From Neoechinorhynchus agilis (taxonomy: Eukaryota; Animalia; Acanthocephala): a DNA stretch of 64,000 bases. The stretch is taken from assembly GCA_051530055.1 (NCBI GenBank), contig CM121342.1, forward strand, positions 4,649,489 through 4,713,488. Direction: 5' to 3'. Shown here one piece after another: positions 1 to 64,000 of this stretch. The notes beneath the pieces were generated by a model. The model saw nothing but the letters and a program-made list of their open reading frames with translations, was not told the DNA's origin and made no database searches. The position numbers and the translations under genes were made by a program. How positions within the stretch are numbered: position 1 is the stretch's first letter; each line of letters starts with the position of its first letter.

Positions 1-1028
1 AGATATCTGAGGATCCGGAGAGATGTACGAACTCCTAACGTTTCATCCGAGTTAAAGAGGTAACATCACTTCTCTGATGTAAAACATAAAATTTCTTAGA
101 CCGCAGAAAGTGCTAATTCACATCAATAAAGAAAATAGAATTTAAGAACAAAGTTTTGTTGGCATAAAAAGAATATTTTTATTTTCTAGCTTTCCTTTAG
201 TCGTTAGACGTTGATCAATCATTTTCGTATTCACGCATGAGAAGGTTCCCTCGACAATCAATTTATCCTGTTTGATGGGATCCATCGTTTCTCGGAGATT
301 TCCCGTTATTTCCAGTTTCTGCGTGCTGCTTCTTATTTCGAAACTTAATCGTTCGAGAGCAACCTTTACGGCTGGAAAATTAAATATAATTTCACAAGAA
401 TGTTCTATACATTTAAAGTTTGATTTTTTGTGAAGTGTTTACAATAATTTTGGGAATAGTCGCCTTTTTTGCTTTAAAAGCCCTAACGTTTATTCAGTTG
501 TGAGTTATTTGGTTGACTTTTTACACTCTGACGCTTACAGATTAATTTTAGCGAGAGTTTGCATTATCGTTTTACAAAAAAAGAGACAAAGTCCTTGTAT
601 TTTGTATGGTTTGAGGATAATATTGCGGTTCTGAAAATTAGATGGCAGTGATTTCGAACGAGGAGTTTGGACCATTACATCATAACTCCGATTTATTGAA
701 TCCGACTGATTTCGGAAGCATGCACGATTGTGTCTTTAATTAACGTTGTTTTCGAAAAAATACAAAAAGCTTTACCACCACTTCTTTTTAATATTTTCTT
801 AAATATTTGTTTACAATAATACAGGAATCGCTCTCAGAAACAATCTACAGAATGCACAGTGAACAGTGTGATTGAATCTAAATAGGACATTAAAAAGAAC
901 GTCCCCTAGTCTATTGATTGTAAGTTTTTCAAATAAATAAAAAACACAACTGCAATCTAATAATAAAGCACAAAACGTGAAATCATTACCGTCCGCAAAA
1001 TTAGCGCTTCTCTCCTTTCTCGGCTGTC

Positions 1029-1690
1029 GCTGGCAGCATTGCCACGTTGTACTGCGAGCGAGATATTTTGTCGCAGGAATACACCTGCTCGTGCGTCGTC
1101 GGTCGTTTCTCTCAATTTCTTCGAGAGATCCTGGAGCAGAGTGGCGAGCTGCCGAGCGATCCATACGTCTCTACTCCGAAGGGGACAAAATAGTGGGTCC
1201 TTGCTAATTCTCTATAATTTCGTACCTTCCTCCCTTCCGCTGAGAGAGTAGGGAATGTTGCTTACTGCGAGGGTCGTCCCAGAGAAGGCATTTGCCCTCC
1301 TGCCACGGAAAGACCGAAATTCCGTTGGGTAGACGACCGTCTAGTCGACAAAGATGGACGGGTTCCAAAATGTTGGCAAAGTCCGCCGTTCTCAACGCCC
1401 GAGAAATTACGCTGTTGATTTCAGAATGGCGTGAGAACCTTCCTGCTGACTTTCGACAAACGAGACTGTGTCGCTTGAAAGCACCAACCAAAGACCCACA
1501 TCGACAGTGACGGGACATGCATATCGGGAAACCAAGTCTTAAGGACACTGCGATCTTCGTTACCTCATCAGTGAGAAGAGTTCCTAAAGATGCCAGAGGA
1601 ACAGCCTCCAACCACGCCCCCGATCCTCATGTCGAAACTGCCAACAATCTAGTTCGGACGACCCCATCGAGGGATTTCGAGAACCTTGAT
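1029..1690 (-). mobile_element. Degenerate 3' fragment of a CRE/R2-like non-LTR retrotransposon (CCHC knuckle + restriction-like endonuclease region)
   Basis: Joining minus-strand frames across one stop and two frameshifts gives RLLAVST*GSGAWLEAVPLASLGTLL...LRLGFPIC..HCRCG...HSLVCRKSAGRFSRH..IN..I.RAL...EP..L.R.DGRLPNG....PW..GK.L.WD, then RK..NY.EL..THYFVPFGVETYGSLG, then ATLLQDLSKKL...AGVFLRQNISLAVQRGNAAS. This matches the C-terminal motif series of RLE-bearing CRE-type elements. The segment is a GC-rich island; no RT domain remains. Confidence 0.85.
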
Positions 1691-2166
1691 AACGGCATAC
1701 CTTACGAAACTGATCGGATTCAATAAATTACTTCCATAATTATTATACTTTTGGTGAAAATAATCCCTTGGTAATAGCATTTTTGATTTATTTGAGATGT
1801 TTCGCGAGGAGGTAACCTCGTCTCCTCCTCCGTCATCCAAAAATTAATTTTTCCCATTCAGGTTTTATGCTTCAGTGCGCGGGATCGCCAAACCCGAAGT
1901 TCGAAGACGATATATCCGCTCGAACCCACTGATTTTAGTATTGATTGTTGACACGTCGTTGGCTGGAAGTTTCGAGCTAAAATTAGCTTTATTTCCTTCC
2001 ATTGTGTTGGACACAGCGATGCGACGTCTTTTTGGTTTTTGTTCTGTTTCAAAAAAAAGGTGCTACCAAAATCCGTTCGATGAGTAATTTCACCAAAATA
2101 ATATTTGACTAACCCAAAAGATTTTCTCTATCGATGACTTCCATAATTCTAAAAAAATTTGGTTCG

Positions 2167-2871
2167 TCACTCAAAAGTATTCTGTTGGTCTTGAATAAAC
2201 CTCGGTGGTGGTCTCTCCGGTGGTTCCATCAACTCAGCCAAGTCTTCTCCAATTTGTTTGCTTAGCCGCTTAGGCACATGTTTAAGTCCGTGATAGTGAG
2301 CCATTAAATAGAGTAGAGTCGCTATTGACCAATTTGGTGCCATCAGATAAAGAATTGGACTCGAGAACATGTAAATGGCACATACTGAACATAAGATACT
2401 CCTTTGAACACAACTGATTTGAGTGCACGGCCTATGTGACTTTGTTCTCTTTTTTTGCTGATCTCCTTAAATAGAACAACGTCCTATAGAAAAGAATGGA
2501 TAAAATCGCCAATGTGGATCTTTAGACTTAAAATATTCTGTTTCTCTTTGGCCAGTTTCTCCACTTCTTCAGCTTCACAGTACATGTTATTGTAATCGAT
2601 ACCTGTGATTGTATCAATCGATTCCCCATTATCAGTCGATATTTCGACGACACCATAAAATGTGTCAGAAGTTCCTGAATATCGAACAATTCAAGAACCA
2701 CTGCCTTATATTTACCAAAAGAGCCATGACGGTGTGGACAATTAGTTGCTTTACCACCACCAAGGCAACAATGCAGGCTAAAGCCGATGTGGATGCTGAG
2801 AGGATCGCATGACGGCGAGCCCAAATATGCCACTTGAATATGTTTTCAACCGGAGTAGGAGGCGATTGCAT
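2167..2871 (-). CDS. CYBA: Cytochrome b-245 light chain (p22phox)-like; internal exon structure unresolved
   Basis: N-terminus MQSPP...FKWHIWARRHAILSASTSALACIVALV resembles p22phox [24 protein letters not shown]. The last reading frame VQRSIL...SIATLLYLMAHYHGLKHVP...MEPPERPPPRF resembles VRAVL...AIASGIYLLAAVRGEQWTP...QPPSNPPPRP, including the proline-rich SH3 ligand. I could not define the middle exons. Confidence 0.7.
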
Positions 2872-3580
2872 TCTGTCTCTAAAATGAAAACCAACAACCG
2901 CGCTAAATACGACTGATGTACCGAATTTTTTATGAACTTTAATTTCAAGTTTTATAATTTCGAAAATGGACACTTGAGCGGGCTGTTGAAAGAAAAATCT
3001 TTATTCTCAAGCTTTGGTCGTCTTAAGACTTAAGCTCAGCGATCTACAAAGGCGAAAGGAAGATGTGAAGTTTGTGCGTTAAAGTAGCAACATTGAAGTA
3101 TATGGAAAGTTCGTTTCAGTTTGTGGTCTAGGATCCGCTGGAATCATCTATCGACGAGAGACTATTTATATCCTGGACGGTTGAAAGGTGTTTCCACGAA
3201 ATTTGTATTGAAATTTTTACGATCAATGTCACATCGTGGAAGAAGATTGAAGTACCCAATCAAAAACTGATAAAATAGCCCGTGGAAGAGTTTATTTTCA
3301 TGTTAAAAAATATCAGATTGAAAATGTCGAGTTTAAGCATTCGGAAAACCAACAAAAAATCGACGTTAAAGCACAAAAACGAGTTTAAATTGAACGGGAA
3401 AATTGTTCGTAGACGCTTATTCGTCGAGGCAAGTGATTACTTGTTTTCCAAAAGATTCTTGTTGATTATTATTCTATTTTTGAGTTTGTCATCGATTGTT
3501 GTCAAAACATCTTGAGTATAAAAAGAGGCGATTCATCGTTCCAAAGTCAAACTTCTCTCTCTCTCCATCGAACCTTAAAA

Positions 3581-4231
3581 ATGATCGCTCTTCTCTGCTT
3601 CACAGCTTTCATTGCAATTGGTTTCAGCAGTGGAAACCAAAAACGCCAAGGCCAAGAATCGACATTGAGAGACCAATTCAAGGAACCGAGGAGAAAAAGT
3701 GATCTGCGAGGGATATTAGTGACGTATTATGCGAAATCGTACATGGGAACGGATTCAAATTATACTGAGATTAAACAAATCACCGACGCTTTTAATAAGG
3801 AGAACGGAAAGCGTGTTACTCTGCAGAAAACTAAGGACAAATCAAAGGCTGGAAGAGTAGAAATAAATGCATACGGAATACATATCTTAAAAAAATATGA
3901 GTTGGAACGATATGAAAAGTCAAAATTTGAGGAATTTTTCAATTATAGCATCGATGTATTGGGAGACGATCGATGGGTAGATTTGGAGTATTATGTGGAC
4001 CCGGATTCAAAAGCGGATAAAAATTACACGGATATCGAACAAATCGTTGCCGGTGATGATGACTACAAACAATTCGCTCACATGGAGAAACGGGACAACA
4101 AATCCAAGGCTGGAAACGTAAGCATGACATTTTACAAACTCTATAAGCAGGTCAAGCACAAAGAGTTTTCGTACGAAAAGTCAAAGTTTGATCGTTATCT
4201 TAACAGGTACATCGGCTGGTATTTTAAATGA
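3581..4231 (+). CDS. Orphan secreted protein (216 aa) with two ~85-aa internal repeats
   Basis: ATG at 3581 starts MIALLCFTAFIAIGFSS (signal-peptide-like). Intronless ORF. Repeat motifs YY..NYT(E/D)I(K/E)QI..KSKAG.V..YEKSKF each occur twice. Confidence 0.75.
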   Translation: MIALLCFTAFIAIGFSSGNQKRQGQESTLRDQFKEPRRKSDLRGILVTYYAKSYMGTDSNYTEIKQITDAFNKENGKRVTLQKTKDKSKAGRVEINAYGIHILKKYELERYEKSKFEEFFNYSIDVLGDDRWVDLEYYVDPDSKADKNYTDIEQIVAGDDDYKQFAHMEKRDNKSKAGNVSMTFYKLYKQVKHKEFSYEKSKFDRYLNRYIGWYFK

Positions 4232-5116
4232 GAACGGCAGATCTCAGTTAGTTTCGATGGCTGTATCCGTCGATAGTTTCAATAAATAGTTTTTTGGCAT
4301 TCATTTGTAAAAAACTTTAGAACGGGTTTTTCGTGTTCTAAAATTCAATTTTGAAGCGATCGTTTTAAACACACACAAAGCCGTCCCAAATAAACGAAAT
4401 CTTATAAGCGGTTGCCCGCATTTCTCGATTGGTCGATTCAAATCACGAAACATCTCTCGATGCGACGCGGATCTGGAAGAATCGTCGCTGATTTCGTCAT
4501 ATTTCCCAAAGTTTGAAGTGAACGCAAATGGTCAAAAATAGCGTTCTTTGTGATTTACGGTGTTGTGGTCATTCTTTACGTCGTCCGCCCGCGCTCGCGA
4601 TGATTTGTTTATTTTCGACTGTCGTCCGTCAGAAATAGCGCCTTATCACTCTGTAAATTAGATCGATATTTCTCGATCGATGGCAATTCATTTTTTCCCA
4701 TTTCGACCAACACAACTTAAATTTCGCAATTCAGGTAAATCCAGAAAAATCTGATCAAATTCTTTGTTTATTATTTTCCTCCAGAGAATCAGAACCTTTT
4801 TAGCATCTCTCAACGCCTTTTTTGCGCGCTTTCGGAATTATTCCAAGAAACTTCGTTGAGAAATTTCCGTTAGAAAAATGTGAGTTTGCTTTTAATAAGA
4901 AATCAGCGAGTTAGCCGAAAAGTTTAGTGGGCGATGTGTCCAAATTTATCGTAAGAACATTACAAAACGGAATGACAGCAATGAAGAAAAAAACTTACGC
5001 AAATCATTCAAAAATGTGGCTAAAGCCGAAACATTGCGACTTCTACGAATGGATAAAATTGTTCTTTTCTTAGCAGTAAAGAGTTTACCGAGAAAAAAAC
5101 GGTGCAGAAGCGTTTC

Positions 5117-8100
5117 TTAGTTCAAAAGCTCATTTTCTCGGACGTCGACGAACTTTACGCATCTCTTCGCTCCTTTGTAGATTCCTGAACAAAACGTAAA
5201 ACGGCGAAAACTCTCGGGCAAATGAAGATTTTCTAGTTTTTATTTCGAAAACAAACTTTTTTCTAAAGACACGACGATTTCATTAGTTCAAAAGCTCATT
5301 TTCTCGGACGTCGACGAACTTTAGGCGTCTCTTCGCTCCTTTGTAGATTCCTGAACAAAACGTAAAACGGCGAAAACTCTCGGGCAAATGAAGATTTTCT
5401 AGTTTTTATTTTCAAAAACAAAACTTTTTTCTAAAGACACGACGATTTCATTAGTTCAAAAGCTCATTTTCTCGGACGTCGACGAACTTTAGGCGTCTCT
5501 TCGCTCCTTTGTAGATTCCTGAACAAAACGTAAAACGGCGAAAACTCTCGGGCAAATGAAGATTTTCTAGTTTTCATTTTTAAAAACAAAACTTTTTTCT
5601 AAAGACACGACGATTTCATTAGTTCAAAAGCTCATTTTCTCGGACGTCGACGAACTTTAGGCGTCTCTACGCTCCTTTGTAGATTCCTGAACAAAACGTA
5701 AAACGGCGAAAACTCTCGGGCAAATGAAGATTTTCTAGTTTTCATTTTGAAAAACAAAACTTTTTTCTAAAGACACGACGATTTCATTAGTTCAAAAGCT
5801 CATTTTCTCGGACGTCGACGAACTTTACGCATCTCTTCGCTCCTTTGTAGATTCCTGAACAAAACGTAAAACGGCGAAAACTCTCGGGTTAATAAAGATT
5901 TTTTAGTTTTTATTTTCGAAAACAAAACTTTTTTCTAAAGACACGACGATTTCATTAGTTCAAAAGCTCATTTTCTCGGACGTCGACGAACTTTAGGCGT
6001 CTCTTCGCTCCTTTGTAGATTCCTGAACAAAACGTAAAACGGCGAAAACTCTCGGTCAATTGAAGATTTTCTAGTTTTCATTTTTAAAAACAAAACTTTT
6101 TTCTAAAGACACGACGATTTCATTAGTTCAAAAGCTCATTTTCTCGGACGTCGACGAACTTTACGCATCTCTTCGCTCCTTTGTAGATTCCTGAACAATA
6201 CGTAAAACGGCGAAAACTCTCGGGCAAATAAAGATTTTTTAGTTTTCATTTTAAAAAAAACTTTTTTCTAAAGACACGACGATTTCATTAGTTCAAAAGC
6301 TCATTTTCTCGGACGTCGACGAACTTTACGCATCTCTTCGCTCCTTTGTAGATTCCTGAACGAAACGTAAAACGGCGAAAACTCGGGTTAATAAAGATTT
6401 TTTAGTTTTTATTTTCGAAAACAAAACTTTTTTCTAAAGACACGACGATTTCATTAGTTCAAAAGCTCATTTTCTCGGACGTCGACGAACTTTACGCGTC
6501 TCTTCGCTCCTTTGTAGATTCCTGAACAAAACGTAAAACGGCGAAAACTCTCGGTCAATTGAAGATTTTCTAGTTTTTATTTTCAAAAACAAAACTTTTT
6601 TCTAAAGACACGACGATTTCATTAGTTCAAAAGCTCATTTTCTCGGACGTCGACGAACTTTACGCGTCTCTTCGCTCCTTTGTAGATTCCTGAACAAAAC
6701 GTAAAACGGCGAAAACTCTCGGGCAAATGAAGATTTTCTAGTTTTTATTTTCAAAAACAAAACTTTTTTCTAAAGACACGACGATTTCATTAGTTCAAAA
6801 GCTCATTTTCTCGGACGTCGACGAACTTTACGCATCTCTACGCTCCTTTGTAGATTCCTGAACAAAACGTAAAACGGCGAAAACTCTCGGGCAAATGAAG
6901 ATTTTCTAGTTTTTATTTTGAAAAACAAAACTTTTTTCTAAAGACACGACGATTTCATTAGTTCAAAAGCTCATTTTCTCGGACGTCGACGAACTTTACG
7001 CATCTCCTGAACAAAACGTAAAACGGCCAAAGCTCTCGGGCAAATGAAGATTTCCTAGTTTTTATTTTCAAAAACAAAACTTTTTTCTAAAGACACGACG
7101 ATTTCATTAGTTCAAAAGCTCATTTTCTCGGACGTCGACGAACTTTAGGCGTCTCTACGCTCCTTTGTAGATTCCTGAACAAAACGTAAAACGGCGAAAA
7201 CTATCGGGTTAATAAAAAAATTTTAGTTTTTATTTTCGAAAACAAAACTTTTTTCTAAAGACACGACGATTTCATTAGTTCAAAAGCTCATTTTCTCGGA
7301 CGTCGACGAACTTTACGCATCTCTTCGCTCCTTTGTAGATTCCTGAACAAAACGTAAAACGGCGAAAACTCTCGGGTTAATAAAGATTTTTTAGTTTTTA
7401 TTTTCGAAAACAAAACTTTTTTCTAAAGACACGACGATTTCATTAGTTCAAAAGCTCATTTTCTCGGACGTCGACGAACTTTAGGCGTCTCTACGCTCCT
7501 TTGTAGATTCCTGAACAAAACGTAAAACGGCGAAAACTCTCGGGCAAATGAAGATTTTCTGGTTTTCATTTTTAAAAACAAAACTTTTTTCTAAAGACAC
7601 GACGATTTCATTAGTTCAAAAGCTCATTTTCTCGGACGTCGACGAACTTTACGCGTCTCTTCGCTCCTTTGTAGATTCCTGAACAAAACGTAAAACGGCG
7701 AAAACTCTCGGGCAAATGAAGATTTTCTAGTTTTCATTTTTAAAAACAAAACTTTTTTCTAAAGACACGACGATTTCATTAGTTCAAAAGCTCATTTTCT
7801 CGGACGTCGACGAACTTTACGCGTCTCTTCGCTCCTTTGTAGATTCCTGAACAAAACGTAAAACGGCGAAAACTCTCGGGCAAATGAAGATTTTCTAGTT
7901 TTTATTTTGAAAAACAAAACTTTTTTCTAAAGACACGACGATTTCATTAGTTCAAAAGCTCATTTTCTCGGACGTCGACGAACTCTACGCATCTCCTGAA
8001 CAAAATGTAAAACGGCCAAAGCTCTCGGGCAAATAAAGATTTTCTAGTTTTCATTTTAAAAAACAAAACTTTTTTCTAAAGACACGACGATTTCATTAGT

Positions 8101-8673
8101 TCAAGAGCTCATTTTCTCGGACGTCGACGAACTCTACGCATCTCCTGAACAAAATGTAAAACGGCCAAAGCTCTCGGGCAAATAAAGATTTTCTAGTTTT
8201 TATTTTCAAAAACAAAACTTTTTTCTAAAGACACGACGATTTCATTAGTTCAAAAGCTCATTTTCTCGGACGTCGACGAACTTTAGGCGTCTCTACGCTC
8301 CTTTGTAGATTCCTGAACAAAACGTAAAACGGCGAAAACTCTCGGGCAAATAAAGATTTTTTAGTTTTTATTTTGAAAAACAAAACTTTTTTCTAAAGAC
8401 ACGACGATTTCATTAGTTCAAAAGCTCATTTTCTCGGACGTCGACGAACTTTAGGCGTCTCTACGCTCCTTTGTAGATTCCTGAGCAAAACGTAAAACGG
8501 CGAAAACTCTCGCTCAATTGAAGATTTTCTAGTTTTCATTTTTAAAAACAAAACTTTTTTCTAAAGACACGACGATTTCATTAGTTCAAAAGCTCATTTT
8601 CTCGGACGTCGACGAACTTTACGCATCTCTACGCTCCTTTGCAGATTCCTGATGAAGACGTAAAACGGCGAAA
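5117..8673. repeat. Satellite A, ~168-bp unit, ~21 copies
   Basis: Unit starts TTAGTTCAAAAGCTCATTTTCTCGGACGTCGACG recur at 5283, 5451 and 5619 (168 spacing). Some units carry a 19-bp deletion. Confidence 0.97.
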
Positions 8674-8976
8674 ACAAAACTTGATTTGGCGTGGAAAGGC
8701 TTTATTTTTGCTATCACTGATGAGTCGTCTATGGGCGATTAGCGTCCTAAATATGATCGTTAAAAAGCATAGCCGCAAAAGGGATAATATTTGTTAGTTA
8801 ATTCGTTAAATTTCGACAAAAAGCTGTAATCCGTGACATTTGTCTTTAACGATTTATTTGTGAAGTCCCTGTAAGTCTTGAGAAACAAAAGAGTAGCTTC
8901 GATTTTGTGTTTTCAAGAAGCGGCTCTCATCCAAATAAATTGTAGTTTGTTTTTTATCTACAATTATATAAATCAT

Positions 8977-9968
8977 TTAGTCGATATTGAATGCGAGAGA
9001 TCGGCAAGTGTCGCAAATTGATTCCAGCAATTCCCGATACATTGTGTTTAGGCGTTCATTCTCAGCTTTTAGGTTTTCATATTGCGGTTCGAGAATAGTT
9101 AGCTTTGCAAGCGTCTGTGCTTCTTTAATTTTCTTCTTTTCTCTTGACTTTTTAGCAGATTCATTGTTTCGGGATCTTCGTTGTCGATACGAATCGTCTT
9201 TTTCATCTTCTCGTTTGAGTTGCTAAAATCGAAAAAGTTTTAGAAGAGGTGATAAAAAAGGAAACAAAAGACCAGTAATCGACGAATGGATGTCCGTCTT
9301 TTCAAGCGACACCTCCGTCGGAATTTCGAAAACATCATTTAAACTCGAGGGCAGTACACTATCAATCGGGCACTTATTTGTATCAAGCCCTCTAATGCTT
9401 TTGTGTGTTATACAATCGATCTGCGGAACGTTCCTGCTGCTTCTTTGCTTCCAAATCGTTACTAGGATTTGTCCTGCCCCTTAACCACAAGACTAAATTC
9501 AATGACAAACTAGAAAAGTGTATTTTACGCAATACCATCATCATATCCTCTGAGAAACATAGGATGAGAATATTATGCAATTCATATATAGAGTACGCAT
9601 ATTAGGCACCAGTAGGATAACCGAGAAAAAGTCCTCAAGTCGAGGTCAACTGCACTTACCTTCGCCTTCCTTCGTCCGTCGATGCTTGGCTTCTTGTCAA
9701 TCCAACTCAATTCGTGTCCTCTTTTAACGCTTTTGCTCGACCAAAGATCACAATGGTGGTCAGAGGGGTCATCCGCCTTCCTTCGTCCGTCGATGCTTGG
9801 CTTCTTGTCAATCCAACTCAATTCGTGTTCTCTTTTAACGCTTTTATTCGACCAAAGATCACAATGGCGGTCAGAGGGGTCCTCGGTATCAAAATACCAT
9901 GAACTCATGCTCGGCAATCGACTTGAAGACGCCATTATATCATCCTGACTGCTTACTCCTTGATTCAT
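8977..9968 (-). CDS. bZIP transcription factor (PAR/NFIL3/C-EBP-type basic region), multi-exon
   Basis: Terminal exon, about 8977-9222, translates to KDDSYRQRRSRNNESAKKSREKKK followed by a heptad leucine zipper (L..EPQYENL..KAENERL..NTMYREL) and a stop. A GTAAGT donor near 9660 ends the upstream ORF (ATG 9968). Linkage of the upstream exons to the bZIP exon is inferred. Confidence 0.8.
9663..9884. repeat. 111-bp exact-length tandem duplication (37 codons) in the putative first coding exon of the bZIP gene
   Basis: CGCCTTCCTTCGTCC starts at 9663 and 9774. The minus ORF carries DPSD(R/H)HCDLWS.KSVKR.HELSWIDKKPSIDGRRKA twice. Confidence 0.9.
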
Positions 9969-12435
9969 TGTGCCATACGGGTAAACTTGATCTTTGTTGT
10001 ATAATCCTACATCATCATCGTCAGTAGGGGAAGTGGAACAAGCCAACCGCTAAAGTTCCTAGATCTTTATTCTGATTAGAAACACGCTCAAATCTATACA
10101 AATTTGGTACTTGGAATGATTAATACTCTCACAAGGTGAAAAATTGAAGGAATCAATTGAATTTTAATTGGTTTTTCTTTTAATCATAGTTGCTCGTAAG
10201 TACACTTTATGATCTACTTCCAAACAAAATTGATCAAAAGACTTAAAAGGTTTTGCTTTACAGAAAAATCAATCGAATTCAATTAATTCTTTGAAACCGA
10301 CGGTTCATCATCAGTTCTAAAAACAATAATTCCAATAACATTCCCGTTTTTGAAGAAACACTCTTCCAAAGCACTGAATCTGGACGCAAAATCATGGCCA
10401 AACCGAGGGCAAAAAACACAAATGTTCCAATGAAACACTTGCAGACACGCAGATAAACAGCGGACGTCTTCGTGGACGAGACTTTCTTTTGGTAATTTTG
10501 CCACACCAAAGGATTTTTGGAATTATTGTGTTTTGAAGTCTTCACACCCGCGGTAAATGATTTCTTTTTGATTAAAAAGACGTTCTGCAAACCTCAGCGA
10601 CGGTTCATCATCTCAATTTGTTAGTAATAGACGCTACCCGGTGTATAGACTTCTAACCATAATAATACCAAAGAATAATTCTGACTTTAAACCATTTCTA
10701 CGTTCGCAAATAGCAAGACGGAAGCGTGAAGGCCAGTTTTAATGAAAATGAATTACCACCACGGATTCCTCATCGACGTGATGTTATCCGTAAAAGTACA
10801 ATTATCGATTTATATCAAAGTGTTTCTAATATTTCTAATTAGTTGAAATTAAATGATGATTTTGGCTATCAATTTTCGAAGGCACACAATCTTGTACGCC
10901 TTTTTTATCAAGGTTGTTACCATTAAAGGAGAAGAAAATGGCTAGTTTACAGAATAAGCTGGAAAAAAGAAGGAAAAGATGCACTCTAAAGCAGTCGTTT
11001 AAGTACTGCTCATTTGCTCGTTAGGGCCGGCACCCGGAAATTATAAGAAGTAGTAAACTTTTGAATCCGATTTCGATTAGTTCATTGTTCAAGTGTTTTT
11101 CTAAGAGTTCGATAAGTAGCAGGGAAATAAGGCGGACTCAGTGTATATTTATCCATTCTGTATGTGAATTTTTTAGACCTTGATCAAAAGGCAATAGAAG
11201 ATTGTGAGCCTCTTCGAAACCAATCGGCAGTTTAAAATAAAATCATTTAATTTCTGTACACCATCATATAAAACAACCAAACTATGAACAGTTCAATCTT
11301 CATAAAAAATCTGTCTAATGTTCTTATGGATTTGTAAGTTTGCGATCAGTGTTGGTTCAACAAATCAGCCTCTTTTTCGTTTTGTCGATTTAAATTCCGA
11401 TTTATTTCATAATAATGGATAAATATATTTTAAAGCCACATCGTAATAAAAAATTTTAAAGTAACAAGTTTACATTTCGCCTACCAATACGCAAGATAGA
11501 AATTTATCCAATGTTGTTTGACTTAATTTTTTTTTCAAATTTTTATTAACTCGAGAAGTTTATCCTTAGTTTTTTGAAGATTCTATAGGTTTCTCTTTAA
11601 ACTGAGTATAGAAAATATTCGATTAAATGTGGATTTTGTGCAAATTTAGCCACAACAATATCGGGCACGAGGAAATCGAAAAGACGACGATTTTTGAGAA
11701 AATTAGCCATATTTCACTTTGGCGGCATTATGATTTCCATAAATCCAACTCTATAATCCCGAAGGATGATGGAAAATCAATTAAGCCAGTATCGTAAAAT
11801 CTTGTTTTAATTATGATCCGTGAAATATAATTGTTTTTCTTTAAATGTCCCTTTTCAAGCGCATTTAGTGAAAAGTCAGAATAAAAATAAGGGCTCTATT
11901 TTTGACACATAATTCCCATTGTGATTAAAATTTCTTTAACCTGAGCACTTGCCTTTATGTTCGCGATTACCGCTTAGGCTATAATAATCCCGATGTTGTT
12001 GATCATTATCATAATAATAGCAATAATCGGGTAAATATGAGTTTTGGGTGTACATTTCCATCGGATCTAAATGACAAATTAGAAGATTTAGAAATTGCCG
12101 AACCTCGTTTTTTTCGATAGTTGTTTTGTTCGTGGACGTAGTGGGCTAACAGTTAAAAGAAACCACGAAAGGAGACCAAAGTGCTATGGATACCATATTT
12201 TTGGCAGTGGCGGTGTGTGTCAGCCTATAAGCATGCGTATTTGCCCTGGTTGCTTTATGGTTTTTCCCAGCAGACTGTTGCCCCCCTTTTTATGCGCTCC
12301 GTAGAGCAGCAGCGATCTTTTTTTTCGAAGGAGTTGACAAAAATTTGCTATAACGGACAGCAACCACCGGGAGGAGACGGCAACGGGATACTGAAACACG
12401 TTGGATACCGTTGAGGCACACAGTAAGCCTCCTTC

Positions 12436-14355
12436 GAGTTGTAGAAATCCGAGGTCTGAAGTAGTATTCAGAAATCAACGGCGCTTTTGTAGCACAACAA
12501 TTTTGATCAATCAGCAACGCCCCAGAACAATTCATTTGTGGTTTTTGGTGGGCAAAAAAGAAACTTTTAAAGGCGTTCAAGATTGTGTCTCTGAAACCAA
12601 TCGAATTCAATAAATTTTTACTCGAGTTGTAGAAATCCGAGAAATCAGCGGTGCTTTTGTAGCACAATTTTGATCCATCAGCAACGCCGCCGAACAATTC
12701 ATTTGTGGTTTTTTGAGCTTTTGTTTGAAGATTTTCCATGTTTTTTATGGCGAAAAGGTTTTTTTTCGGTAAAAATGAAAACTTTTAAAGGCGTTCAAGA
12801 TTGTGTCTCCGAAACCAATCGAATTCAATAAATTTTTACTCGAGTTGTAGAAATCCGAGAAATCAACGGCGCTTTTGTAGCACAATTTTGATCCATCAGC
12901 AACGCCGCCGAACAATTCATTTGTGGTTTTTTGAGCTTTTGTTTGAAGATTTCCCATGTTTTTTTAAGGCGAAAAGGGTTTTTTCGGCAAAAAAGAAACT
13001 TTTAAAGGCGTTCAAGATTGTGTCTCTGAAACCAATCGAATTCAATAAATTTTTACTCGAGTTGTAGAAATCCGAGAAATCAGCGGTGCTTTTGTAGCAC
13101 AACAATTTTGATCCAACAGCAACGCCGCCGAACAATCCATCAGCAACGCCGCAGAACAATTCATTTGTGGTTTTTTGAGCTTTTGTTTGTAGATTTTCCA
13201 TGTTTTTATGGCGAAAAGGTTTTTTTTTCGGTAAAAAAGAAACTTTTAAGACGTTCAAGATTGTGTCTCTGAAACCAATTGAATTCAATAAATTTTTACT
13301 CGAGTTGTAGAAATCCGAGAAATCAACGGCGCTTTTGTAGCACAATTTTGATCCATCAGCAACGCCGCCGAACAATTCATTTGTGGTTTTTTGAGCTTTT
13401 GTTTGAAGATTTTCCATGTTTTTTTATGGCGAAAAGGTTTTTTTTCGGTAAAAAAAAAAGAAACTTTTAAAGACGTTCAAGATTGTGTCTCTGAAACCAA
13501 TTGGAAAATGGAATTCAATAAATTTTTACTCGAGTTGTAGAAATCCGAGAAATCAGCGGTGCTTTTGTAGCACAACAATTTTGATCCATCAGCAACGCCG
13601 CAGAACAATTCATTTGTGGTTTTTTGAGCTTTTGTTTGTAGATTTTCCATGTTTTTTTTATGGCGAAAAGGTTGTTTTTTCGGTAAAAAAGAAACTTTTA
13701 AAGACGTTCAAGATTGTGTCTCTGAAACCAATTGAATTCAATAAATTTTTACTCGAGTTGTAGAAATCCGAGAAATCAACGGTGCTTTTGTAGCACAACA
13801 AATTTGATCCATCAGCAACGCCCCAGAACAATTCATTTGTGGTTTTTTGAGCTTTTGTTTGAAGATTTTCCATGTTTTTTATGGCGAAAAGGTTTTTTTC
13901 GGCAAAAAGGAAACTTTTAAAGGCGTTCAAGATTGTGTCTCTGAAACCAATTGAATTCAATAAATTTTTACTCGAGTTGTAGAAATCCGAGAAATCAACG
14001 GTGCTTTTGTAGCACAATTTTGATCCATCAGCAACGCCGCCGAACAATTCATTTGTGGTTTTTGGTGGGCAAAAAAGAAACTTTTAAAGGCGTTCAAGAT
14101 TGTGTCTCTGAAACCAATTGAATTCAATAAATTTTTACTCGAGTTGTAGAAATCCGAGAAATCAACGGTGCTTTTGTAGCACAACAATTTTGATCCATCA
14201 GCAACGCCGCCGAACAATTCATTTGTGGTTTTTTAGTTTTTGTTTGAATATTTTCCATGTTTTTTTATGGCGAAAAGGTTTTTTTCGGCAAAAAGGAAAC
14301 TTTTAAAGGCGTTCAAAATTGTGTCTCCGAAACCAATTGAATTCAATAAATTTTA
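12436..14355. repeat. Satellite B, ~218-bp unit (167-243 variants), ~9 copies
   Basis: GAGTTGTAGAAATCCGAG recurs at 12436, 12624, 12842, 13059, 13302, 13532, 13755, 13974 and 14141. Confidence 0.95.
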
Positions 14356-14718
14356 AATTCCTTGCGCTATTAAAAAGATATTCATTTTAGTAAAACGCTC
14401 GCATGTTGTGCAGACTATTTCGGATCTTAAGAGGAATTTTACAATAAAAGCATTCAGGACAACAATATAAAATTAAACAATAACTAATTTAAAGATCAAA
14501 TTTTGATCGATGATAAAAAGACGTTTTTATGGTGGAAAATACGTTTGTTTTTGTTTAAAAAAACGGAAAATACGTCGGATTCAAAATGAAGTTTTAAAAA
14601 ATGATACCATTGGAGTTGTGTTGTGATCATAATCCCTTCCCGGATAAAACCTATTTCATTTTGGGTGTGTGATCATTCCACCATCCCGATTTATTTTCTT
14701 TTAACCGACTTCTTCGCA

Positions 14719-15432
14719 CTACTCGTCCTTATCTTTTGTATCTTCCAATTCATCCAAGAAAAATTCTCCGGTATTTAGCATATGACTAAGCCGATCGATT
14801 TCCTCGATCCCCTCAGCCTTATCGATTGCGCACCGTATTTGTTCCATTTGGTGAGCCGTCAATTTCAGTTTCTTCTCATCTCTCATCTCCTCGCCAACGC
14901 TATGATCGCGCTTCAAACTGGCACCTGAATTTGCCTTTTCTTCTTTAAAAAGAGCAGCAGCTTCTTGCCGTTCCCGTAGCGTCACTCTCTTAAAGTCCAG
15001 AACTCGAATTTGTGGCATTTTGTGAATGATATGAAGACGATAAGACTTGCTCATTGCAACCGGATTACGCATTAACGAAAGCATCCATAAGCACTTTAGA
15101 CCGAAAAGATGGTCGACTTCTTCGAGATCTTCAATGCTATTATTAGTCAGGATAAGAACCCGAAGATTCGGGATAGTCTCAGGAATGTCTCTCGATATCC
15201 GTTTTATTCGATTATTACTAAGGTAAAGCGATCTAAGCTTCGTCAATAAAGGAAATCCAGCCAATCGCTTGATTTCGTTGTCAGTCAGATCAATGGAATC
15301 GAACTGATTGAGAGTTGCGCCCAAATTCTCGATTACAGGAATACGGAGCCCTCGAATAATCAACTCATAATCCCCCACGGGGCTTATATGTTGAAGACTT
15401 TCCTGGATTAAATCGACCGTTAATCTGCCCAT
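14719..15432 (-). CDS. SNRPA1: U2 small nuclear ribonucleoprotein A' (intronless)
   Basis: MGRLTVDLIQES...YELIIRGLRIPVIENLGATLNQFDSIDLTDNEIKRLAGFPLL LRR series, LRR cap (NPVA....YRLHII..MPQIRVLDFKRV), and C-terminal IRCAIDKA..IEEIDRL..ML.TG. Confidence 0.97.
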   Translation of the reverse strand: MGRLTVDLIQESLQHISPVGDYELIIRGLRIPVIENLGATLNQFDSIDLTDNEIKRLAGFPLLTKLRSLYLSNNRIKRISRDIPETIPNLRVLILTNNSIEDLEEVDHLFGLKCLWMLSLMRNPVAMSKSYRLHIIHKMPQIRVLDFKRVTLRERQEAAALFKEEKANSGASLKRDHSVGEEMRDEKKLKLTAHQMEQIRCAIDKAEGIEEIDRLSHMLNTGEFFLDELEDTKDKDE

Positions 15433-15516
15433 TGCGTGATTGACTCATTTAAATCCAATCACTCGCGTCCGTAATAAATCTACGGAAGAATCACAGTTGC
15501 TGTCTATGGTATTTGT

Positions 15517-15702
15517 TTAATAAAGGAAATTCGACCAATCCCCTGATTTCGTGGTCAGATCAATGGGATCGAACTGATTGAGAGTTGCGCCCAAATTCTC
15601 GGTTACAGGAATACGGAGACCACGACTAATCAACTCATAATCTCCCACGGGGCTTATATGTTGAAGACTTTCCTGGATTAAATCGACCGTTAATCTGCCC
15701 AT
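15517..15702 (-). pseudogene. 5' partial duplicate of SNRPA1 (about codons 1-62, frameshifted)
   Basis: Near-identical to 15247-15432 but with a 4-nt deletion (CTGACTGAC to CTGAC) and premature stop. It is followed by the same ~85-bp spacer that precedes the intact gene. Confidence 0.9.
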
Positions 15703-15715
15703 TGCGTGATTGGCT

Positions 15716-18700
15716 TGTGGCGGCGACTTCTTTCACATGAATGACGGGCAGCCGTAAGAAGTTTCCTTTCGCCGAATGAAGGAAGGACAACACACATTTG
15801 ACCATTGTAGATAATAGTAAATATTTCGTCTTGATTACGTTTCGCCGTTAAATTGGTGACCCCGTCGAGACTGGCCTGGTCAGCGTCCTGACCAGGTCCA
15901 GCTGCCAGTACCACGCCGTCATCATACCAAGGTTCAACTCGGTTGCTCGACATCAGGCCCAGGGAAGCATCGTGACACGCGGACCTCCTTGCTCAACCCA
16001 ACAAGGAAGCGGCGTTCGCCAATGTCACCGATGCCTCGGGACTGGCAGTCGGCGCAGCCCACAAACAACGGAACAAAGACCACACCTGGCAGTTCTATCC
16101 TTTAGCAGGAAGCTTTACGATGCCGAGACGCGATAATCACCTTCAACAAGGTGCTTCAAACATGTCCTGGCACTTGAATCACCGATCCGGTGCTGCCCCC
16201 GGTACCTCCTCTCAAGCAACAGACGACTCGCTGCGGTCGTGGACGAAACGGATTGGTGCGGCGACACCGAGGGGAGGTATGTGGCGGCGACTTCTTTCAC
16301 ATGAATGACGGGCAGCCGTAAGAAGTTTCCTTTCGCCGTTGACCAATGTAGAAATAATAATAATAAATACTTCGTCTTGATTACGTGTCGCCGTTAAATT
16401 GGTGACCCCCGTCGAGACTGGCTGGTCAGCGTCCTGTCCAGGTCCAGCTGCCAGTACCACGCCGTCATCATACCGAGGAGTTCAACTCCCGGTTGCTCGA
16501 CATCAGGCCCAGGGAAGCATCGTGACACGCGGACCTCCTTGCTCAACCCAACAAGGAAGCAGCGTTCGCCAATGTCACCGATGCCTCGGGACTGGCAGTC
16601 GGCGCAGCCCACAAACAACGGAACAAAGACCACACCTGGCAGTTCTATCCTTTAGCAGGAAGCTTTACGATGCCGAGACGCGATAAAGCACCTTCAACAA
16701 GGTGCTTCAAACATGTCCTGGCACTTGAAATCACTGCCCGCGGCACTGTCAACAGACGACCACCAAAACGTTTTCAAGACACAATGCATTAGTGCGGCGA
16801 AACCGAGGAGAGGTAGATGGCGGCGACTTCTTTCACATGAATGACGGGCAGCCGTAAGAAGTTTCCTTTCGCCGAATGAAGGAAGGACAACACACATTTG
16901 ACCATTGTAGATAATAGTAAATATTTCGTCTTGATTACGTTTCGCCGTTAAATTGGTGACCCCGTCGAGACTGGCCTGGTCAGCGTCCCGATCAGGTCCA
17001 GCTGCCAGTACCACGCCGTCATCATACCAAGGTTCAACTCGGTTGCTCGACATCAGGCCCAGGGAAGCATCGTGACACGCGGACCTCCTTGCTCAACCCA
17101 ACAAGGAAGCAGCGTTCGCCAATGTCACCGATGCCTCGGGACTGGCAGTCGGCGCAGCCCACAAACAACGGAACAAAGACGGCACCTGGCAGTTCTATCC
17201 TTCAGCAGGAAGCTTTACGATGCCGAGACGCGATAATCACCTTCAACAAGGTGCTTCAAACATGTCCTGGCACTTGAATCACCGATCCGGTGCTGCCCCC
17301 GGTACCTCCTCTCAAGCAACAGACGACTCGCTGCGGTCGTGGACGAAACGGATTGGTGCGGCGACACCGAGGGGAGGTATGTGGCGGCGACTTCTTTCAC
17401 ATGAATGACGGGCAGCCGTAAGAAGTTTCCTTTCGCCGTTGACCAATGTAGAAATAATAATAATAAATACTTCGTCTTGATTACGTGTCGCCGTTAAATT
17501 GGTGACCCCGTCGAGACTGGCCTGGTCAGCGTCCTGACCAGGTCCAGCTGCCAGTACCACGCCGTCATCATACCGAGGTTCAACTCGGTTGCTCGACATC
17601 AGGCCCAGGGAAGCATCGTGACACGCGGACCTCCTTGCTCAACCCAACAAGGAAGCAGCGTTCGCCAATGTCACCGATGCCTCGGGACTGGCAGTCGGCG
17701 CAGCCCACAAACAACGGAACAAAGACGGCACCTGGCAGTTCTATCCTTCAGCAGGAAGCTTTACGATGCCGAGACGCGATAAAGCACCTTCAACAAGGTG
17801 CTTCAAACATGTCCTGGCACTTGAATCACCGATCCGGTGCTGCCCCCGGTACCTCCTCTCAAGCAACAGACGACTCGCTGCGGTCGTGGACGAAACGGAT
17901 TGGTGCGGCGACACCGAGGGGAGGTATGTGGCGGCGACTTCTTTCACATGAATGACGGGCAGCCGTAAGAAGTTTCCTTTCGCCGTTGACCAATGTAGAA
18001 ATAATAATAATAAATACTTCGTCTTGATTACGTGTCGCCGTTAAATTGGTGACCCCGTCGAGACTGGCCTGGTCAGCGTCCTGACCAGGTCCAGCTGCCA
18101 GTACCACGCCGTCATCATACCGAGGTTCAACTCGGTTGCTCGACATCAGGCCCAGGGAAGCATCGTGACACGCGGACCTCCTTGCTCAACCCAACAAGGA
18201 AGCAGCGTTCGCCAATGTCACCGATGCCTCGGGACTGGCAGTCGGCGCAGCCCACAAACAACGGAACAAAGACGGCACCTGGCAGTTCTATCCTTCAGCA
18301 GGAAGCTTTACGATGCCGAGACGCGATAATCACCTTCAACAAGGTGCTTCAAACATGTCCTGGCACTTGAATCACCGATCCGGTGCTGCCCCCGGTACCT
18401 CCTCTCAAGCAACAGACGACTCGCTGCGGTCGTGGACGAAACGGATTGGTGCGGCGACACCGAGGGGAGGTATGTGGCGGCGACTTCTTTCACATGAATG
18501 ACGGGCAGCCGTAAGAAGTTTCCTTTCGCCGTTGACCAATGTAGAAATAATAATAATAAATACTTCGTCTTGATTACGTGTCGCCGTTAAATTGGTGACC
18601 CCGTCGAGACGGCCTGGTCAGCGTCCTGACCAGGTCCAGCTGGTACCACGCCGTCATCATACCGAGGTTCAACTCGGTTGCTCGACATCAGGCCCAGGGA

Positions 18701-20427
18701 AGCATCGTGCACGCGGACCTCCTTGCTCAACCCAACAAGGAAGCAGCGTTCGCCAATGTCACCGATGCCGGGACTGGCAGTCGGCGCAGCCCACAAACAA
18801 CGGAACAAAGACGGCACCTGGCAGTTCTATCCTTCAGCAGGAAGCTTTACGATGCCGAGACGCGATAAAGCACCTTCAACAAGGTGCTTCAAACATGTCC
18901 TGGCACTTGAATCACCGATCCGGTGCTGCCCCCGGTACCTCCTCTCAAGCAACAGACGACTCGCTGCGGTCGTGGACGAAACGGATTGGTGCGGCGACAC
19001 CGAGGGGAGGTATGTGGCGGCGACTTCTTTCACATGAATGACGGGCAGCCGTAAGAAGTTTCCTTTCGCCGTTGACCAATGTAGAAATAATAATAATAAA
19101 TACTTCGTCTTGATTACGTGTCGCCGTTAAATTGGTGACCCCGTCGAGACTGGCCTGGTCAGCGTCCTGACCAGGTCCAGCTGCCAGTACCACGCCGTCA
19201 TCATACCGAGGTTCAACTCGGTTGCTCGACATCAGGCCCAGGGAAGCATCGTGACACGCGGACCTCCTTGCTCAACCCAACAAGGAAGCAGCGTTCGCCA
19301 ATGTCACCGATGCCTCGGGACTGGCAGTCGGCGCAGCCCACAAACAACGGAACAAAGACGGCACCTGGCAGTTCTATCCTTCAGCAGGAAGCTTTACGAT
19401 GCCGAGACGCGATAATCACCTTCAACAAGGTGCTTCAAACATGTCCTGGCACTTGAAATCACTGCCCGCGGCACTGTCAACAGACGACCACCAAAACGTT
19501 TTCAAGACACAATGCATTAGTGCGGCGAAACCGAGGAGAGGTATATGGCGGCGACTTCTTTCACATGAATGACGGGCAGCCGTAAGAAGTTTCCTTTCGC
19601 CGAATGAAGGAAGGACAACACACATTTGACCATTGTAGATAATAGTAAATATTTCGTCTTGATTACGTTTCGCCGTTAAATTGGTGACCCCGTCGAGACT
19701 GGCCTGGTCAGCGTCCCGATCAGGTCCAGCTGCCAGTACCACGCCGTCATCATACCAAGGTTCAACTCGGTTGCTCGACATCAGGCCCAGGGAAGCATCG
19801 TGACACGCGGACCTCCTTGCTCAACCCAACAAGGAAGCAGCGTTCGCCAATGTCACCGATGCCTCGGGACTGGCAGTCGGCGCAGCCCACAAACAACGGA
19901 ACAAAGACGGCACCTGGCAGTTCTATCCTTCAGCAGGAAGCTTTACGATGCCGAGACGCGATAATCACCTTCAACAAGGTGCTTCAAACATGTCCTGGCA
20001 CTTGAATCACCGATCCGGTGCTGCCCCCGGTACCTCCTCTCAAGCAACAGACGACTCGCTGCGGTCGTGGACGAAACGGATTGGTGCGGCGACACCGAGG
20101 GGAGGTATGTCACCTGGCAGTTCTATCCTTCAGCAGGAAGCTTTACGATGCCGAGACGCGATAAAGCACCTTCAACAAGGTGCTTCAAACATGTCCTGGC
20201 ACTTGAATCACCGATCCGGTGCTGCCCCCGGTACCTCCTCTCAAGCAACAGACGACTCGCTGCGGTCGTGGACGAAACGGATTGGTGCGGCGACACCGAG
20301 GGGAGGTATGTGGCGGCGACTTCTTTCACATGAATGACGGGCAGCCGTAAGAAGTTTCCTTTCGCCGTTGACCAATGTAGAAATAATAATAATAAATACT
20401 TCGTCTTGATTACGTGTCGCCGCTAAA
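15716..20427 (+). mobile_element. Tandem array of a non-autonomous miniature LTR retrotransposon (TRIM) derived from Ty3/Gypsy; 9 LTRs, ~547-bp period
   Basis: LTRs start TGTGGCGGCGAC (GA/TA variants) at 15716, 16280, 16816, 17380, 17927, 18473, 19013, 19544 and 20309, and end GTCGCCG(T/C)TAAA. Each internal LTR is followed by PBS TGGTGACCCCG; each LTR after the first is preceded by PPT GAGG(G/A)GAGG. GGCT flanks both ends (15712-15715, 20428-20431), and the empty-site sequence is visible at 15433-15455. The internal region encodes a relic LLAQPNKEAAFANVTDASGLAVGAA..Q..KDGTWQ / LSFSRKLYDAETR*STFNK, typical of Ty3/Gypsy RNase H. Confidence 0.92.
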
Positions 20428-20431
20428 GGCT

Positions 20432-20613
20432 CATTTGAATCCAATCGGTCGCGTCCGTAATAAATCTACGGAAGATTCGCAGTTACCGTCTTTGGTGTTT
20501 GTTTAATAAAGGAAATTCGGCCAATCGCTTGATTTCGTGGTCAGTTCAATGGACTCGAACTGATTGAGAGTTGCGCCCAAATTCTCGGTTACAGGAAAAC
20601 GGAGCCCACGAAT
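20432..20613 (-). pseudogene. Third SNRPA1 fragment (about codons 27-62) plus spacer
   Basis: 20505-20613 matches SNRPA1 (GLRFPVTENLGATLNQFESIELT) with the same 4-nt deletion as copy 2. 20432-20504 matches the spacer at 15445-15516. Confidence 0.88.
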
Positions 20614-20758
20614 TTTTATGAAGTTGATGTTTCGCTTATTACGCTCTCATTGGTAGAAAATGTTTTTCTCGAATACAGTTTGTTTAAACTAAATTTTCTG
20701 AAGTTTTCGTTCACCATGGTCAAACCGAGCACTAAAATCTATGTATTATTTTTTAATC

Positions 20759-21217
20759 TTAAGATTCACAAGTCTGGGTATTGTCCATGAGTTCGTTGTA
20801 GTCGAACACAATTTCATTGTTGATTCGATTTCCAATGCTTAGGTTTCCGTGTTTGCTCACCAACTCATCACTCAATTTCCTGGCTTCTGTGCAGTTGTGT
20901 GCAAACATCCGAACGTAACTGAGTCCGAATTTCTTGACTAGATTCGCCGCCAACTTGCACTTTTGGACCACAGTCGTCCAGGCTGATTCCGGTTTGAGGC
21001 TTATGGACTCACTGTATGTCGTGTTATGATGAATACCGAGCTTTAGGAGCACTGATTGTATGTAGTTCAAGGAGTGTCTTAAGTACGATTTAATTGTACT
21101 GAGACCACTAACTTCCGGCTTAAAATAGATGCGGGTAGGTCTGCTTGTGGCTTGTGGTTCTTTTATGTGCGTATCAATGTTTATCAATAGGACAAAAAAC
21201 AAATTGAGAACAAACAA
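20759..21217 (-). CDS. Orphan ORF with hydrophobic N-terminus; no upstream ATG in frame
   Basis: 152-codon open frame beginning at TTG (FVLNLFFVLLINI). There is an in-frame stop 7 codons upstream, so this is a terminal exon or a pseudogene. Confidence 0.35.
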   Translation of the reverse strand: MFVLNLFFVLLINIDTHIKEPQATSRPTRIYFKPEVSGLSTIKSYLRHSLNYIQSVLLKLGIHHNTTYSESISLKPESAWTTVVQKCKLAANLVKKFGLSYVRMFAHNCTEARKLSDELVSKHGNLSIGNRINNEIVFDYNELMDNTQTCES

Positions 21218-21230
21218 AATACTGATAGAT

Positions 21231-21605
21231 AAAGACTACCGGCTGATTCATCCATAAAAATGCTAAAACAATAGGATGGTTTATTCCCTAGTTGTGCTGA
21301 TGAGGTTTTCAAGTAGACCAAAGCTTTAGATCCCAGTTTGTTGGGTCAACTGGTTCGAATCGGACAACCAAAGGAGACGAAATACCTCCCTAAAGGGAAG
21401 AGAAAACCCACTGATGAGTCCCACGTCCTCGGGGGGTATCTGAGAATCCGGAGAGATGTACGGTCTTGGGGCGTTGAGCACAGACCAGCACCGTCCCAGA
21501 CGAATGAATCGGCGGCGGACTGTGGATGTTCATTCGGTCGTGTATGGGAAAACATATCTACCAAAAAAGACTACCGGCTGAGCCACACATAAAAATTCTA
21601 AAAAA
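21231..21605. repeat. ~375-bp GC-richer structured segment bounded by ~40-bp imperfect direct repeats; partial second copy at window positions 4-29
   Basis: AAAGACTACCGGCTGA...CATAAAAAT at 21231 and 21566. TATCTGAG(A/G)ATCCGGAGAGATGTACG at 21437-21462 matches positions 4-29 at 25/26. Confidence 0.6.
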
Positions 21606-21819
21606 ACATACTATTTTGAGCCTTTTTATCCAAAATCACATTTTTCTAATTTGGGCTTTAACAATTAGGTGCTCTGTATTCATGTACATTTTTCAGCCTT
21701 GAGATCATTGCGAATCGGAAATCATGTTGTTTTTTAATTGAAATATTTCGAAAGAGTTCATTTATGTTTAAATTTTAAGTAATTACTAAAGTTTCATTTT
21801 CTTAAATTTTATAAATGGT

Positions 21820-22311
21820 CTACATTGATACGCGGTCTATTACTAGATTCGGTAGTTGTCCGAATAGAAGTGTTCCATAATTGTTTAGAGTGCATTTACG
21901 TTTGAAATCGATTCCAAATGCCGGATACGTTTTGGTGTTTCTCCAACTAAAATGGCTAGAAAGTCTTCGATAAACGTCTAGTTTCTGCTTGTGTTTGTTT
22001 AGCTTATTAAAGTATGTATCGAACGGGAATCTGATAAAGAAAGTCTTTTCTTTGAGATTCGCGAATACAGCCGTAACATTCGACGGGACGTTATCGATAA
22101 CGAACATTCCTCGGATAAATGCAATTCTCCCCGTGCTGATTCGAGCGTTTTCCAGCAGGAAATGAGTTAGATCGCACATTCGGTCACGAGAAATGAGCCT
22201 AACGTCATAGAGGGAAATCGTTGTGAGATCTCTTAGGAACGATTGACCTCGGTTAACACGAACAGGGTCCACCTTATCCGAATGACGAATTTGACAGCCT
22301 GACTTTATCAT
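21820..22311 (-). CDS. Orphan protein (~163 aa)
   Basis: ATG-initiated ORF of about 490 nt in AT-rich DNA; no motif recognised. Confidence 0.45.
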   Translation of the reverse strand: MIKSGCQIRHSDKVDPVRVNRGQSFLRDLTTISLYDVRLISRDRMCDLTHFLLENARISTGRIAFIRGMFVIDNVPSNVTAVFANLKEKTFFIRFPFDTYFNKLNKHKQKLDVYRRLSSHFSWRNTKTYPAFGIDFKRKCTLNNYGTLLFGQLPNLVIDRVSM

Positions 22312-22649
22312 CAAATGTTTTGTTTATTTTTTAAGTGCTTACCTTTTCCATGAATGGATTTTAGACAAAAAAGCGTTATCAGAAGATAACTAATCATTCT
22401 TACGCTATGGTGAAAACAAAAAGGTTTTTTTGGTGAGAATGAGTACGCAACTCGCGCTGTTGCAAATACGGTCGTATTGTGCTTTTACGAATGGGGAATC
22501 AATAACAATGTTGAGATAAGGAGAGGAAAATTGGTCTCGGTCTTTCATTAATCCCATTTTAAGTTTACCTTACATGCTAAAAAGCATAGAACCCTACTCC
22601 GTTTTATTTATTGCACAGCCTCTGTCTTTTTCGGATCCTTTTATCATTC

Positions 22650-23232
22650 TTTTTGGGAGCTCCTTGGCTAACAAACTCTATTCGGAAGCGCTCAGCCGCA
22701 CTCAAAGGGCCTTTGGGCGATCTCAGACCCGATCCCTACCCTTTCAGCAGCCTCGTAACCCCCCCGTGGAACCCAGCGACCAGTGGATTTGAACTAGCGA
22801 TCGAGCGCATTTTGAACGCGCTTGTGCCTTTGCTTCCTTTATTCCTGATTTATCTTAAATCGCATAAACTCATATCCTTACGGCATGTCTTTGGGAGCTT
22901 CTTGGCTAACTCACTGGTTTCGAAGGTGCTCAGCCGCACTCAAAGGGCCTTTGGGCGATCTCAGGCCTGATCCCTACCCTTTCAGCAGCCTCGTAACCCC
23001 CCCGTGGAACCCAGCGACCAGTGGATTTGAACTAGCGATCGAGCGCATTTTGAACGCGCTCATTTCTTTATTCCTGATTTATCTTAAATCGCATAAACTC
23101 ATGGCCTTACGGCATGTCTTTGGGAGCCTCTTGGCTAACTCACTGTATTCGAAGGTGCTCAGCCGCACTCGATGGGCCGTGGCCTTTGGGCGATCTCAGA
23201 CCCGATCCCCATGAAACCCATCGACCAGTGGA
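22650..23232. repeat. Tandem repeat, ~230-238-bp unit, 2.5 copies, GC-richer
   Basis: TTTGGGAGC..TTGGCTAAC at 22652, 22890 and 23119. Confidence 0.9.
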
Positions 23233-23300
23233 GCGTTTATACCATCCGTTAAGCCCAGCCCATTCATTTGCGACGAATCGTTTAATATAACAACTCGCAA

Positions 23301-24024
23301 TTACAAGGAGACGACAAGTACGGCTAAACTGGCGGTAATGGTCGCAAACATGTTAAAAGTGTTTTGGTTTGCAAAGGAACAATAACGTTTATAGTTAAAC
23401 TTCGTTTTTAGAACATTGTATACGAAGTTATCAATAATGTTTCCTGGTGGACTATATCTTGCGACAACATAAAAACTTGTCTTTGGATGTCCTCTTACAC
23501 TCTCCACTCGTTTACTAACTCCGATACCTATCATCCTGGACGATTTCCATATAAGTTGAGTAAAATGTAAGACTTGAACGCGGGACACATGCTCTCGCTT
23601 ATAGCTATAATCTCTAATCTCACAATACCAACTCTTACCAATGACCGACTCTCTTTTCGTAACAAGAGACTCGATCATTTTTACACGCTGAATCACTATG
23701 GTTCCTGAAATCCGAATCAGCTACTTGTTCAGGTACGTTGTAGATCGATGAGTAATAAAGGTTTTCCCCTTGACCTAAATCGCGAAGATTAGAAGCATGT
23801 TCGAGCCGGCCGATTTTAGCAAGTTGCATGGCATAACTCTTAGCATGCACGTTCAATTGGTCGTCCATGGTCAATGGCGGTGCGTTGTGTTCATTTCGAA
23901 GCTTATTATGGCATTTCAATACACTCTTCAATATTACAGCATTGAATTTGCTAGGAAGCCCAGTCACACTGATGCCCGAAACACCATTGATTAAGAAGGA
24001 GAAGAAGAGTACATTAGGTAACAT
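23301..24024 (-). CDS. CAP/SCP (GLIPR/PR-1-like) protein with signal peptide and hydrophobic C-terminus; one intron near 23640-23730
   Basis: CAP motifs HNKLRNEHNAPPL, GENLY, SWYCEI, HFTQLIWKSS..IGIG and VVARYSPPGNI are split over two overlapping frames. N-terminus MLPNVLFFSFLINGVSG; C-terminus MFATITASLAVLVVSL. Confidence 0.9.
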
Positions 24025-24252
24025 GACAATATTTATTTAGTAAGATTTTAAACCATGAAACGATGTTCCTAAGCAACCATCACGTATTTTTCACAGTTGT
24101 TGCAACTTTAAATGTCACTGGCTAGAAGAGTGATCGCTTTTTTTATCTTATACCAAAGTTCCGACCGATTTATGTGTCTTACAAAGTTGAAATGCCCTTT
24201 TTAAAAAATACTGCACAATATTTATTGGTTCTGCTCACTTGCGACTTCACGC

Positions 24253-25322
24253 TCAGAACGTCTTGTTAGGATAATTAGCGATAATGTTGCTGTTGTAGAT
24301 AAACAATGGTAATTTTGTGAGCACTTTTTGATTTCCAAGTTTTATTCCTCCAACGAGCTTATATGTTACCGAAAAGTAATTGGTTCCGCTGTACTTTTTC
24401 TCCGTCTGAAAAGAAGGTGGCGCCAATGGTTCTTGAATGGCTATCGTGCTTGTAAAACAGTTACTTGTGTTTCCTTTGCTTCTTTTCTGGTTCTTTAGCC
24501 TATGACTTACCATTTTTTTAAATTTTGCACTGCCGTATCGAATTTGCCTTTCTATGACCACGAACAGTTTAACTTCATGCGAATCCGACTTTTTCAATTC
24601 GTAACTGAGTCTAAATGGGATTTGTTCTCCAATTCCAATCACAGCGCACCGATTTTCCAATTGAAGAATAATCATGCCATTTTCAAAGACAGCTTTACTA
24701 CTGTCGCTTAAATACTTTTCACTTAGACTTTGGACGTGAGGAATGCCAATGTTTGGCAGAATGACTATAGTGGTCGGTTTGAACGCAATTTCCATCAAGT
24801 TATCCACACAGCTCCCTTGAAGGTGAAGTTTGTATTTGATCGAAATATCATCTGTTACTACTGATGGTTCCACATCCTCCGGAATTTGTAGACTAAAGAA
24901 GAAACTGTTGCTTCCTGGTGAGAGATCTTCGTCTTCTTCAATTACGTTTGTTGACCACTCTCGTACTTGAGCGTTCAATCTTATTCTCGCGAAAAAGTAG
25001 GGTTTTTTCACAAAGGTTGTTGGTCCCTTTACCTTAAACTTCAAACTCAGTAAATTCCGTCTGCATGAATGCTCTCCTATTGATTGAACGCTCAGTCTAA
25101 ATTGACTTTAAATGTTTGTCTTCTATTGCGCCTCAACGCTACATCCTCAACTAACTTTGTATAGGAGAGTTTGCCTCTGATTGTCAATGTTAGCCAATGT
25201 AACCTTGTTGGTTTCTTAAGATTGACATTCGCATATCCGACAACACGTTCTCCACTGAAGTAAGTCTTATCAGGCTGGAAAAGAGTTAGTTCGCTATCAT
25301 TGAAAGATGTTGAGTTCCCCAT
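24253..25322 (-). CDS. Arrestin-domain (alpha-arrestin/ARRDC-like) protein, two coding segments
   Basis: Arrestin_N start YFSGERVVGYANVNLKKP..L..LTLTIRGK; LSPGSNSFFFSLQIP..V.PS....ISIKYKL; Arrestin_C IGEQIPF...PPSF...FSVTYKL...LP.FI. Confidence 0.8.
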
Positions 25323-25716
25323 TTAAAGCGTTCAACGTTCTTTAGCTCCTGTCTTAAATAAGAACTGTACATTCACCTTCATGCGCGTGATTACTGAAAG
25401 TTTCAATTGAGACGAGTGCAAAAAGCGTGATGCTTGAACGAGTTTTTGTATAGTGGTACAAAGACGAAGAATCGTGAGTCAGTAAAGTGTTCAGGGGAAC
25501 TGTTCCTTTACACTCTCGTTCTTTTGAAAACGGACGAAATTCTGCGTGAAAGGCAATCAATAAATTAATGTCGCCGTCGGGTTTATCATCAGTTTATTTC
25601 GATGGTCCATTCAGTTGCGTAAAGGTTCCATTAATCTCTATCTTCTTTAACGCCTTCGATTCCTTGCAATATCATCCAAAGACCTTAAGTAGTTTTATAA
25701 CAACGCCATCCTAATA

Positions 25717-27686
25717 TCCAACCTTCTGCAATTTTTTCTTCTAAACTATTCAAAAAACTTAATACTTTTCACAAGAGACTTGAACTACTGCCCTTAGAAA
25801 AACATCTCTCTTTAATCTTTCAAAAGTACTCCTCTTCGATAACATTTTCCATCCTTTTAGTTGCTCCTTCTTCCCCAACCGCTCAATCCTCCAAATGCGA
25901 ATTGATTCCGAGAAAAGAGTGGAATACAACAACCTTACCAATTTTATCAGCCTTCTGCAATTTTTCTTCTAATCTTTTCCAAGAACTCAATACTTTTCAC
26001 AAGAGAGGCGCTCTAATCTTCTCCTCTGAAATCATAGAAAAACACCTCTCTCTCCTTTTAATCTTTCAAAAGTACTCAAAGATCTTTTATTCTCTTCCTG
26101 CTCTTCAATTTCTACCTCGCGTTTCTCCTTTTACTATCCTTTTATTTCCTCGCTAAAATCTCTACCTTCGCTCCTTCTTCCCCAACCGCTCAATCCTCCA
26201 AATGCGAATTGATTCCGAGAAAAGAGTGGAATACAACAACCTTACCAATTTTATCAACCTTCTGCGATTTTTCTTCTAATCTTTTCCAAGAACTCAATAC
26301 TTTTCACAAGAGAGATGCGTTCTAATCTTCTTCTCCGAAATCATAGAAAAACACCTCTCTCTCCCTTTAATCCTTCAAAAGTACTCAAAGATCTTTTATT
26401 CTCTTCCTGCTCTTCAATTTCTACCTCGCGTTTCTCCTTTTACTATCCTTTTATTTCCTCGCTAAAATCTCTACCTTCGCTCCTTCTTCCCCAACCGCTC
26501 AATCCTCCAAATGCGAATTGATTCCGAGAAAAGTGGAATACAACAACCTTACCAATTTTATCAACCTTCTGCGATTTTTCTTCTAATCTTTTCCAAGAAC
26601 TCAATACTTTTCACAAGAGAGATGCGCTCTAATCTTCTCCTCCGAAATCATAGAAAAACACCTCTCTCTCCCTTTTAATCTTTCAAAAGTACTCAAAGAT
26701 CTTTTATTCTCTTCCTGCTCTTCAATTTCTACCTCGCGTTTCTCCTTTTACTATCCTTTTATTTCCTCGCTAAAATCTCTACCTTCGCTCCTTCTTCCCC
26801 AACCGCTCAATCCTCCAAATGCGAATTGATTCCGAGAAAAGAGTGGAATACAACAACCTTACCAATTTTATCAACCTTCTGCGATTTTTCTTCTAATCTT
26901 TTCCAAGAACTCAATACTTTTCACAAGAGAGGCGCTCTAATCTTCTCCTCCGAAATCATAGAAAAACACCTCTCTCTCCTTTTAATCTTTCAAAAGTACT
27001 CAAAGATCTTTTATTCTCTTCCTGCTCTTCAATTTCTACCTCGCGTTTCTCCTTTTACTATCCTTTTATTTCCTCGCTAAAATCTCTACCTTCGCTCCTT
27101 CTTCCCCAACCGCTCAATCCTCCAAATGCGAATTGATTCCGAGAAAAGAGTGGAATACAACAACCTTACCAATTTTATCAACCTTCTGCGATTTTTCTTC
27201 TAATCTTTTCCAAGAACTCAATACTTTTCACAAGAGAGATGCGTTCTAATCTTCTTCTCCGAAATCATAGAAAAACACCTCTCTCTCCCTTTAATCCTTC
27301 AAAAGTACTCAAAGATCTTTTATTCTCTTCCTGCTCTTCAATTTCTACCTCGCGTTTCTCCTTTTACTATCCTTTTATTTCCTCGCTAAAATCTCTACCT
27401 TCGCTCCTTCTTCCCCAACCGCTCAATCCTCCAAATGCGAATTGATTCCGAGAAACCAATTTTATCACTTCTGCATTTTCTTCTAATCTTTTCCAGAACT
27501 AATACTTTTCACAAGAGAGGCGTACCAATTTTATCAACCTTCTGCAATTTTTCTTCTAATCTTTTCCAAGAACTCAATACTTTTCACAAGAGAGATGCGC
27601 TCTAATCTTCTCCTCCGAAATCATAGAAAAACACCTCTCTCTCTCCCTTTAATCCTTCAAAAGTACTCAAAGATCTTTTATTCTCT
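25717..27686. repeat. Satellite D, ~308-bp pyrimidine-rich unit, ~6.4 copies
   Basis: CTTCTTCCCCAACCGC at 25867, 26174, 26483, 26791, 27098 and 27407. Confidence 0.95.
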
Positions 27687-28765
27687 GTTAAATATTCTAG
27701 CAATATTCAGTAAGATTGTAACGATGAAGTTCAATGTTGTTAAATATCTTTACGAAAAAATTGATCAATGAATCGATCTTTTTAAGGCTTGCAAAGTCTC
27801 CATTTTAACTTAGATCAAAAGACAGCGCCCGGTCGCTCATGCAAAGTTTTTCCCATTCTCATTGCGCTTAAAGCTGTCGTTTTAACTCTTAATTTTAATT
27901 TTTATGTGAAATATAAGCGCACATAATTAAAAAGTCTTTGTGGTTTCAGACCTTAATTATAATCTTCTTCTTAAAATACAATATCAATCGGAAGTATTAT
28001 CTTAATTACGAACTTTTCCTTTTTTTAATGCGAAAAGATTGTGTATTTGACTTTTTCAAGAACCTATAAATCTCGTTCTTAAAACGAATTCCATTTTTTG
28101 GCATTAAGTGCAATTCAAATGGATATTTCACCTTTTATTCGGGGTCTATGATGTTTTATGCATTTTCGAAAGGATCCGACTAACTTGGAGCTCACAGCTT
28201 GAAACGCCTTATGGACAAACGTTAAAAGCTTTTTTAAAAGGCCATTTCGGCAATCAGCGGGGGAGCAAGTAAACATCGTTTTGCTCATCCATTTAAAGTA
28301 TTCGCACACCATTGCTTAAGAATTTAAACTAAATGTCGATTGTGTGATTGCAGAATTTAAATCGTTACAAGTCTACACTCGAGCGGTAAATGATTTCTTT
28401 TCGATAAAAAAGACATTGTTCGAAACTGATGATGATGATGATGATGAACAAGAGGTTCGCAGAACATTTTAAGAATCGAAAAGATAGACTTGTAACCATA
28501 ATAATTCTAATCGAGATTATGCACATGAGTCTATATAATATTTTTTAATTTCCTTTAATTTACCTTTTATATTATTAAGCTCCATGGAGGTTCATTAAGC
28601 CATAACAAATTTCCTGTTTTTCTAAGTGCACAACGAATGGCTCCCGCAGAGCGAACCAATCAGCATGCGCCATTTTACACCGCTGGAACTTTCTAGTTGG
28701 TAGATCAGAAGTTAACTCGTGTTTACCATTTAACTGTCGTAACGTCGCAACTAAACTCTGTCAAA

Positions 28766-29152
28766 ATGCATTCATTTACAAGTGAACCAAGATCTTTTGT
28801 TGGACAGCTAGACAACCAGGTCGAGTCATGCAAGCAAGTTCTCAAGCTACCACCGTTAGAGGATACATTTCATAGTTCGATATTTGAGGATTCGGACTAC
28901 GATATAAAGCCAAATCGAAGTTATTCGTTGACGAACGACGATGAATTCCTAAGATGGGAAAAAGAAAGACAATTTGACATCGCCGTAAGTCAGCCATTGT
29001 TTTTGGAATGCAAGACGGACTGCCAAGTCGAATCAGATACGTATAAAACTGATCATCCTACTATTGAGCAACTAGATGAGCTTTTATTTGCTCAAGTGGA
29101 CTGCATCAATAAACTCATCAACGGAAATCAAACCTTTTTAGGATATTTTTAA
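28766..29152 (+). CDS. Orphan acidic protein (~128 aa)
   Basis: ATG at 28766 with an open frame to 29152. CCAAT and GCCATTTT elements lie about 100 bp upstream. No family recognised. Confidence 0.5.
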   Translation: MHSFTSEPRSFVGQLDNQVESCKQVLKLPPLEDTFHSSIFEDSDYDIKPNRSYSLTNDDEFLRWEKERQFDIAVSQPLFLECKTDCQVESDTYKTDHPTIEQLDELLFAQVDCINKLINGNQTFLGYF

Positions 29153-29712
29153 ACTGAAATTCGGTGAGTTTTTGAAAAATTAAGACTCAAATACTCTAAG
29201 GTAAGTGCAACTAATAATATAACACGTCAACTATTTAGATATTTTTTTCATTTTGTGAAATTTTATGAAGACTTTAGGAAGTTTAGAATCAAGTTCATTC
29301 AACGATGTCGGGAATTTTAGATCTATTGTTTAGAAAATCTATCGATGTTGCATACAAAATAGAAGGAAAAGTATAAAAAGGATTTTGCTTTGCATGCTTA
29401 TTTGTTTAATAAAATGAATGCGCTTATTTTATCTTGGAGGAACGTTATTTAATAATTCGGAAATAATTACCACTTGGTCATAAGTGTCCGTTTCATTAAA
29501 AAAAACCCACATAATATCTTGATCATTTTTAACATTTCATGAGACTAAATTAAAAATCATTGTCCCACTAAACAATTATTTGGACAATTCGTTGACGATT
29601 GAACCCTGGATTTTATTCGAGTAATTTCTTTTGTAAATAATCCATGATAAAAAAAGAGAATGTTTGTGTCACCACTACATACTAACGAAACAAATCAATA
29701 GATTTTTTTACA

Positions 29713-29790
29713 GTGTCAATTCGGAGGGTCGGTACTGGCCCTCCTCGTGAAGGACTTGGGGAAACGAATTTACGCAGCGACTCGAGAAAA
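29713..29790 (+). mobile_element. Tiny relic of a CRE-like RLE retrotransposon C-terminus
   Basis: GC-rich islet translating to FGGSVLALLVKDLGKRIYAATREK, similar to the segment after the RLE (compare LGSS.ATLLQDLSKKLRETTDD in the 1029-1690 relic). Confidence 0.45.
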
Positions 29791-30219
29791 AAAATGTTTT
29801 GTTAAATAATATTATTGAAAAAATCACAAAAAAAGAATATTCGCACGTTTTTATTTGAATCTTTGTAAACGGCATTAAGTCAAGAAAACGTTTGCAAAAT
29901 AACGGTTAGACCTTTTTTGAAAAATTTCGAGCACAAAATTATCCATGAAACGTCTTTGTTCCTTTGAAGTTTACAAATTAATGCGATTGATTTGTTTAAA
30001 GGATAAATGGAGATTATTAGTGAATCAGCACAATGCTTTGAATTAAGAAAACAAAATTGTTTCTCGTGAGTTTTGTTCGATTTGTGTGGTATCCGAATCC
30101 GCAGTATTATTTCGTCGTAACTTAATCGACATTTACCTGCTGTATCCCATAATTCACATTGCCTTTATTTAAGTAAAAACCTTCTTTATTTCATAAATGT
30201 TCAAACCGATCACATATTT

Positions 30220-30687
30220 TTAAAGATTATCAGGACTCGACTGATGTAAGTCGTCTTCAGCCGTTGCTCGGGTTTCATTATCCAAATCATTTGCAACTTC
30301 AATCAGATTCTCAATTTTTTGGTATTTGCCGCTTATCTCTCGTTCACGCGCCTTAAAGACATCCTCGACAACTTTCTCAAACATGTCGGCCCTTTTTCGA
30401 ACTCTATCAATATTTGATTTGAGCGTCTCTGTATTTTCCATGAAGGGCTTTGTCGTTATAGCTGTAGCATTCTCAGTTCGGCCGACAAGCATAACCAATT
30501 GCATTTTCACTTTCTCAGCTAATTTAAGAGTTTCGTCGTACAAATGAACGGCATCGTCGGAGTTACTTGTCGCGATTTTTTTACATACATCGAAAATAAT
30601 ACTCAGATGATCCTCGAGCATTTGAATTTCATTCGTTGTGCGAAGAACAGCTTTCAATGCACTCGTTAGTTTGTTTAAATCATTCAT
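30220..30687 (-). CDS. Orphan alpha-helical/coiled-coil protein (155 aa)
   Basis: ATG-initiated intronless ORF with amphipathic, charged composition. Confidence 0.65.
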   Translation of the reverse strand: MNDLNKLTSALKAVLRTTNEIQMLEDHLSIIFDVCKKIATSNSDDAVHLYDETLKLAEKVKMQLVMLVGRTENATAITTKPFMENTETLKSNIDRVRKRADMFEKVVEDVFKAREREISGKYQKIENLIEVANDLDNETRATAEDDLHQSSPDNL

Positions 30688-31372
30688 ACAGTTTTCAATA
30701 TAATGAACCTATGGATGTGAGTAGTAATAAGACGTTTATTTGTTAGTTAACAAAGAAAAAGACCAATGTTCTCGTTTGGGTCCCCATAAAAACTCGGGTT
30801 CAGATTTGTTCAATGAATGAGGTTGTTGATTTTGGTCATTACAGGCCATGATATTCGAGAGAAGATTGAAAAAGGATAGGAAGGAGGTGCGAAGTTCTGG
30901 GAAGGATGAAATGAATTGGGATTACGTTAGTTCGTTTCGGATGAGGTTATCCGAGAGGATTGGACTGCGAAATATGGGCGTTTTGATTGTTTGTAAGATT
31001 CCGACACCATGAGATATTTTAAAAGAAGTAGGATTTTGGCAGGTCAAAGTTTGATACATGGCTGATCCTCTTTTTTTCTGGACCTTTTTTATTTATGTAA
31101 TTTCGATACCTAACAACCATTTTATTGATTAAGAATTCGATAATAAAAGTCACAACCTTATCGGATTAACTAAATCATTTCAATTTTTCGTGAAAAAAAC
31201 AAATTAAGAACTACCATAATTACTCGATTTTGAATGGTCAGTGAAACTTTTAAGCCATTAGAAAACCTACCATTTCTTTTTTAACTTCTTCAACATCCTC
31301 GCAATTAAATTGATGATCAGTGTTTACTTTTAAAAGTTCTTCGTAAAGAATGGATCCCCCTAATGATGAAGA

Positions 31373-31984
31373 TTATCGTTCGTTATCCAGATAACCATCA
31401 TCCAAAAATACAAGTTCGGTAACGCACTGATTTCGAATTGCGACCAATTCACATGACTTCGCCAAATTTCCACCGCAAGCCAAGCTTCTTATACATTCCT
31501 CTGTGAGTTTTTTTACAAGATAAATTAGCATAGAGATGAAAGGATATAATCCTACCGAGCACATTGATACAGTTAAGCATGCAAAGTTCATTTCGGTATT
31601 TATGTCTTTGTTTCTTAATGATTTTCACTGTAGTCAAGAATCGATCCAATGTTTCGTTCACTTCATCTTTACTCATTTCCTTTTCGCTTAGAGCATTAAT
31701 ATTATCCACACTGTGGCAATCGAGATGCGATTTCTTAGACGATAAACCACTTTCCCTCACTTCTTCTTTTTTTTCGAACAAAAGAGCCAAAACGCTTTTG
31801 GTCTCCTTGTGCTTATAAATGGAGTCGAACGCCGAACTTGGCTGCATGCGACAAAGTCTGATAGAGCGTTTTTAAAAGAAGATAAGACTTTTACCTTTTT
31901 AAGTCGAAGATATCTGGGCAACAAATCATCGTGCTCACACAATGCTTCCTTTGATTCATAGATAACGTCTACTTGATCTCTCAT
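31373..31984 (-). CDS. Probable unknown gene spread over three overlapping frames (introns or indels)
   Basis: Three consecutive protein-like minus ORFs (31757-31984, 31449-31847, 31373-31591); no family recognised. Confidence 0.35.
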
Positions 31985-32340
31985 TTACGATCTGGATCTT
32001 AACAATTAAAATCAAGTCTACATTGTTGCTAGGAAGCGAGTATGCAACTCTTTCCTGAGGAAAAATGATTTTTTCGAGGCAAAAATAACATTTTCTACTT
32101 TATTTACAATGAATTTTAGTGGCTTCAAAAAGGAAACAAACCAAAATTAGTTTTTAAGAATACGACATATTGAGAATTCAAAATTAATTTCCTTTCGTCC
32201 TTTGATTCAAACGCGCCTCAGAGATATTGATCTCACCAACATACCCAATTTTAACAAAATGGATCTACAGACAAGTGAAAATCTACTTATAATTTCATGA
32301 ATAATCATCTCTTTTTCCGAATAAACAGTGTCACATCACA

Positions 32341-33155
32341 GTTTTTATATTAGAAACATTTTTTGCTTTCAAACTCATTTTGTAAATTTGTCTTTTTTAT
32401 TCATTAAGGAATGAGTTTTAAATATTCACTCAACGTTCTTAAAAAACTATAGTTTTTATATTAAAAATTTTTGCTTTCAAACTCATTTTGTAAAATTGTC
32501 TTTTTTATTCATTAAGGAATATCTCGAATGAGTTTTAAATATTCACTCAACGTTCTTAAAAAACTACATTTTTTATATTAGAAACATTTTTTGCTTTCAA
32601 ACTCATTTTGTAAAATTGTCTTTTTTATTCATTAAGGAATATCTCGAATGAGTTTTAAATATTCCCTCAACGTTCTTAAAAAACTATAGTTTTTATATTA
32701 GAAACATTTTTTGCTTTCAAACTCATTTTGTAAAATTGTCTTTTTTATTCATTAAGGAATATCTCGAATGAGTTTTAAATATTCACTCAACGTTCTTCAA
32801 AAACTATAGTTTTTATATTAAAATTTTTTGCTTTCAAACTCATTTTGTAAATTTGTCTTTTTTATTCATTAAGGAATGAGTTTTAAATATTCTCTCAACG
32901 TTCTTCAAAAACTATAGTTTTTATATTAGAAACATTTTTTGCTTTCAAACTCATTTTGTAAAATTGTCTTTTTTATTCATTAAGGAATATCTCGAATGAG
33001 TTTTAAATATTCTCTCAACGTTCTTCAAAAACTACATTTTTTATATTAGAAACATTTTTTGCTTTCAAACTCATTTTGTAAAATTGTCTTTTTTATTCAT
33101 TAAGGAATATCTCGAATGAGCTTTTAATATTCCCTCAATGTTCTTTAAGAACTAT
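32341..33155. repeat. Satellite E, 120-bp unit (110-bp deletion variant), ~7 copies
   Basis: GCTTTCAAACTCATTTTGTAAA repeats with a 120 period (lines 32581 and 32701 are in register). Confidence 0.95.
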
Positions 33156-33487
33156 AACTGGATTACTTTAATGGTACTTTGAACACTTTAAAAAGTAAGA
33201 CTTTCTTAAAAATCCAACATTTTTATCTGAAAAAAAAGCGACATTTTGATCATTATACACATTGACGTTTAGGACAATTCATTAAAGGATCTTCTTCTAA
33301 TTGAACGAGAATAATAAATCGATCTGAGAGGTTGATACCTGGATTTTGTGAAGACTTTTTTCTGCGTTTTTTTCGTCGATTCTGGCACACTGGAGGATAT
33401 TAGATCTGTAAAGCATTACGAGGTGCAAAGTAGATAACGTTGAAGCATAACAGAACTTCCTTACTGATGTAAGCGTCTCTGAGACTA

Positions 33488-33985
33488 ATGAGCAGCAGCG
33501 GCAGCATGAGAATCGATGGAGTAAACGTAACATCTTCGAATCAACGGATTGTAGTATTGGCTACACTGATCGGAGCGGCTCCCATGTTATTATTGACGGT
33601 TCTCTTTTTAGCAGTTTGTGGTATAATAGTAACATTTGAAAAAGTCAATGAGCATCGAAAGCATAAAAGTATGCTTTTAAAAGCTATCGTTCTCAATTAA
33701 GTGGGTTTTGAGAGAATATTAGCGAAAATGACAGAAGGTGTACCTACGAGAAGGCAACGAATGTCATCGCCTTTAAACGAACTAGTTCCGGAACCATTAC
33801 AACTTGAAGTTCTATCTACCGTGAGGATAATCCCTGCCAGAACATATAGTGAACAACAAATTCAGCATGATTCCGATCAAAGTAGTCTACATACAGTCAT
33901 AAGTTTCTCAGCTGACGATGCTCAAGAAATCGAAATGATCAAGTTAGCCATCGAAGATGCAATGCCGGAGGAATACTTTAAATAG
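33488..33985 (+). CDS. Single-pass membrane protein, two exons with a 33-nt intron (33669-33701)
   Basis: Hydrophobic IVVLATLIGAAPMLLLTVLFLAVCGIIV. Removing GTATGC...TTAAG joins the two in-frame ORFs (KHK-MGFERIL). Confidence 0.6.
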
Positions 33986-34407
33986 TCTTAACGTAATATG
34001 ATAAATTATTTTAGATTAAAAGATTTCTTAGCAGCCATAAGGCTAATTCTTTGACGATTCATGTCATTTAACTTTTAGAAAACGTCTTTGTTCGAAAATT
34101 AGAGTTGAAACGTAATTTTCGGTGTTTGTCATTAAGACGATTTCCAAAAAAAACACGTTTGGAACTAGCAATGAGTCGATGGGCGAGAATTAAATTTTTT
34201 TAAATTAAATGAATGCAATATGAAATCTAAGAAGTAAAAGCAACTCAATGTTTCTTTAATAGAAGTTTGCTAGGTCTAAAGCTTTAATTTCTGACAAACG
34301 AACGCTTGTATTAAACTTATTTGCACCAATATTATTACAACATTGAGAATTTTTATTCGAATGTTTTAAACTGTTGACGACCATTAATAAAAACCTTTAA
34401 ATAAACT

Positions 34408-35222
34408 CAATTAACTATTAATGGCCAAATTATTACCTTCAGTATCCACACCTTTCTGTTTGTTGTTCGTTAAAAACGAAATAAACTTATAATTTTTTAT
34501 TGTTTAGGTCGCTTTTCTACACCCGAGGATATAATTGAAAATCGACGACCAGTTTAAGATTATTTTTGGCAATTTTAAAAACAGCTGATAAAATTCGTAT
34601 TCTGTTTCGCTTTCTCGTTGCATTCCACTTTGCTTTTCTATTTTTTGTTTCAAAAATTTATTTGTTTATTAGAACAACAATTAACTATTAATGGCCAAAT
34701 TATTACCTTCAGTATCCACACCTTTCTGTTTGTTGTTCGTTAAAAACAAAATAAACTTATAATTTTTTATTGTTTAGGTCGCTTTTCTACACCCGAGGAT
34801 ATAATTGAAAATCGACGACCAGTTTAAGATTATTTTTGGCAATTTTAAAAACAGCTGATAAAATTCGTATTCTGTTTCGCTTTCTCGTTGCATTCCACTT
34901 TGCTTTTCTATTTTTTGTTTCAAAAATTTATTTGTTTATTAGAACAACAATTAACTATTAATGGCCAAATTATTACCTTCAGTATCCACACCTTTCTGTT
35001 TGTTGTTCGTTAAAAACAAAATAAACTTATAATTTTTTATTGTTTAGGTCGCTTTTCTACACCCGAGGATATAATTGAAAATCGACGACCAGTTTAAGAT
35101 TATTTTTGGCAATTTTAAAAATAGCTGATAAAATTCGTATTCTGTTTCGCTTTCTCGTTGCATTCCACTTTGCTTTTCTATTTTTTGTTTCAAAAATTTA
35201 TTTGTTTATTAGAACATCAATT
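34408..35222. repeat. Satellite F, 270-bp unit, 3 copies
   Basis: CAATTAACTATTAATGGCC at 34408, 34678 and 34948. Confidence 0.95.
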
Positions 35223-36280
35223 GAAAGTCGTTATGAAGCGAAGTGCATGTGAGACATTAACATGGAGTGGGCGGACTTTGTATTAAAATGCTAAAGTATT
35301 ATCAAACCGATGATTGTTATGAGATTCCGTTTGTCTCCTCTTATTCTCCTGAGGATTTGCAACATTTCGACTGCTAATAATGAGACATTGCGTTCATCTT
35401 TGATTGTTAGCTTGGGTTCGTCGTTGGCTGTAAATGTTTCAATCGATATCAACTTCATTGAGATTTGAAATCATCTCTTCATTCAGTCGATGTTCAATTG
35501 CCATTTGAATTAGGTTCTAATATTGAGCGAAAACATTCGTAGATGTCTTAATCCTAGAAAAAAAGACAGTGATTTCGCATTTTCGAATATAGTTTTTATA
35601 CTTAGTCTTCCTAAAACGCTAAGAAAAGCTACGGAAACCATTTTTTATTATTTGAACACACGCACAATAACATTTGTCAGTGTAACTTGTAATCGCACAG
35701 AAACAGCTATTTCCCTATTGCTGATTGGCATCGATTTTTTTTGTCGAATCGCTCTACAATGGGTAGTCGTTTGTATATTGGTCATTGATGGTAGATGTGG
35801 AAAACCATTTTGGCAATTTATTAGCGACGACGAATCTCTGATGTTCGTATACAGTGACAATATCTTCAACGGACTGTCTGAATATTGAAACTATCATTTC
35901 AACGAGAACGTCTTTTTTGATTTGAACATCTATCGATGCTACAATTCTCTCCACATCGTTTCTAAAGAGTAACGCATTAACAGAGGAAAAAATAGGGATA
36001 TCGGACGAAATAACGGTATTAAATCTATTAATTTAAATCCGTGTGGGGATTACTACCAAAAGAAAGCAATAAAAAAGTGTTAAACGTATATGAACTGTTC
36101 AAAAACCCGCCTCCTTAAGACAAAGGTACTCCTTATGATAATGGATGGCGTTGAAAAGTCGTTAAAGAAACTCTTTGGTGAACAGAATTAGAGACCTCGA
36201 TTTTTGCGATTGTCTTATTCTTAATCATGACTAAAACTTCTATTTAATACGAAATCCGACCATTAAACACTTTTTTGCTA

Positions 36281-36396
36281 GCGAATTATCAATTGATTTA
36301 TTTGATAATTTTCGGCCTCATCAGTTTTTAAATGTGAAAAACAATAGACTGATGAAGAAGGCCGAAAAGTATCAAGTAAATCAATTGATAATTTGC
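36281..36396. repeat. Imperfect inverted repeat (~45-bp arms, ~22-nt loop)
   Basis: Left arm GCGAATTATCAATTGATTTATTTGATAATTTTCGGCC-TCATCAGT. Reverse complement of the right arm is GCAAATTATCAATTGATTTACTTGATACTTTTCGGCCTTCTTCATCAGT. Confidence 0.85.
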
Positions 36397-36406
36397 TGTG
36401 ACTCCA

Positions 36407-36820
36407 TTAAAAAAATTTCAAAGTTGCGAAAAAGAGTAATTCAATTAGCGTAGACCGAACGCAGAAATATCGAAGGCATTGTGAAAAATCAAACCTGAAG
36501 CTGTAAATAATTGGTGTACACAGTTTAGCCGATACGTCTTTGCAGAATTGTGAAAGTTCTGCGACCCTCGTTTCTGGTAGATTATATGAGCGATTGATAT
36601 CAATATCATAAGCTGTTGAGTTCTCCTTTAGCCAAGCATAAATCGATTTCGGTTTCTGAAGACGAGCATCCATCTCAGCCAACACGTCTGATATCGTGTC
36701 CTTAAGTTCATTAAGAAGCATGGAAATAGCTTTTTCTTTAGAATCCAACAGAAACCTGTTTCTAGTTCCGAAATTAGAATCCTCATCGCCACCAAAAGCG
36801 GAGCTGCTGAACGCTTCCAT
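36407..36820 (-). CDS. Unknown protein, probably the first exon of a gene continuing towards 35300-36000
   Basis: ATG-initiated 137-codon ORF with protein-like composition and an AT-rich, intron-like 3' tail. Further protein-like minus frames lie at 35650-35960. Confidence 0.45.
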   Translation of the reverse strand: MEAFSSSAFGGDEDSNFGTRNRFLLDSKEKAISMLLNELKDTISDVLAEMDARLQKPKSIYAWLKENSTAYDIDINRSYNLPETRVAELSQFCKDVSAKLCTPIIYSFRFDFSQCLRYFCVRSTLIELLFFATLKFF

Positions 36821-37133
36821 TTTGAAATGCGAGAAATTATGGGCCCAAGCCTTTTAGTACTTGGGAAGCACGACATTTTTAGATTTCTATGCTACAAAAA
36901 TCGATGCGTTTCGAGTTAACTTTCGTCATTCGGTTTAAAACTTTTGTTGCCATGACTTACTGATTACCATAGGCTTCTTTTTTTAGCTAAAGATTGATTA
37001 TATTTCGTAGAACAAAGTTTTTGAAATACTGTGACGATAATCAATATTCCATCGCAGTCAAAATGAACGCCTATGCTATGAATGAAAAGGGGCAGATCGG
37101 CGATTTTACCAAGATTCACAATCAGCAATATTC

Positions 37134-38637
37134 ATTTCATTGGATATTTAAAATTGGAAGTTAAAGAAATAATCAAAGCGACATTTTCTTAAAGATTCAT
37201 TTGCCATAAAATCTCACTAGACAAAAAATGGTTTAGAAAAAATACAAAATTTGAATTATTATGCGATTTCAAACAGACTAATAATTCTGTGCGATGTTTC
37301 AAAGTTAATTGAATATTTAAAATTGGAAGTTAAAGAAATAATCAAAGCGACATTTTCTTAAAGATTCATTTGCCATAAAATCTCACTAGACAAAAAATGG
37401 TTTAGAAAAAATACAAAATTTGAATTATTATGCGATTTCAAACAGACTAATAATTCTGTGCGATGTTTCAAAGTTCATTGAATATTTAAAATTGGAAGTT
37501 AAAGAAATAATCAAAGCGACATTTTCTTAAAGATTCATTTGCCATAAAATCTCACTAGACAAAAAATGGTTTAGAAAAAATACAAAATTTGAATTATTAT
37601 GCGATTTCAAACAGACTAATAATTCTGTGCGATGTTTCAAAGTTCATTGAATATTTAAAATTGGAAGTTAAAGAAATAATCAAAGCGACATTTTCTTAAA
37701 GATTCATTTGCCATAAAATCTCACTAGACAAAAAATGGTTTAGAAAAAATACAAAATTTGAATTATTATGCGATTTCAAACAGACTAATAATTCTGTGCG
37801 ATGTTTCAAAGTTCATTGGATATTTAAAATTGGAAGTTAAAGAAATAATCAAAGCGACATTTTCTTAAAGATTCATTTGCCATAAAATCTCACTAGACAA
37901 AAAATGGTTTAGAAAAAATACAAAATTTGAATTATTATGCGATTTCAAACAGACTAATAATTCTGTGCGATGTTTCAAAGTTCATTGGATATTTAAAATT
38001 GGAAGTTAAAGAAATAATCAAAGCGACATTTTCTTAAAGATTCATTTGCCATAAAATCTCACTAGACAAAAATGGTTTAGAAAAAATACAAAATTTGAAT
38101 TATTATGCGATTTCAAACAGACTAATAATTCTGTGCGATGTTTCAAAGTTCATTGGATATTTAAAATTGGAAGTTAAAGAAATAATCAAAGCGACATTTT
38201 CTTAAAGATTCATTTGCCATAAAATCTCACTAGACAAAAAATGGTTTAGAAAAAATACAAAATTTGAATTATTATGCGATTTCAAAGAGACTAATAATTC
38301 TGTGCGATGTTTCAAAGTTCATTGGATATTTAAAATTGGAAGTTAAAGAAATAATCAAAGCGACATTTTCTTAAAGATTCATTTGCCATAAAATCTCACT
38401 AGACAAAAAATGGTTTAGAAAAAATACAAAATTTGAATTATTATGCGATTTCAAACAGACTAATAATTCTGTGCGATGTTTCAAAGTTCATTGAATATTT
38501 AAAATTGGAAGTTAAAGAAATAATCAAAGCGACATTTTCTTAAAGATTCATTTGCCATAAAATCTCACTAGACAAAAAATGGTTTAGAAAAAATACAAAA
38601 TTTGAATTATTATGCGATTTCAAAGAGACTAATAATT
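37134..38637. repeat. Satellite G, 169-bp unit, ~9 copies
   Basis: ATATTTAAAATTGGAAG at 37144, 37313 and 37482. Confidence 0.97.
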
Positions 38638-38986
38638 ATTTTGCTCAAAAAAATTGACGTTGATAAAACTCACTTAACGCAACGGTTAAAAAAGACGAAA
38701 AAAGGTAACATGAAACTTTATTCCGTTCACGTTAATTGCGGTGATATTTGATTTTCTCAAGAAACAATCGATTTATAATTAGTTTTGTATTAGCGGAAGT
38801 ATGGTATCTATGTTTAGAGTCTTTTTCCAACTGACTTTATCGCATCCTTTGGTGATCTGAAACATAAACTGAGTTTCAAAACCTAAAGAAAATTAAAGAG
38901 TATTCGCTATCGTTTTCAAAAGTGAACTGCAAAACCACAAATATACCCAGCTTTTTATAAACCATTTAGAAACAACCATTGAGAAC

Positions 38987-39751
38987 TTAGACAAGCGTTT
39001 CTGTTCTAGCTCCGTTGAATTCGTTTTCACATAAAGAACTCATTGAACTAAGACCTGTATCGGAATCATCACTTGACACCATTAAAGCAGCAGTACAGTG
39101 TTTTTTCTCAATCATGATTTTCATTTCATGTAGTTGCTTCGTTCGAATATCAACCAATTTATCAAGTGCATTCTGAGCAGCTTCCATTGATTTGCTTTCA
39201 GCATTAAGACGCTCTCCTCTGTCTGTTGCATCATTGATCATCTCATTCAAACTTAAAAATAAGATAATGTCATCGGTAGAATAAAGCTGGGACGATGCTA
39301 CAAGGTTCAACAACTTAGTCGACTCCCGAATCGCTAGATCAAACTTTTGCATTTTCTCTGCTTGTTGTTTTAAAATCATATTCTGAGATCTAATTCTTTT
39401 CCGCAGATTTCGAGCCGATACTCGCGGGTCTGCGGGAATTCTTATAAGCTCCAATATTGAACAAGGCATCTCGGAAAAAACCTCAGATATACTCTTCACG
39501 TCTTGTTCGAAACGTGTTAGTATCCTCGATTCACCACAACTTGTTCTTATGAGACGATAGAGGTCAAAGTATCGCATATTGATTTTACTATCAAATAAAA
39601 TAGCTTCGATTAACTGAGACACCGTCGTGTGTTGGTTGATTCCTTTAACCCACTTTCGAGTATTCCCAAAGTATACCGGGATCGGATTGAGCGATGTAGT
39701 TTCGTTTGTTTTTCTAGAGTTGGTGGACGAACATTTTCCACAGTAGTCCAT
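38987..39751 (-). CDS. N-terminal Ras-association domain family protein (RASSF9/10-like)
   Basis: RA domain IPVYFGNTRKWVKGINQHTTVSQLIEAIL...YRLI...ESRIL, a coiled coil, SDDSDTGLSS, and a terminal ETLV PDZ ligand, as in RASSF9/10-type proteins. Confidence 0.8.
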   Translation of the reverse strand: MDYCGKCSSTNSRKTNETTSLNPIPVYFGNTRKWVKGINQHTTVSQLIEAILFDSKINMRYFDLYRLIRTSCGESRILTRFEQDVKSISEVFSEMPCSILELIRIPADPRVSARNLRKRIRSQNMILKQQAEKMQKFDLAIRESTKLLNLVASSQLYSTDDIILFLSLNEMINDATDRGERLNAESKSMEAAQNALDKLVDIRTKQLHEMKIMIEKKHCTAALMVSSDDSDTGLSSMSSLCENEFNGARTETLV

Positions 39752-40605
39752 AATCTCGAATCTACAATCGCGTTAAAGTCATTTATTCGTACGAAAACAA
39801 AAGAAGAAGAGAATGTAGCATTCATTGAGCTTTCACGTTAACTAAATTGCTACGCGTTCAAGATGATTCAGTTCTCGCACAATCCTCAATTAAAGAGAAA
39901 TACTCTTTGCCACGCTATTTATAAGTTGAATTTATCTTTCAAATATTTCTAAGATCCTCAATGCGAACTCTGAATTAATCACAAATGTTTCGGTTCGCTT
40001 TAAAGACCAAAGATGGAGATTTCACTTACAAAATCGAAATTTAAACGAGATATTTCTTGATGGCGGGTCGAAACATGAGAACTGACATTTAGAACGTCTA
40101 AAGATTTGGAACAATCATCGGGATAAAAGAAAACGAATACCGAAGCTTGATGAAATATGAGCAGATTTAAAACTAAAGCGAAATCATAGTGCTGTTTTCG
40201 TAGGTCCTGTCAATAAATGGTGAAATCTAAGACATTGTCGAGCCTATAAATGTCTTAGATCATTGATAGCAAAAGAAAATGACATTTATCAGTGAAATTG
40301 AAAAATCAAAGAGAAAATGAGAGGGGTACTAAAGAACGCCAACTTTTACGCCTTCGTGAACAGATGATTCGTGGTAGGAATTTGATTTTTAAATTTAATC
40401 AAATTATAGTCATTATGAGTACCGTACTGGAGAGTCGTTTAAGAGAAAAACTTTTGGTTAAGAATTAGAAGCAAAATGGACGCTATTTACTCGTGAAATA
40501 CTAATTGAATTTGCCGTCGCGTGATTTAGTTTTGGTTTTAAATGGACGCTTGGGCAGACATCATTATAAAGAAAATCTTTAATCTCAAGCTACTTTTGGA
40601 GGTGA

Positions 40606-42010
40606 GACGAACTTTACGCATCTCTACGCTCCTTTGTAGATTCCTGAACAAAACGTAAAACGGCGAAAACTCTCGGGTAAATGAAGATTTTCTAGTTTTT
40701 ATTTTCGAAAACAAAACTTTTTTCTAAAGACACGACGATTTCATTAGTTCAAAAGCTCATTTTCTCGGACGTCGACGAACTTTACGCGTCTCTTCGCTCC
40801 TTTGTAGATTCCTGAACAAAACGTAAAACGGCGAAAACTCTCGGGCAAATAAAGATTTTCTAGTTTTTATTTTGAAAAACAAAACTTTTTTCTAAAGACA
40901 CGACGATTTCATTAGTTCAAAAGCTCATTTTCTCGGACGTCGACGAACTTTACGCGTCTCTTCGCTCCTTTGTAGATTCCTGAACAAAACGTAAAACGGC
41001 GAAAACTCTCGGGCAAATGAAGATTTTCTAGTTTTTATTTTCGAAAACAAAACTTTTTTCTAAAGACACGACGATTTCATTAGTTCAAAAGCTCATTTTC
41101 TCGGACGTCGACGAACTTTAGGCGTCTCTTCGCTCCTTTGTAGATTCCTGAACAAAACGTAAAACGGCGAAAACTCTCGGGCAAATGAAGATTTTCTAGT
41201 TTTTATTTTGAAAAACAAAACTTTTTTCTAAAGACACGACGATTTCATTAGTTCAAAAGCTCATTTTCTCGGACGTCGACGAACTTTACGCGTCTCTTCG
41301 CTCCTTTGTAGATTCCTGAACAAAACGTAAAACGGCGAAAACTCTCGGGCAAATAAAGATTTTCTAGTTTTTATTTTCGAAAACAAAACTTTTTTCTAAA
41401 GACACGACGATTTCATTAGTTCAAAAGCTCATTTTCTCGGACGTCGACGAACTTTACGCGTCTCTTCGCTCCTTTGTAGATTCCTGAACAAAACGTAAAA
41501 CGGCGAAAACTCTCGGGCAAATGAAGATTTTCTAGTTTTTATTTTGAAAAACAAAACTTTTTTCTAAAGACACGACGATTTCATTAGTTCAAAAGCTCAT
41601 TTTCTCGGACGTCGACGAACTTTACGCGTCTCTTCGCTCCTTTGTAGATTCCTGAACAAAACGTTAAACGGCGAAAACTCTCGGGCAAATAAAGATTTTC
41701 TAGTTTTTATTTTGAAAAACAAAACTTTTTTCTAAAGACACGACGATTTCATTAGTTCAAAAGCTCATTTTCTCGGACGTCGACGAACTTTAGGCGTCTC
41801 TTCGCTCCTTTGTAGATTCCTGAACAAAACGTAAAACGGCGAAAACTCTCGGGCAAATGAAGATTTTCTAGTTTTTATTTTCAAAAACAAAACTTTTTTC
41901 TAAAGACACGACGATTTCATTAGTTCAAAAGCTCATTTTCTCGGACGTCGACGAACTTTACGCGTCACCTGAACAAAACGTTAAACGGCGAAAACTCTCG
42001 GGCAAATAAA
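40606..42010. repeat. Satellite A, second locus (~8 copies, same orientation)
   Basis: Same 168-bp unit as 5117-8673 but starting and ending at different phases, with unrelated flanks. Confidence 0.97.
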
Positions 42011-42896
42011 TATTTTCATTCTATCATTAAAACCGACAAAATGTCCATTTTGGAAATTTTTGGAGACGGTCTAATTAATTCAAAATGAAATGTCGAGCAC
42101 TGTAGCCCGGAAAATATACGAGAAGTTTATTTCGATTAGTCAACTCGTAAAACCCATTGGAAAAACACTGAATGAAATTAAAAAACCAAATAATTGAAGC
42201 CAATAAAAATAGTCGAGACATTTATTGCTTCTGAAAAATTCGAAATTTTTGAAGTGGCACATTTATTGTGTATACATTTCTCAGCATAGACTTTTATTTT
42301 GACCTTTTCTTTAGGTCTCGTTTCTTTACTTGTCTGACACGAGTTGTACAAAAAAAAGAATTTTTCGAGGATGAAAAACCAGCGAGATAGCCGAAGGGTG
42401 AATCGTTAGAATATTGATCGATAAAGACTTTCTTTTACTTTCCTCCATACATTCTCCGACTTTATCTCGCCAAGCCCAAAATACCTAGACTTCTTTATAT
42501 ACCGGCCGATAAAATAAAGATCCAGAAATGGCCTAGACGATATCTCTAAAATCAAATATTTAAAATGCGCTGAAAAATGCCGTTCGTCGGTTCAGTTCAA
42601 AAGTCCTCATTGAGATTTTTAAGGACGAGAACTGATTGGAAATCAATAAGTATTTAAAAAATGAATAGTACTAAGCAACTTGAACATTTCAAAAAGCAAC
42701 TCAACAAAAAAGATTGAAAAGTCATTTCCAATATTTCGGCATAATCTCAGCCCTGATCAATAAATTCTTTTAATTTTTTAAGCCAGATACAAACATGAAC
42801 AATTAAATCTTTAAACAACTCATGAATTGAAGACTAATATGAAAGAACCAACGTATTTCATTGAACGATTTAATAGATTTTTCTATTAAAAGGCAA

Positions 42897-44870
42897 TTTA
42901 AAAATTTTGGTTTAAAACTTTATCGTTTGCCGTACAAAAAATGTTTCCTTGGAATCTTTTAAAAGAAATGCCACGAGGCAACGAATTTTTTCTATTGAAA
43001 ACAAAACGTAAAATACAAATCTACCGAAAAAAATCAAATTTTAATTTAAAAAATTTTGGTTTGAAACTTAACCGATCGCGGGATAAAAAATGTTTCCTTG
43101 GAATCTTTTAAAAGAAATGCCACGAGGCAACGAATTTCTCCATTAAAAACAAAACGTAAAATACAAATCTACCGAAAAAAATATAATTTCAACTAAAAAA
43201 TTTTGGTTTAAAACTTTATCGATTGCGGGATAAAAAAGGTTTCCTTGGAATCTTTTAAAAGAAATGCCACGAGGCAACGAATTTTTTCTATTAAAAACAA
43301 AACGTAAAATACAAATCTACCGAAAAAATATAATTTCAACTAAAAAATTTTGGTTTGAAACTTAACCGATCGCGGGATAAAAAATGTTTCCTTGGAATCT
43401 TTTAAAAGAAATGCCACGAGGCAACGAATTTCTCCATTAAAAACAAAACGTAAAATACAAATCTACTGAAAAAAATATAATTTCAACTAAAAAATTTTGG
43501 TTTAAAACTTTATCGTTTGCCGTACAAAAAATGTTTCCTTGGAATCTTTTAAAAGAAATGCCACGAGGCAACGAATTTCTCCATTAAAAACAAAACGTAA
43601 AATACAAATCTACTGAAAAAAATATAATTTCAACTAAAAAATTTTGGTTTGAAACTTAACCGATCGCGGGATAAAAAATGTTTCCTTGGAATCTTTTAAA
43701 AGAAATGCCACGAGGCAACGAATTTCTCCATTAAAAACAAAACGTAAAATACAAATCTACCGAAAAAAATATAATTTCAACTAAAAAATTTTGGTTTAAA
43801 ACTTAACCGATCGCGGGATAAAAAAGGTTTCCTTGGAATCATTAAAAAGAAATGCCATGCGGCAACGGATTTTTTCTATTAAAAATAAAACGTAAAATAC
43901 AAATCTACCGAAAAAATATAATTTCAACTAAAAAATTTTGGTTTGAAACTTAACCGATCGCGGGATAAAAAATGTTTCCTTGGAATCTTTTAAAAGAAAT
44001 GCCACGAGGCAACGAATTTCTCCATTAAAAACAAAACGTAAAATACAAATCTACTGAAAAATATAATTTCAACTAAAAAATTTTGGTTTAAAACTTAACC
44101 GATCGCGGGATAAAAAGGTTTCCTTGGAATCATTAAAAAGAAATGCCATGCGGCAACGGATTTTTTCTATTAAAAATAAAACGTAAAATACAAATCTACC
44201 GAAAAAATATAATTTCAACTAAAAAATTTTGGTTTGAAACTTAACCGATCGCGGGATAAAAAATGTTTCCTTGGAATCTTTTAAAAGAAATGCCACGAGG
44301 CAACGAATTTCTCCATTAAAAACAAAACGTAAAATACAAATCTACTGAAAAAAATATAATTTCAACTAAAAAATTTTGGTTTAAAACTTAACCGATCGCG
44401 GGATAAAAAAGGTTTCCTTGGAATCTTAAAAGAAATGCCAGGGCAACGATTTTCATTAAAAAAAAACGTAAAATACAAATCTACGAAAAAAATAATTTCA
44501 ACTAAAAAATTTTGGTTTAAACTTTATCGTTGCGGACAAAAAATGTTTCCTTGGAATCTTTTAAAAGAAATGCCACGAGGCAACGAATTTCTCCATTAAA
44601 AACCAAACGTAAAATACAAATCTACCGAAAAAATATAATTTCAACTAAAAAATTTTGGTTTGAAACTTAACCGATCGCGGGATAAAAAATGTTTCCTTGG
44701 AATCTTTTAAAAGAAATGCCACGAGGCAACGAATTTCTCCATTAAAAACAAAACGTAAAATACAAATCTACCGAAAAAAATCAAATTTCAACTAAAAAAA
44801 TTTTGGTTTAAAACTTAACCGATCGCGGGATTTTTTTTCTATGAAAAACAGAACGTAAAAATAGAAATGT
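42897..44870. repeat. Satellite H, ~147-bp unit, ~13 copies
   Basis: TTTTGGTTT(G/A)AAACTT at 42905, 43054, 43201 and 43348. Confidence 0.95.
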
Positions 44871-45090
44871 AGAGAAATTGGGATTGACTTTTAAAGGCAG
44901 GTTAAAGGATTATTTAGTCAGTTAGCGGGAGCATAGTAGAGATTTGTATTTATTACCATAAAGACCACACATTTTAACTTGAGAGTTGTTTTTACTTTTT
45001 CTAATATATTCCATTCAAGATTTATTTAGAACTTAATTCCTATTATTTGCAACGGTCGATTGAGTGTCCCAAATGTTTTATTTTTAGAGA

Positions 45091-46630
45091 ATGAAGAAAT
45101 TACTGATGATCTTCGCTGCATTGCTTCGCGTGATCATATACAAAGTATCAATTGATCACGACATGAGCCACAATACATCGGCTGAAGTTCGAATTACCGA
45201 TATTGATTTTGACGTAATGATGGATGCTGCTGATTTCACTGCTAAAGTACGAACTTCTTTTATTTTTAAATCTTGAACATGTCTTAAGCACGAATCGCCT
45301 TACAATCGTCCAACATATCGATACAGTCCAATCCTCGCTCACATTTATCGTTTAACTCGGCCTTACAGTCGCGAATACCTTCTTGTATTGGACGCTGTAA
45401 CATCCTATCTCACATGGAAACTCAGCAGAACTCAGTCTATGTTTTCACTTTCGCTAGCAATCCTTAATCCTTTTAATATTGTAATTTCAGCCAGAGGAAA
45501 TTGCGATGTGCTCACCGTATTGTTTGTGATATTAGTACTTTATTACATAAAGGTCAATGGCGTTCATTAGCCTCAATGATTGCCATTCTAAAGAAAAAGA
45601 TGGTTTTTGTTCTTTATTTATAGCAGGAATCTTCTATGGTACAAGCGTTCACTTCAAAATATATCCAATCATCTATGCTCCTTCCATTTTACTACACTTA
45701 TCGTTAAAGCGTTCTATTCGATTTTACGCTGGAGCTGCTTTCAGTTTTCTCATACTCGGAATCTTGTCAATTCAACTAACCGATATTCAGTCATTCGCTT
45801 TTCACACATATTTCTATCATCTTACAAGGAAAGATATTCGACACAATTTTTCTCCTTTCTATTATTGGATGTACTTATCGGAAACATCAGAAATGTCCAA
45901 ACTCCAATCGATAATGACAAAATACTCGGTTTTCGTGCTTCAGGTATTCGTGTTACTTTTTAAACTTTAAGTCAATTTGATTAAAAAAAAGGCGATATCG
46001 TTGGTTTCAATAGCAATAAAATTCTATCGCCATCTTCATATTTGCTTCTTTCTTCAAACGTTCTTATTTGTTGCTCTCAACAAAGTGTCTACTTCACAGG
46101 TATCGAAATTTAGTTCCGATTATGTTTGGAGATCATTTCTTAAATTCAGGTAAATTTTTTTTATTATTCAAAATATTAGTTTAATTTCAAAATTCTAACA
46201 TTCAAGTTTATGAGATCTTAGAAACTGTAAAATTTTCGTTGTTTTAGAATAAAAAAAACTTGGATTTAAGAGTGATCACCTTGGATAAATAATTTTTTTT
46301 ACTTATTAGCTTCTATAGTATTTTACTTGGTATTTGTATTTACTGCCTGCATTTATCGATGATTTGAACGCATCGAAGTATTGCATTTGCTGCATCGGAT
46401 CAGCGTATCTATTTGGACAAGTGAGTTTTGTTTACTTTTTTTCTAATGTTTGATTTCATTTATAGGCCCTTTGGCTGTATAATGCCTATAGACTTGAGTT
46501 TCTGATGGATAATTCGTTCGTTGCCATTTGGTTGAGTTCTTTAGTCTATTTCGGAGTGACCTTACAGATAATCGGAATGATCGTGAGAAATTATAGAGCT
46601 GCTTTGTGTACAAATAAAAAAGACGATTAA
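45091..46630 (+). CDS. PIGM: GPI mannosyltransferase 1 (PIG-M), 6 exons
   Basis: Motifs RITDIDFDV..DAA, SPYNRPTYRYSPIL, LNPFNIVISARGNCD, SVHFKIYPIIY, YHLTRKDIRHNFSPFYY, NKVSTSQ/YFTWYL..LP and LWL..AY.LEF. GT-AG introns of about 42, 41, 48, 220 and 45 nt. Confidence 0.95.
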
Positions 46631-46823
46631 GATTTGAAGGTAATGTAACCTTAACAATGACCTTCATAGATATAAAATAAAAACAAGATTGTTGTTTAAT
46701 TTTATTGTTTCTATTGATTTCAATGTTTTTTTTGAACGAATTTTCAATTGGAACGAATAAAAATCATCAGAGAGTATTTAGCATATTTATTGACAAGAAT
46801 GAATTGTACAGATATTTTTCCAC

Positions 46824-47478
46824 TTATTGGTTTCTATTGATAAAGAAACGAGCAATGGTCAGTAGGCCAATTGCGATTCCCGTGATGGGAAACCAGGCAA
46901 AATTAGTAATGTCAGATCTTCGCCGTGTAATATCCGTCCGCACAAAATATTGGACAAAAGCATTCTACATAAATTCTAGTTGTGAAAGTTTTTCTTTAAA
47001 AAGTACTTACCCATCCACCGCTTAAGAAAATCCATGAATTGATTTGCCGTTTCATAAAGACAAAAAGCCAAGATTCGACCGCTTTGATGGATCTCCGTTT
47101 GCTTCGAACTTTTGTACTATGACACATGACTTGACAGAGACATCCGGAGAAACTGAACAGAGCCACGATTCGACCCCATCTAACACAGTCGGGAAAAAGA
47201 TCAAGAGCAACAGCATTGAAAAATTCTTTAAGTTCAGCGACACTCTTCGAATCAGAGGTGGATTTAATTTCTTCTACAATAGAATTAAATCTAGCATGGT
47301 ATCGCTCTTCGAATTCAGCACAGATTAGAATCATTGCATCGTCAGGCTTCTGTTGATTTAATTGGCGTCTAAGACTGTTTGGATAAATTCTGTATCTTAG
47401 ATAAGTTTTAATTATTTTCTTCGTTTGGTCCTCGAAGCGTTGTGTTGCGATTCGAAACGAATTTTGCCGTCTTGTCAT
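46824..47478 (-). CDS. Bcl-2 family protein (BH4-like, BH1, BH2, C-terminal TM anchor), 2 exons
   Basis: Exon 1 (47011-47478) contains TKKIIKTYLRYRI and LFPDCVRWGRIVALFSF. A 46-nt GTAAGT..TGTAG intron (46965-47010) joins BH2 WIFLSGGW|NAFVQYF. Exon 2 (46824-46964) ends FAWFPITGIAIGLLTIARFFINRNQ*. About 202 aa. Confidence 0.93.
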
Positions 47479-48708
47479 TTTAGAATAAACCTGTATAAAC
47501 TTAGTGTCAGTAAAAGATAATCGAAACAGCGCGCGAATGAAAGGCGTTAAGAAAAAAGCGTCAACCAATTAGAACTCGCCACGGATCGCTAAAAACATGA
47601 ATCGTAATTAACCGCCAAACGCATTAGCCACTCTTAACCTGAGCAGCTGATATTATCAAATGATTAATCAGCGCTTATGCCGCTACTGTAGTTCAAAAAA
47701 CCAACAATGGCACGTGAATGAACCGTTGGAGAAAAACGAAATGTTATCTACGAAAACGATTTTTCACAATTATCTGTGACCGATATCTCATATCAATGAT
47801 ATTAAGGTCAAATGTCTGCCGGTGGAAAAGGTGATATTCTTATAAGATTTATTGCGTTTGAAAAAAATTATTCTACGAATAAATCTTGAAAAATAATATA
47901 AAATAGGAAAGGTGTCACTAGGAGCAATAGCAATCATTGAACCAAATGGTAAAAAACCGATACCTTCATCAAAAACGAGTAGCTTTATGATCTTTCAGAA
48001 GCAATAAAATAATTTTACTCTTGGATACATTTTATTTTGGGAGTATTTATTATTGGAAATCGACTAGGTTTTCACCGTATAATAATTTTATGAGAAGAAA
48101 AAGTACATTTGATCACATTTTAAAATCTCTTTATGTCTAAATGAACACACACTTAAAAAAGGTTCGAAGATTTTCTTTAATATACCAAATGTTTTCTATT
48201 ATAATTTTAGTGATTCGCAAACGAAAGGCTCGACAATTTTTTTCCCATTTTTGATGATGATTAGAAGAAACTAAGGGCAAAATATTGCGAAGATTTCTAA
48301 AGACTAAAAAAAGGCAATTAATTGGCCAACTTCTCATCATTCCTGAGGGCGTCAATATTCATTTAAATGATTAGTGGTTCAATTCATCCACATTAACGTT
48401 GCAAATGAGTTCAAGCGAAAGAAGAATTACACTTAAGTGCCCTAAAAGTATAAAATATAGATCCTTTTAATGAGTGGGTGTAAATGAGTTTTCCCAAGCC
48501 AGCAATTAAGAATCTTTAATGACTGGGAAGTATCGATTGTAGTGGCTGGGGTCGATAAGAACCTGCTGTTTGTTAAGGATAAAGATAGAACTGTTCAAAA
48601 AAACCAATGCTGAAAAGGGATCCAAAAAAATTGCTAGGTGAAAATGGTCGAGATAAGCGAATCAAATAATGATTATCACGTGATTTCTGCAATACGCCAC
48701 CGACGAAG

Positions 48709-49680
48709 TTATTTGTATTCAATTTTTTTAGCGGCAATTTTATGTTCGTAATCAATACGATCGGTTCCCTTGATTGGATTGCTGCAGCCTTTCTCTATTA
48801 TTCTGGATCCTTTTGAATCAGTAACACAAAATCTAAACTTTTCAATACCATTACAGGCGGCACCTATATTTCCTTTGTGATCCATCGCCAATACAGCTCC
48901 CCTGAAATTTTTATCCACTTTTGCCATCTCTTTTATTGAGTCTTGGGCGGCTAATCCGGCACTTGAACCATTGAGCATTCGATGAACGACATAAAAAGAA
49001 GGACAGAATCGCATCATAAAATCCCCATCTCCAGTCGCAACTGCTCCTCCAACGCCATTTTTAGCGTATCCACCACTGCCAATGATTGGAGTGTCTCCAA
49101 CCCTTCCTGGGATTTTATGTTGAAGTCCATTGGTCGAACATCCTACGGCTATGTCGCCATTTTTGTCTAAAGCAATTACTCCAATGGTATCGTGATTTTC
49201 CGAATCGATATCTCGTCTAAAGTCCTGTCGAAAATTCGGTTTCTTACCAGCAGTCAACCACTTCTTGTACTCTTGCGTTGAGTAATCACTTTTCAAATCA
49301 CATTGTTTGAAGCCCATTTCAAGTGCAAACTTCGTCGCATCTTCTCCAACCAGAAATGAATGTTTAGTTCGTTCCATCACTGTCCTAGCTAACTTAGTAG
49401 CTTCTTCAATACGTCGAAGACAACCAACTGCTCCAGCACGCATCGATCGACCATCCATTACCATTGCGTCGAGACTCACTTCACCCGACTCGTCCGTTTT
49501 CCCGAATTTTCCAACACACGTCCTTTCAGGGTTACTTTCACATGCTGAACATCCCTGGACAACAGCGTCCAGAGAATTTCCACCCACATGAATGGCATTA
49601 TAACCCTCTTTTGCGGCTTCAGGAAAGTCCCAAGTGCTGATAACAATGGGATCCACCGACTTTTTTGAAAAGAAATTCAT
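48709..49680 (-). CDS. AGA: N(4)-(beta-N-acetylglucosaminyl)-L-asparaginase (aspartylglucosaminidase)
   Basis: PIVISTW, LDAV..GCSACE, DESGEVSLDAMVMDG, GAVGCLRRI, autocleavage site HDTIG, STNG..HKIPGRVGDTPIIGSG and ATGDGD.MMRF.PS. Confidence 0.95.
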   Translation of the reverse strand: MNFFSKKSVDPIVISTWDFPEAAKEGYNAIHVGGNSLDAVVQGCSACESNPERTCVGKFGKTDESGEVSLDAMVMDGRSMRAGAVGCLRRIEEATKLARTVMERTKHSFLVGEDATKFALEMGFKQCDLKSDYSTQEYKKWLTAGKKPNFRQDFRRDIDSENHDTIGVIALDKNGDIAVGCSTNGLQHKIPGRVGDTPIIGSGGYAKNGVGGAVATGDGDFMMRFCPSFYVVHRMLNGSSAGLAAQDSIKEMAKVDKNFRGAVLAMDHKGNIGAACNGIEKFRFCVTDSKGSRIIEKGCSNPIKGTDRIDYEHKIAAKKIEYK

Positions 49681-49968
49681 CTAAATAATATTCGAACCGT
49701 CGCCGAACCGACAAAAAAACAAACGTCTTGAGCATCCACAGAGCATAAAATGGAGATCGATGGCTAAAACAATGAGGAAATCTGTTTGACTTTTATGAAA
49801 CAAATCCCTTTCTAACCGAACTACTTTGCGAAAAAACCCATATTCTCGCAATGTGATATTATAAATAGTACCGAATGCTAAGAAAATATATCTATCAAAG
49901 CAATCAGCAAGGTCAATAAAAACTAACGAATTAGAGATATGGTCTTTATTTTCGTCAAACTCATCCAC
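49681..49968 (-). CDS. 95-aa ORF abutting AGA in frame (TAG-ATG junction); small gene or upstream exon
   Basis: ATG-initiated; its stop TAG is directly followed by the AGA ATG. Confidence 0.35.
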   Translation of the reverse strand: MDEFDENKDHISNSLVFIDLADCFDRYIFLAFGTIYNITLREYGFFRKVVRLERDLFHKSQTDFLIVLAIDLHFMLCGCSRRLFFCRFGDGSNII

Positions 49969-50016
49969 TATGCCAAAGACTCTTCGCTTTCTTCAATGTT
50001 TAGCAACGCAAAGTGT

Positions 50017-52044
50017 CGTTTTTAAAGCTGAAAAAACTTCCAAATAATCGAATTTTTAGCGTAGAATTCCGCTATGATAGAGAGATTTTGGATAAAACAC
50101 ACTTTTCTTCTCTTTTTTAATGTTTAGAAGGGCATCGTTTCGTTTTTAAAGCTAAAAAACTTCCAAATAATCGAATTTTAAGCGTAGAATTCTGCTATGA
50201 TAGAGAGATTTTGGATAAAACACACTTTTCTTCTCTTTTTTAATGTTTAGAAAGGCATCGTTTCGTTTTTAAAGCTAAAAAACTTCTAAATAATCGAATT
50301 TTAAGCGTAGAATTCCGCTATGATAGAGAGATTTTGGATAAAACACACTTTTCTTCTCTTTTTTAATGTTTAGAAGGGCATCGTTTCGTTTTTAAAGCTA
50401 AAAAACTTCTAAATAATCGAATTTTAAGCGTAGAATTCCGCTATGATAGAGAGATTTTGGATAAAACACACTTTTCTTCTCTTTTTTAATGTTTAGAAGG
50501 GCATCGTTTCGTTTTTAAAGCTAAAAAACTTCTAAATAATCGAATTTTAAGCGTAGAATTCTGCTGTGATAGAGAGATTTTGGATAAAACACACTTTTCT
50601 TCTCTTTTTTAATGTTTAGAAGGGCATCGTTTCGTTTTTAAAGCTAAAAAACTTCTAAATAATCGAATTTTAAGCGTAGAATTCTGCTATGATAGAGAGA
50701 TTTTGGATAAAACACACTTTTCTTCTCTTTTTTAATGTTTAGAAGGGCATCGTTTCGTTTTTAAAGCTAAAAAACTTCTAAATAATCGAATTTTAAGCGT
50801 AGAATTCTGCTATGATAGAGAGATTTTGGATAAAACACACTTTTCTTCTCTTTTTAATGTTTAGAAGGGCATCGTTTCGTTTTTAAAGCTAAAAAACTTC
50901 TAAATAATCGAATTTTAAGCGTAGAATTCCGCTATGATAGAGAGATTTTGGATAAAACACACTTTTCTTCTCTTTTTTAATGTTTAGAAGGGCATCGTTT
51001 CGTTTTTAAAGCTAAAAAACTTCTAAATAATCGAATTTTAAGCGTAGAATTCTGCTGTGATAGAGAGATTTTGGATAAAACACACTTTTCTTCTCTTTTT
51101 TAATGTTTAGAAGGGCATCGTTTCGTTTTTAAAGCTAAAAAACTTCTAAATAATCGAATTTTAAGCGTAGAATTCTGCTATGATAGAGAGATTTTGGATA
51201 AAACACACTTTTCTTCTCTTTTAATGTTTAGAAGGGCATCGTTTCGTTTTTAAGCTAAAAAACTTCTAAATAATCGAATTTTAAGCGTAGAATTCTGCTT
51301 GATAGAGAGATTTTGGATAAAACACACTTTTCTTCTCTTTTTTAATGTTTAGAAGGGCATCGTTTCGTTTTTAAAGCTAAAAAACTTCTAAATAATCGAA
51401 TTTTAAGCGTAGAATTCTGCTATGATAGAGAGATTTTGGATAAAACACACTTTTCTTCTCTTTTTTAATGTTTAGAAGGGCATCGTTTCGTTTTTAAAGC
51501 TAAAAAACTTCTAAATAATCGAATTTTAAGCGTAGAATTCTGCTATGATAGAGAGATTTTGGATAAAACACACTTTTCTTCTCTTTTTTAATGTTTAGAA
51601 GGGCATCGTTTCGTTTTTAAAGCTAAAAAACTTCTAAATAATCGAATTTTAAGCGTAGAATTCCGCTATGATAGAGAGATTTTGGATAAAACACACTTTT
51701 CTTCTCTTTTTAATGTTTAGAAGGCATGTTTCGTTTTTAAAGCTAAAAAACTTCTAATAATCGAATTTTAAGCGTAGAATTCTGCTGATAGAGAGATTTT
51801 GGATAAAACACACTTTTCTTCTCTTTTTTAATGTTTAGAAGGGCATCGTTTCGTTTTTAAAGCTAAAAAACTTCTAAATAATCGAATTTTAAGCGTAGAA
51901 TTCTGCTGTGATAGAGAGATTTTGGATAAAACACACTTTTCTTCTCTTTTTTAATGTTTAGAAGGGCATCGTTTCGTTTTTAAAGCTAAAAAACTTCCAA
52001 ATAATCGAATTTTAAGCGTAGAATTCCGCTATGATAGAGAGATT
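50017..52044. repeat. Satellite I, ~123-bp unit, ~16 copies
   Basis: GTTTTTAAAGCTAAAAAACTTCTAAATAATCG repeats at 122-123 spacing. Confidence 0.97.
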
Positions 52045-52867
52045 CTGAGCTAAGAAGGGGTAATGGTCCGTGTAATTGGGAATCGGACAAATGATTTGCC
52101 GTCTAAACTTTTCAATTTAAAGAAAAGTCTTCCTATTTTAGTCAAAGTAAAAATTCGTAGGTACAAAATGGATAGGTAAATGTCCATCAAAATCTCGTTT
52201 CTTGGATAGAATAGACACTATGGGCACAATTGCAAGAGAGTGATACGCTTGAGAAGTTATATATAATGGTTTCGTCATGTCGAGAGATATTGTCAGTTGT
52301 CCGGTGGATTTGAGACAAGGAAATTCAGGTAAAATCGAAGTCTACTTACGGATTTGTGGGTTTCGATGGTCACATGATTCAACTTGGAAATTAGATTAAT
52401 TTAGAACACTGTGTTTCTGAGTTAACGAGCTGCAAAATATGATCTCTGAAGGACGATCTCGCTATGTTCTGATTAAAGAAGTTGAGAAGAATGCGGGGAC
52501 TATCGGAATGAAAGGGATTGTGAGCTTGGACGACGAATAGTTCTTGACAAGTTTTCGAAGGTCCAGTTTCCAGTAATTATTTTTGAAACTTTGATCATCG
52601 AAAACTTTATTTGTTCCTTTCATGAAGATCTTTGATAAAATGTTTTTCGACTTAATTAAAACCAACGATTGAACTTTTCTACATGCCTCGGCATTGATTT
52701 TTCGCGAATCGAAGTTGCAATGTTAAGCGACCGTGCGAATATCTCAAATTTTAATTAGATCGGTTTAATCGTTTATCGTGACAAATAGCTTTTTAGATCC
52801 AATTGAATGCGTTCAAATTTCTGTGATTGGTATTACCCGGGAATTGGATCAAAACACCCTGGTGTCA

Positions 52868-55781
52868 ATCAAGGTCATTGAACACTGCGACAATTGAGAA
52901 AGATCGTTTTGTACTTGGTAAATTTGAGCCGGACGAATGGATTAATGGCGGGTTTTCATGGTATTCCCGATGCCATGAGTTTTATCCGTTTATTATTGAG
53001 GAGATAACCGTCGTGAAGTCTTAAAGTCCGAATTATCGAAACTTTATGGTTTCAGAAATGTCGATCAAGGTCATTGAACACTGCGACAATTGAGAAAGAT
53101 CGTTTTGTACTTGGTAAATTTGAGCCGGACGAATGGATTAATGGCGGGTTTTCATGGTATTCTCGATGCCATGAGTTTTATCCGTTTATTATTGAGGAGA
53201 TAACCGTCGTGAAGTCTTAAAGTCCGAATTATCGAAACTTTATGGTTTCAGAAATGTCGATCAAGGTCATTGAACACTGCGACAATTGAGAAAGATCGTT
53301 TTGTACTTGGTAAATTTGAGCCGGACGAATGGATTAATGGCGGGTTTTCATGGTATTCTCGATGCCATGAGTTTTATCCGTTTATTATTGAGGAGATAAC
53401 CGTCGTGAAGTCTTAAAGTCCGAATTATCGAAACTTTATGGTTTCAGAAATGTCGATCAAGGTCATTGAACACTGCGACAATTGAGAAAGATCGTTTTGT
53501 ACTTGGTAAATTTGAGTCGGACGAATGGATTAATGGCGGGTTTTCATGGTATTCCCGATGCCATGAGTTTTATCCGTTTATTATTGAGGAGATAACCGTC
53601 GTGAAGTCTTAAAGTCCGAATTATCGAAACTTTATGGTTTCAGAAATGTCGATCAAGGTCATTGAACACTGCGACAATTGAGAAAGATCGTTTTGTACTT
53701 GGTAAATTTGAGTCGGACGAATGGATTAATGGCGGGTTTTCATGGTATTTTGATGCCATGAGTTTTATCCGTTTATTATTGAGGAGATAACCGTCGTGAA
53801 GTCTTAAAGTCCGAATTATCGAAACTTTATGGTTTCAGAAATGTCGATCAAGGTCATTGAACACTGCGACAATTGAGAAAGATCGTTTTGTACTTGGTAA
53901 ATTTGAGCCGGACGAATGGATTAATGGCGGGTTTTCATGGTATTCCCGATGCCATGAGTTTTATCCGTTTATTATTGAGGAGATAACCGTCGTGAAGTCT
54001 TAAAGTCCGAATTATCGAAACTTTATGGTTTCAGAAATGTCGATCAAGGTCATTGAACACTGCGACAATTGAGAAAGATCGTTTTGTACTTGGTAAATTT
54101 GAGCCGGACGAATGGATTAATGGCGGGTTTTCATGGTATTCCCGATGCCATGAGTTTTATCCGTTTATTATTGAGGAGATAACCGTCGTGAAGTCTTAAA
54201 GTCCGAATTATCGAAACTTTATGGTTTCAGAAATGTCGATCAAGGTCATTGAACACTGCGACAATTGAGAAAGATCGTTTTGTACTTGGTAAATTTGAGT
54301 CGGACGAATGGATTAATGGCGGGTTTTCATGGTATTCCCGATGCCATGAGTTTTATCCGTTTATTATTGAGGAGATAACCGTCGTGAAGTCTTAAAGTCC
54401 GAATTATCGAAACTTTATGGTTTCAGAAATGTCGATCAAGGTCATTGAACACTGCGACAATTGAGAAAGATCGTTTTGTACTTGGTAAATTTGAGTCGGA
54501 CGAATGGATTAATGGCGGGTTTTCATGGTATTCCCGATGCCATGAGTTTTATCCGTTTATTATTGAGGAGATAACCGTCGTGAAGTCTTAAAGTCCGAAT
54601 TATCGAAACTTTATGGTTTCAGAAATGTCGATCAAGGTCATTGAACACTGCGACAATTGAGAAAGATCGTTTTGTACTTGGTAAATTTGAGCCGGACGAA
54701 TGGATTAATGGCGGGTTTTCATGGTATTCCCGATGCCATGAGTTTTATCCGTTTATTATTGAGGAGATAACCGTCGTGAAGTCTTAAAGTCCGAATTATC
54801 GAAACTTTATGGTTTCAGAAATGTCGATCAAGGTCATTGAACACTGCGACAATTGAGAAAGATCGTTTTGTACTTGGTAAATTTGAGTCGGACGAATGGA
54901 TTAATGGCGGGTTTTCATGGTATTCCCGATGCCATGAGTTTTATCCGTTTATTATTGAGGAGATAACCGTCGTGAAGTCTTAAAGTCCGAATTATCGAAA
55001 CTATGGTTTCAGAAATGTCGATCAAGGTCATTGAACACTGCGACAATTGAGAAAGATCGTTTTGTACTTGGTAAATTTGAGCCGGACGAATGGATTAATG
55101 GCGGGTTTTCATGGTATTCCCGATGCCATGAGTTTTATCCGTTTATTATTGAGGAGATAACCGTCGTGAAGTCTTAAAGTCCGAATTATCGAAACTTTAT
55201 GGTTTCAGAAATGTCGATCAAGGTCATTGAACACTGCGACAATTGAGAAAGATCGTTTTGTACTTGGTAAATTTGAGCCGGACGAATGGATTAATGGCGG
55301 GTTTTCATGGTATTCCCGATGCCATGAGTTTTATCCGTTTATTATTGAAGAGATAACCGTCGTGAAGTCTTAAAGTCCGAATTATCGAAACTTTATGGTT
55401 TCAGAAATGTCGATCAAGGTCATTGAACACTGCGACAATTGAGAAAGATCGTTTTGTACTTGGTAAATTTGAGTCGGACGAATGGATTAATGGCGGGTCA
55501 TGGTATTCTCGATGCCATGAGTTTTATCCGTTTATTATTGAGGAGATAACCGTCGTGAAGTCTTAAAGTCCGAATTATCGAAACTTTATGGTTTCAGAAA
55601 TGTCGATCAAGGTCATTGAACACTGCGACAATTGAGAAAGATCGTTTTGTACTTGGTAAATTTGAGCCGGACGAATGAATTAATGGCGGGTTTTCATGGT
55701 ATTCCCGATGCCATGAGTTTTATCCGTTTATTATTGAGGAGATAACCGTCGGGAGGTCTTAAAGTCCGAATTATCGAAACT
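52868..55781. repeat. Satellite J, 196-bp unit, ~15 highly homogeneous copies
   Basis: TCAAGGTCATTGAACAC at 52869, 53065 and 53261. Confidence 0.97.
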
Positions 55782-57080
55782 CCAAAGTCCAGACAAAAAA
55801 GAGAAAATCCTGGTAATTATTTTCGGTCTAAGAGCCGCCGTGTTTCCATACAACTGGTAATAATTGATCCTCGCCGCCGTTTTTAGATATCGCATCAGTT
55901 CCTGACCAGATTTCAGACATACAAAACGCATTTTTACGGACTTTTTGGGACGGATCGCACACCATGCAGACTTTTTTGCGAGACGCTGGAGTCCAACTGA
56001 CTTTGCGCCCGAAGCTTCCTGAAGATTCTACGTGAATTTTAAAATGTAAGTTTTTTATTTGTACATTCACTTTTGAGGGAATTTCTGTGTCGAATTGGTC
56101 GAGAGAATGGATTTCACAATCGACAGAAGATTTGCTCTAGAGATAATTCGCCAAATCAATTGGTGTTCGAGCGAAACCGTTGTATTTGAATGCACCAATA
56201 ATATTTGGGCTAATCGAACCGTGAATCAGAAGCAGTATTGCGTGACGGTAAAACTAATGTCCGATTCAATTATTGAGGATAAACAAATCGTAATTTGACT
56301 ATAAGAATAAAGCTGTAATTGAGAAATACGAGACGGTGAATTAACGGAATTAAAAAGGTGAGTTCTTAACCTTTTTTGGAACTCTTTATAGTCGAGCTGC
56401 TTGAAATATCAATCGATAAATGAACTTTTTGGACGTGGTAAGTTCCGAGAAATGTTTGATCTAACGATGATTTCCTAGTTTCAGGCCAACTTCAAACTAT
56501 TTGTTTATTTTCCAAAAGTAGCACTTTTTTTTATGAACTTCAATGATAAAATCGCAATTTTAGATAGAATGCCAAAATAAACCTTTTGCTTTGGATTTTC
56601 TAGATTCACAAGTCCACTATAAATTCAAAGAACATTTATAGACTCTAGAGGCCTAATTCAGGTACTGATCGAAAAGTTGAAGTTAATAATCCATTCGAAC
56701 GTTCGTTGTTTCTAACACTGACCATCGATAAATACAAGAACTCTTCACAAAATCTATCTTTCTGAAATGCTAGTCCAGAAAATATTGTTTCTTCATGAAA
56801 CTTCTGACAAAGATGGATCGAAATATGTCTTATCCGGGCGCACCACATCTCTAAATTTCATTCGTGATGATAAAATTGTGGAGATCATAATCTGAATCTA
56901 AATATTTCGAAAGAAGAAGCCTCATCAGCCATCTTAAAATGAACAGGAGAGAGTATGCTCACCGATTGGGATTCATTTCCGATATTTCACCAGAAAAACA
57001 ATGACAAATTCATGGGAAAATGTCGGGATTATCCGAGAGCTGAAATATCAATACTAAGTCCAATACTTTCATGGATGATT

Positions 57081-60000
57081 AAGAAAATCCTTTAGGACGT
57101 GGTGACCATAATCCTTATCCTAATTTCCGATTATTTCACACTAAACAATCACCAGCCTACAGGAAAGCTTGAAATGTTTAAAATTAAGAAGGTGTACTTT
57201 TCACCCCACTTATTCGAAGAACCGAAAACACAATCCGAGAAGGGACGAGGATCACTTCAAGAAAATCCTTTAGGACGTGGTGACCATAATCCTTATCCTA
57301 ATTTCCGATTATTTCACACCAAACAATCACCAGCCTACAGGAAAGGTTGAAATGTTTAAAATTAAGAAGGTGTACTTTTCATTGGTGGGGGTGAAAATCC
57401 TTTGGACGTGGTGACCATAATCCTTATCCTAATTTCCGATTATTTCACACCAAACAATCACCAGCCCACAGGAAGCTTGAAATGTTTAAAATTAAGAAGG
57501 TGTACTTTTCACCCCACTTATTCGAAGAACCGAAAACACAGTCCGAGAAGGGACGAGGATCACTTCAAGAAAATCCTTTAGGACGTGGTGACCATAATCC
57601 TTATCCTAATTTCCGATTATTTCACACCAAACAATCACCAGCCTACAGGAAAGGTTGAAATGTTTAAAATTAAGAAGGTGAACTTTTCACCCCACTTATT
57701 CGAAGAACCGAAAACACAGTCCGAGAAGGGACGAGGATCACTTCAAGAAAATCCTTTAGGACGTGGTGACCATAATCCTTATCCTAATTTCCGATTATTT
57801 CACACCAAACAATCACCAGCCTACAGGAAAGCTTGAAATGTTTAAAATTAAGAAGGTGAACTTTTCACCCCACTTATTCGAAGAACCGAAAACACAGTCC
57901 GAGAAGGGACGAGGATCACTTCAAGAAAATCCTTTAGGACGTGGTGACCATAATCCTTATCCTAATTTCCGATTATTTCACACCAAACAATCACCAGCCT
58001 ACAGGAAAGGTTGAAATGTTTAAAATTAAGAAGGTGTACTTTCACCCCACTTATTCGAAGAACCGAAAACACAATCCGAGAAGGGACGAGGATCACTTCA
58101 AGAAAATCCTTTAGGACGTGGTGACCATAATCCTTATCCTAATTTCCGATTATTTCACACCAAACAATCACCAGCCCACAGGAAAGGTTGAAATGTTTAA
58201 AATTAAGAAGGTGTACTTTTCACCCCACTTATTCGAAGAACCGAAAACACAATCCGAGAAGGGACGAGGATCACTTCAAGAAAATCCTTTAGGACGTGGT
58301 GACCATAATCCTTATCCTAATTTCCGATTATTTCACACCAAACAATCACCAGCCCACAGGAAAGGTTGAAATGTTTAAAATTAAGAAGGTGTACTTTTCA
58401 CCCCACTTATTCGAAGAACCGAAAACACAGTCCGAGAAGGGACGAGGATCACTTCAAGAAAATCCTTTAGGACGTGGTGACCATAATCCTTATCCTAATT
58501 TCCGATTATTTCACACCAAACAATCACCAGCCTACAGGAAAGGTTGAAATGTTTAAAATTAAGAAGGTGTACTTTTCACCCCACTTATTCGAAGAACCGA
58601 AAACACAGTCCGAGAAGGGACGAGGATCACTTCAAGAAAATCCTTTAGGACGTGGTGACCATAATCCTTATCCTAATTTCCGATTATTTCACACCAAACA
58701 ATCACCAGCCTACAGGAAAGGTTGAAATGTTTAAAATTAAGAAGGTGTACTTTTCACCCCACTTATTCGAAGAACCGAAAACACAGTCCGAGAAGGGACG
58801 AGGATCACTTCAAGAAAATCCTTTAGGACGTGGTGACCATAATCCTTATCCTAATTTCCGATTATTTCACACCAAACAATCACCAGCCTACAGGAAAGGT
58901 TGAAATGTTTAAAATTAAGAAGGTGTACTTTTCACCCCACTTATTCGAAGAACCGAAAACACAGTCCGAGAAGGGACGAGGATCACTTCAAGAAAATCCT
59001 TTAGGACGTGGTGACCATAATCCTTATCCTAATTTCCGATTATTTCACACCAAACAATCACCAGCCTACAGGAAAGGTTGAAATGTTTAAAATTAAGAAG
59101 GTGTACTTTTCACCCCACTTATTCGAAGAACCGAAAACACAGTCCGAGAAGGGACGAGGATCACTTCAAGAAAATCCTTTAGGACGTGGTGACCATAATC
59201 CTTATCCTAATTTCCGATTATTTCACACCAAACAATCACCAGCCCACAGGAAAGGTTGAAATGTTTAAAATTAAGAAGGTGAACTTTTCACCCCACTTAT
59301 TCGAAGAACCGAAAACACAATCCGAGAAGGGACGAGGATCACTTCAAGAAAATCCTTTAGGACGTGGTGACCATAATCCTTATCCTAATTTCCGATTATT
59401 TCACACCAAACAATCACCAGCCCACAGGAAAGGTTGAAATGTTTAAAATTAAGAAGGTGTACTTTTCACCCCATTATTCGAAGAACCGAAAACACAATCC
59501 GAGAAGGGACGAGGATCACTTCAAGAAAATCCTTTAGGACGTGGTGACCATAATCCTTATCCTAATTTCCGATTATTTCACACCAAACAATCACCAGCCT
59601 ACAGGAAAGGTTGAAATGTTTAAAATTAAGAAGGTGTACTTTTCACCCCACTTATTCGAAGAACCGAAAACACAATCCGAGAAGGGACGAGGATCACTTC
59701 AAGAAAATCCTTTAGGACGTGGTGACCATAATCCTTATCCTAATTTCCGATTATTTCACACCAAACAATCACCAGCCTACAGGAAAGGTTGAAATGTTTA
59801 AAATTAAGAAGGTGTACTTTTCACCCCACTTATTCGAAGAACCGAAAACACAATCCGAGAAGGGACGAGGATCACTTCAAGAAAATCCTTTAGGACGTGG
59901 TGACCATAATCCTTATCCTAATTTCCGATTATTTCACACCAAACAATCACCAGCCTACAGGAAAGGTTGAAATGTTTAAAATTAAGAAGGTGTACTTTTC

Positions 60001-60775
60001 ACCCCACTTATTCGAAGAACCGAAAACACAGTCCGAGAAGGGACGAGGATCACTTCAAGAAAATCCTTTAGGACGTGGTGACCATAATCCTTATCCTAAT
60101 TTCCGATTATTTCACACCAAACAATCACCAGCCTACAGGAAAGGTTGAAATGTTTAAAATTAAGAAGGTGTACTTTTCACCCCACTTATTCGAAGAACGA
60201 AAACACAGTCCGAGAAGGGACGAGGATCACTTCAAGAAAATCCTTTAGGACGTGGTGACCATAATCCTTATCCTAATTTCCGATTATTTCACACCAAACA
60301 ATCACCAGCCCACAGGAAAGGTTGAAATGTTTAAAATTAAGAAGGTGTACTTTTCACCCCACTTATTCGAAGAACCGAAAACACAGTCCGAGAAGGGACG
60401 AGGATCACTTCAAGAAAATCCTTTAGGACGTGGTGACCATAATCCTTATCCTAATTTCCGATTATTTCACACCAAACAATCACCAGCCCACAGGAAAGCT
60501 TGAAATGTTTAAAATTAAGAAGGTGAATTTTCACCCCACTTATTCGAAGAACCGAAAACACAGTCCGAGAAGGGACGAGGATCACTTCAAGAAAATCCTT
60601 TAGGACGTGGTGACCATAATCCTTATCCTAATTTCCGATTATTTCACACCAAACAATCACCAGCCTACAGGAAAGCTTGAAATGTTTAAAATTAAGAAGG
60701 TGTACTTTTCACCCCACTTATTCGAAGAACCGAAAACACAGTCCGAGAAGGGACGAGGATCACTTCAAGAAAATC
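57081..60775. repeat. Satellite K, 178-bp unit, ~21 copies
   Basis: GAAAATCCTTTAGGACGTGGTGACC repeats; the ORF track shows 178-bp periodicity. Confidence 0.97.
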
Positions 60776-61136
60776 TTATTCTCCCAATATTTGGTGATGT
60801 TCAAATTGAAAGAGGTATAAATCGTCAAAATTCCTTTTTTAAAGTCTTTAAGAGTCCGCGGGATCTCTTGTAGTCGATCGTTCGATGGCACAAACGGTAA
60901 AGTTCGTCCGAATATTCTGGAAGCAATCAGATACAGACTCGCGCCAGGCGACTACTTGGTTATCGACGATGCATTATATCCTTTATAAGGGTGTGTGTGA
61001 TGTTTAGGCTGTGGCAGTGTGCGTTTGTGTCCGACTAACGCGCCCCTCCATAGTCAGCGTAGCGTGGCAGCGATAACCAGCATTGAATATATTTCCTTCG
61101 TTTCAATCTTTGTAAATCTTCTCTTGCTTCGTCTAG

Positions 61137-63336
61137 ATGGTTAATCCGAGCAATGCTCAGTCGTCAGATAAGGAATCATCTGCACAGCGAGACATTTACG
61201 GTGACAGTCGGATTGACAATTGGATCAGTCATGGTGGTTTGGGCACATCATCTTCAGCGTCTCGTCCGTCGTTGCTCACGGCAATCGGACCGACATCAAT
61301 GCTCAGTAATCCGATCACAGACGACTATCAATCATCTCTTTTATCAGCTCCCGATCACGCTCGAGCCCGGAGAATCCGCGCTGCTTTGTTTGATGATGAA
61401 GACTCATCAGGAGAACGAAGACATCCCGCGAAAAAGAAACGAACCGAGTCCAGCGTCCAGAAACTCGCGGAACCAAGTAATATGCTCCGATCTGCTGTTG
61501 TGAATCTCGTCCAGTATCAGGACAATGCCGATCTCGCACTTCAAGCACTCCCTGAACTCGTCCGTCTTTTGAACGATGAAGATGAGTACGTTGTTCAACA
61601 AGCAGCTCAAATGGTCAGTCGATTAGCACGCCGCGAAGCTAGCCGGGTAGCTGTTACATGAGTGCACCATGAGTTTCTTGAGAATTTCCTTTAAACTTAT
61701 GAGGCACCCAGTTACATCAAACATTAGTCTCCTTGAAGCTATACTTGCAAGCCAGGAAAGAAGACATTCCGATGATCACATCGCTCGATACACCACTTCA
61801 GTCCTTTATTATGCTAGTCTCCATCAAAATGGACTCACTAGCCTTTTTGATTGCTGTCCACAAATAATCATTCAATTAGTCCGAATAATGGACATATCCA
61901 TGGACGCTGTCGTCTTCTTCGCTGTTACAACCATCCACAACATGCTTCTTTTTGAACAGGAACTTAAAAATCGAAGAAAAGACTATTATGATATTAAATC
62001 AACGCTTAGAAAATACCAGGCCGTAACCAAGCTTTCTTTTCTTTTAAAAGATAGACAAAATGTCAAATTCTTAGCAATTCTCACCGATTGCCTTCAGGTA
62101 CTTTCGATGGGAGATGCAGGCTCAAAACAAGATATTTTAAACTCCGGGGGCATCAATGAACTTCTTCGTATTTTGTCCACAATGAATTATGAGAAGCTTC
62201 AATGGACTGCAAGTCGTCTTCTTAAAGTGGTTTCTGTATGTTCCGGAGCTAAAAAGGCAATTATAGAACTTGACGGCATTTCAATTCTGCTCAATATACT
62301 CAGAAATGCAATCAATCGAGACGAACGTTCAATTGCGAGTCCTCGTGTGGTTCACAATTGTCTCTATATCATCCGAAATTGCTCTAATTTCGCAACTGAT
62401 CTCGAGGATCCTAGCATCTCAGAGCTCATTAAACTCATAATTGAGAACTTGAATTCAACGGACGCTATTTTTGTTCAATGTGGAGTTGGCATTCTGTGTA
62501 ATCTCACGTGTAATAACCAACGTAACAAAAGTCTTTGTGTTCAATCTAATGGAGTCGAGGCATTGGTTCGTGCCCTTATCCAATCATCAGAAGAAAATGT
62601 GATTGAACCTGCCGTTTGTGCTCTTCGACACATTACATCTCGGCATGTATACGCTCAACATGCTCAAGAATCAATTCGACTCTCATACGGGATCCCAACG
62701 ATCGTCCGGTTCATCTCTTCGACTAGTTCAAGTGCTCTCATCAAAGCCACCGCTGGTTTAGTTAGAAACCTCGCTGTTTCCGCCAGTAATATTCTACCGC
62801 TTCGTGAGAATGGAATACTCACAAGACTAACGTCGCTTATAAAGACTCTTATAAAGAAATCATCCCCTCGGTCGTCGCATTCTATAATCGTAGAAGCGTG
62901 TCTTGGTGCACTCCAATCGCTTTTGCAAAGCTCATGTAGCAATCGAGTTACATTTCGAGACACCGAGGGATTCGATCTTCTTAGTGAACTCTCAGTTACG
63001 GATACACATGGAGTCAAAGTTCAACGAATCAGTCTTGCCATTCTTAATGATCTCGTCTGTGAGTGTAGAGACGATCAGGACGCTGATACAAGTGCGATTG
63101 TATCTAACAAACTTGCACAAATCCCCGGATTTTTAAAGCAACTTACCACTGTTGCCAATTCGGACACCGCTCTTACCTCTCTTGCGATGCCCATTCTTAC
63201 AACCATGATGAGCAATGTTTCGTCCGAAAGCTCAAAATCCCGATCAAGTGCAACCACATTGAACCGGAAACCTAGCTCCGCCGTTACACCACCACCACCA
63301 CCACCCGCGACGGAGTGGTTTGATACCGATCTCTAG
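61137..63336 (+). CDS. CTNNB1: Beta-catenin/armadillo, divergent; two segments joined across a ~57-58-nt intron at about 61646-61703
   Basis: [124 protein letters not shown] and C-terminal WFDTDL. Confidence 0.95.
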
Positions 63337-64000
63337 AAAAAAAACCTGATCTACATTTGTATATAAAGGAAATGTGGACTTTGCGACAAAGAATCGGTGA
63401 CCTCGCTAACAAACTATCGACTGATAAAATCTACCCTGTCTCATTAAATTCGCAAATGTTTTCTTTGTACTCGGGAACCTCAAAAAAAGAGCAACCAATC
63501 CGGGCTATCGGTAAAAAAATCAGCCTTTTTAGCGATATCGCCATTTCAACTAGTTGAGCGAGAAAAAAAGTTGATCCAAGCTGGCCACACGAATCCTTGT
63601 TTAAATTTCGTTTCAATGGGTAATTGCTCATTACTAAAAGGGAAGCATTCTCGGAGGTATTTGAGAATCCCGAGTCTTGAGTGGCCGGTGAAGTTATTTT
63701 ATGCTGACCAATGAATCGGTGAGTTGTGTGTTCAAAGCAGCAAAATTACCAGCCGTGTAATCGTGGTAACTTCCACACGGAATAAATGTTACCGGTTAGC
63801 CAAACTTAAAGATAATTCAATTTTTGAGCCAAGGTATAAAACTGGCAGAGTTTGTACATTCCCCTTAGTTGTATCGAAGTGGTCTAGTTAATTTTGGCGT
63901 TTCAATGGCTTCAAAATCCATTATCGTCAATTATTGACGAGTCCCGCCTCCTCCGGAGAGGTTCCGAGTGTGATTTCATTCGGTATCCTTCTCCAGATCT

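Follow-up and report, generated by a model that had tools for sequence, protein, structure and literature searches.

Positions 15716-20427 of the window (the whole 64-kb stretch of Neoechinorhynchus agilis DNA analysed, GCA_051530055.1) are occupied by a 4.7-kb (LTR-internal)8-LTR block. The earlier note had described an (LTR-internal)n-LTR structure with nine shared LTRs of 119 or 137 bp, and we confirmed both the number and the lengths (137 bp in LTR1, LTR3 and LTR8; 119 bp in the remaining six). Its figure of about 428 bp for the internal regions fits most of the eight, which measure 412–428 bp, but not the last, which is 627 bp long and combines a normal-size region with a truncated ninth unit; the latter accounts for the 201-bp period reported by TRF. 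The units comprise two sequence variants, with A or B LTRs and x or y tails, in mosaic order. The block was correctly described as GC-rich (54.5% within the array, 36–43% outside), and a blastn search with the array unit returned no match elsewhere in the 64-kb window. The LTRs and the truncated unit are:

15716..15852, + strand: LTR1, variant A, 137 bp, begins TGTGGCGGCGAC; 5' end of the entire insertion
16280..16398, + strand: LTR2, variant B, 119 bp, 100% pairwise identical to LTR4, LTR5, LTR6 and LTR7
16816..16952, + strand: LTR3, variant A, 137 bp, first letters GAT, preceded by a 'y' tail
17380-17498, 17927-18045, 18473-18591 and 19013-19131, + strand: LTR4, LTR5, LTR6 and LTR7, variant B, identical to LTR2
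19544-19680, + strand: LTR8, variant A, first letters TAT, preceded by a 'y' tail
20108..20308, + strand: truncated ninth unit, the first 3 nt of an LTR (TGT) following a PPT and fused to the 3' 198 bp of an internal region, including its PPT
20309..20427, + strand: LTR9, variant B with one substitution, ends GTCGCCGCTAAA; 3' end of the entire insertion

As in LTR retrotransposons, the repeats are direct and have short inverted termini starting TG. The inverted match of 10/12 claimed for the LTR termini holds for the outer ends of the array (TGTGGCGGCGAC...GTCGCCGCTAAA), but drops to 9/12 for the internal LTRs, whose 3' end is GTCGCCGTTAAA, and LTR3 and LTR8 begin GAT and TAT, not TGT. A single element (LTR-internal-LTR, 119 + 428 + 119 bp) amounts to 666 bp without coding capacity, a broken RNase H fragment being its sole protein signal, within the bounds we applied for TRIMs (<~1 kb, terminal repeats of 100–250 bp, coding capacity absent). 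L9I8 and one truncated unit lie within a single GGCT duplication, the arrangement that defines a TA-TRIM (PMC4717578).

The insertion site can be reconstructed from neighbouring copies of a host duplication:

15442..15445, + strand: unoccupied paralogous site GACT in the neighbouring host-duplication copy, 10-13 nt upstream of the U2A' start codon
15519..15715, - strand: host target, the U2A' 5' end duplicated in tandem (~270 bp), second copy, continuing at 20432-20504
15712..15715, + strand: left TSD copy GGCT, from empty-site reconstruction
20428..20431, + strand: right TSD copy GGCT, from empty-site reconstruction
From 20505: third partial copy of the U2A' 5'-end duplication

Removal of the block together with one GGCT gave a gapless alignment with the neighbouring paralogue (96% identical), so that a TSD and a recoverable empty site are both present, as in LTR retrotransposons. 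The 4-bp GGCT duplication reported around the whole array is thus real. The empty site, said to lie in a paralogous spacer, was also found, as GACT in gapless alignment, but the 'spacer' is the tandemly duplicated 5' end of U2A'. The U2A' duplicate takes in upstream sequence and ~61 codons, interrupted by a frameshift, and the insertion lies ahead of the start codon of this duplicated pseudo-copy, at a distance of 13 bp. The array sits just upstream of the splicing-factor gene U2A' itself, 284 bp from its start codon, and may therefore affect the U2A' promoter.

Each unit carries the signals expected for reverse transcription:

15854..15871, + strand: PBS of unit 1, the 18-mer TGGTGACCCCGTCGAGAC, 1 nt past the LTR
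16954, 17500, 18047, 18593, 19133 and 19682, + strand: further exact PBS 18-mers
17517..17548, + strand: stable hairpin directly 3' of the PBS, core CCUGGUCAG-CGUC-CUGACCAGG, in every unit
17916..17926, + strand: PPT GAGGGGAGGTA, 11 nt, adjoining LTR5

TGGTGACCCCGTCGAGAC follows LTR1-8 after a 1-nt spacer and is exact in seven of the eight units; the PBS of unit 2 (from 16400) has one additional C, and unit 6 is missing the T directly after the 18-mer. Every PBS opens with TGG and, as in LTR retrotransposons, is paired with a PPT. The latter had been claimed before every LTR after the first, and it does occupy the 11 nt before each of LTR2-9, as GAGGGGAGGTA or, before LTR3 and LTR8, as GAGGAGAGGTA. 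The hairpin region (17499-17560) had a minimum free energy of -27.6 kcal/mol (z = -2.65); in the A variant, the 3' arm has one mismatch and one wobble, and compensatory change is therefore absent. With PBS, PPT and a single TSD in place, the identification as a non-autonomous miniature LTR retrotransposon in tandem form stands.

We also considered whether another small LTR-bearing class, either a retrozyme, whose repeats hold a hammerhead ribozyme and whose RNA is circular, or a Cassandra-like element, whose LTR harbours a small-RNA gene, might lie here. Retrozymes (PMC5680766) have small size, tandem arrangement, PBS, PPT and 4-bp TSD in common with the array; no Rfam family, however, scored above threshold in the window, and we regard this class as extremely improbable. 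A retrozyme was rejected at Rfam 15 sensitivity, with no hammerhead at gathering or permissive thresholds, and the Cassandra/Helenus/Ajax type was rejected with no 5S rRNA, tRNA or snRNA-like sequence in the LTR (Rfam, ARAGORN). The permissive Rfam scan of 15600-17500 yielded one chance-level match (E = 4.6) and no hammerhead, 5S, tRNA or snRNA; ARAGORN found no tRNA.

The internal regions retain a piece of pol, located as follows:

15898-16157, + strand: RNase H relic of unit 1; an equivalent stretch is present in every unit
17544..17812, + strand: RNase H relic of unit 4 (Pfam, homologues, tblastn HSPs in two frames)

The relic has one in-frame stop and at least one frameshift, covers positions 17-80 of 100 of the Pfam profile RT_RNaseH_2, and keeps TDAS. 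An RNase H profile match had been named as a check of the Gypsy origin: with one frameshift joined manually, on which the match depends, the relic scored 34 bits (E = 3e-8; cut-off 29.8 bits), whereas in a single frame it reached only 18.9 bits, below the cut-off. A full HMMER scan of 1.84 billion representative proteins gave single-stretch matches with 45-52% identity over about 60 residues. The true relatives are RT-RNaseH-integrase polyproteins; among the best of them, with identities of ~50%, are two proteins from diphyllobothriidean cestodes. In the relic, ~65 RNase H residues survive. Pfam-scanned homologues carry RT_RNaseH, together with Integrase_H2C2 and rve in P0136 and P0137, and RVT_1 in P0128, P0130 and P0137. 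At the level of sequence, these results identify the element as derived from a Ty3/Gypsy-type element, as had been claimed. The further claim that the pol 3' end is kept found no support: the ~110 nt between relic and PPT gave no profile signal in any frame and did not raise the score when added. Within the window, pol-like signal was limited to the array (tblastn). The coincidence of PBS and PPT at correct offsets, a TSD with an empty site and an RNase H profile match is not due to chance.

We then compared the cis features with those published for CsRn1-like elements, which have a 4-bp TSD, LTR ends TGT...AAA or TGT...ATA, and a PBS, TGGTGA(G/C)CCCG(T/A), complementary to tRNA-Trp (PMC2582038). 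All three hallmarks are present: the TSD GGCT, LTR ends TGT...AAA, and a PBS whose first 12 nt, TGGTGACCCCGT, match the clade consensus at 12/12, this consensus coming from the literature and not from the host's own tRNA-Trp. The AA end that had been called non-canonical is therefore itself a CsRn1-clade trait. The CsRn1-type assignment, proposed earlier from tRNA-Trp priming and the 4-bp TSD, fits these published hallmarks and is partly supported by them. The complement of the 18-nt PBS is shaped like a tRNA 3' end, and the T-arm pattern predicted from it led to 22 real tRNA genes in metagenomes. These are tRNA-Lys(UUU) genes in dense tRNA clusters, probably of phage or bacterial origin, and not animal tRNA-Trp; it is therefore the first 12 nt of the PBS, together with the literature, that point to a primer of putative tRNA-Trp type.

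Taken together, we consider it highly probable that the block goes back to a single insertion, by integrase, of a non-autonomous TRIM of CsRn1-type Ty3/Gypsy descent. A CsRn1-type parent would have lost nearly all coding sequence, leaving a TRIM whose transcription would start in the LTR and whose RNA would rely on an autonomous relative's proteins for packaging. Minus-strand synthesis would be primed at the PBS by a host tRNA of the tRNA-Trp type, and the plus strand from the polypurine tract. Integrase would process the TGT...AAA ends and make a 4-bp staggered cut, producing the GGCT duplication. The array would then have grown, most likely by unequal exchange between LTRs of sister chromatids or homologues, and the second variant would have entered via gene conversion or cDNA recombination. 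Both mobilisation in trans and this growth route are inferred from a single locus, which is also the basis of the earlier proposal of a recently amplified family; the 64-kb window and the searchable protein and DNA collections yielded neither another copy nor a solo LTR nor an autonomous partner.

The mosaic order of the variants bears on how the array arose. Two 'y' tails were located:

16735..16815, + strand: 'y' 3' tail of unit 2
19463-19543, + strand: 'y' 3' tail of unit 7

The 'y' tail shares ~60% identity with the more common 'x' tail, and the LTR next after it is always A-type. The units are near-identical, as had been described, with five B LTRs (LTR2, 4, 5, 6 and 7) mutually 100% identical, but the array is a two-variant mosaic with differing terminal LTRs: A and B LTRs share 95.6% identity with 28 gapped columns, and LTR1 is A, whereas LTR9 is B. 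Such unlike terminal LTRs are not predicted by simple reverse transcription and local duplication. Divergence within a unit is very uneven (~0-1% in the relic vs ~40% in the tail), and extra recombination steps must therefore be assumed. An AATC/AAAGC site switches form with each successive unit, starting in unit 1 and continuing into the truncated one at the end, and unit 6 has five private deletions of 1-3 bp.

The mosaic could also arise if the array had integrated already multimeric instead of growing in place from a monomer. Its source would then be a cDNA, concatemeric or recombinant, copied from two variant RNAs packaged together, or else read-through transcription of an older array or of a 1-LTR circle. 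The whole mosaic lies within one TSD, the interleaved A/B LTRs and x/y tails and the AATC/AAAGC alternation resemble a dimeric higher-order unit, and the tandem LTR-retrotransposon literature keeps this route open, citing yeast LTR-mediated cDNA recombination (PMC11899658). Standard reverse transcription, even of a read-through template, would however give identical terminal LTRs, unlike LTR1 and LTR9, and the identical B LTRs of four adjacent units (4-7) fit local unequal exchange. We therefore hold multimeric integration to be unlikely, though the most serious competitor. The stronger proposal, that the interleaving under one TSD reflects an integrated heteromultimeric cDNA and that the TRIM array transposes as an array, e.g., by way of a read-through transcript or one derived from a circle, copied with template switches between RNAs packaged together, we consider quite improbable; if true, the tandem-insertion route discussed in plants would have a natural counterpart in an animal.

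Equally doubtful is a locus-specific satellite, that is, a long-dead single insertion amplified by DNA-level mechanisms only, with no living family and no mobility. The lack of a further copy in 64 kb, the tandem repeats that fill ~42% of the window and indicate a genome that readily expands arrays, and the lack of a close autonomous partner among the representative proteins, where the best true matches are so distant, are all consistent with it. Two clearly distinct variants nevertheless imply more than one source sequence, and almost every unit retains an intact PBS and PPT and terminal motifs that show no decay; moreover, the protein libraries probably do not include host repeats, which makes absence there weak evidence. 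Part of the copy number and mosaic could instead be an assembly artefact (a shorter array that was collapsed, expanded or mixed between haplotypes), since near-identical 547-bp units are difficult to assemble and the private deletions of unit 6 are typical of long-read consensus errors. Yet unique sequence makes up the flanks, the TSD and both junctions, which agree with one another, and what separates the variants is not noise but large indels and a tail that has diverged. We judge an artefact slightly less probable still, and it would change how many units there are but leave the kind of element as it is.

Few TRIMs are known from animals, with reports from ants, taeniid cestodes and bivalves. 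The RNase H piece and the three CsRn1-clade cis signatures make this an unusually clear case of an autonomous Gypsy element shrinking to a miniature that is parasitic on its own relatives. The locus also appears to capture a retroelement on its way to a satellite-like array whose two variants recombine in situ, within a window rich in tandem repeats. The array structure, hallmarks and candidate origins are already in the literature, and current understanding is unchanged; the array is a further example of a tandemly arrayed TRIM, a kind already described many times.

CsRn1-clade elements (CsRn1, PwRn1, AgCR-1 to -14) are alike in PBS, LTR ends and 4-bp TSD, and their RNase H has a DAS motif, matched by TDAS in the relic (PMC2582038). 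They are, however, autonomous (PwRn1, 5.4 kb), with a CHCC Gag (CX2HX9CX3C) and full Pol, whereas the array element is ~0.67 kb and has no gag, protease, RT or integrase.

Tandem L(n)I(n-1) structures under one TSD are known for plant TRIMs (PMC4717578), rice LTR retrotransposons (PMC11899658), taeniid ta-TRIMs (PMC4558846) and bivalve TRIMs (PMC6934838), which extends the earlier note's statement that they occur in plants and taeniid cestodes. Plant TA-TRIMs (Zma-SMART, Wukong, Cassandra; PMC4717578) are likewise non-coding, with shared LTRs, one TSD around the array, and a PBS and PPT per unit. They have a 5-bp TSD, other PBS types and usually 2-4 internal regions, in contrast to the eight internals, 4-bp TSD, tRNA-Trp-type PBS, RNase H relic and animal host of the present array.

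Rice TLI1 and TLI2 (PMC11899658) share the LTR/internal alternation and single TSD but are full-size coding elements. The LTRs within one TLI1 tandem are 85-89% identical despite a single insertion, comparable to the A/B difference here, and there, too, the tandem may have been inserted as such or have formed afterwards by illegitimate recombination. That study also cites Drosophila, kangaroo-centromere and yeast cases of tandem LTR retrotransposons.

The taeniid ta-TRIM (PMC4558846) is an animal TRIM with a mostly 4-bp TSD in Echinococcus multilocularis and occasional tandem repeats ascribed to unequal crossing over; its candidate partner, lennie/Saci2, was inferred from common LTR ends, PBS and TSD length. 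It shows no sequence similarity to the array and has a tRNA-Leu PBS, canonical ends and a Saci2 lineage, whereas the array has a CsRn1-type PBS and TGT...AAA ends. The biv-TRIM (PMC6934838), also from animals, occurs as canonical copies, solo repeats and tandem arrays, and differences between its terminal repeats were explained by inter-element recombination; it has no identifiable canonical PBS or coding relic, whereas the array combines a textbook PBS with a relic of RNase H.

The block at 15716-20427 (forward strand) is well supported as a tandem-array TRIM (a miniature LTR retrotransposon) derived from a Gypsy element and bearing CsRn1-type cis features. Its GC content reached 54.5% in 16001-20000, versus 29-43% in the AT-rich sequence outside the block. 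The window is collinear with chromosome CM121342.1 (16.4 Mb) of assembly GCA_051530055.1, at an offset of +4,649,488. With a period above 500 bp, the array escaped Tandem Repeats Finder, which reported just a 201-bp internal duplication (19911-20311); seeded repeat finding, together with direct searches for motifs, revealed a period of ~547 bp, or 564 bp, across the whole block. The short repeat occurs nine times: LTR1, LTR3 and LTR8 are 137 bp long (variant A), and the remaining six are 119 bp (variant B). The eight internal regions between them each measure 412-428 bp, apart from one truncated unit:

20108-20308: truncated unit after unit 8, TGT fused to the final 198 bp of an internal region

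The primer binding site (PBS), TGGTGACCCCGTCGAGAC, lies 1 nt downstream of each of LTR1-8, and the polypurine tract (PPT), GAGGGGAGGTA or in two cases GAGGAGAGGTA, abuts the 5' side of LTR2-9; the outermost termini of the array read TGTGGCGGCGAC...GTCGCCGCTAAA. The LTR/internal layout, the motif offsets and the GGCT on both sides confirm the tandem-array TRIM with PBS, PPT and target site duplication (TSD) described in the earlier note. The array contains no called gene models.

We then considered the insertion site. GGCT stands on either side of the block, and the flanks, joined minus one GGCT, gave a gapless alignment to the neighbouring paralogous sequence, which carries GACT at that position; the block is one clean insertion. 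The empty site in a neighbouring paralogue had been recognised previously and stands, but this "paralogous spacer", far from being anonymous DNA, belongs to a tandemly duplicated 5' end of the host splicing-factor gene U2A'. The duplication lies at 15245-15715 and 20428-20611, with a period of ~270 bp and ~2.7 copies (the third partial), each containing approximately the first 61 codons and ~85 bp upstream.

start codon at 15432, minus strand: U2A' copy 1, the working gene
ATG at 15702, minus strand: U2A' copy 2, frameshifted by a 4-bp deletion and interrupted by the array 13 bp upstream of its ATG
from 20505: U2A' copy 3, partial

Given this layout of the duplication copies, the array lies, divergently oriented, upstream of the functional U2A' gene, 284 bp from its start codon. 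The U2A' protein had a best database identity of 51%, its named top matches being molluscs, a brachiopod and nemerteans, while rotifers ranked lower; this indicates a divergent lineage of invertebrates that may be spiralian.

A broken RNase H fragment (the relic) begins ~45 nt after the PBS in the internal region, immediately 3' of a hairpin. A single-frame internal region matched the RT_RNaseH_2 profile weakly (18.9 bits). The joined peptide (...LLAQPNKEAAFANVTDASGLAVGAAHKQRNKDGTWQ / LAVLSFSRKLYDAETRXSTFNKVLQ), in which two frames are merged at one frameshift and X marks one in-frame stop, scored 34 bits (E = 3e-8; profile positions 17-79 of 100; Pfam cut-off 29.8 bits), so that the RNase H reading of the earlier note passed its profile check, after manual joining of the frameshift. 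When 1.84 billion representative proteins were scanned in full with HMMER, 19 matched the relic. The top three were discarded as compositional, since they matched in multiple stretches and the two that were scanned proved to be bacterial repeat proteins; the true homologues matched in a single stretch, with 45-52% identity across ~60 residues. Every true homologue scanned with Pfam contained RT_RNaseH domains, accompanied by RVT_1 in P0128, P0130 and P0137 and by Integrase_H2C2 and rve in P0136 and P0137; as predicted by these profiles, the domain set is that of a Ty3/Gypsy-type polyprotein. Few of the homologues have named sources, and these include the tapeworms Spirometra and Sparganum and a mayfly. 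Within the window, the homologue proteins matched the array only.

Profile searches in plausible frames detected no protein ancestry for the ~110 nt that separate the relic from the PPT, and adding this stretch raised neither the Pfam score nor the coverage, leaving the "pol 3' end" proposed earlier for the internal region unsupported. A 'TDD/TDH' motif reading in the 3' tail was likewise dropped, as further frame joins gave no gain in Pfam score or coverage.

The hairpin itself (17517-17548, with an equivalent site in every unit) consists of a perfect 9-bp stem and a 4-nt loop directly 3' of the PBS, with a minimum free energy of -27.6 kcal/mol and z = -2.65 in a 62-nt context. Its A-variant form is weaker, with one mismatch and one wobble and without compensation. 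The hairpin may serve as a signal for packaging or dimerisation.

Unit alignment revealed that the array is built from two variants. LTR1 to LTR9 are, in order, of types A, B, A, B, B, B, B, A, B; two indels, of 23 bp and 5 bp, and five substitutions separate A from B. Two forms, only ~60% identical, likewise occur in the 3' tail of the internal region, x in units 1, 3, 4, 5, 6 and 8 and y in units 2 and 7; the y tail always precedes an A-type LTR with a GAT or TAT start, not TGT. Except for a small indel (AATC/AAAGC) that alternates strictly from one unit to the next, the truncated last unit included, the relic is nearly invariant. Five of the B LTRs are mutually 100% identical, whereas the terminal LTRs of the array differ in type (A versus B). 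One insertion followed by only local duplication cannot yield two variants so different while the other copies are identical. The comparison of units points instead to a mosaic, in which either other family members donated sequence, by gene conversion or by cDNA recombination, or a mixed multimer was inserted; either route requires more than one source copy, and this is the sole indirect evidence here for a family. Tandem LTR retrotransposons elsewhere present the same two-way choice of origin, including one rice tandem with a single TSD whose LTRs are just 85-89% identical (PMC11899658).

Unit 6 (18473-19012) carries five private deletions of 1-3 bp relative to otherwise identical neighbours, which reflect either genuine decay of this single unit or assembly consensus errors.

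Further copies were sought in collections representing the host genome only to 10 kb around the window genes. The joined relic gave no match to proteins in a word-indexed search, nor did an exact look-up of an array ORF, nor did the six-frame translation of a whole unit against 5.8 billion proteins, which was aimed at gene models overlapping other copies. Exact look-ups of two ORFs close to the ends of the window likewise yielded no recorded product. Patterns for the LTR-PBS junction and the LTR 5' end had 0 matches in metagenome, prokaryotic genome and viral DNA collections, and a literature search with the PBS string returned unrelated papers only.

The description of the PwRn1 and mosquito AgCR elements gives the cis hallmarks of CsRn1-like elements as 4-bp TSDs, LTR ends changed from TGT...ACA to TGT...AAA or TGT...ATA, and a PBS, 5'-TGGTGA(G/C)CCCG(T/A)-3', complementary to tRNA-Trp (PMC2582038). 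The array has all three (GGCT, TGT...AAA and TGGTGACCCCGT), and its PBS matches the consensus at 12/12 positions. Therefore, the AA terminus, which is present as first reported and was then called non-canonical, is a trait of the CsRn1 clade (TGT...AAA in PMC2582038) rather than damage. Of the defining protein features of the clade, the CHCC Gag motif is absent, no gag being left. A pol phylogeny is unreliable for the relic because the RNase H remnant spans only 65 residues. The element works like a CsRn1-type derivative and bears the cis signature of the clade, which is distinct from proven membership.

No tRNA genes were found in the window. The 18-nt PBS was used to predict the T-arm of its matching tRNA, and metagenomes were scanned for GTTCRAGTCTCGACGGGGTCA; each of the 22 matches lay at the 3' end of a genuine tRNA gene, and the PBS complement is therefore tRNA-shaped over its full length. 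All 22 genes were tRNA-Lys(UUU) within dense tRNA clusters. The contigs concerned (L003-L024) have as many as 23 tRNA genes per cluster, and in each contig tRNA-Lys(UUU) ends with the 21-nt PBS-derived pattern; they look like phage-derived or bacterial tRNA islands unrelated to the host, and the genes are uninformative on the animal primer. The first 12 nt of the PBS, together with the literature, suggest tRNA-Trp as the primer.

Tandem repeats make up ~42% of the window (27.1 kb). Besides the array, at least 11 separate satellite arrays (periods 111-348 bp, 2-21 copies each) fill the space between compact, intron-poor genes for U2A', asparaginase, a Bcl-2 family protein, arrestin and an armadillo-repeat protein. 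A 168-bp satellite occurs at 5113-8675 and 40606-41966, ~32 kb apart, with 92-96% identity; similarity ends at the array edges and the flanks are unrelated, which suggests a family spreading to new sites. An extreme GC skew (-0.48) at 26001-28000 coincides with a further array:

25863-27455: 307-bp repeat array, 5.2 copies, 97% identity

Retrozymes and small-RNA-derived LTR elements were rejected as identities for the TRIM array, because neither ribozyme nor small-RNA models matched; nor was there a tRNA gene. In plants, L(n)I(n-1) arrays that share LTRs under a single TSD are known as TA-TRIMs and occur in 35 of 43 surveyed genomes (PMC4717578). Tandem ta-TRIMs in taeniid cestodes have been ascribed to unequal crossing over (PMC4558846), bivalve TRIMs form tandems too (PMC6934838), and full-size elements do likewise in rice (PMC11899658), a paper that also cites tandem cases in Drosophila, kangaroo centromeres and yeast. 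The array described here shares the L(n)I(n-1) form under one TSD with the plant, taeniid, bivalve and rice tandems, and adds a further example to a known kind of element rather than founding a new one.

Follow-up and report, generated by a model that had tools for sequence, protein, structure and literature searches.

The DNA analysed here (the window) is a 64,000-nt stretch of the genome of the acanthocephalan Neoechinorhynchus agilis, and positions 15716-20427 of it are occupied by a single 4.7-kb tandem array in which LTRs and internal regions alternate head to tail. Nine LTRs, eight full internal regions and one partial internal region are present, with no LTR-LTR junction (Table 1); the internal regions measure 412-428 bp, and the LTR/internal unit is about 547 bp long. 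A 56-nt LTR core has nine exact copies in the window, all on the + strand and all within the array, against a chance expectation of 0. Two LTR types occur, type b (137 bp, containing GAATGAAGGAAGGACAACACAC) and type a (119 bp, with an AAT run), in the 5'-to-3' order b a b a a a a b (deletion) a. An earlier, sequence-only reading had assigned these types, lengths and positions (three b, six a), all of which we reproduced, and had counted eight internal regions, which is correct for the full ones; the partial one, beside a 346-bp deletion, had been missed. The order of the units is that given by the assembly, a chromosome-scale contig of 16.4 Mb.

Table 1. Features of the tandem array and of its insertion site (positions in the window).
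Feature	Position	Strand	Remarks
Host 270-bp tandem duplication	15284-15715, continues 20432-20611	-	U2A' gene 5' end and upstream region
Left target-site duplication GGCT	15712-15715	+	Flanks join gap-free onto paralogous empty site
LTR1, type b (137 bp)	15716-15852	+	TGT start as in type a; possible a/b chimera
Internal region I1	15853-16279	+	Leader marker A at 15919 (b-linked); tail A; PPT GAGGGGAGG at 16269-16277
PBS-like TGGTGACCCCGTCGAGAC in I1	15854-15871	+
LTR2, type a (119 bp)	16280-16398	+
Internal region I2	16399-16815	+	Tail B from 16727; several private indels
88-codon frame in I2	16526-16789	+	RNase H remnant, then pol-like tail, then stop
B-block 1	16727-17029	+	Tail B, LTR3, leader as far as b-linked marker at 17029
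LTR3, type b	16816-16952	+
Internal region I3	16953-17379	+	b-type leader, tail A
Run of a-type units	17380-19131	+	LTR4 through LTR7
LTR4, type a	17380-17498	+
I4	17499-17926	+
LTR5, type a	17927-18045	+
I5	18046-18472	+
LTR6, type a	18473-18591	+
I6	18592-19012	+	Private deletions
LTR7, type a	19013-19131	+
Internal region I7	19132-19543	+	a-type leader, tail B from 19455
B-block 2	19455-19757	+	Tail B, LTR8, leader as far as marker at 19757
LTR8, type b	19544-19680	+
Internal region I8a	19681-20107	+	b-type leader, tail A
TGT	20108-20110	+	3-bp stump of tenth LTR, adjoins 346-bp deletion junction
Partial internal region	20111-20308	+	3' 198 bp, AAAGC variant, tail A
LTR9, type a, terminal	20309-20427	+	One T>C at 20423
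Right target-site duplication GGCT	20428-20431	+

Only 10 bp separate the array from the ATG downstream of it, which belongs to the duplicated 5' end of the U2A' gene (duplicate ORF 15517-15702), and the GGCT on either side of it has a length expected of a target-site duplication (4-6 bp). When the left and right flanks are joined with one GGCT, the resulting 342 bp align without a gap to 15284-15625, a paralogous copy that has no interruption and in which the empty-site sequence gattgACTcattt is found at about 15437. The array boundary is therefore exact, and the clean duplication reported in the sequence-only reading withstands this check. The array derives from one precise integration event. 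Nested independent insertions were ruled out, because single LTRs are common to adjacent units and internal target-site duplications are absent. The flanking 270-bp duplicate shows 91-96% identity, and tandem arrays make up 42% of the window; this abundance and the duplicated target together suggest a locus prone to tandem duplication. The U2A' protein itself forms a singleton cluster, its best relatives (about 50% identical) being found in assorted spiralians and vertebrates.

A basic element, a pair of LTRs with a single internal region, measures approximately 665-700 bp, which is within the size range of TRIMs (repeats of about 100-250 bp, less than 1 kb in all). A PPT (GAGGGGAGG or GAGGAGAGG) sits 2 nt 5' of each LTR preceded by an internal region, and a PBS-like TGGTGACCCCGTCGAGAC lies 1 nt 3' of every LTR; the window contains no tRNA genes. 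Of the canonical 5'-TG...CA-3' termini, the TG is present at the outer 5' LTR and at all a-type LTRs, but the 3' end reads GTTAAA in 9/9 copies, a terminus that is non-canonical and not disqualifying. LTR a carries the canonical AATAAA, where LTR b has AGTAAA. As expected of a non-coding TRIM, gag/pol coding capacity is absent. The internal region does hold a frameshifted RNase H remnant, the stitched sequence of which matches the Pfam family RT_RNaseH_2 (E=7e-9; single frames score 18-19 bits, under the cut-off), and no other Pfam domain was found in the array. This profile match supports a putative ancestry in the pol gene of an LTR retroelement, and is better evidence for it than the short tail peptide RRPPKRF, which the sequence-only reading had called Gypsy-like and which is only a resemblance to Ty3/gypsy pol. 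A tandemly arrayed TRIM needs at least three LTRs alternating with at least two internal regions; with its nine LTRs, single shared LTRs and one target-site duplication, the locus is of this kind. An element on the minus strand was ruled out, since the PBS-like sequence, PPT, RNase H remnant and pol-like tail are all on the + strand; a Cassandra-like or small-RNA-derived LTR was likewise rejected, there being no Rfam match and no tRNA.

Relatives and a possible parent element were sought with several tools. Protein searches gave no match, either with a translation stitched together from the RNase H remnant and the tail or with the concatenated long ORFs of the array; an exact look-up of two ORFs spanning tail, LTR and leader found none on record, and exact scans of metagenome contigs for the LTR core and for an RNase H-coding stretch were also without a match. 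A PDB sequence search gave chance matches only, as did a sensitive blastn comparison of the two unit types with the remainder of the window (matches of at most 34 bp). When 1.84 billion representative proteins were searched exhaustively with HMMER, two matches came up: P0121, a protein of 5963 aa with nine repeated short stretches, and P0122, a bacterial repeat protein for which the match, to a low-complexity DGTW motif, is spurious. None of the protein, HMMER and PDB searches turned up a related pol protein.

Four substitutions and two indels, of 23 and 5 bp, separate the a and b LTRs, whose first 59 bp and last 11 bp are identical. Within the types only three point differences exist: LTR3 deviates in its first base, LTR9 carries the T>C, and at position 2 LTR1 has G where LTR3 and LTR8 have A; this near-identity suggests that the array is young or homogenised. 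As the sequence-only reading had stated, the 5'-most LTR is of type b and the 3'-most of type a (137 vs 119 bp), a pair separated by the two indels and four substitutions in addition to the T>C at 20423. Two tails, roughly 40% divergent, terminate the internal regions: tail B, which ends in RGTVNRRPPKRFQDTMH and a stop and carries PPT GAGGAGAGG, and tail A, with PPT GAGGGGAGG, which precedes every a LTR that has an upstream internal region. The association of b LTRs with a distinct tail, also noted earlier, is true for both internal b LTRs (16816 and 19544). Tail type agrees with the type of the following LTR at 7/7 scorable junctions, and the leader marker at column 220 agrees with the type of the preceding LTR in 8/8 scorable units; b LTRs are never neighbours, and b-type sequence never occupies both ends of one internal region. 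Each of the nine LTRs is purely a or purely b, without U3/U5 chimeras. Wherever it occurs, b-specific sequence is contiguous and centred on an LTR (tail B, then LTR b, then some 80 bp of leader), within units that are nearly identical in all other respects; this is the pattern given by recombination with end points in shared sequence. The sequence-only reading had described the variants as two TRIM subfamilies, a status that we infer only from this single array. The internal b LTRs start with GAT or TAT, not TGT, yet LTR1, although of type b, keeps the TGT start of type a; judging by this one nucleotide (position 2, G vs A), LTR1 may be an a/b chimera, though one mutation in an ancestor shared by LTR3 and LTR8 would account for the difference as well. 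Leader columns 180/183 read TC after LTR1 and CT in both internal B-blocks, so plain copying of LTR3 onto LTR1 does not fit without an extra step.

An alignment of the LTRs and internal regions, which the sequence-only reading had proposed for mapping crossover points, revealed four-gamete violations between LTR type and columns 376-377, between columns 376-398 and 430/433, and between columns 430/433 and tail type. Thus, at least three recombination breakpoints are required, and all of them fall in the shared central region. Positions 16727-18045 (1.3 kb) and 19455-20427 (the last 973 bp of the array) are segmental copies that differ by two mismatches and one 346-bp deletion, and the 330 bp upstream of the copies contain 5 differing sites and 5 indels. 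The deletion, at 20107/20111 (corresponding to 17383-17728), took away 116 of a tenth LTR's 119 bp together with 230 bp of the internal region that followed. A fresh 201-bp tandem duplication at 19911-20311, called by TRF, was rejected because its copies differ at the AATC/AAAGC marker as neighbouring units do, and because the segment aligns to 16727-18045 with the 346-bp deletion. The same marker alternates strictly across the first six units, which, together with the near-perfect segmental copy, indicates continuing intra-array rearrangement. The earlier proposal of a recombinant mosaic is upheld by the four-gamete violations and by this copy.

Tandem TRIMs with target-site duplications are common and have been ascribed to unequal crossing-over or inter-element recombination (PMC4717578; PMC4528315; PMC4079214; PMC4558846; PMC6934838). 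Plant TA-TRIMs such as Zma-SMART and Wukong, the origin of which is ascribed to frequent unequal crossing-over, resemble the present array in their LxI(x-1) units sharing single LTRs, the one target-site duplication round the array, the small LTRs, and the PBS (here a PBS-like sequence) and PPT at each internal LTR (PMC4717578; PMC4528315). Differences from the plant arrays include the animal host, the number of LTRs (nine and one deleted, vs the usual L3I2 and the 6-7 LTRs of maize Wukong), the two interleaved LTR/tail variants with unequal outer LTRs, the retained RNase H remnant, and an LTR end of AAA, not CA. Cassandra elements of pear similarly have 3-5 LTRs each, mostly with target-site duplications, and were interpreted as products of frequent inter-element recombination, with template switching discussed as an alternative (PMC4079214). 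Cassandra LTRs contain a 5S rRNA-like segment, whereas no Rfam family matches here; moreover, the Cassandra proposal, in which recombinants without target-site duplications are later retrotransposed, leads to equalised outer LTRs, and those of the present array are unequal. Among animals, the ta-TRIM of taeniid tapeworms has a 4-bp target-site duplication and clustered tandem copies that have been explained by unequal crossing-over (PMC4558846), and the biv-TRIM of bivalves forms arrays of up to TDR58_I57, with repeat differences ascribed to inter-element recombination (PMC6934838); unlike these families, which were compared by description, the present locus offers a crossover map at base level in one array bounded by a target-site duplication. 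The Angela, Opie and Squiq complexes also hold several LTRs and internal regions in a single target-site duplication (Sabot and Schulman 2007; PMC1950507), but the similarity of the outermost LTRs that defines them is absent here, as is a U3/U5-chimeric middle LTR. Yeast Ty1 multimers, as cited in PMC7524711, are likewise tandem elements that share LTRs, formed via homologous recombination involving cDNA. A Devos-type inter-element recombinant, whose two ends stem from separate insertions, would have no shared target-site duplication, and here an exact GGCT pair and an empty site were found. Ty1, for its part, is a full-length autonomous element of a fungus, unlike the present array.

With moderate confidence, we attribute the array to a single TRIM insertion followed by homologous recombination, comprising unequal exchange and conversion by, or exchange with, a b-type donor. 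The single exact insertion site, the blocks, the breakpoints, the segmental copy and the deletion are read from the sequence; we infer the order of events, the original LTR type and the nature of this donor as follows. A small non-autonomous LTR retrotransposon with LTRs of 119 bp and an internal region of about 427 bp, itself a deletion derivative of a pol-bearing element and most likely flanked by two type-a LTRs, would have been inserted once by integrase upstream of the duplicated U2A' 5' end, creating the GGCT duplication. By unequal exchange within the LTRs and the shared internal sequence, whether sister chromatids or homologues were the partners, the LTR+internal unit may then have been amplified in the manner of a young satellite until at least ten LTRs were present, with some growth in a two-unit register. 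The second-variant block (tail B, LTR b and the leader segment) would have been brought in by homologous recombination ending within the shared centre of about 250 bp, from either a genomic b-type copy (gene conversion) or an extrachromosomal b-type cDNA or one-LTR circle; as no b-type donor or further copy was found in the searches described above, this donor is hypothetical. Subsequent spread of the block within the array would have involved segmental duplication and conversion onto the 5' outer LTR, the one that is of type b, which is plausibly convertible because a and b share 59 bp at its 5' edge, whereas the 3' outer LTR, where they share only 11 bp, is barely so. The deletion that eliminated one LTR probably came afterwards. 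The full history comprises about six or more events and has no unique reconstruction. A doubtful variant of this history would make the B-blocks footprints of integrase-independent spread, in which TRIM cDNA (a one-LTR circle or a linear molecule) recombined into a resident copy of the other variant. If this were true, each event would add an LTR+internal unit, seed an array and possibly build a mixed multimer before integration, and TRIM arrays in this animal would grow partly via cDNA recombination, beyond unequal crossing-over.

Unequal outer LTRs within a clean GGCT duplication would be directly accounted for if a- and b-type linear cDNAs had recombined into a concatemer, LTR b first and LTR a last, which was inserted once by integrase and later underwent some unequal exchange and the deletion. 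The first unit, U1 (LTR b, b leader, tail A, then LTR a), is the exact product of one b x a cDNA crossover, and in yeast Ty1 cDNA multimers promoted by homologous recombination do integrate (as stated, with references, in PMC7524711). We nevertheless regard such a concatemer as unlikely, since it requires simultaneous activity and co-expression of both types, and since much of the structure in any case postdates the insertion, as can be seen from the segmental copy and the two-unit periodicity, so that a rare step is added and no common one removed. We know of no documented case of cDNA-multimer integration for TRIMs or in animals. Exchange after insertion is favoured as likelier than cDNA recombination before integration. 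An assembly artefact, with near-identical 547-bp units misordered or mistyped, or alleles or loci merged, would make both the interleaving and the unequal outer LTRs unreal. The unit identity of more than 98% leaves room for such errors, the private differences of U2 and U6 (about 10 indels vs 1 substitution) resemble long-read consensus error more than mutation, and the 270-bp flanking duplicate could be a false allele duplication; we judge this quite unlikely, however, because a 4.7-kb array is easily spanned by single long reads in a chromosome-scale assembly, unique flanking sequence adjoins each outer LTR, and the large a/b differences (the 23-bp indel and the divergent tail) are phased perfectly in blocks that an assembler would not invent.

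Two further proposals invoke reverse transcription. Template switching between co-packaged a and b RNAs, as modelled by Sabot and Schulman, would produce a complex of at least three LTRs that is integrated once and then expanded; it fits a multi-LTR complex inside a target-site duplication, and the first three LTRs are b-a-b, as predicted for an L3I2 complex (PMC1950507). It is very unlikely here, given that the model equalises the outermost LTRs (PMC1950507), which are b and a, and predicts a U3/U5-chimeric middle LTR followed by the other RNA's leader, whereas only pure LTRs with matching leaders are seen; post-insertion recombination would be required in addition. The premise of the sequence-only reading, that a single reverse-transcription cycle yields identical outer LTRs, agrees with the same source (PMC1950507). 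Among the causes it offered, a recombinant origin stands, template switching fails as the cause of unequal outer LTRs because these would match, and integration through a two-LTR circle junction is excluded, as the array has no LTR-LTR junction. It is extremely improbable that a mixed array pre-existing elsewhere gave rise, by transcription across its internal LTRs, to an RNA that was retrotransposed here whole, as was proposed for multi-LTR Cassandra after inter-element recombination (PMC4079214). The AGTAAA of LTR b might favour read-through, but reverse transcription would yield outer LTRs that match each other (their U3 coming from the 3' end and their U5 from the 5' end) and are possibly of a third, chimeric type, neither of which is seen, and no second array was found in the rest of the window.

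Being best explained by ordinary recombination after a single insertion, the array is a well-documented example of a known process, not a new mechanism. Most known tandem TRIM arrays come from plants, and descriptions of them usually stop at LTR counts; the crossover map added here shows that recombination end points avoid the divergent tail-LTR-leader block, that the array evolves in a two-unit period in the way of a young satellite, and that outer LTRs can differ without two insertions or exotic reverse transcription. Both LTR-divergence dating and annotation based on LTR pairs would go wrong at such a locus. Should pure a and b families be confirmed genome-wide, the array would become a case study of the passage from transposable element to satellite in a compact and very satellite-rich animal genome.

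The array at 15716-20427 (plus strand) consists of LTR and internal units arranged head-to-tail. Nine occurrences of a 56-nt LTR core were counted, every one inside this interval and with zero expected by chance, in agreement with the nine LTRs of the sequence-only reading; the three positions it had given for 137-bp (type b) LTRs, and six positions of 119-bp (type a) LTRs, were likewise recovered when lengths were set by the position of TTGGTGACCCC downstream of each LTR. The two types are the same over their first 59 bp and last 11 bp, and are set apart by two indels, one of 23 bp and one of 5 bp in the AAT run, together with four substitutions. Copies of one type vary at three points only: at the first base of LTR3, at LTR position 2, which is G in LTR1 but A in both LTR3 and LTR8, and at 20423 in LTR9, where T has changed to C. 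A PPT plus TA lies directly 5' of each internal LTR, and each LTR is followed by the PBS-like TGGTGACCCCGTCGAGAC, with a single T between the LTR end and the TGG of the putative PBS. The LTR termini read 5'-TGT...AAA-3'; in 9/9 copies the canonical CA is absent from the 3' end, and all nine finish in ...GTTAAA (e.g., 15849-15852 and 20424-20427). A canonical AATAAA is found at position 83 of LTR a (17462-17467), and LTR b carries AGTAAA in its place at position 101 (16916-16921); judging from these motifs, polyadenylation or read-through might be unlike between the two types. Just 3' of the PBS is a 9-bp perfect inverted repeat, CCTGGTCAG-CGTC-CTGACCAGG (15895-15904 and the equivalent site in each unit), which the CT variant breaks in both internal leaders of b type, those of U3 and U8. 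The G+C content is 54% in the array versus 36% in the remainder of the window, and CpG observed/expected ratios (1.08 in the array, 1.35 elsewhere in the window) give no sign of CpG depletion.

The internal regions are non-coding and 412-428 bp long, and the size of the element falls within the definition of TRIMs, which are miniature non-autonomous LTR retrotransposons. One internal frame reads ...LLAQPNKEAAFANVTDASGLAVGAAHKQRNKDGTWQ and, past a frameshift, LSFSRKLYDAETR.STFNK. When stitched across the frameshift, this remnant matches Pfam RT_RNaseH_2 over the curated cut-off (E=7e-9, 36 bits, profile 17-79), versus only 18-19 bits (profile positions 17-57) for the unstitched frame. Unit 2 has an 88-codon frame extending from the RNase H remnant through ...RGTVNRRPPKRFQDTMH to a stop 24 bp 5' of LTR3. 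On this evidence the element derives by internal deletion from an LTR retroelement that carried pol, and we leave its superfamily unassigned because protein searches found no related pol protein. A Cassandra-type LTR was rejected on the basis of zero Rfam family matches.

Alignment of the units, each running from one LTR to the next, supplied the markers listed in the table, including the two alternative 3' ends of the internal region, tail A and tail B, which are about 40% divergent and also differ by two indels.

Coordinates of LTRs and marker states in successive units of the array (columns 180-433 are alignment columns across units)
Unit	LTR start	LTR type	LTR position 2 (G/A)	180/183 (TC/CT)	220 (G/A)	376-377 (GG/CA)	398 (C/T)	430/433 (AATC/AAAGC)	3' tail (A/B)
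U1	15716	b	G	TC	A	CA	T	AATC	A
U2	16280	a	G	TC	G	CA	T	AAAGC	B
U3	16816	b	A	CT	A	GG	C	AATC	A
U4	17380	a	G	TC	G	GG	C	AAAGC	A
U5	17927	a	G	TC	G	GG	C	AATC	A
U6	18473	a	G	TC	G	GG	C	AAAGC	A
U7	19013	a	G	TC	G	GG	C	AATC	B
U8	19544	b	A	CT	A	GG	C	AATC	A
U9 (partial)							C	AAAGC	A
LTR9 (terminal)	20309	a	G

The b-specific sequence forms a single contiguous block (tail B, LTR b, and b-type leader) at 16727-17029 and 19455-19757, and at the left edge it occupies 15775-15919. Tail type matches the type of the next LTR at 7/7 scorable junctions, column 220 matches the preceding LTR type in 8/8 scorable units, and b-type sequence is never present at both ends of one internal region. All four allele combinations are present for LTR type against columns 376-377, for columns 376-398 against 430/433, and for 430/433 against the tail, which requires a minimum of three recombination breakpoints, and the proposal that the array is a recombinant is borne out by this map. 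Every breakpoint lies inside a central region of ~250 bp that is nearly identical across all units, and the AATC and AAAGC states alternate strictly in the first six units, that is, in a two-unit register. Private indels are confined to U2 and U6, with none in other units, and are more typical of long-read consensus error than of mutation.

The array has also been rearranged internally. The segment 16727-18045 (tail B, LTR3, I3, LTR4, I4, and LTR5) and the segment 19455-20427 (tail B, LTR8, I8a, a partial internal region, and LTR9) are alike but for two mismatches and a single gap of 346 bp; five differing sites and five indels separate the 330-bp stretches that precede them. The gap, equivalent to 17383-17728, covers 116/119 bp of an LTR and 230 bp of the internal region after it, which implies that the array formerly had ten LTRs. 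The deletion junction (GGTATGT/CACCTGG at 20110/20111) has no microhomology. TRF calls this site a 201-bp repeat in two copies, a reading that fits less well than deletion, as the alternating marker is in a different state in each copy.

GGCT lies on either side of the array (15712-15715 and 20428-20431). When the left flank (15554-15715) was joined to the right flank from 20432, with one GGCT kept, the product aligned to the uninterrupted neighbouring copy at 15284-15625 over 342 bp with zero gaps, the latter having GACT where the array flanks have GGCT. The boundary previously read as a clean target-site duplication is therefore correct, and a single integrase-type event set the LTR 5' end and the LTR 3' end here.

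One cycle of reverse transcription places the same U3-R-U5 at both ends of an element. Under the template-switch model of complex elements, the outer LTRs are expressly kept identical (PMC1950507), and the earlier suggestion that such switching made the outer LTRs unequal fails on this point, as those of the array are b and a; moreover, the LTRs here are pure a or pure b, with the leader marker always agreeing with the LTR upstream, and we regard template switching as a very improbable source of the array. Retrotransposition, as a unit, of a mixed master array located elsewhere seems barely credible, since a read-through transcript of such an array would yield identical and possibly chimeric outer LTRs, not the pure and unequal ones observed. 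Integration of a 2-LTR circle junction, also raised earlier, is excluded by the lack of any LTR-LTR junction in the array. What is left is homologous recombination between DNA forms, whether of cDNAs prior to integration or within the genome afterwards.

We consider recombination after insertion to be moderately probable, and of the routes listed by the sequence-only reading it is the favoured one, with pre-integration cDNA recombination a less likely alternative. Types a and b are the same over 59 bp where the 5' LTR meets the flank but over only 11 bp on the flank side of the 3' LTR, so the 5' LTR could be converted by annealing there and the 3' LTR hardly; the outer LTR of type b is the 5' one. 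LTR1 also begins with TGT, like type a; the b LTRs inside the array, each of which follows a b-type tail, begin with TAT or GAT. This asymmetry and the TGT start fit a history in which an a-I-a element would have inserted and expanded through unequal exchange, one b-type block would have been gained by recombination with a b-type donor (a genomic copy, extrachromosomal cDNA, or circle), and this block would then have spread inside the array. The chimeric nature of LTR1 rests on a single nucleotide, and its leader is unlike the internal b-type blocks at columns 180/183; the order of these steps is thus something we infer. A multimer formed before integration, when cDNAs of the two types recombined, would account for the unequal outer LTRs in one step and has a precedent in yeast Ty1 (PMC7524711), but it adds a rare event while still needing the later rearrangements, and we judge it unlikely. 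An assembly error could in principle underlie both the a/b interleaving and the unequal outer LTRs, and the private differences of U2 (16280-16815) and U6 (18473-19012), ~10 indels versus 1 substitution, do resemble consensus noise; however, the a/b differences are large and perfectly phased within a 4.7-kb array in a 16.4-Mb contig, making this explanation rather improbable.

The target of the insertion is a 270-bp tandem duplication of the first ~50 codons and upstream region of the U2A' gene (14719-15432, minus strand), the protein product of which has its closest database matches at only ~50% identity. The duplication spans 15284-15715 and 20428-20611 (about 2.27 copies, 91-96% identical), and could be real or could represent two alleles falsely duplicated. 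A duplicate U2A' start codon lies 10 bp from the array, in an ORF at 15517-15702 (minus strand) that matches Pfam LRR_9. Tandem arrays, 111-348 bp in period, make up about 42% of the 64-kb window (e.g., 5113-8675, 40606-41966, 52863-55781, and 57083-60775), with ordinary genes in between, and the locus is set in a region prone to tandem duplication. One 168-bp satellite occupies two separate loci, 5113-8675 and 40606-41966. The host is a metazoan, and other genes of the window encode a canonical armadillo-repeat protein with WFDTDL at its end, a member of the Bcl-2 family, an asparaginase, and a protein with an arrestin domain. A 135-aa ORF at 1204-1611 (minus strand), for which a Pfam search gave nothing at E<=0.001, looks like the C-terminal part of ORF2 from a non-LTR retrotransposon.

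Plant genomes commonly contain tandemly arrayed TRIMs bounded by a single target-site duplication (129 subfamilies in 35 genomes; PMC4717578), Wukong being one example (PMC4528315) and multi-LTR Cassandra elements a further tandem case (PMC4079214). In animals, tandem TRIMs are known from tapeworms (PMC4558846) and bivalves (PMC6934838), and the usual explanations are unequal crossing-over and inter-element recombination. The present array belongs to this known kind and stands out in interleaving two clearly different LTR/tail variants within one target-site duplication, in its unequal outer LTRs, in keeping an RNase H remnant, and in its non-canonical 3' LTR end.
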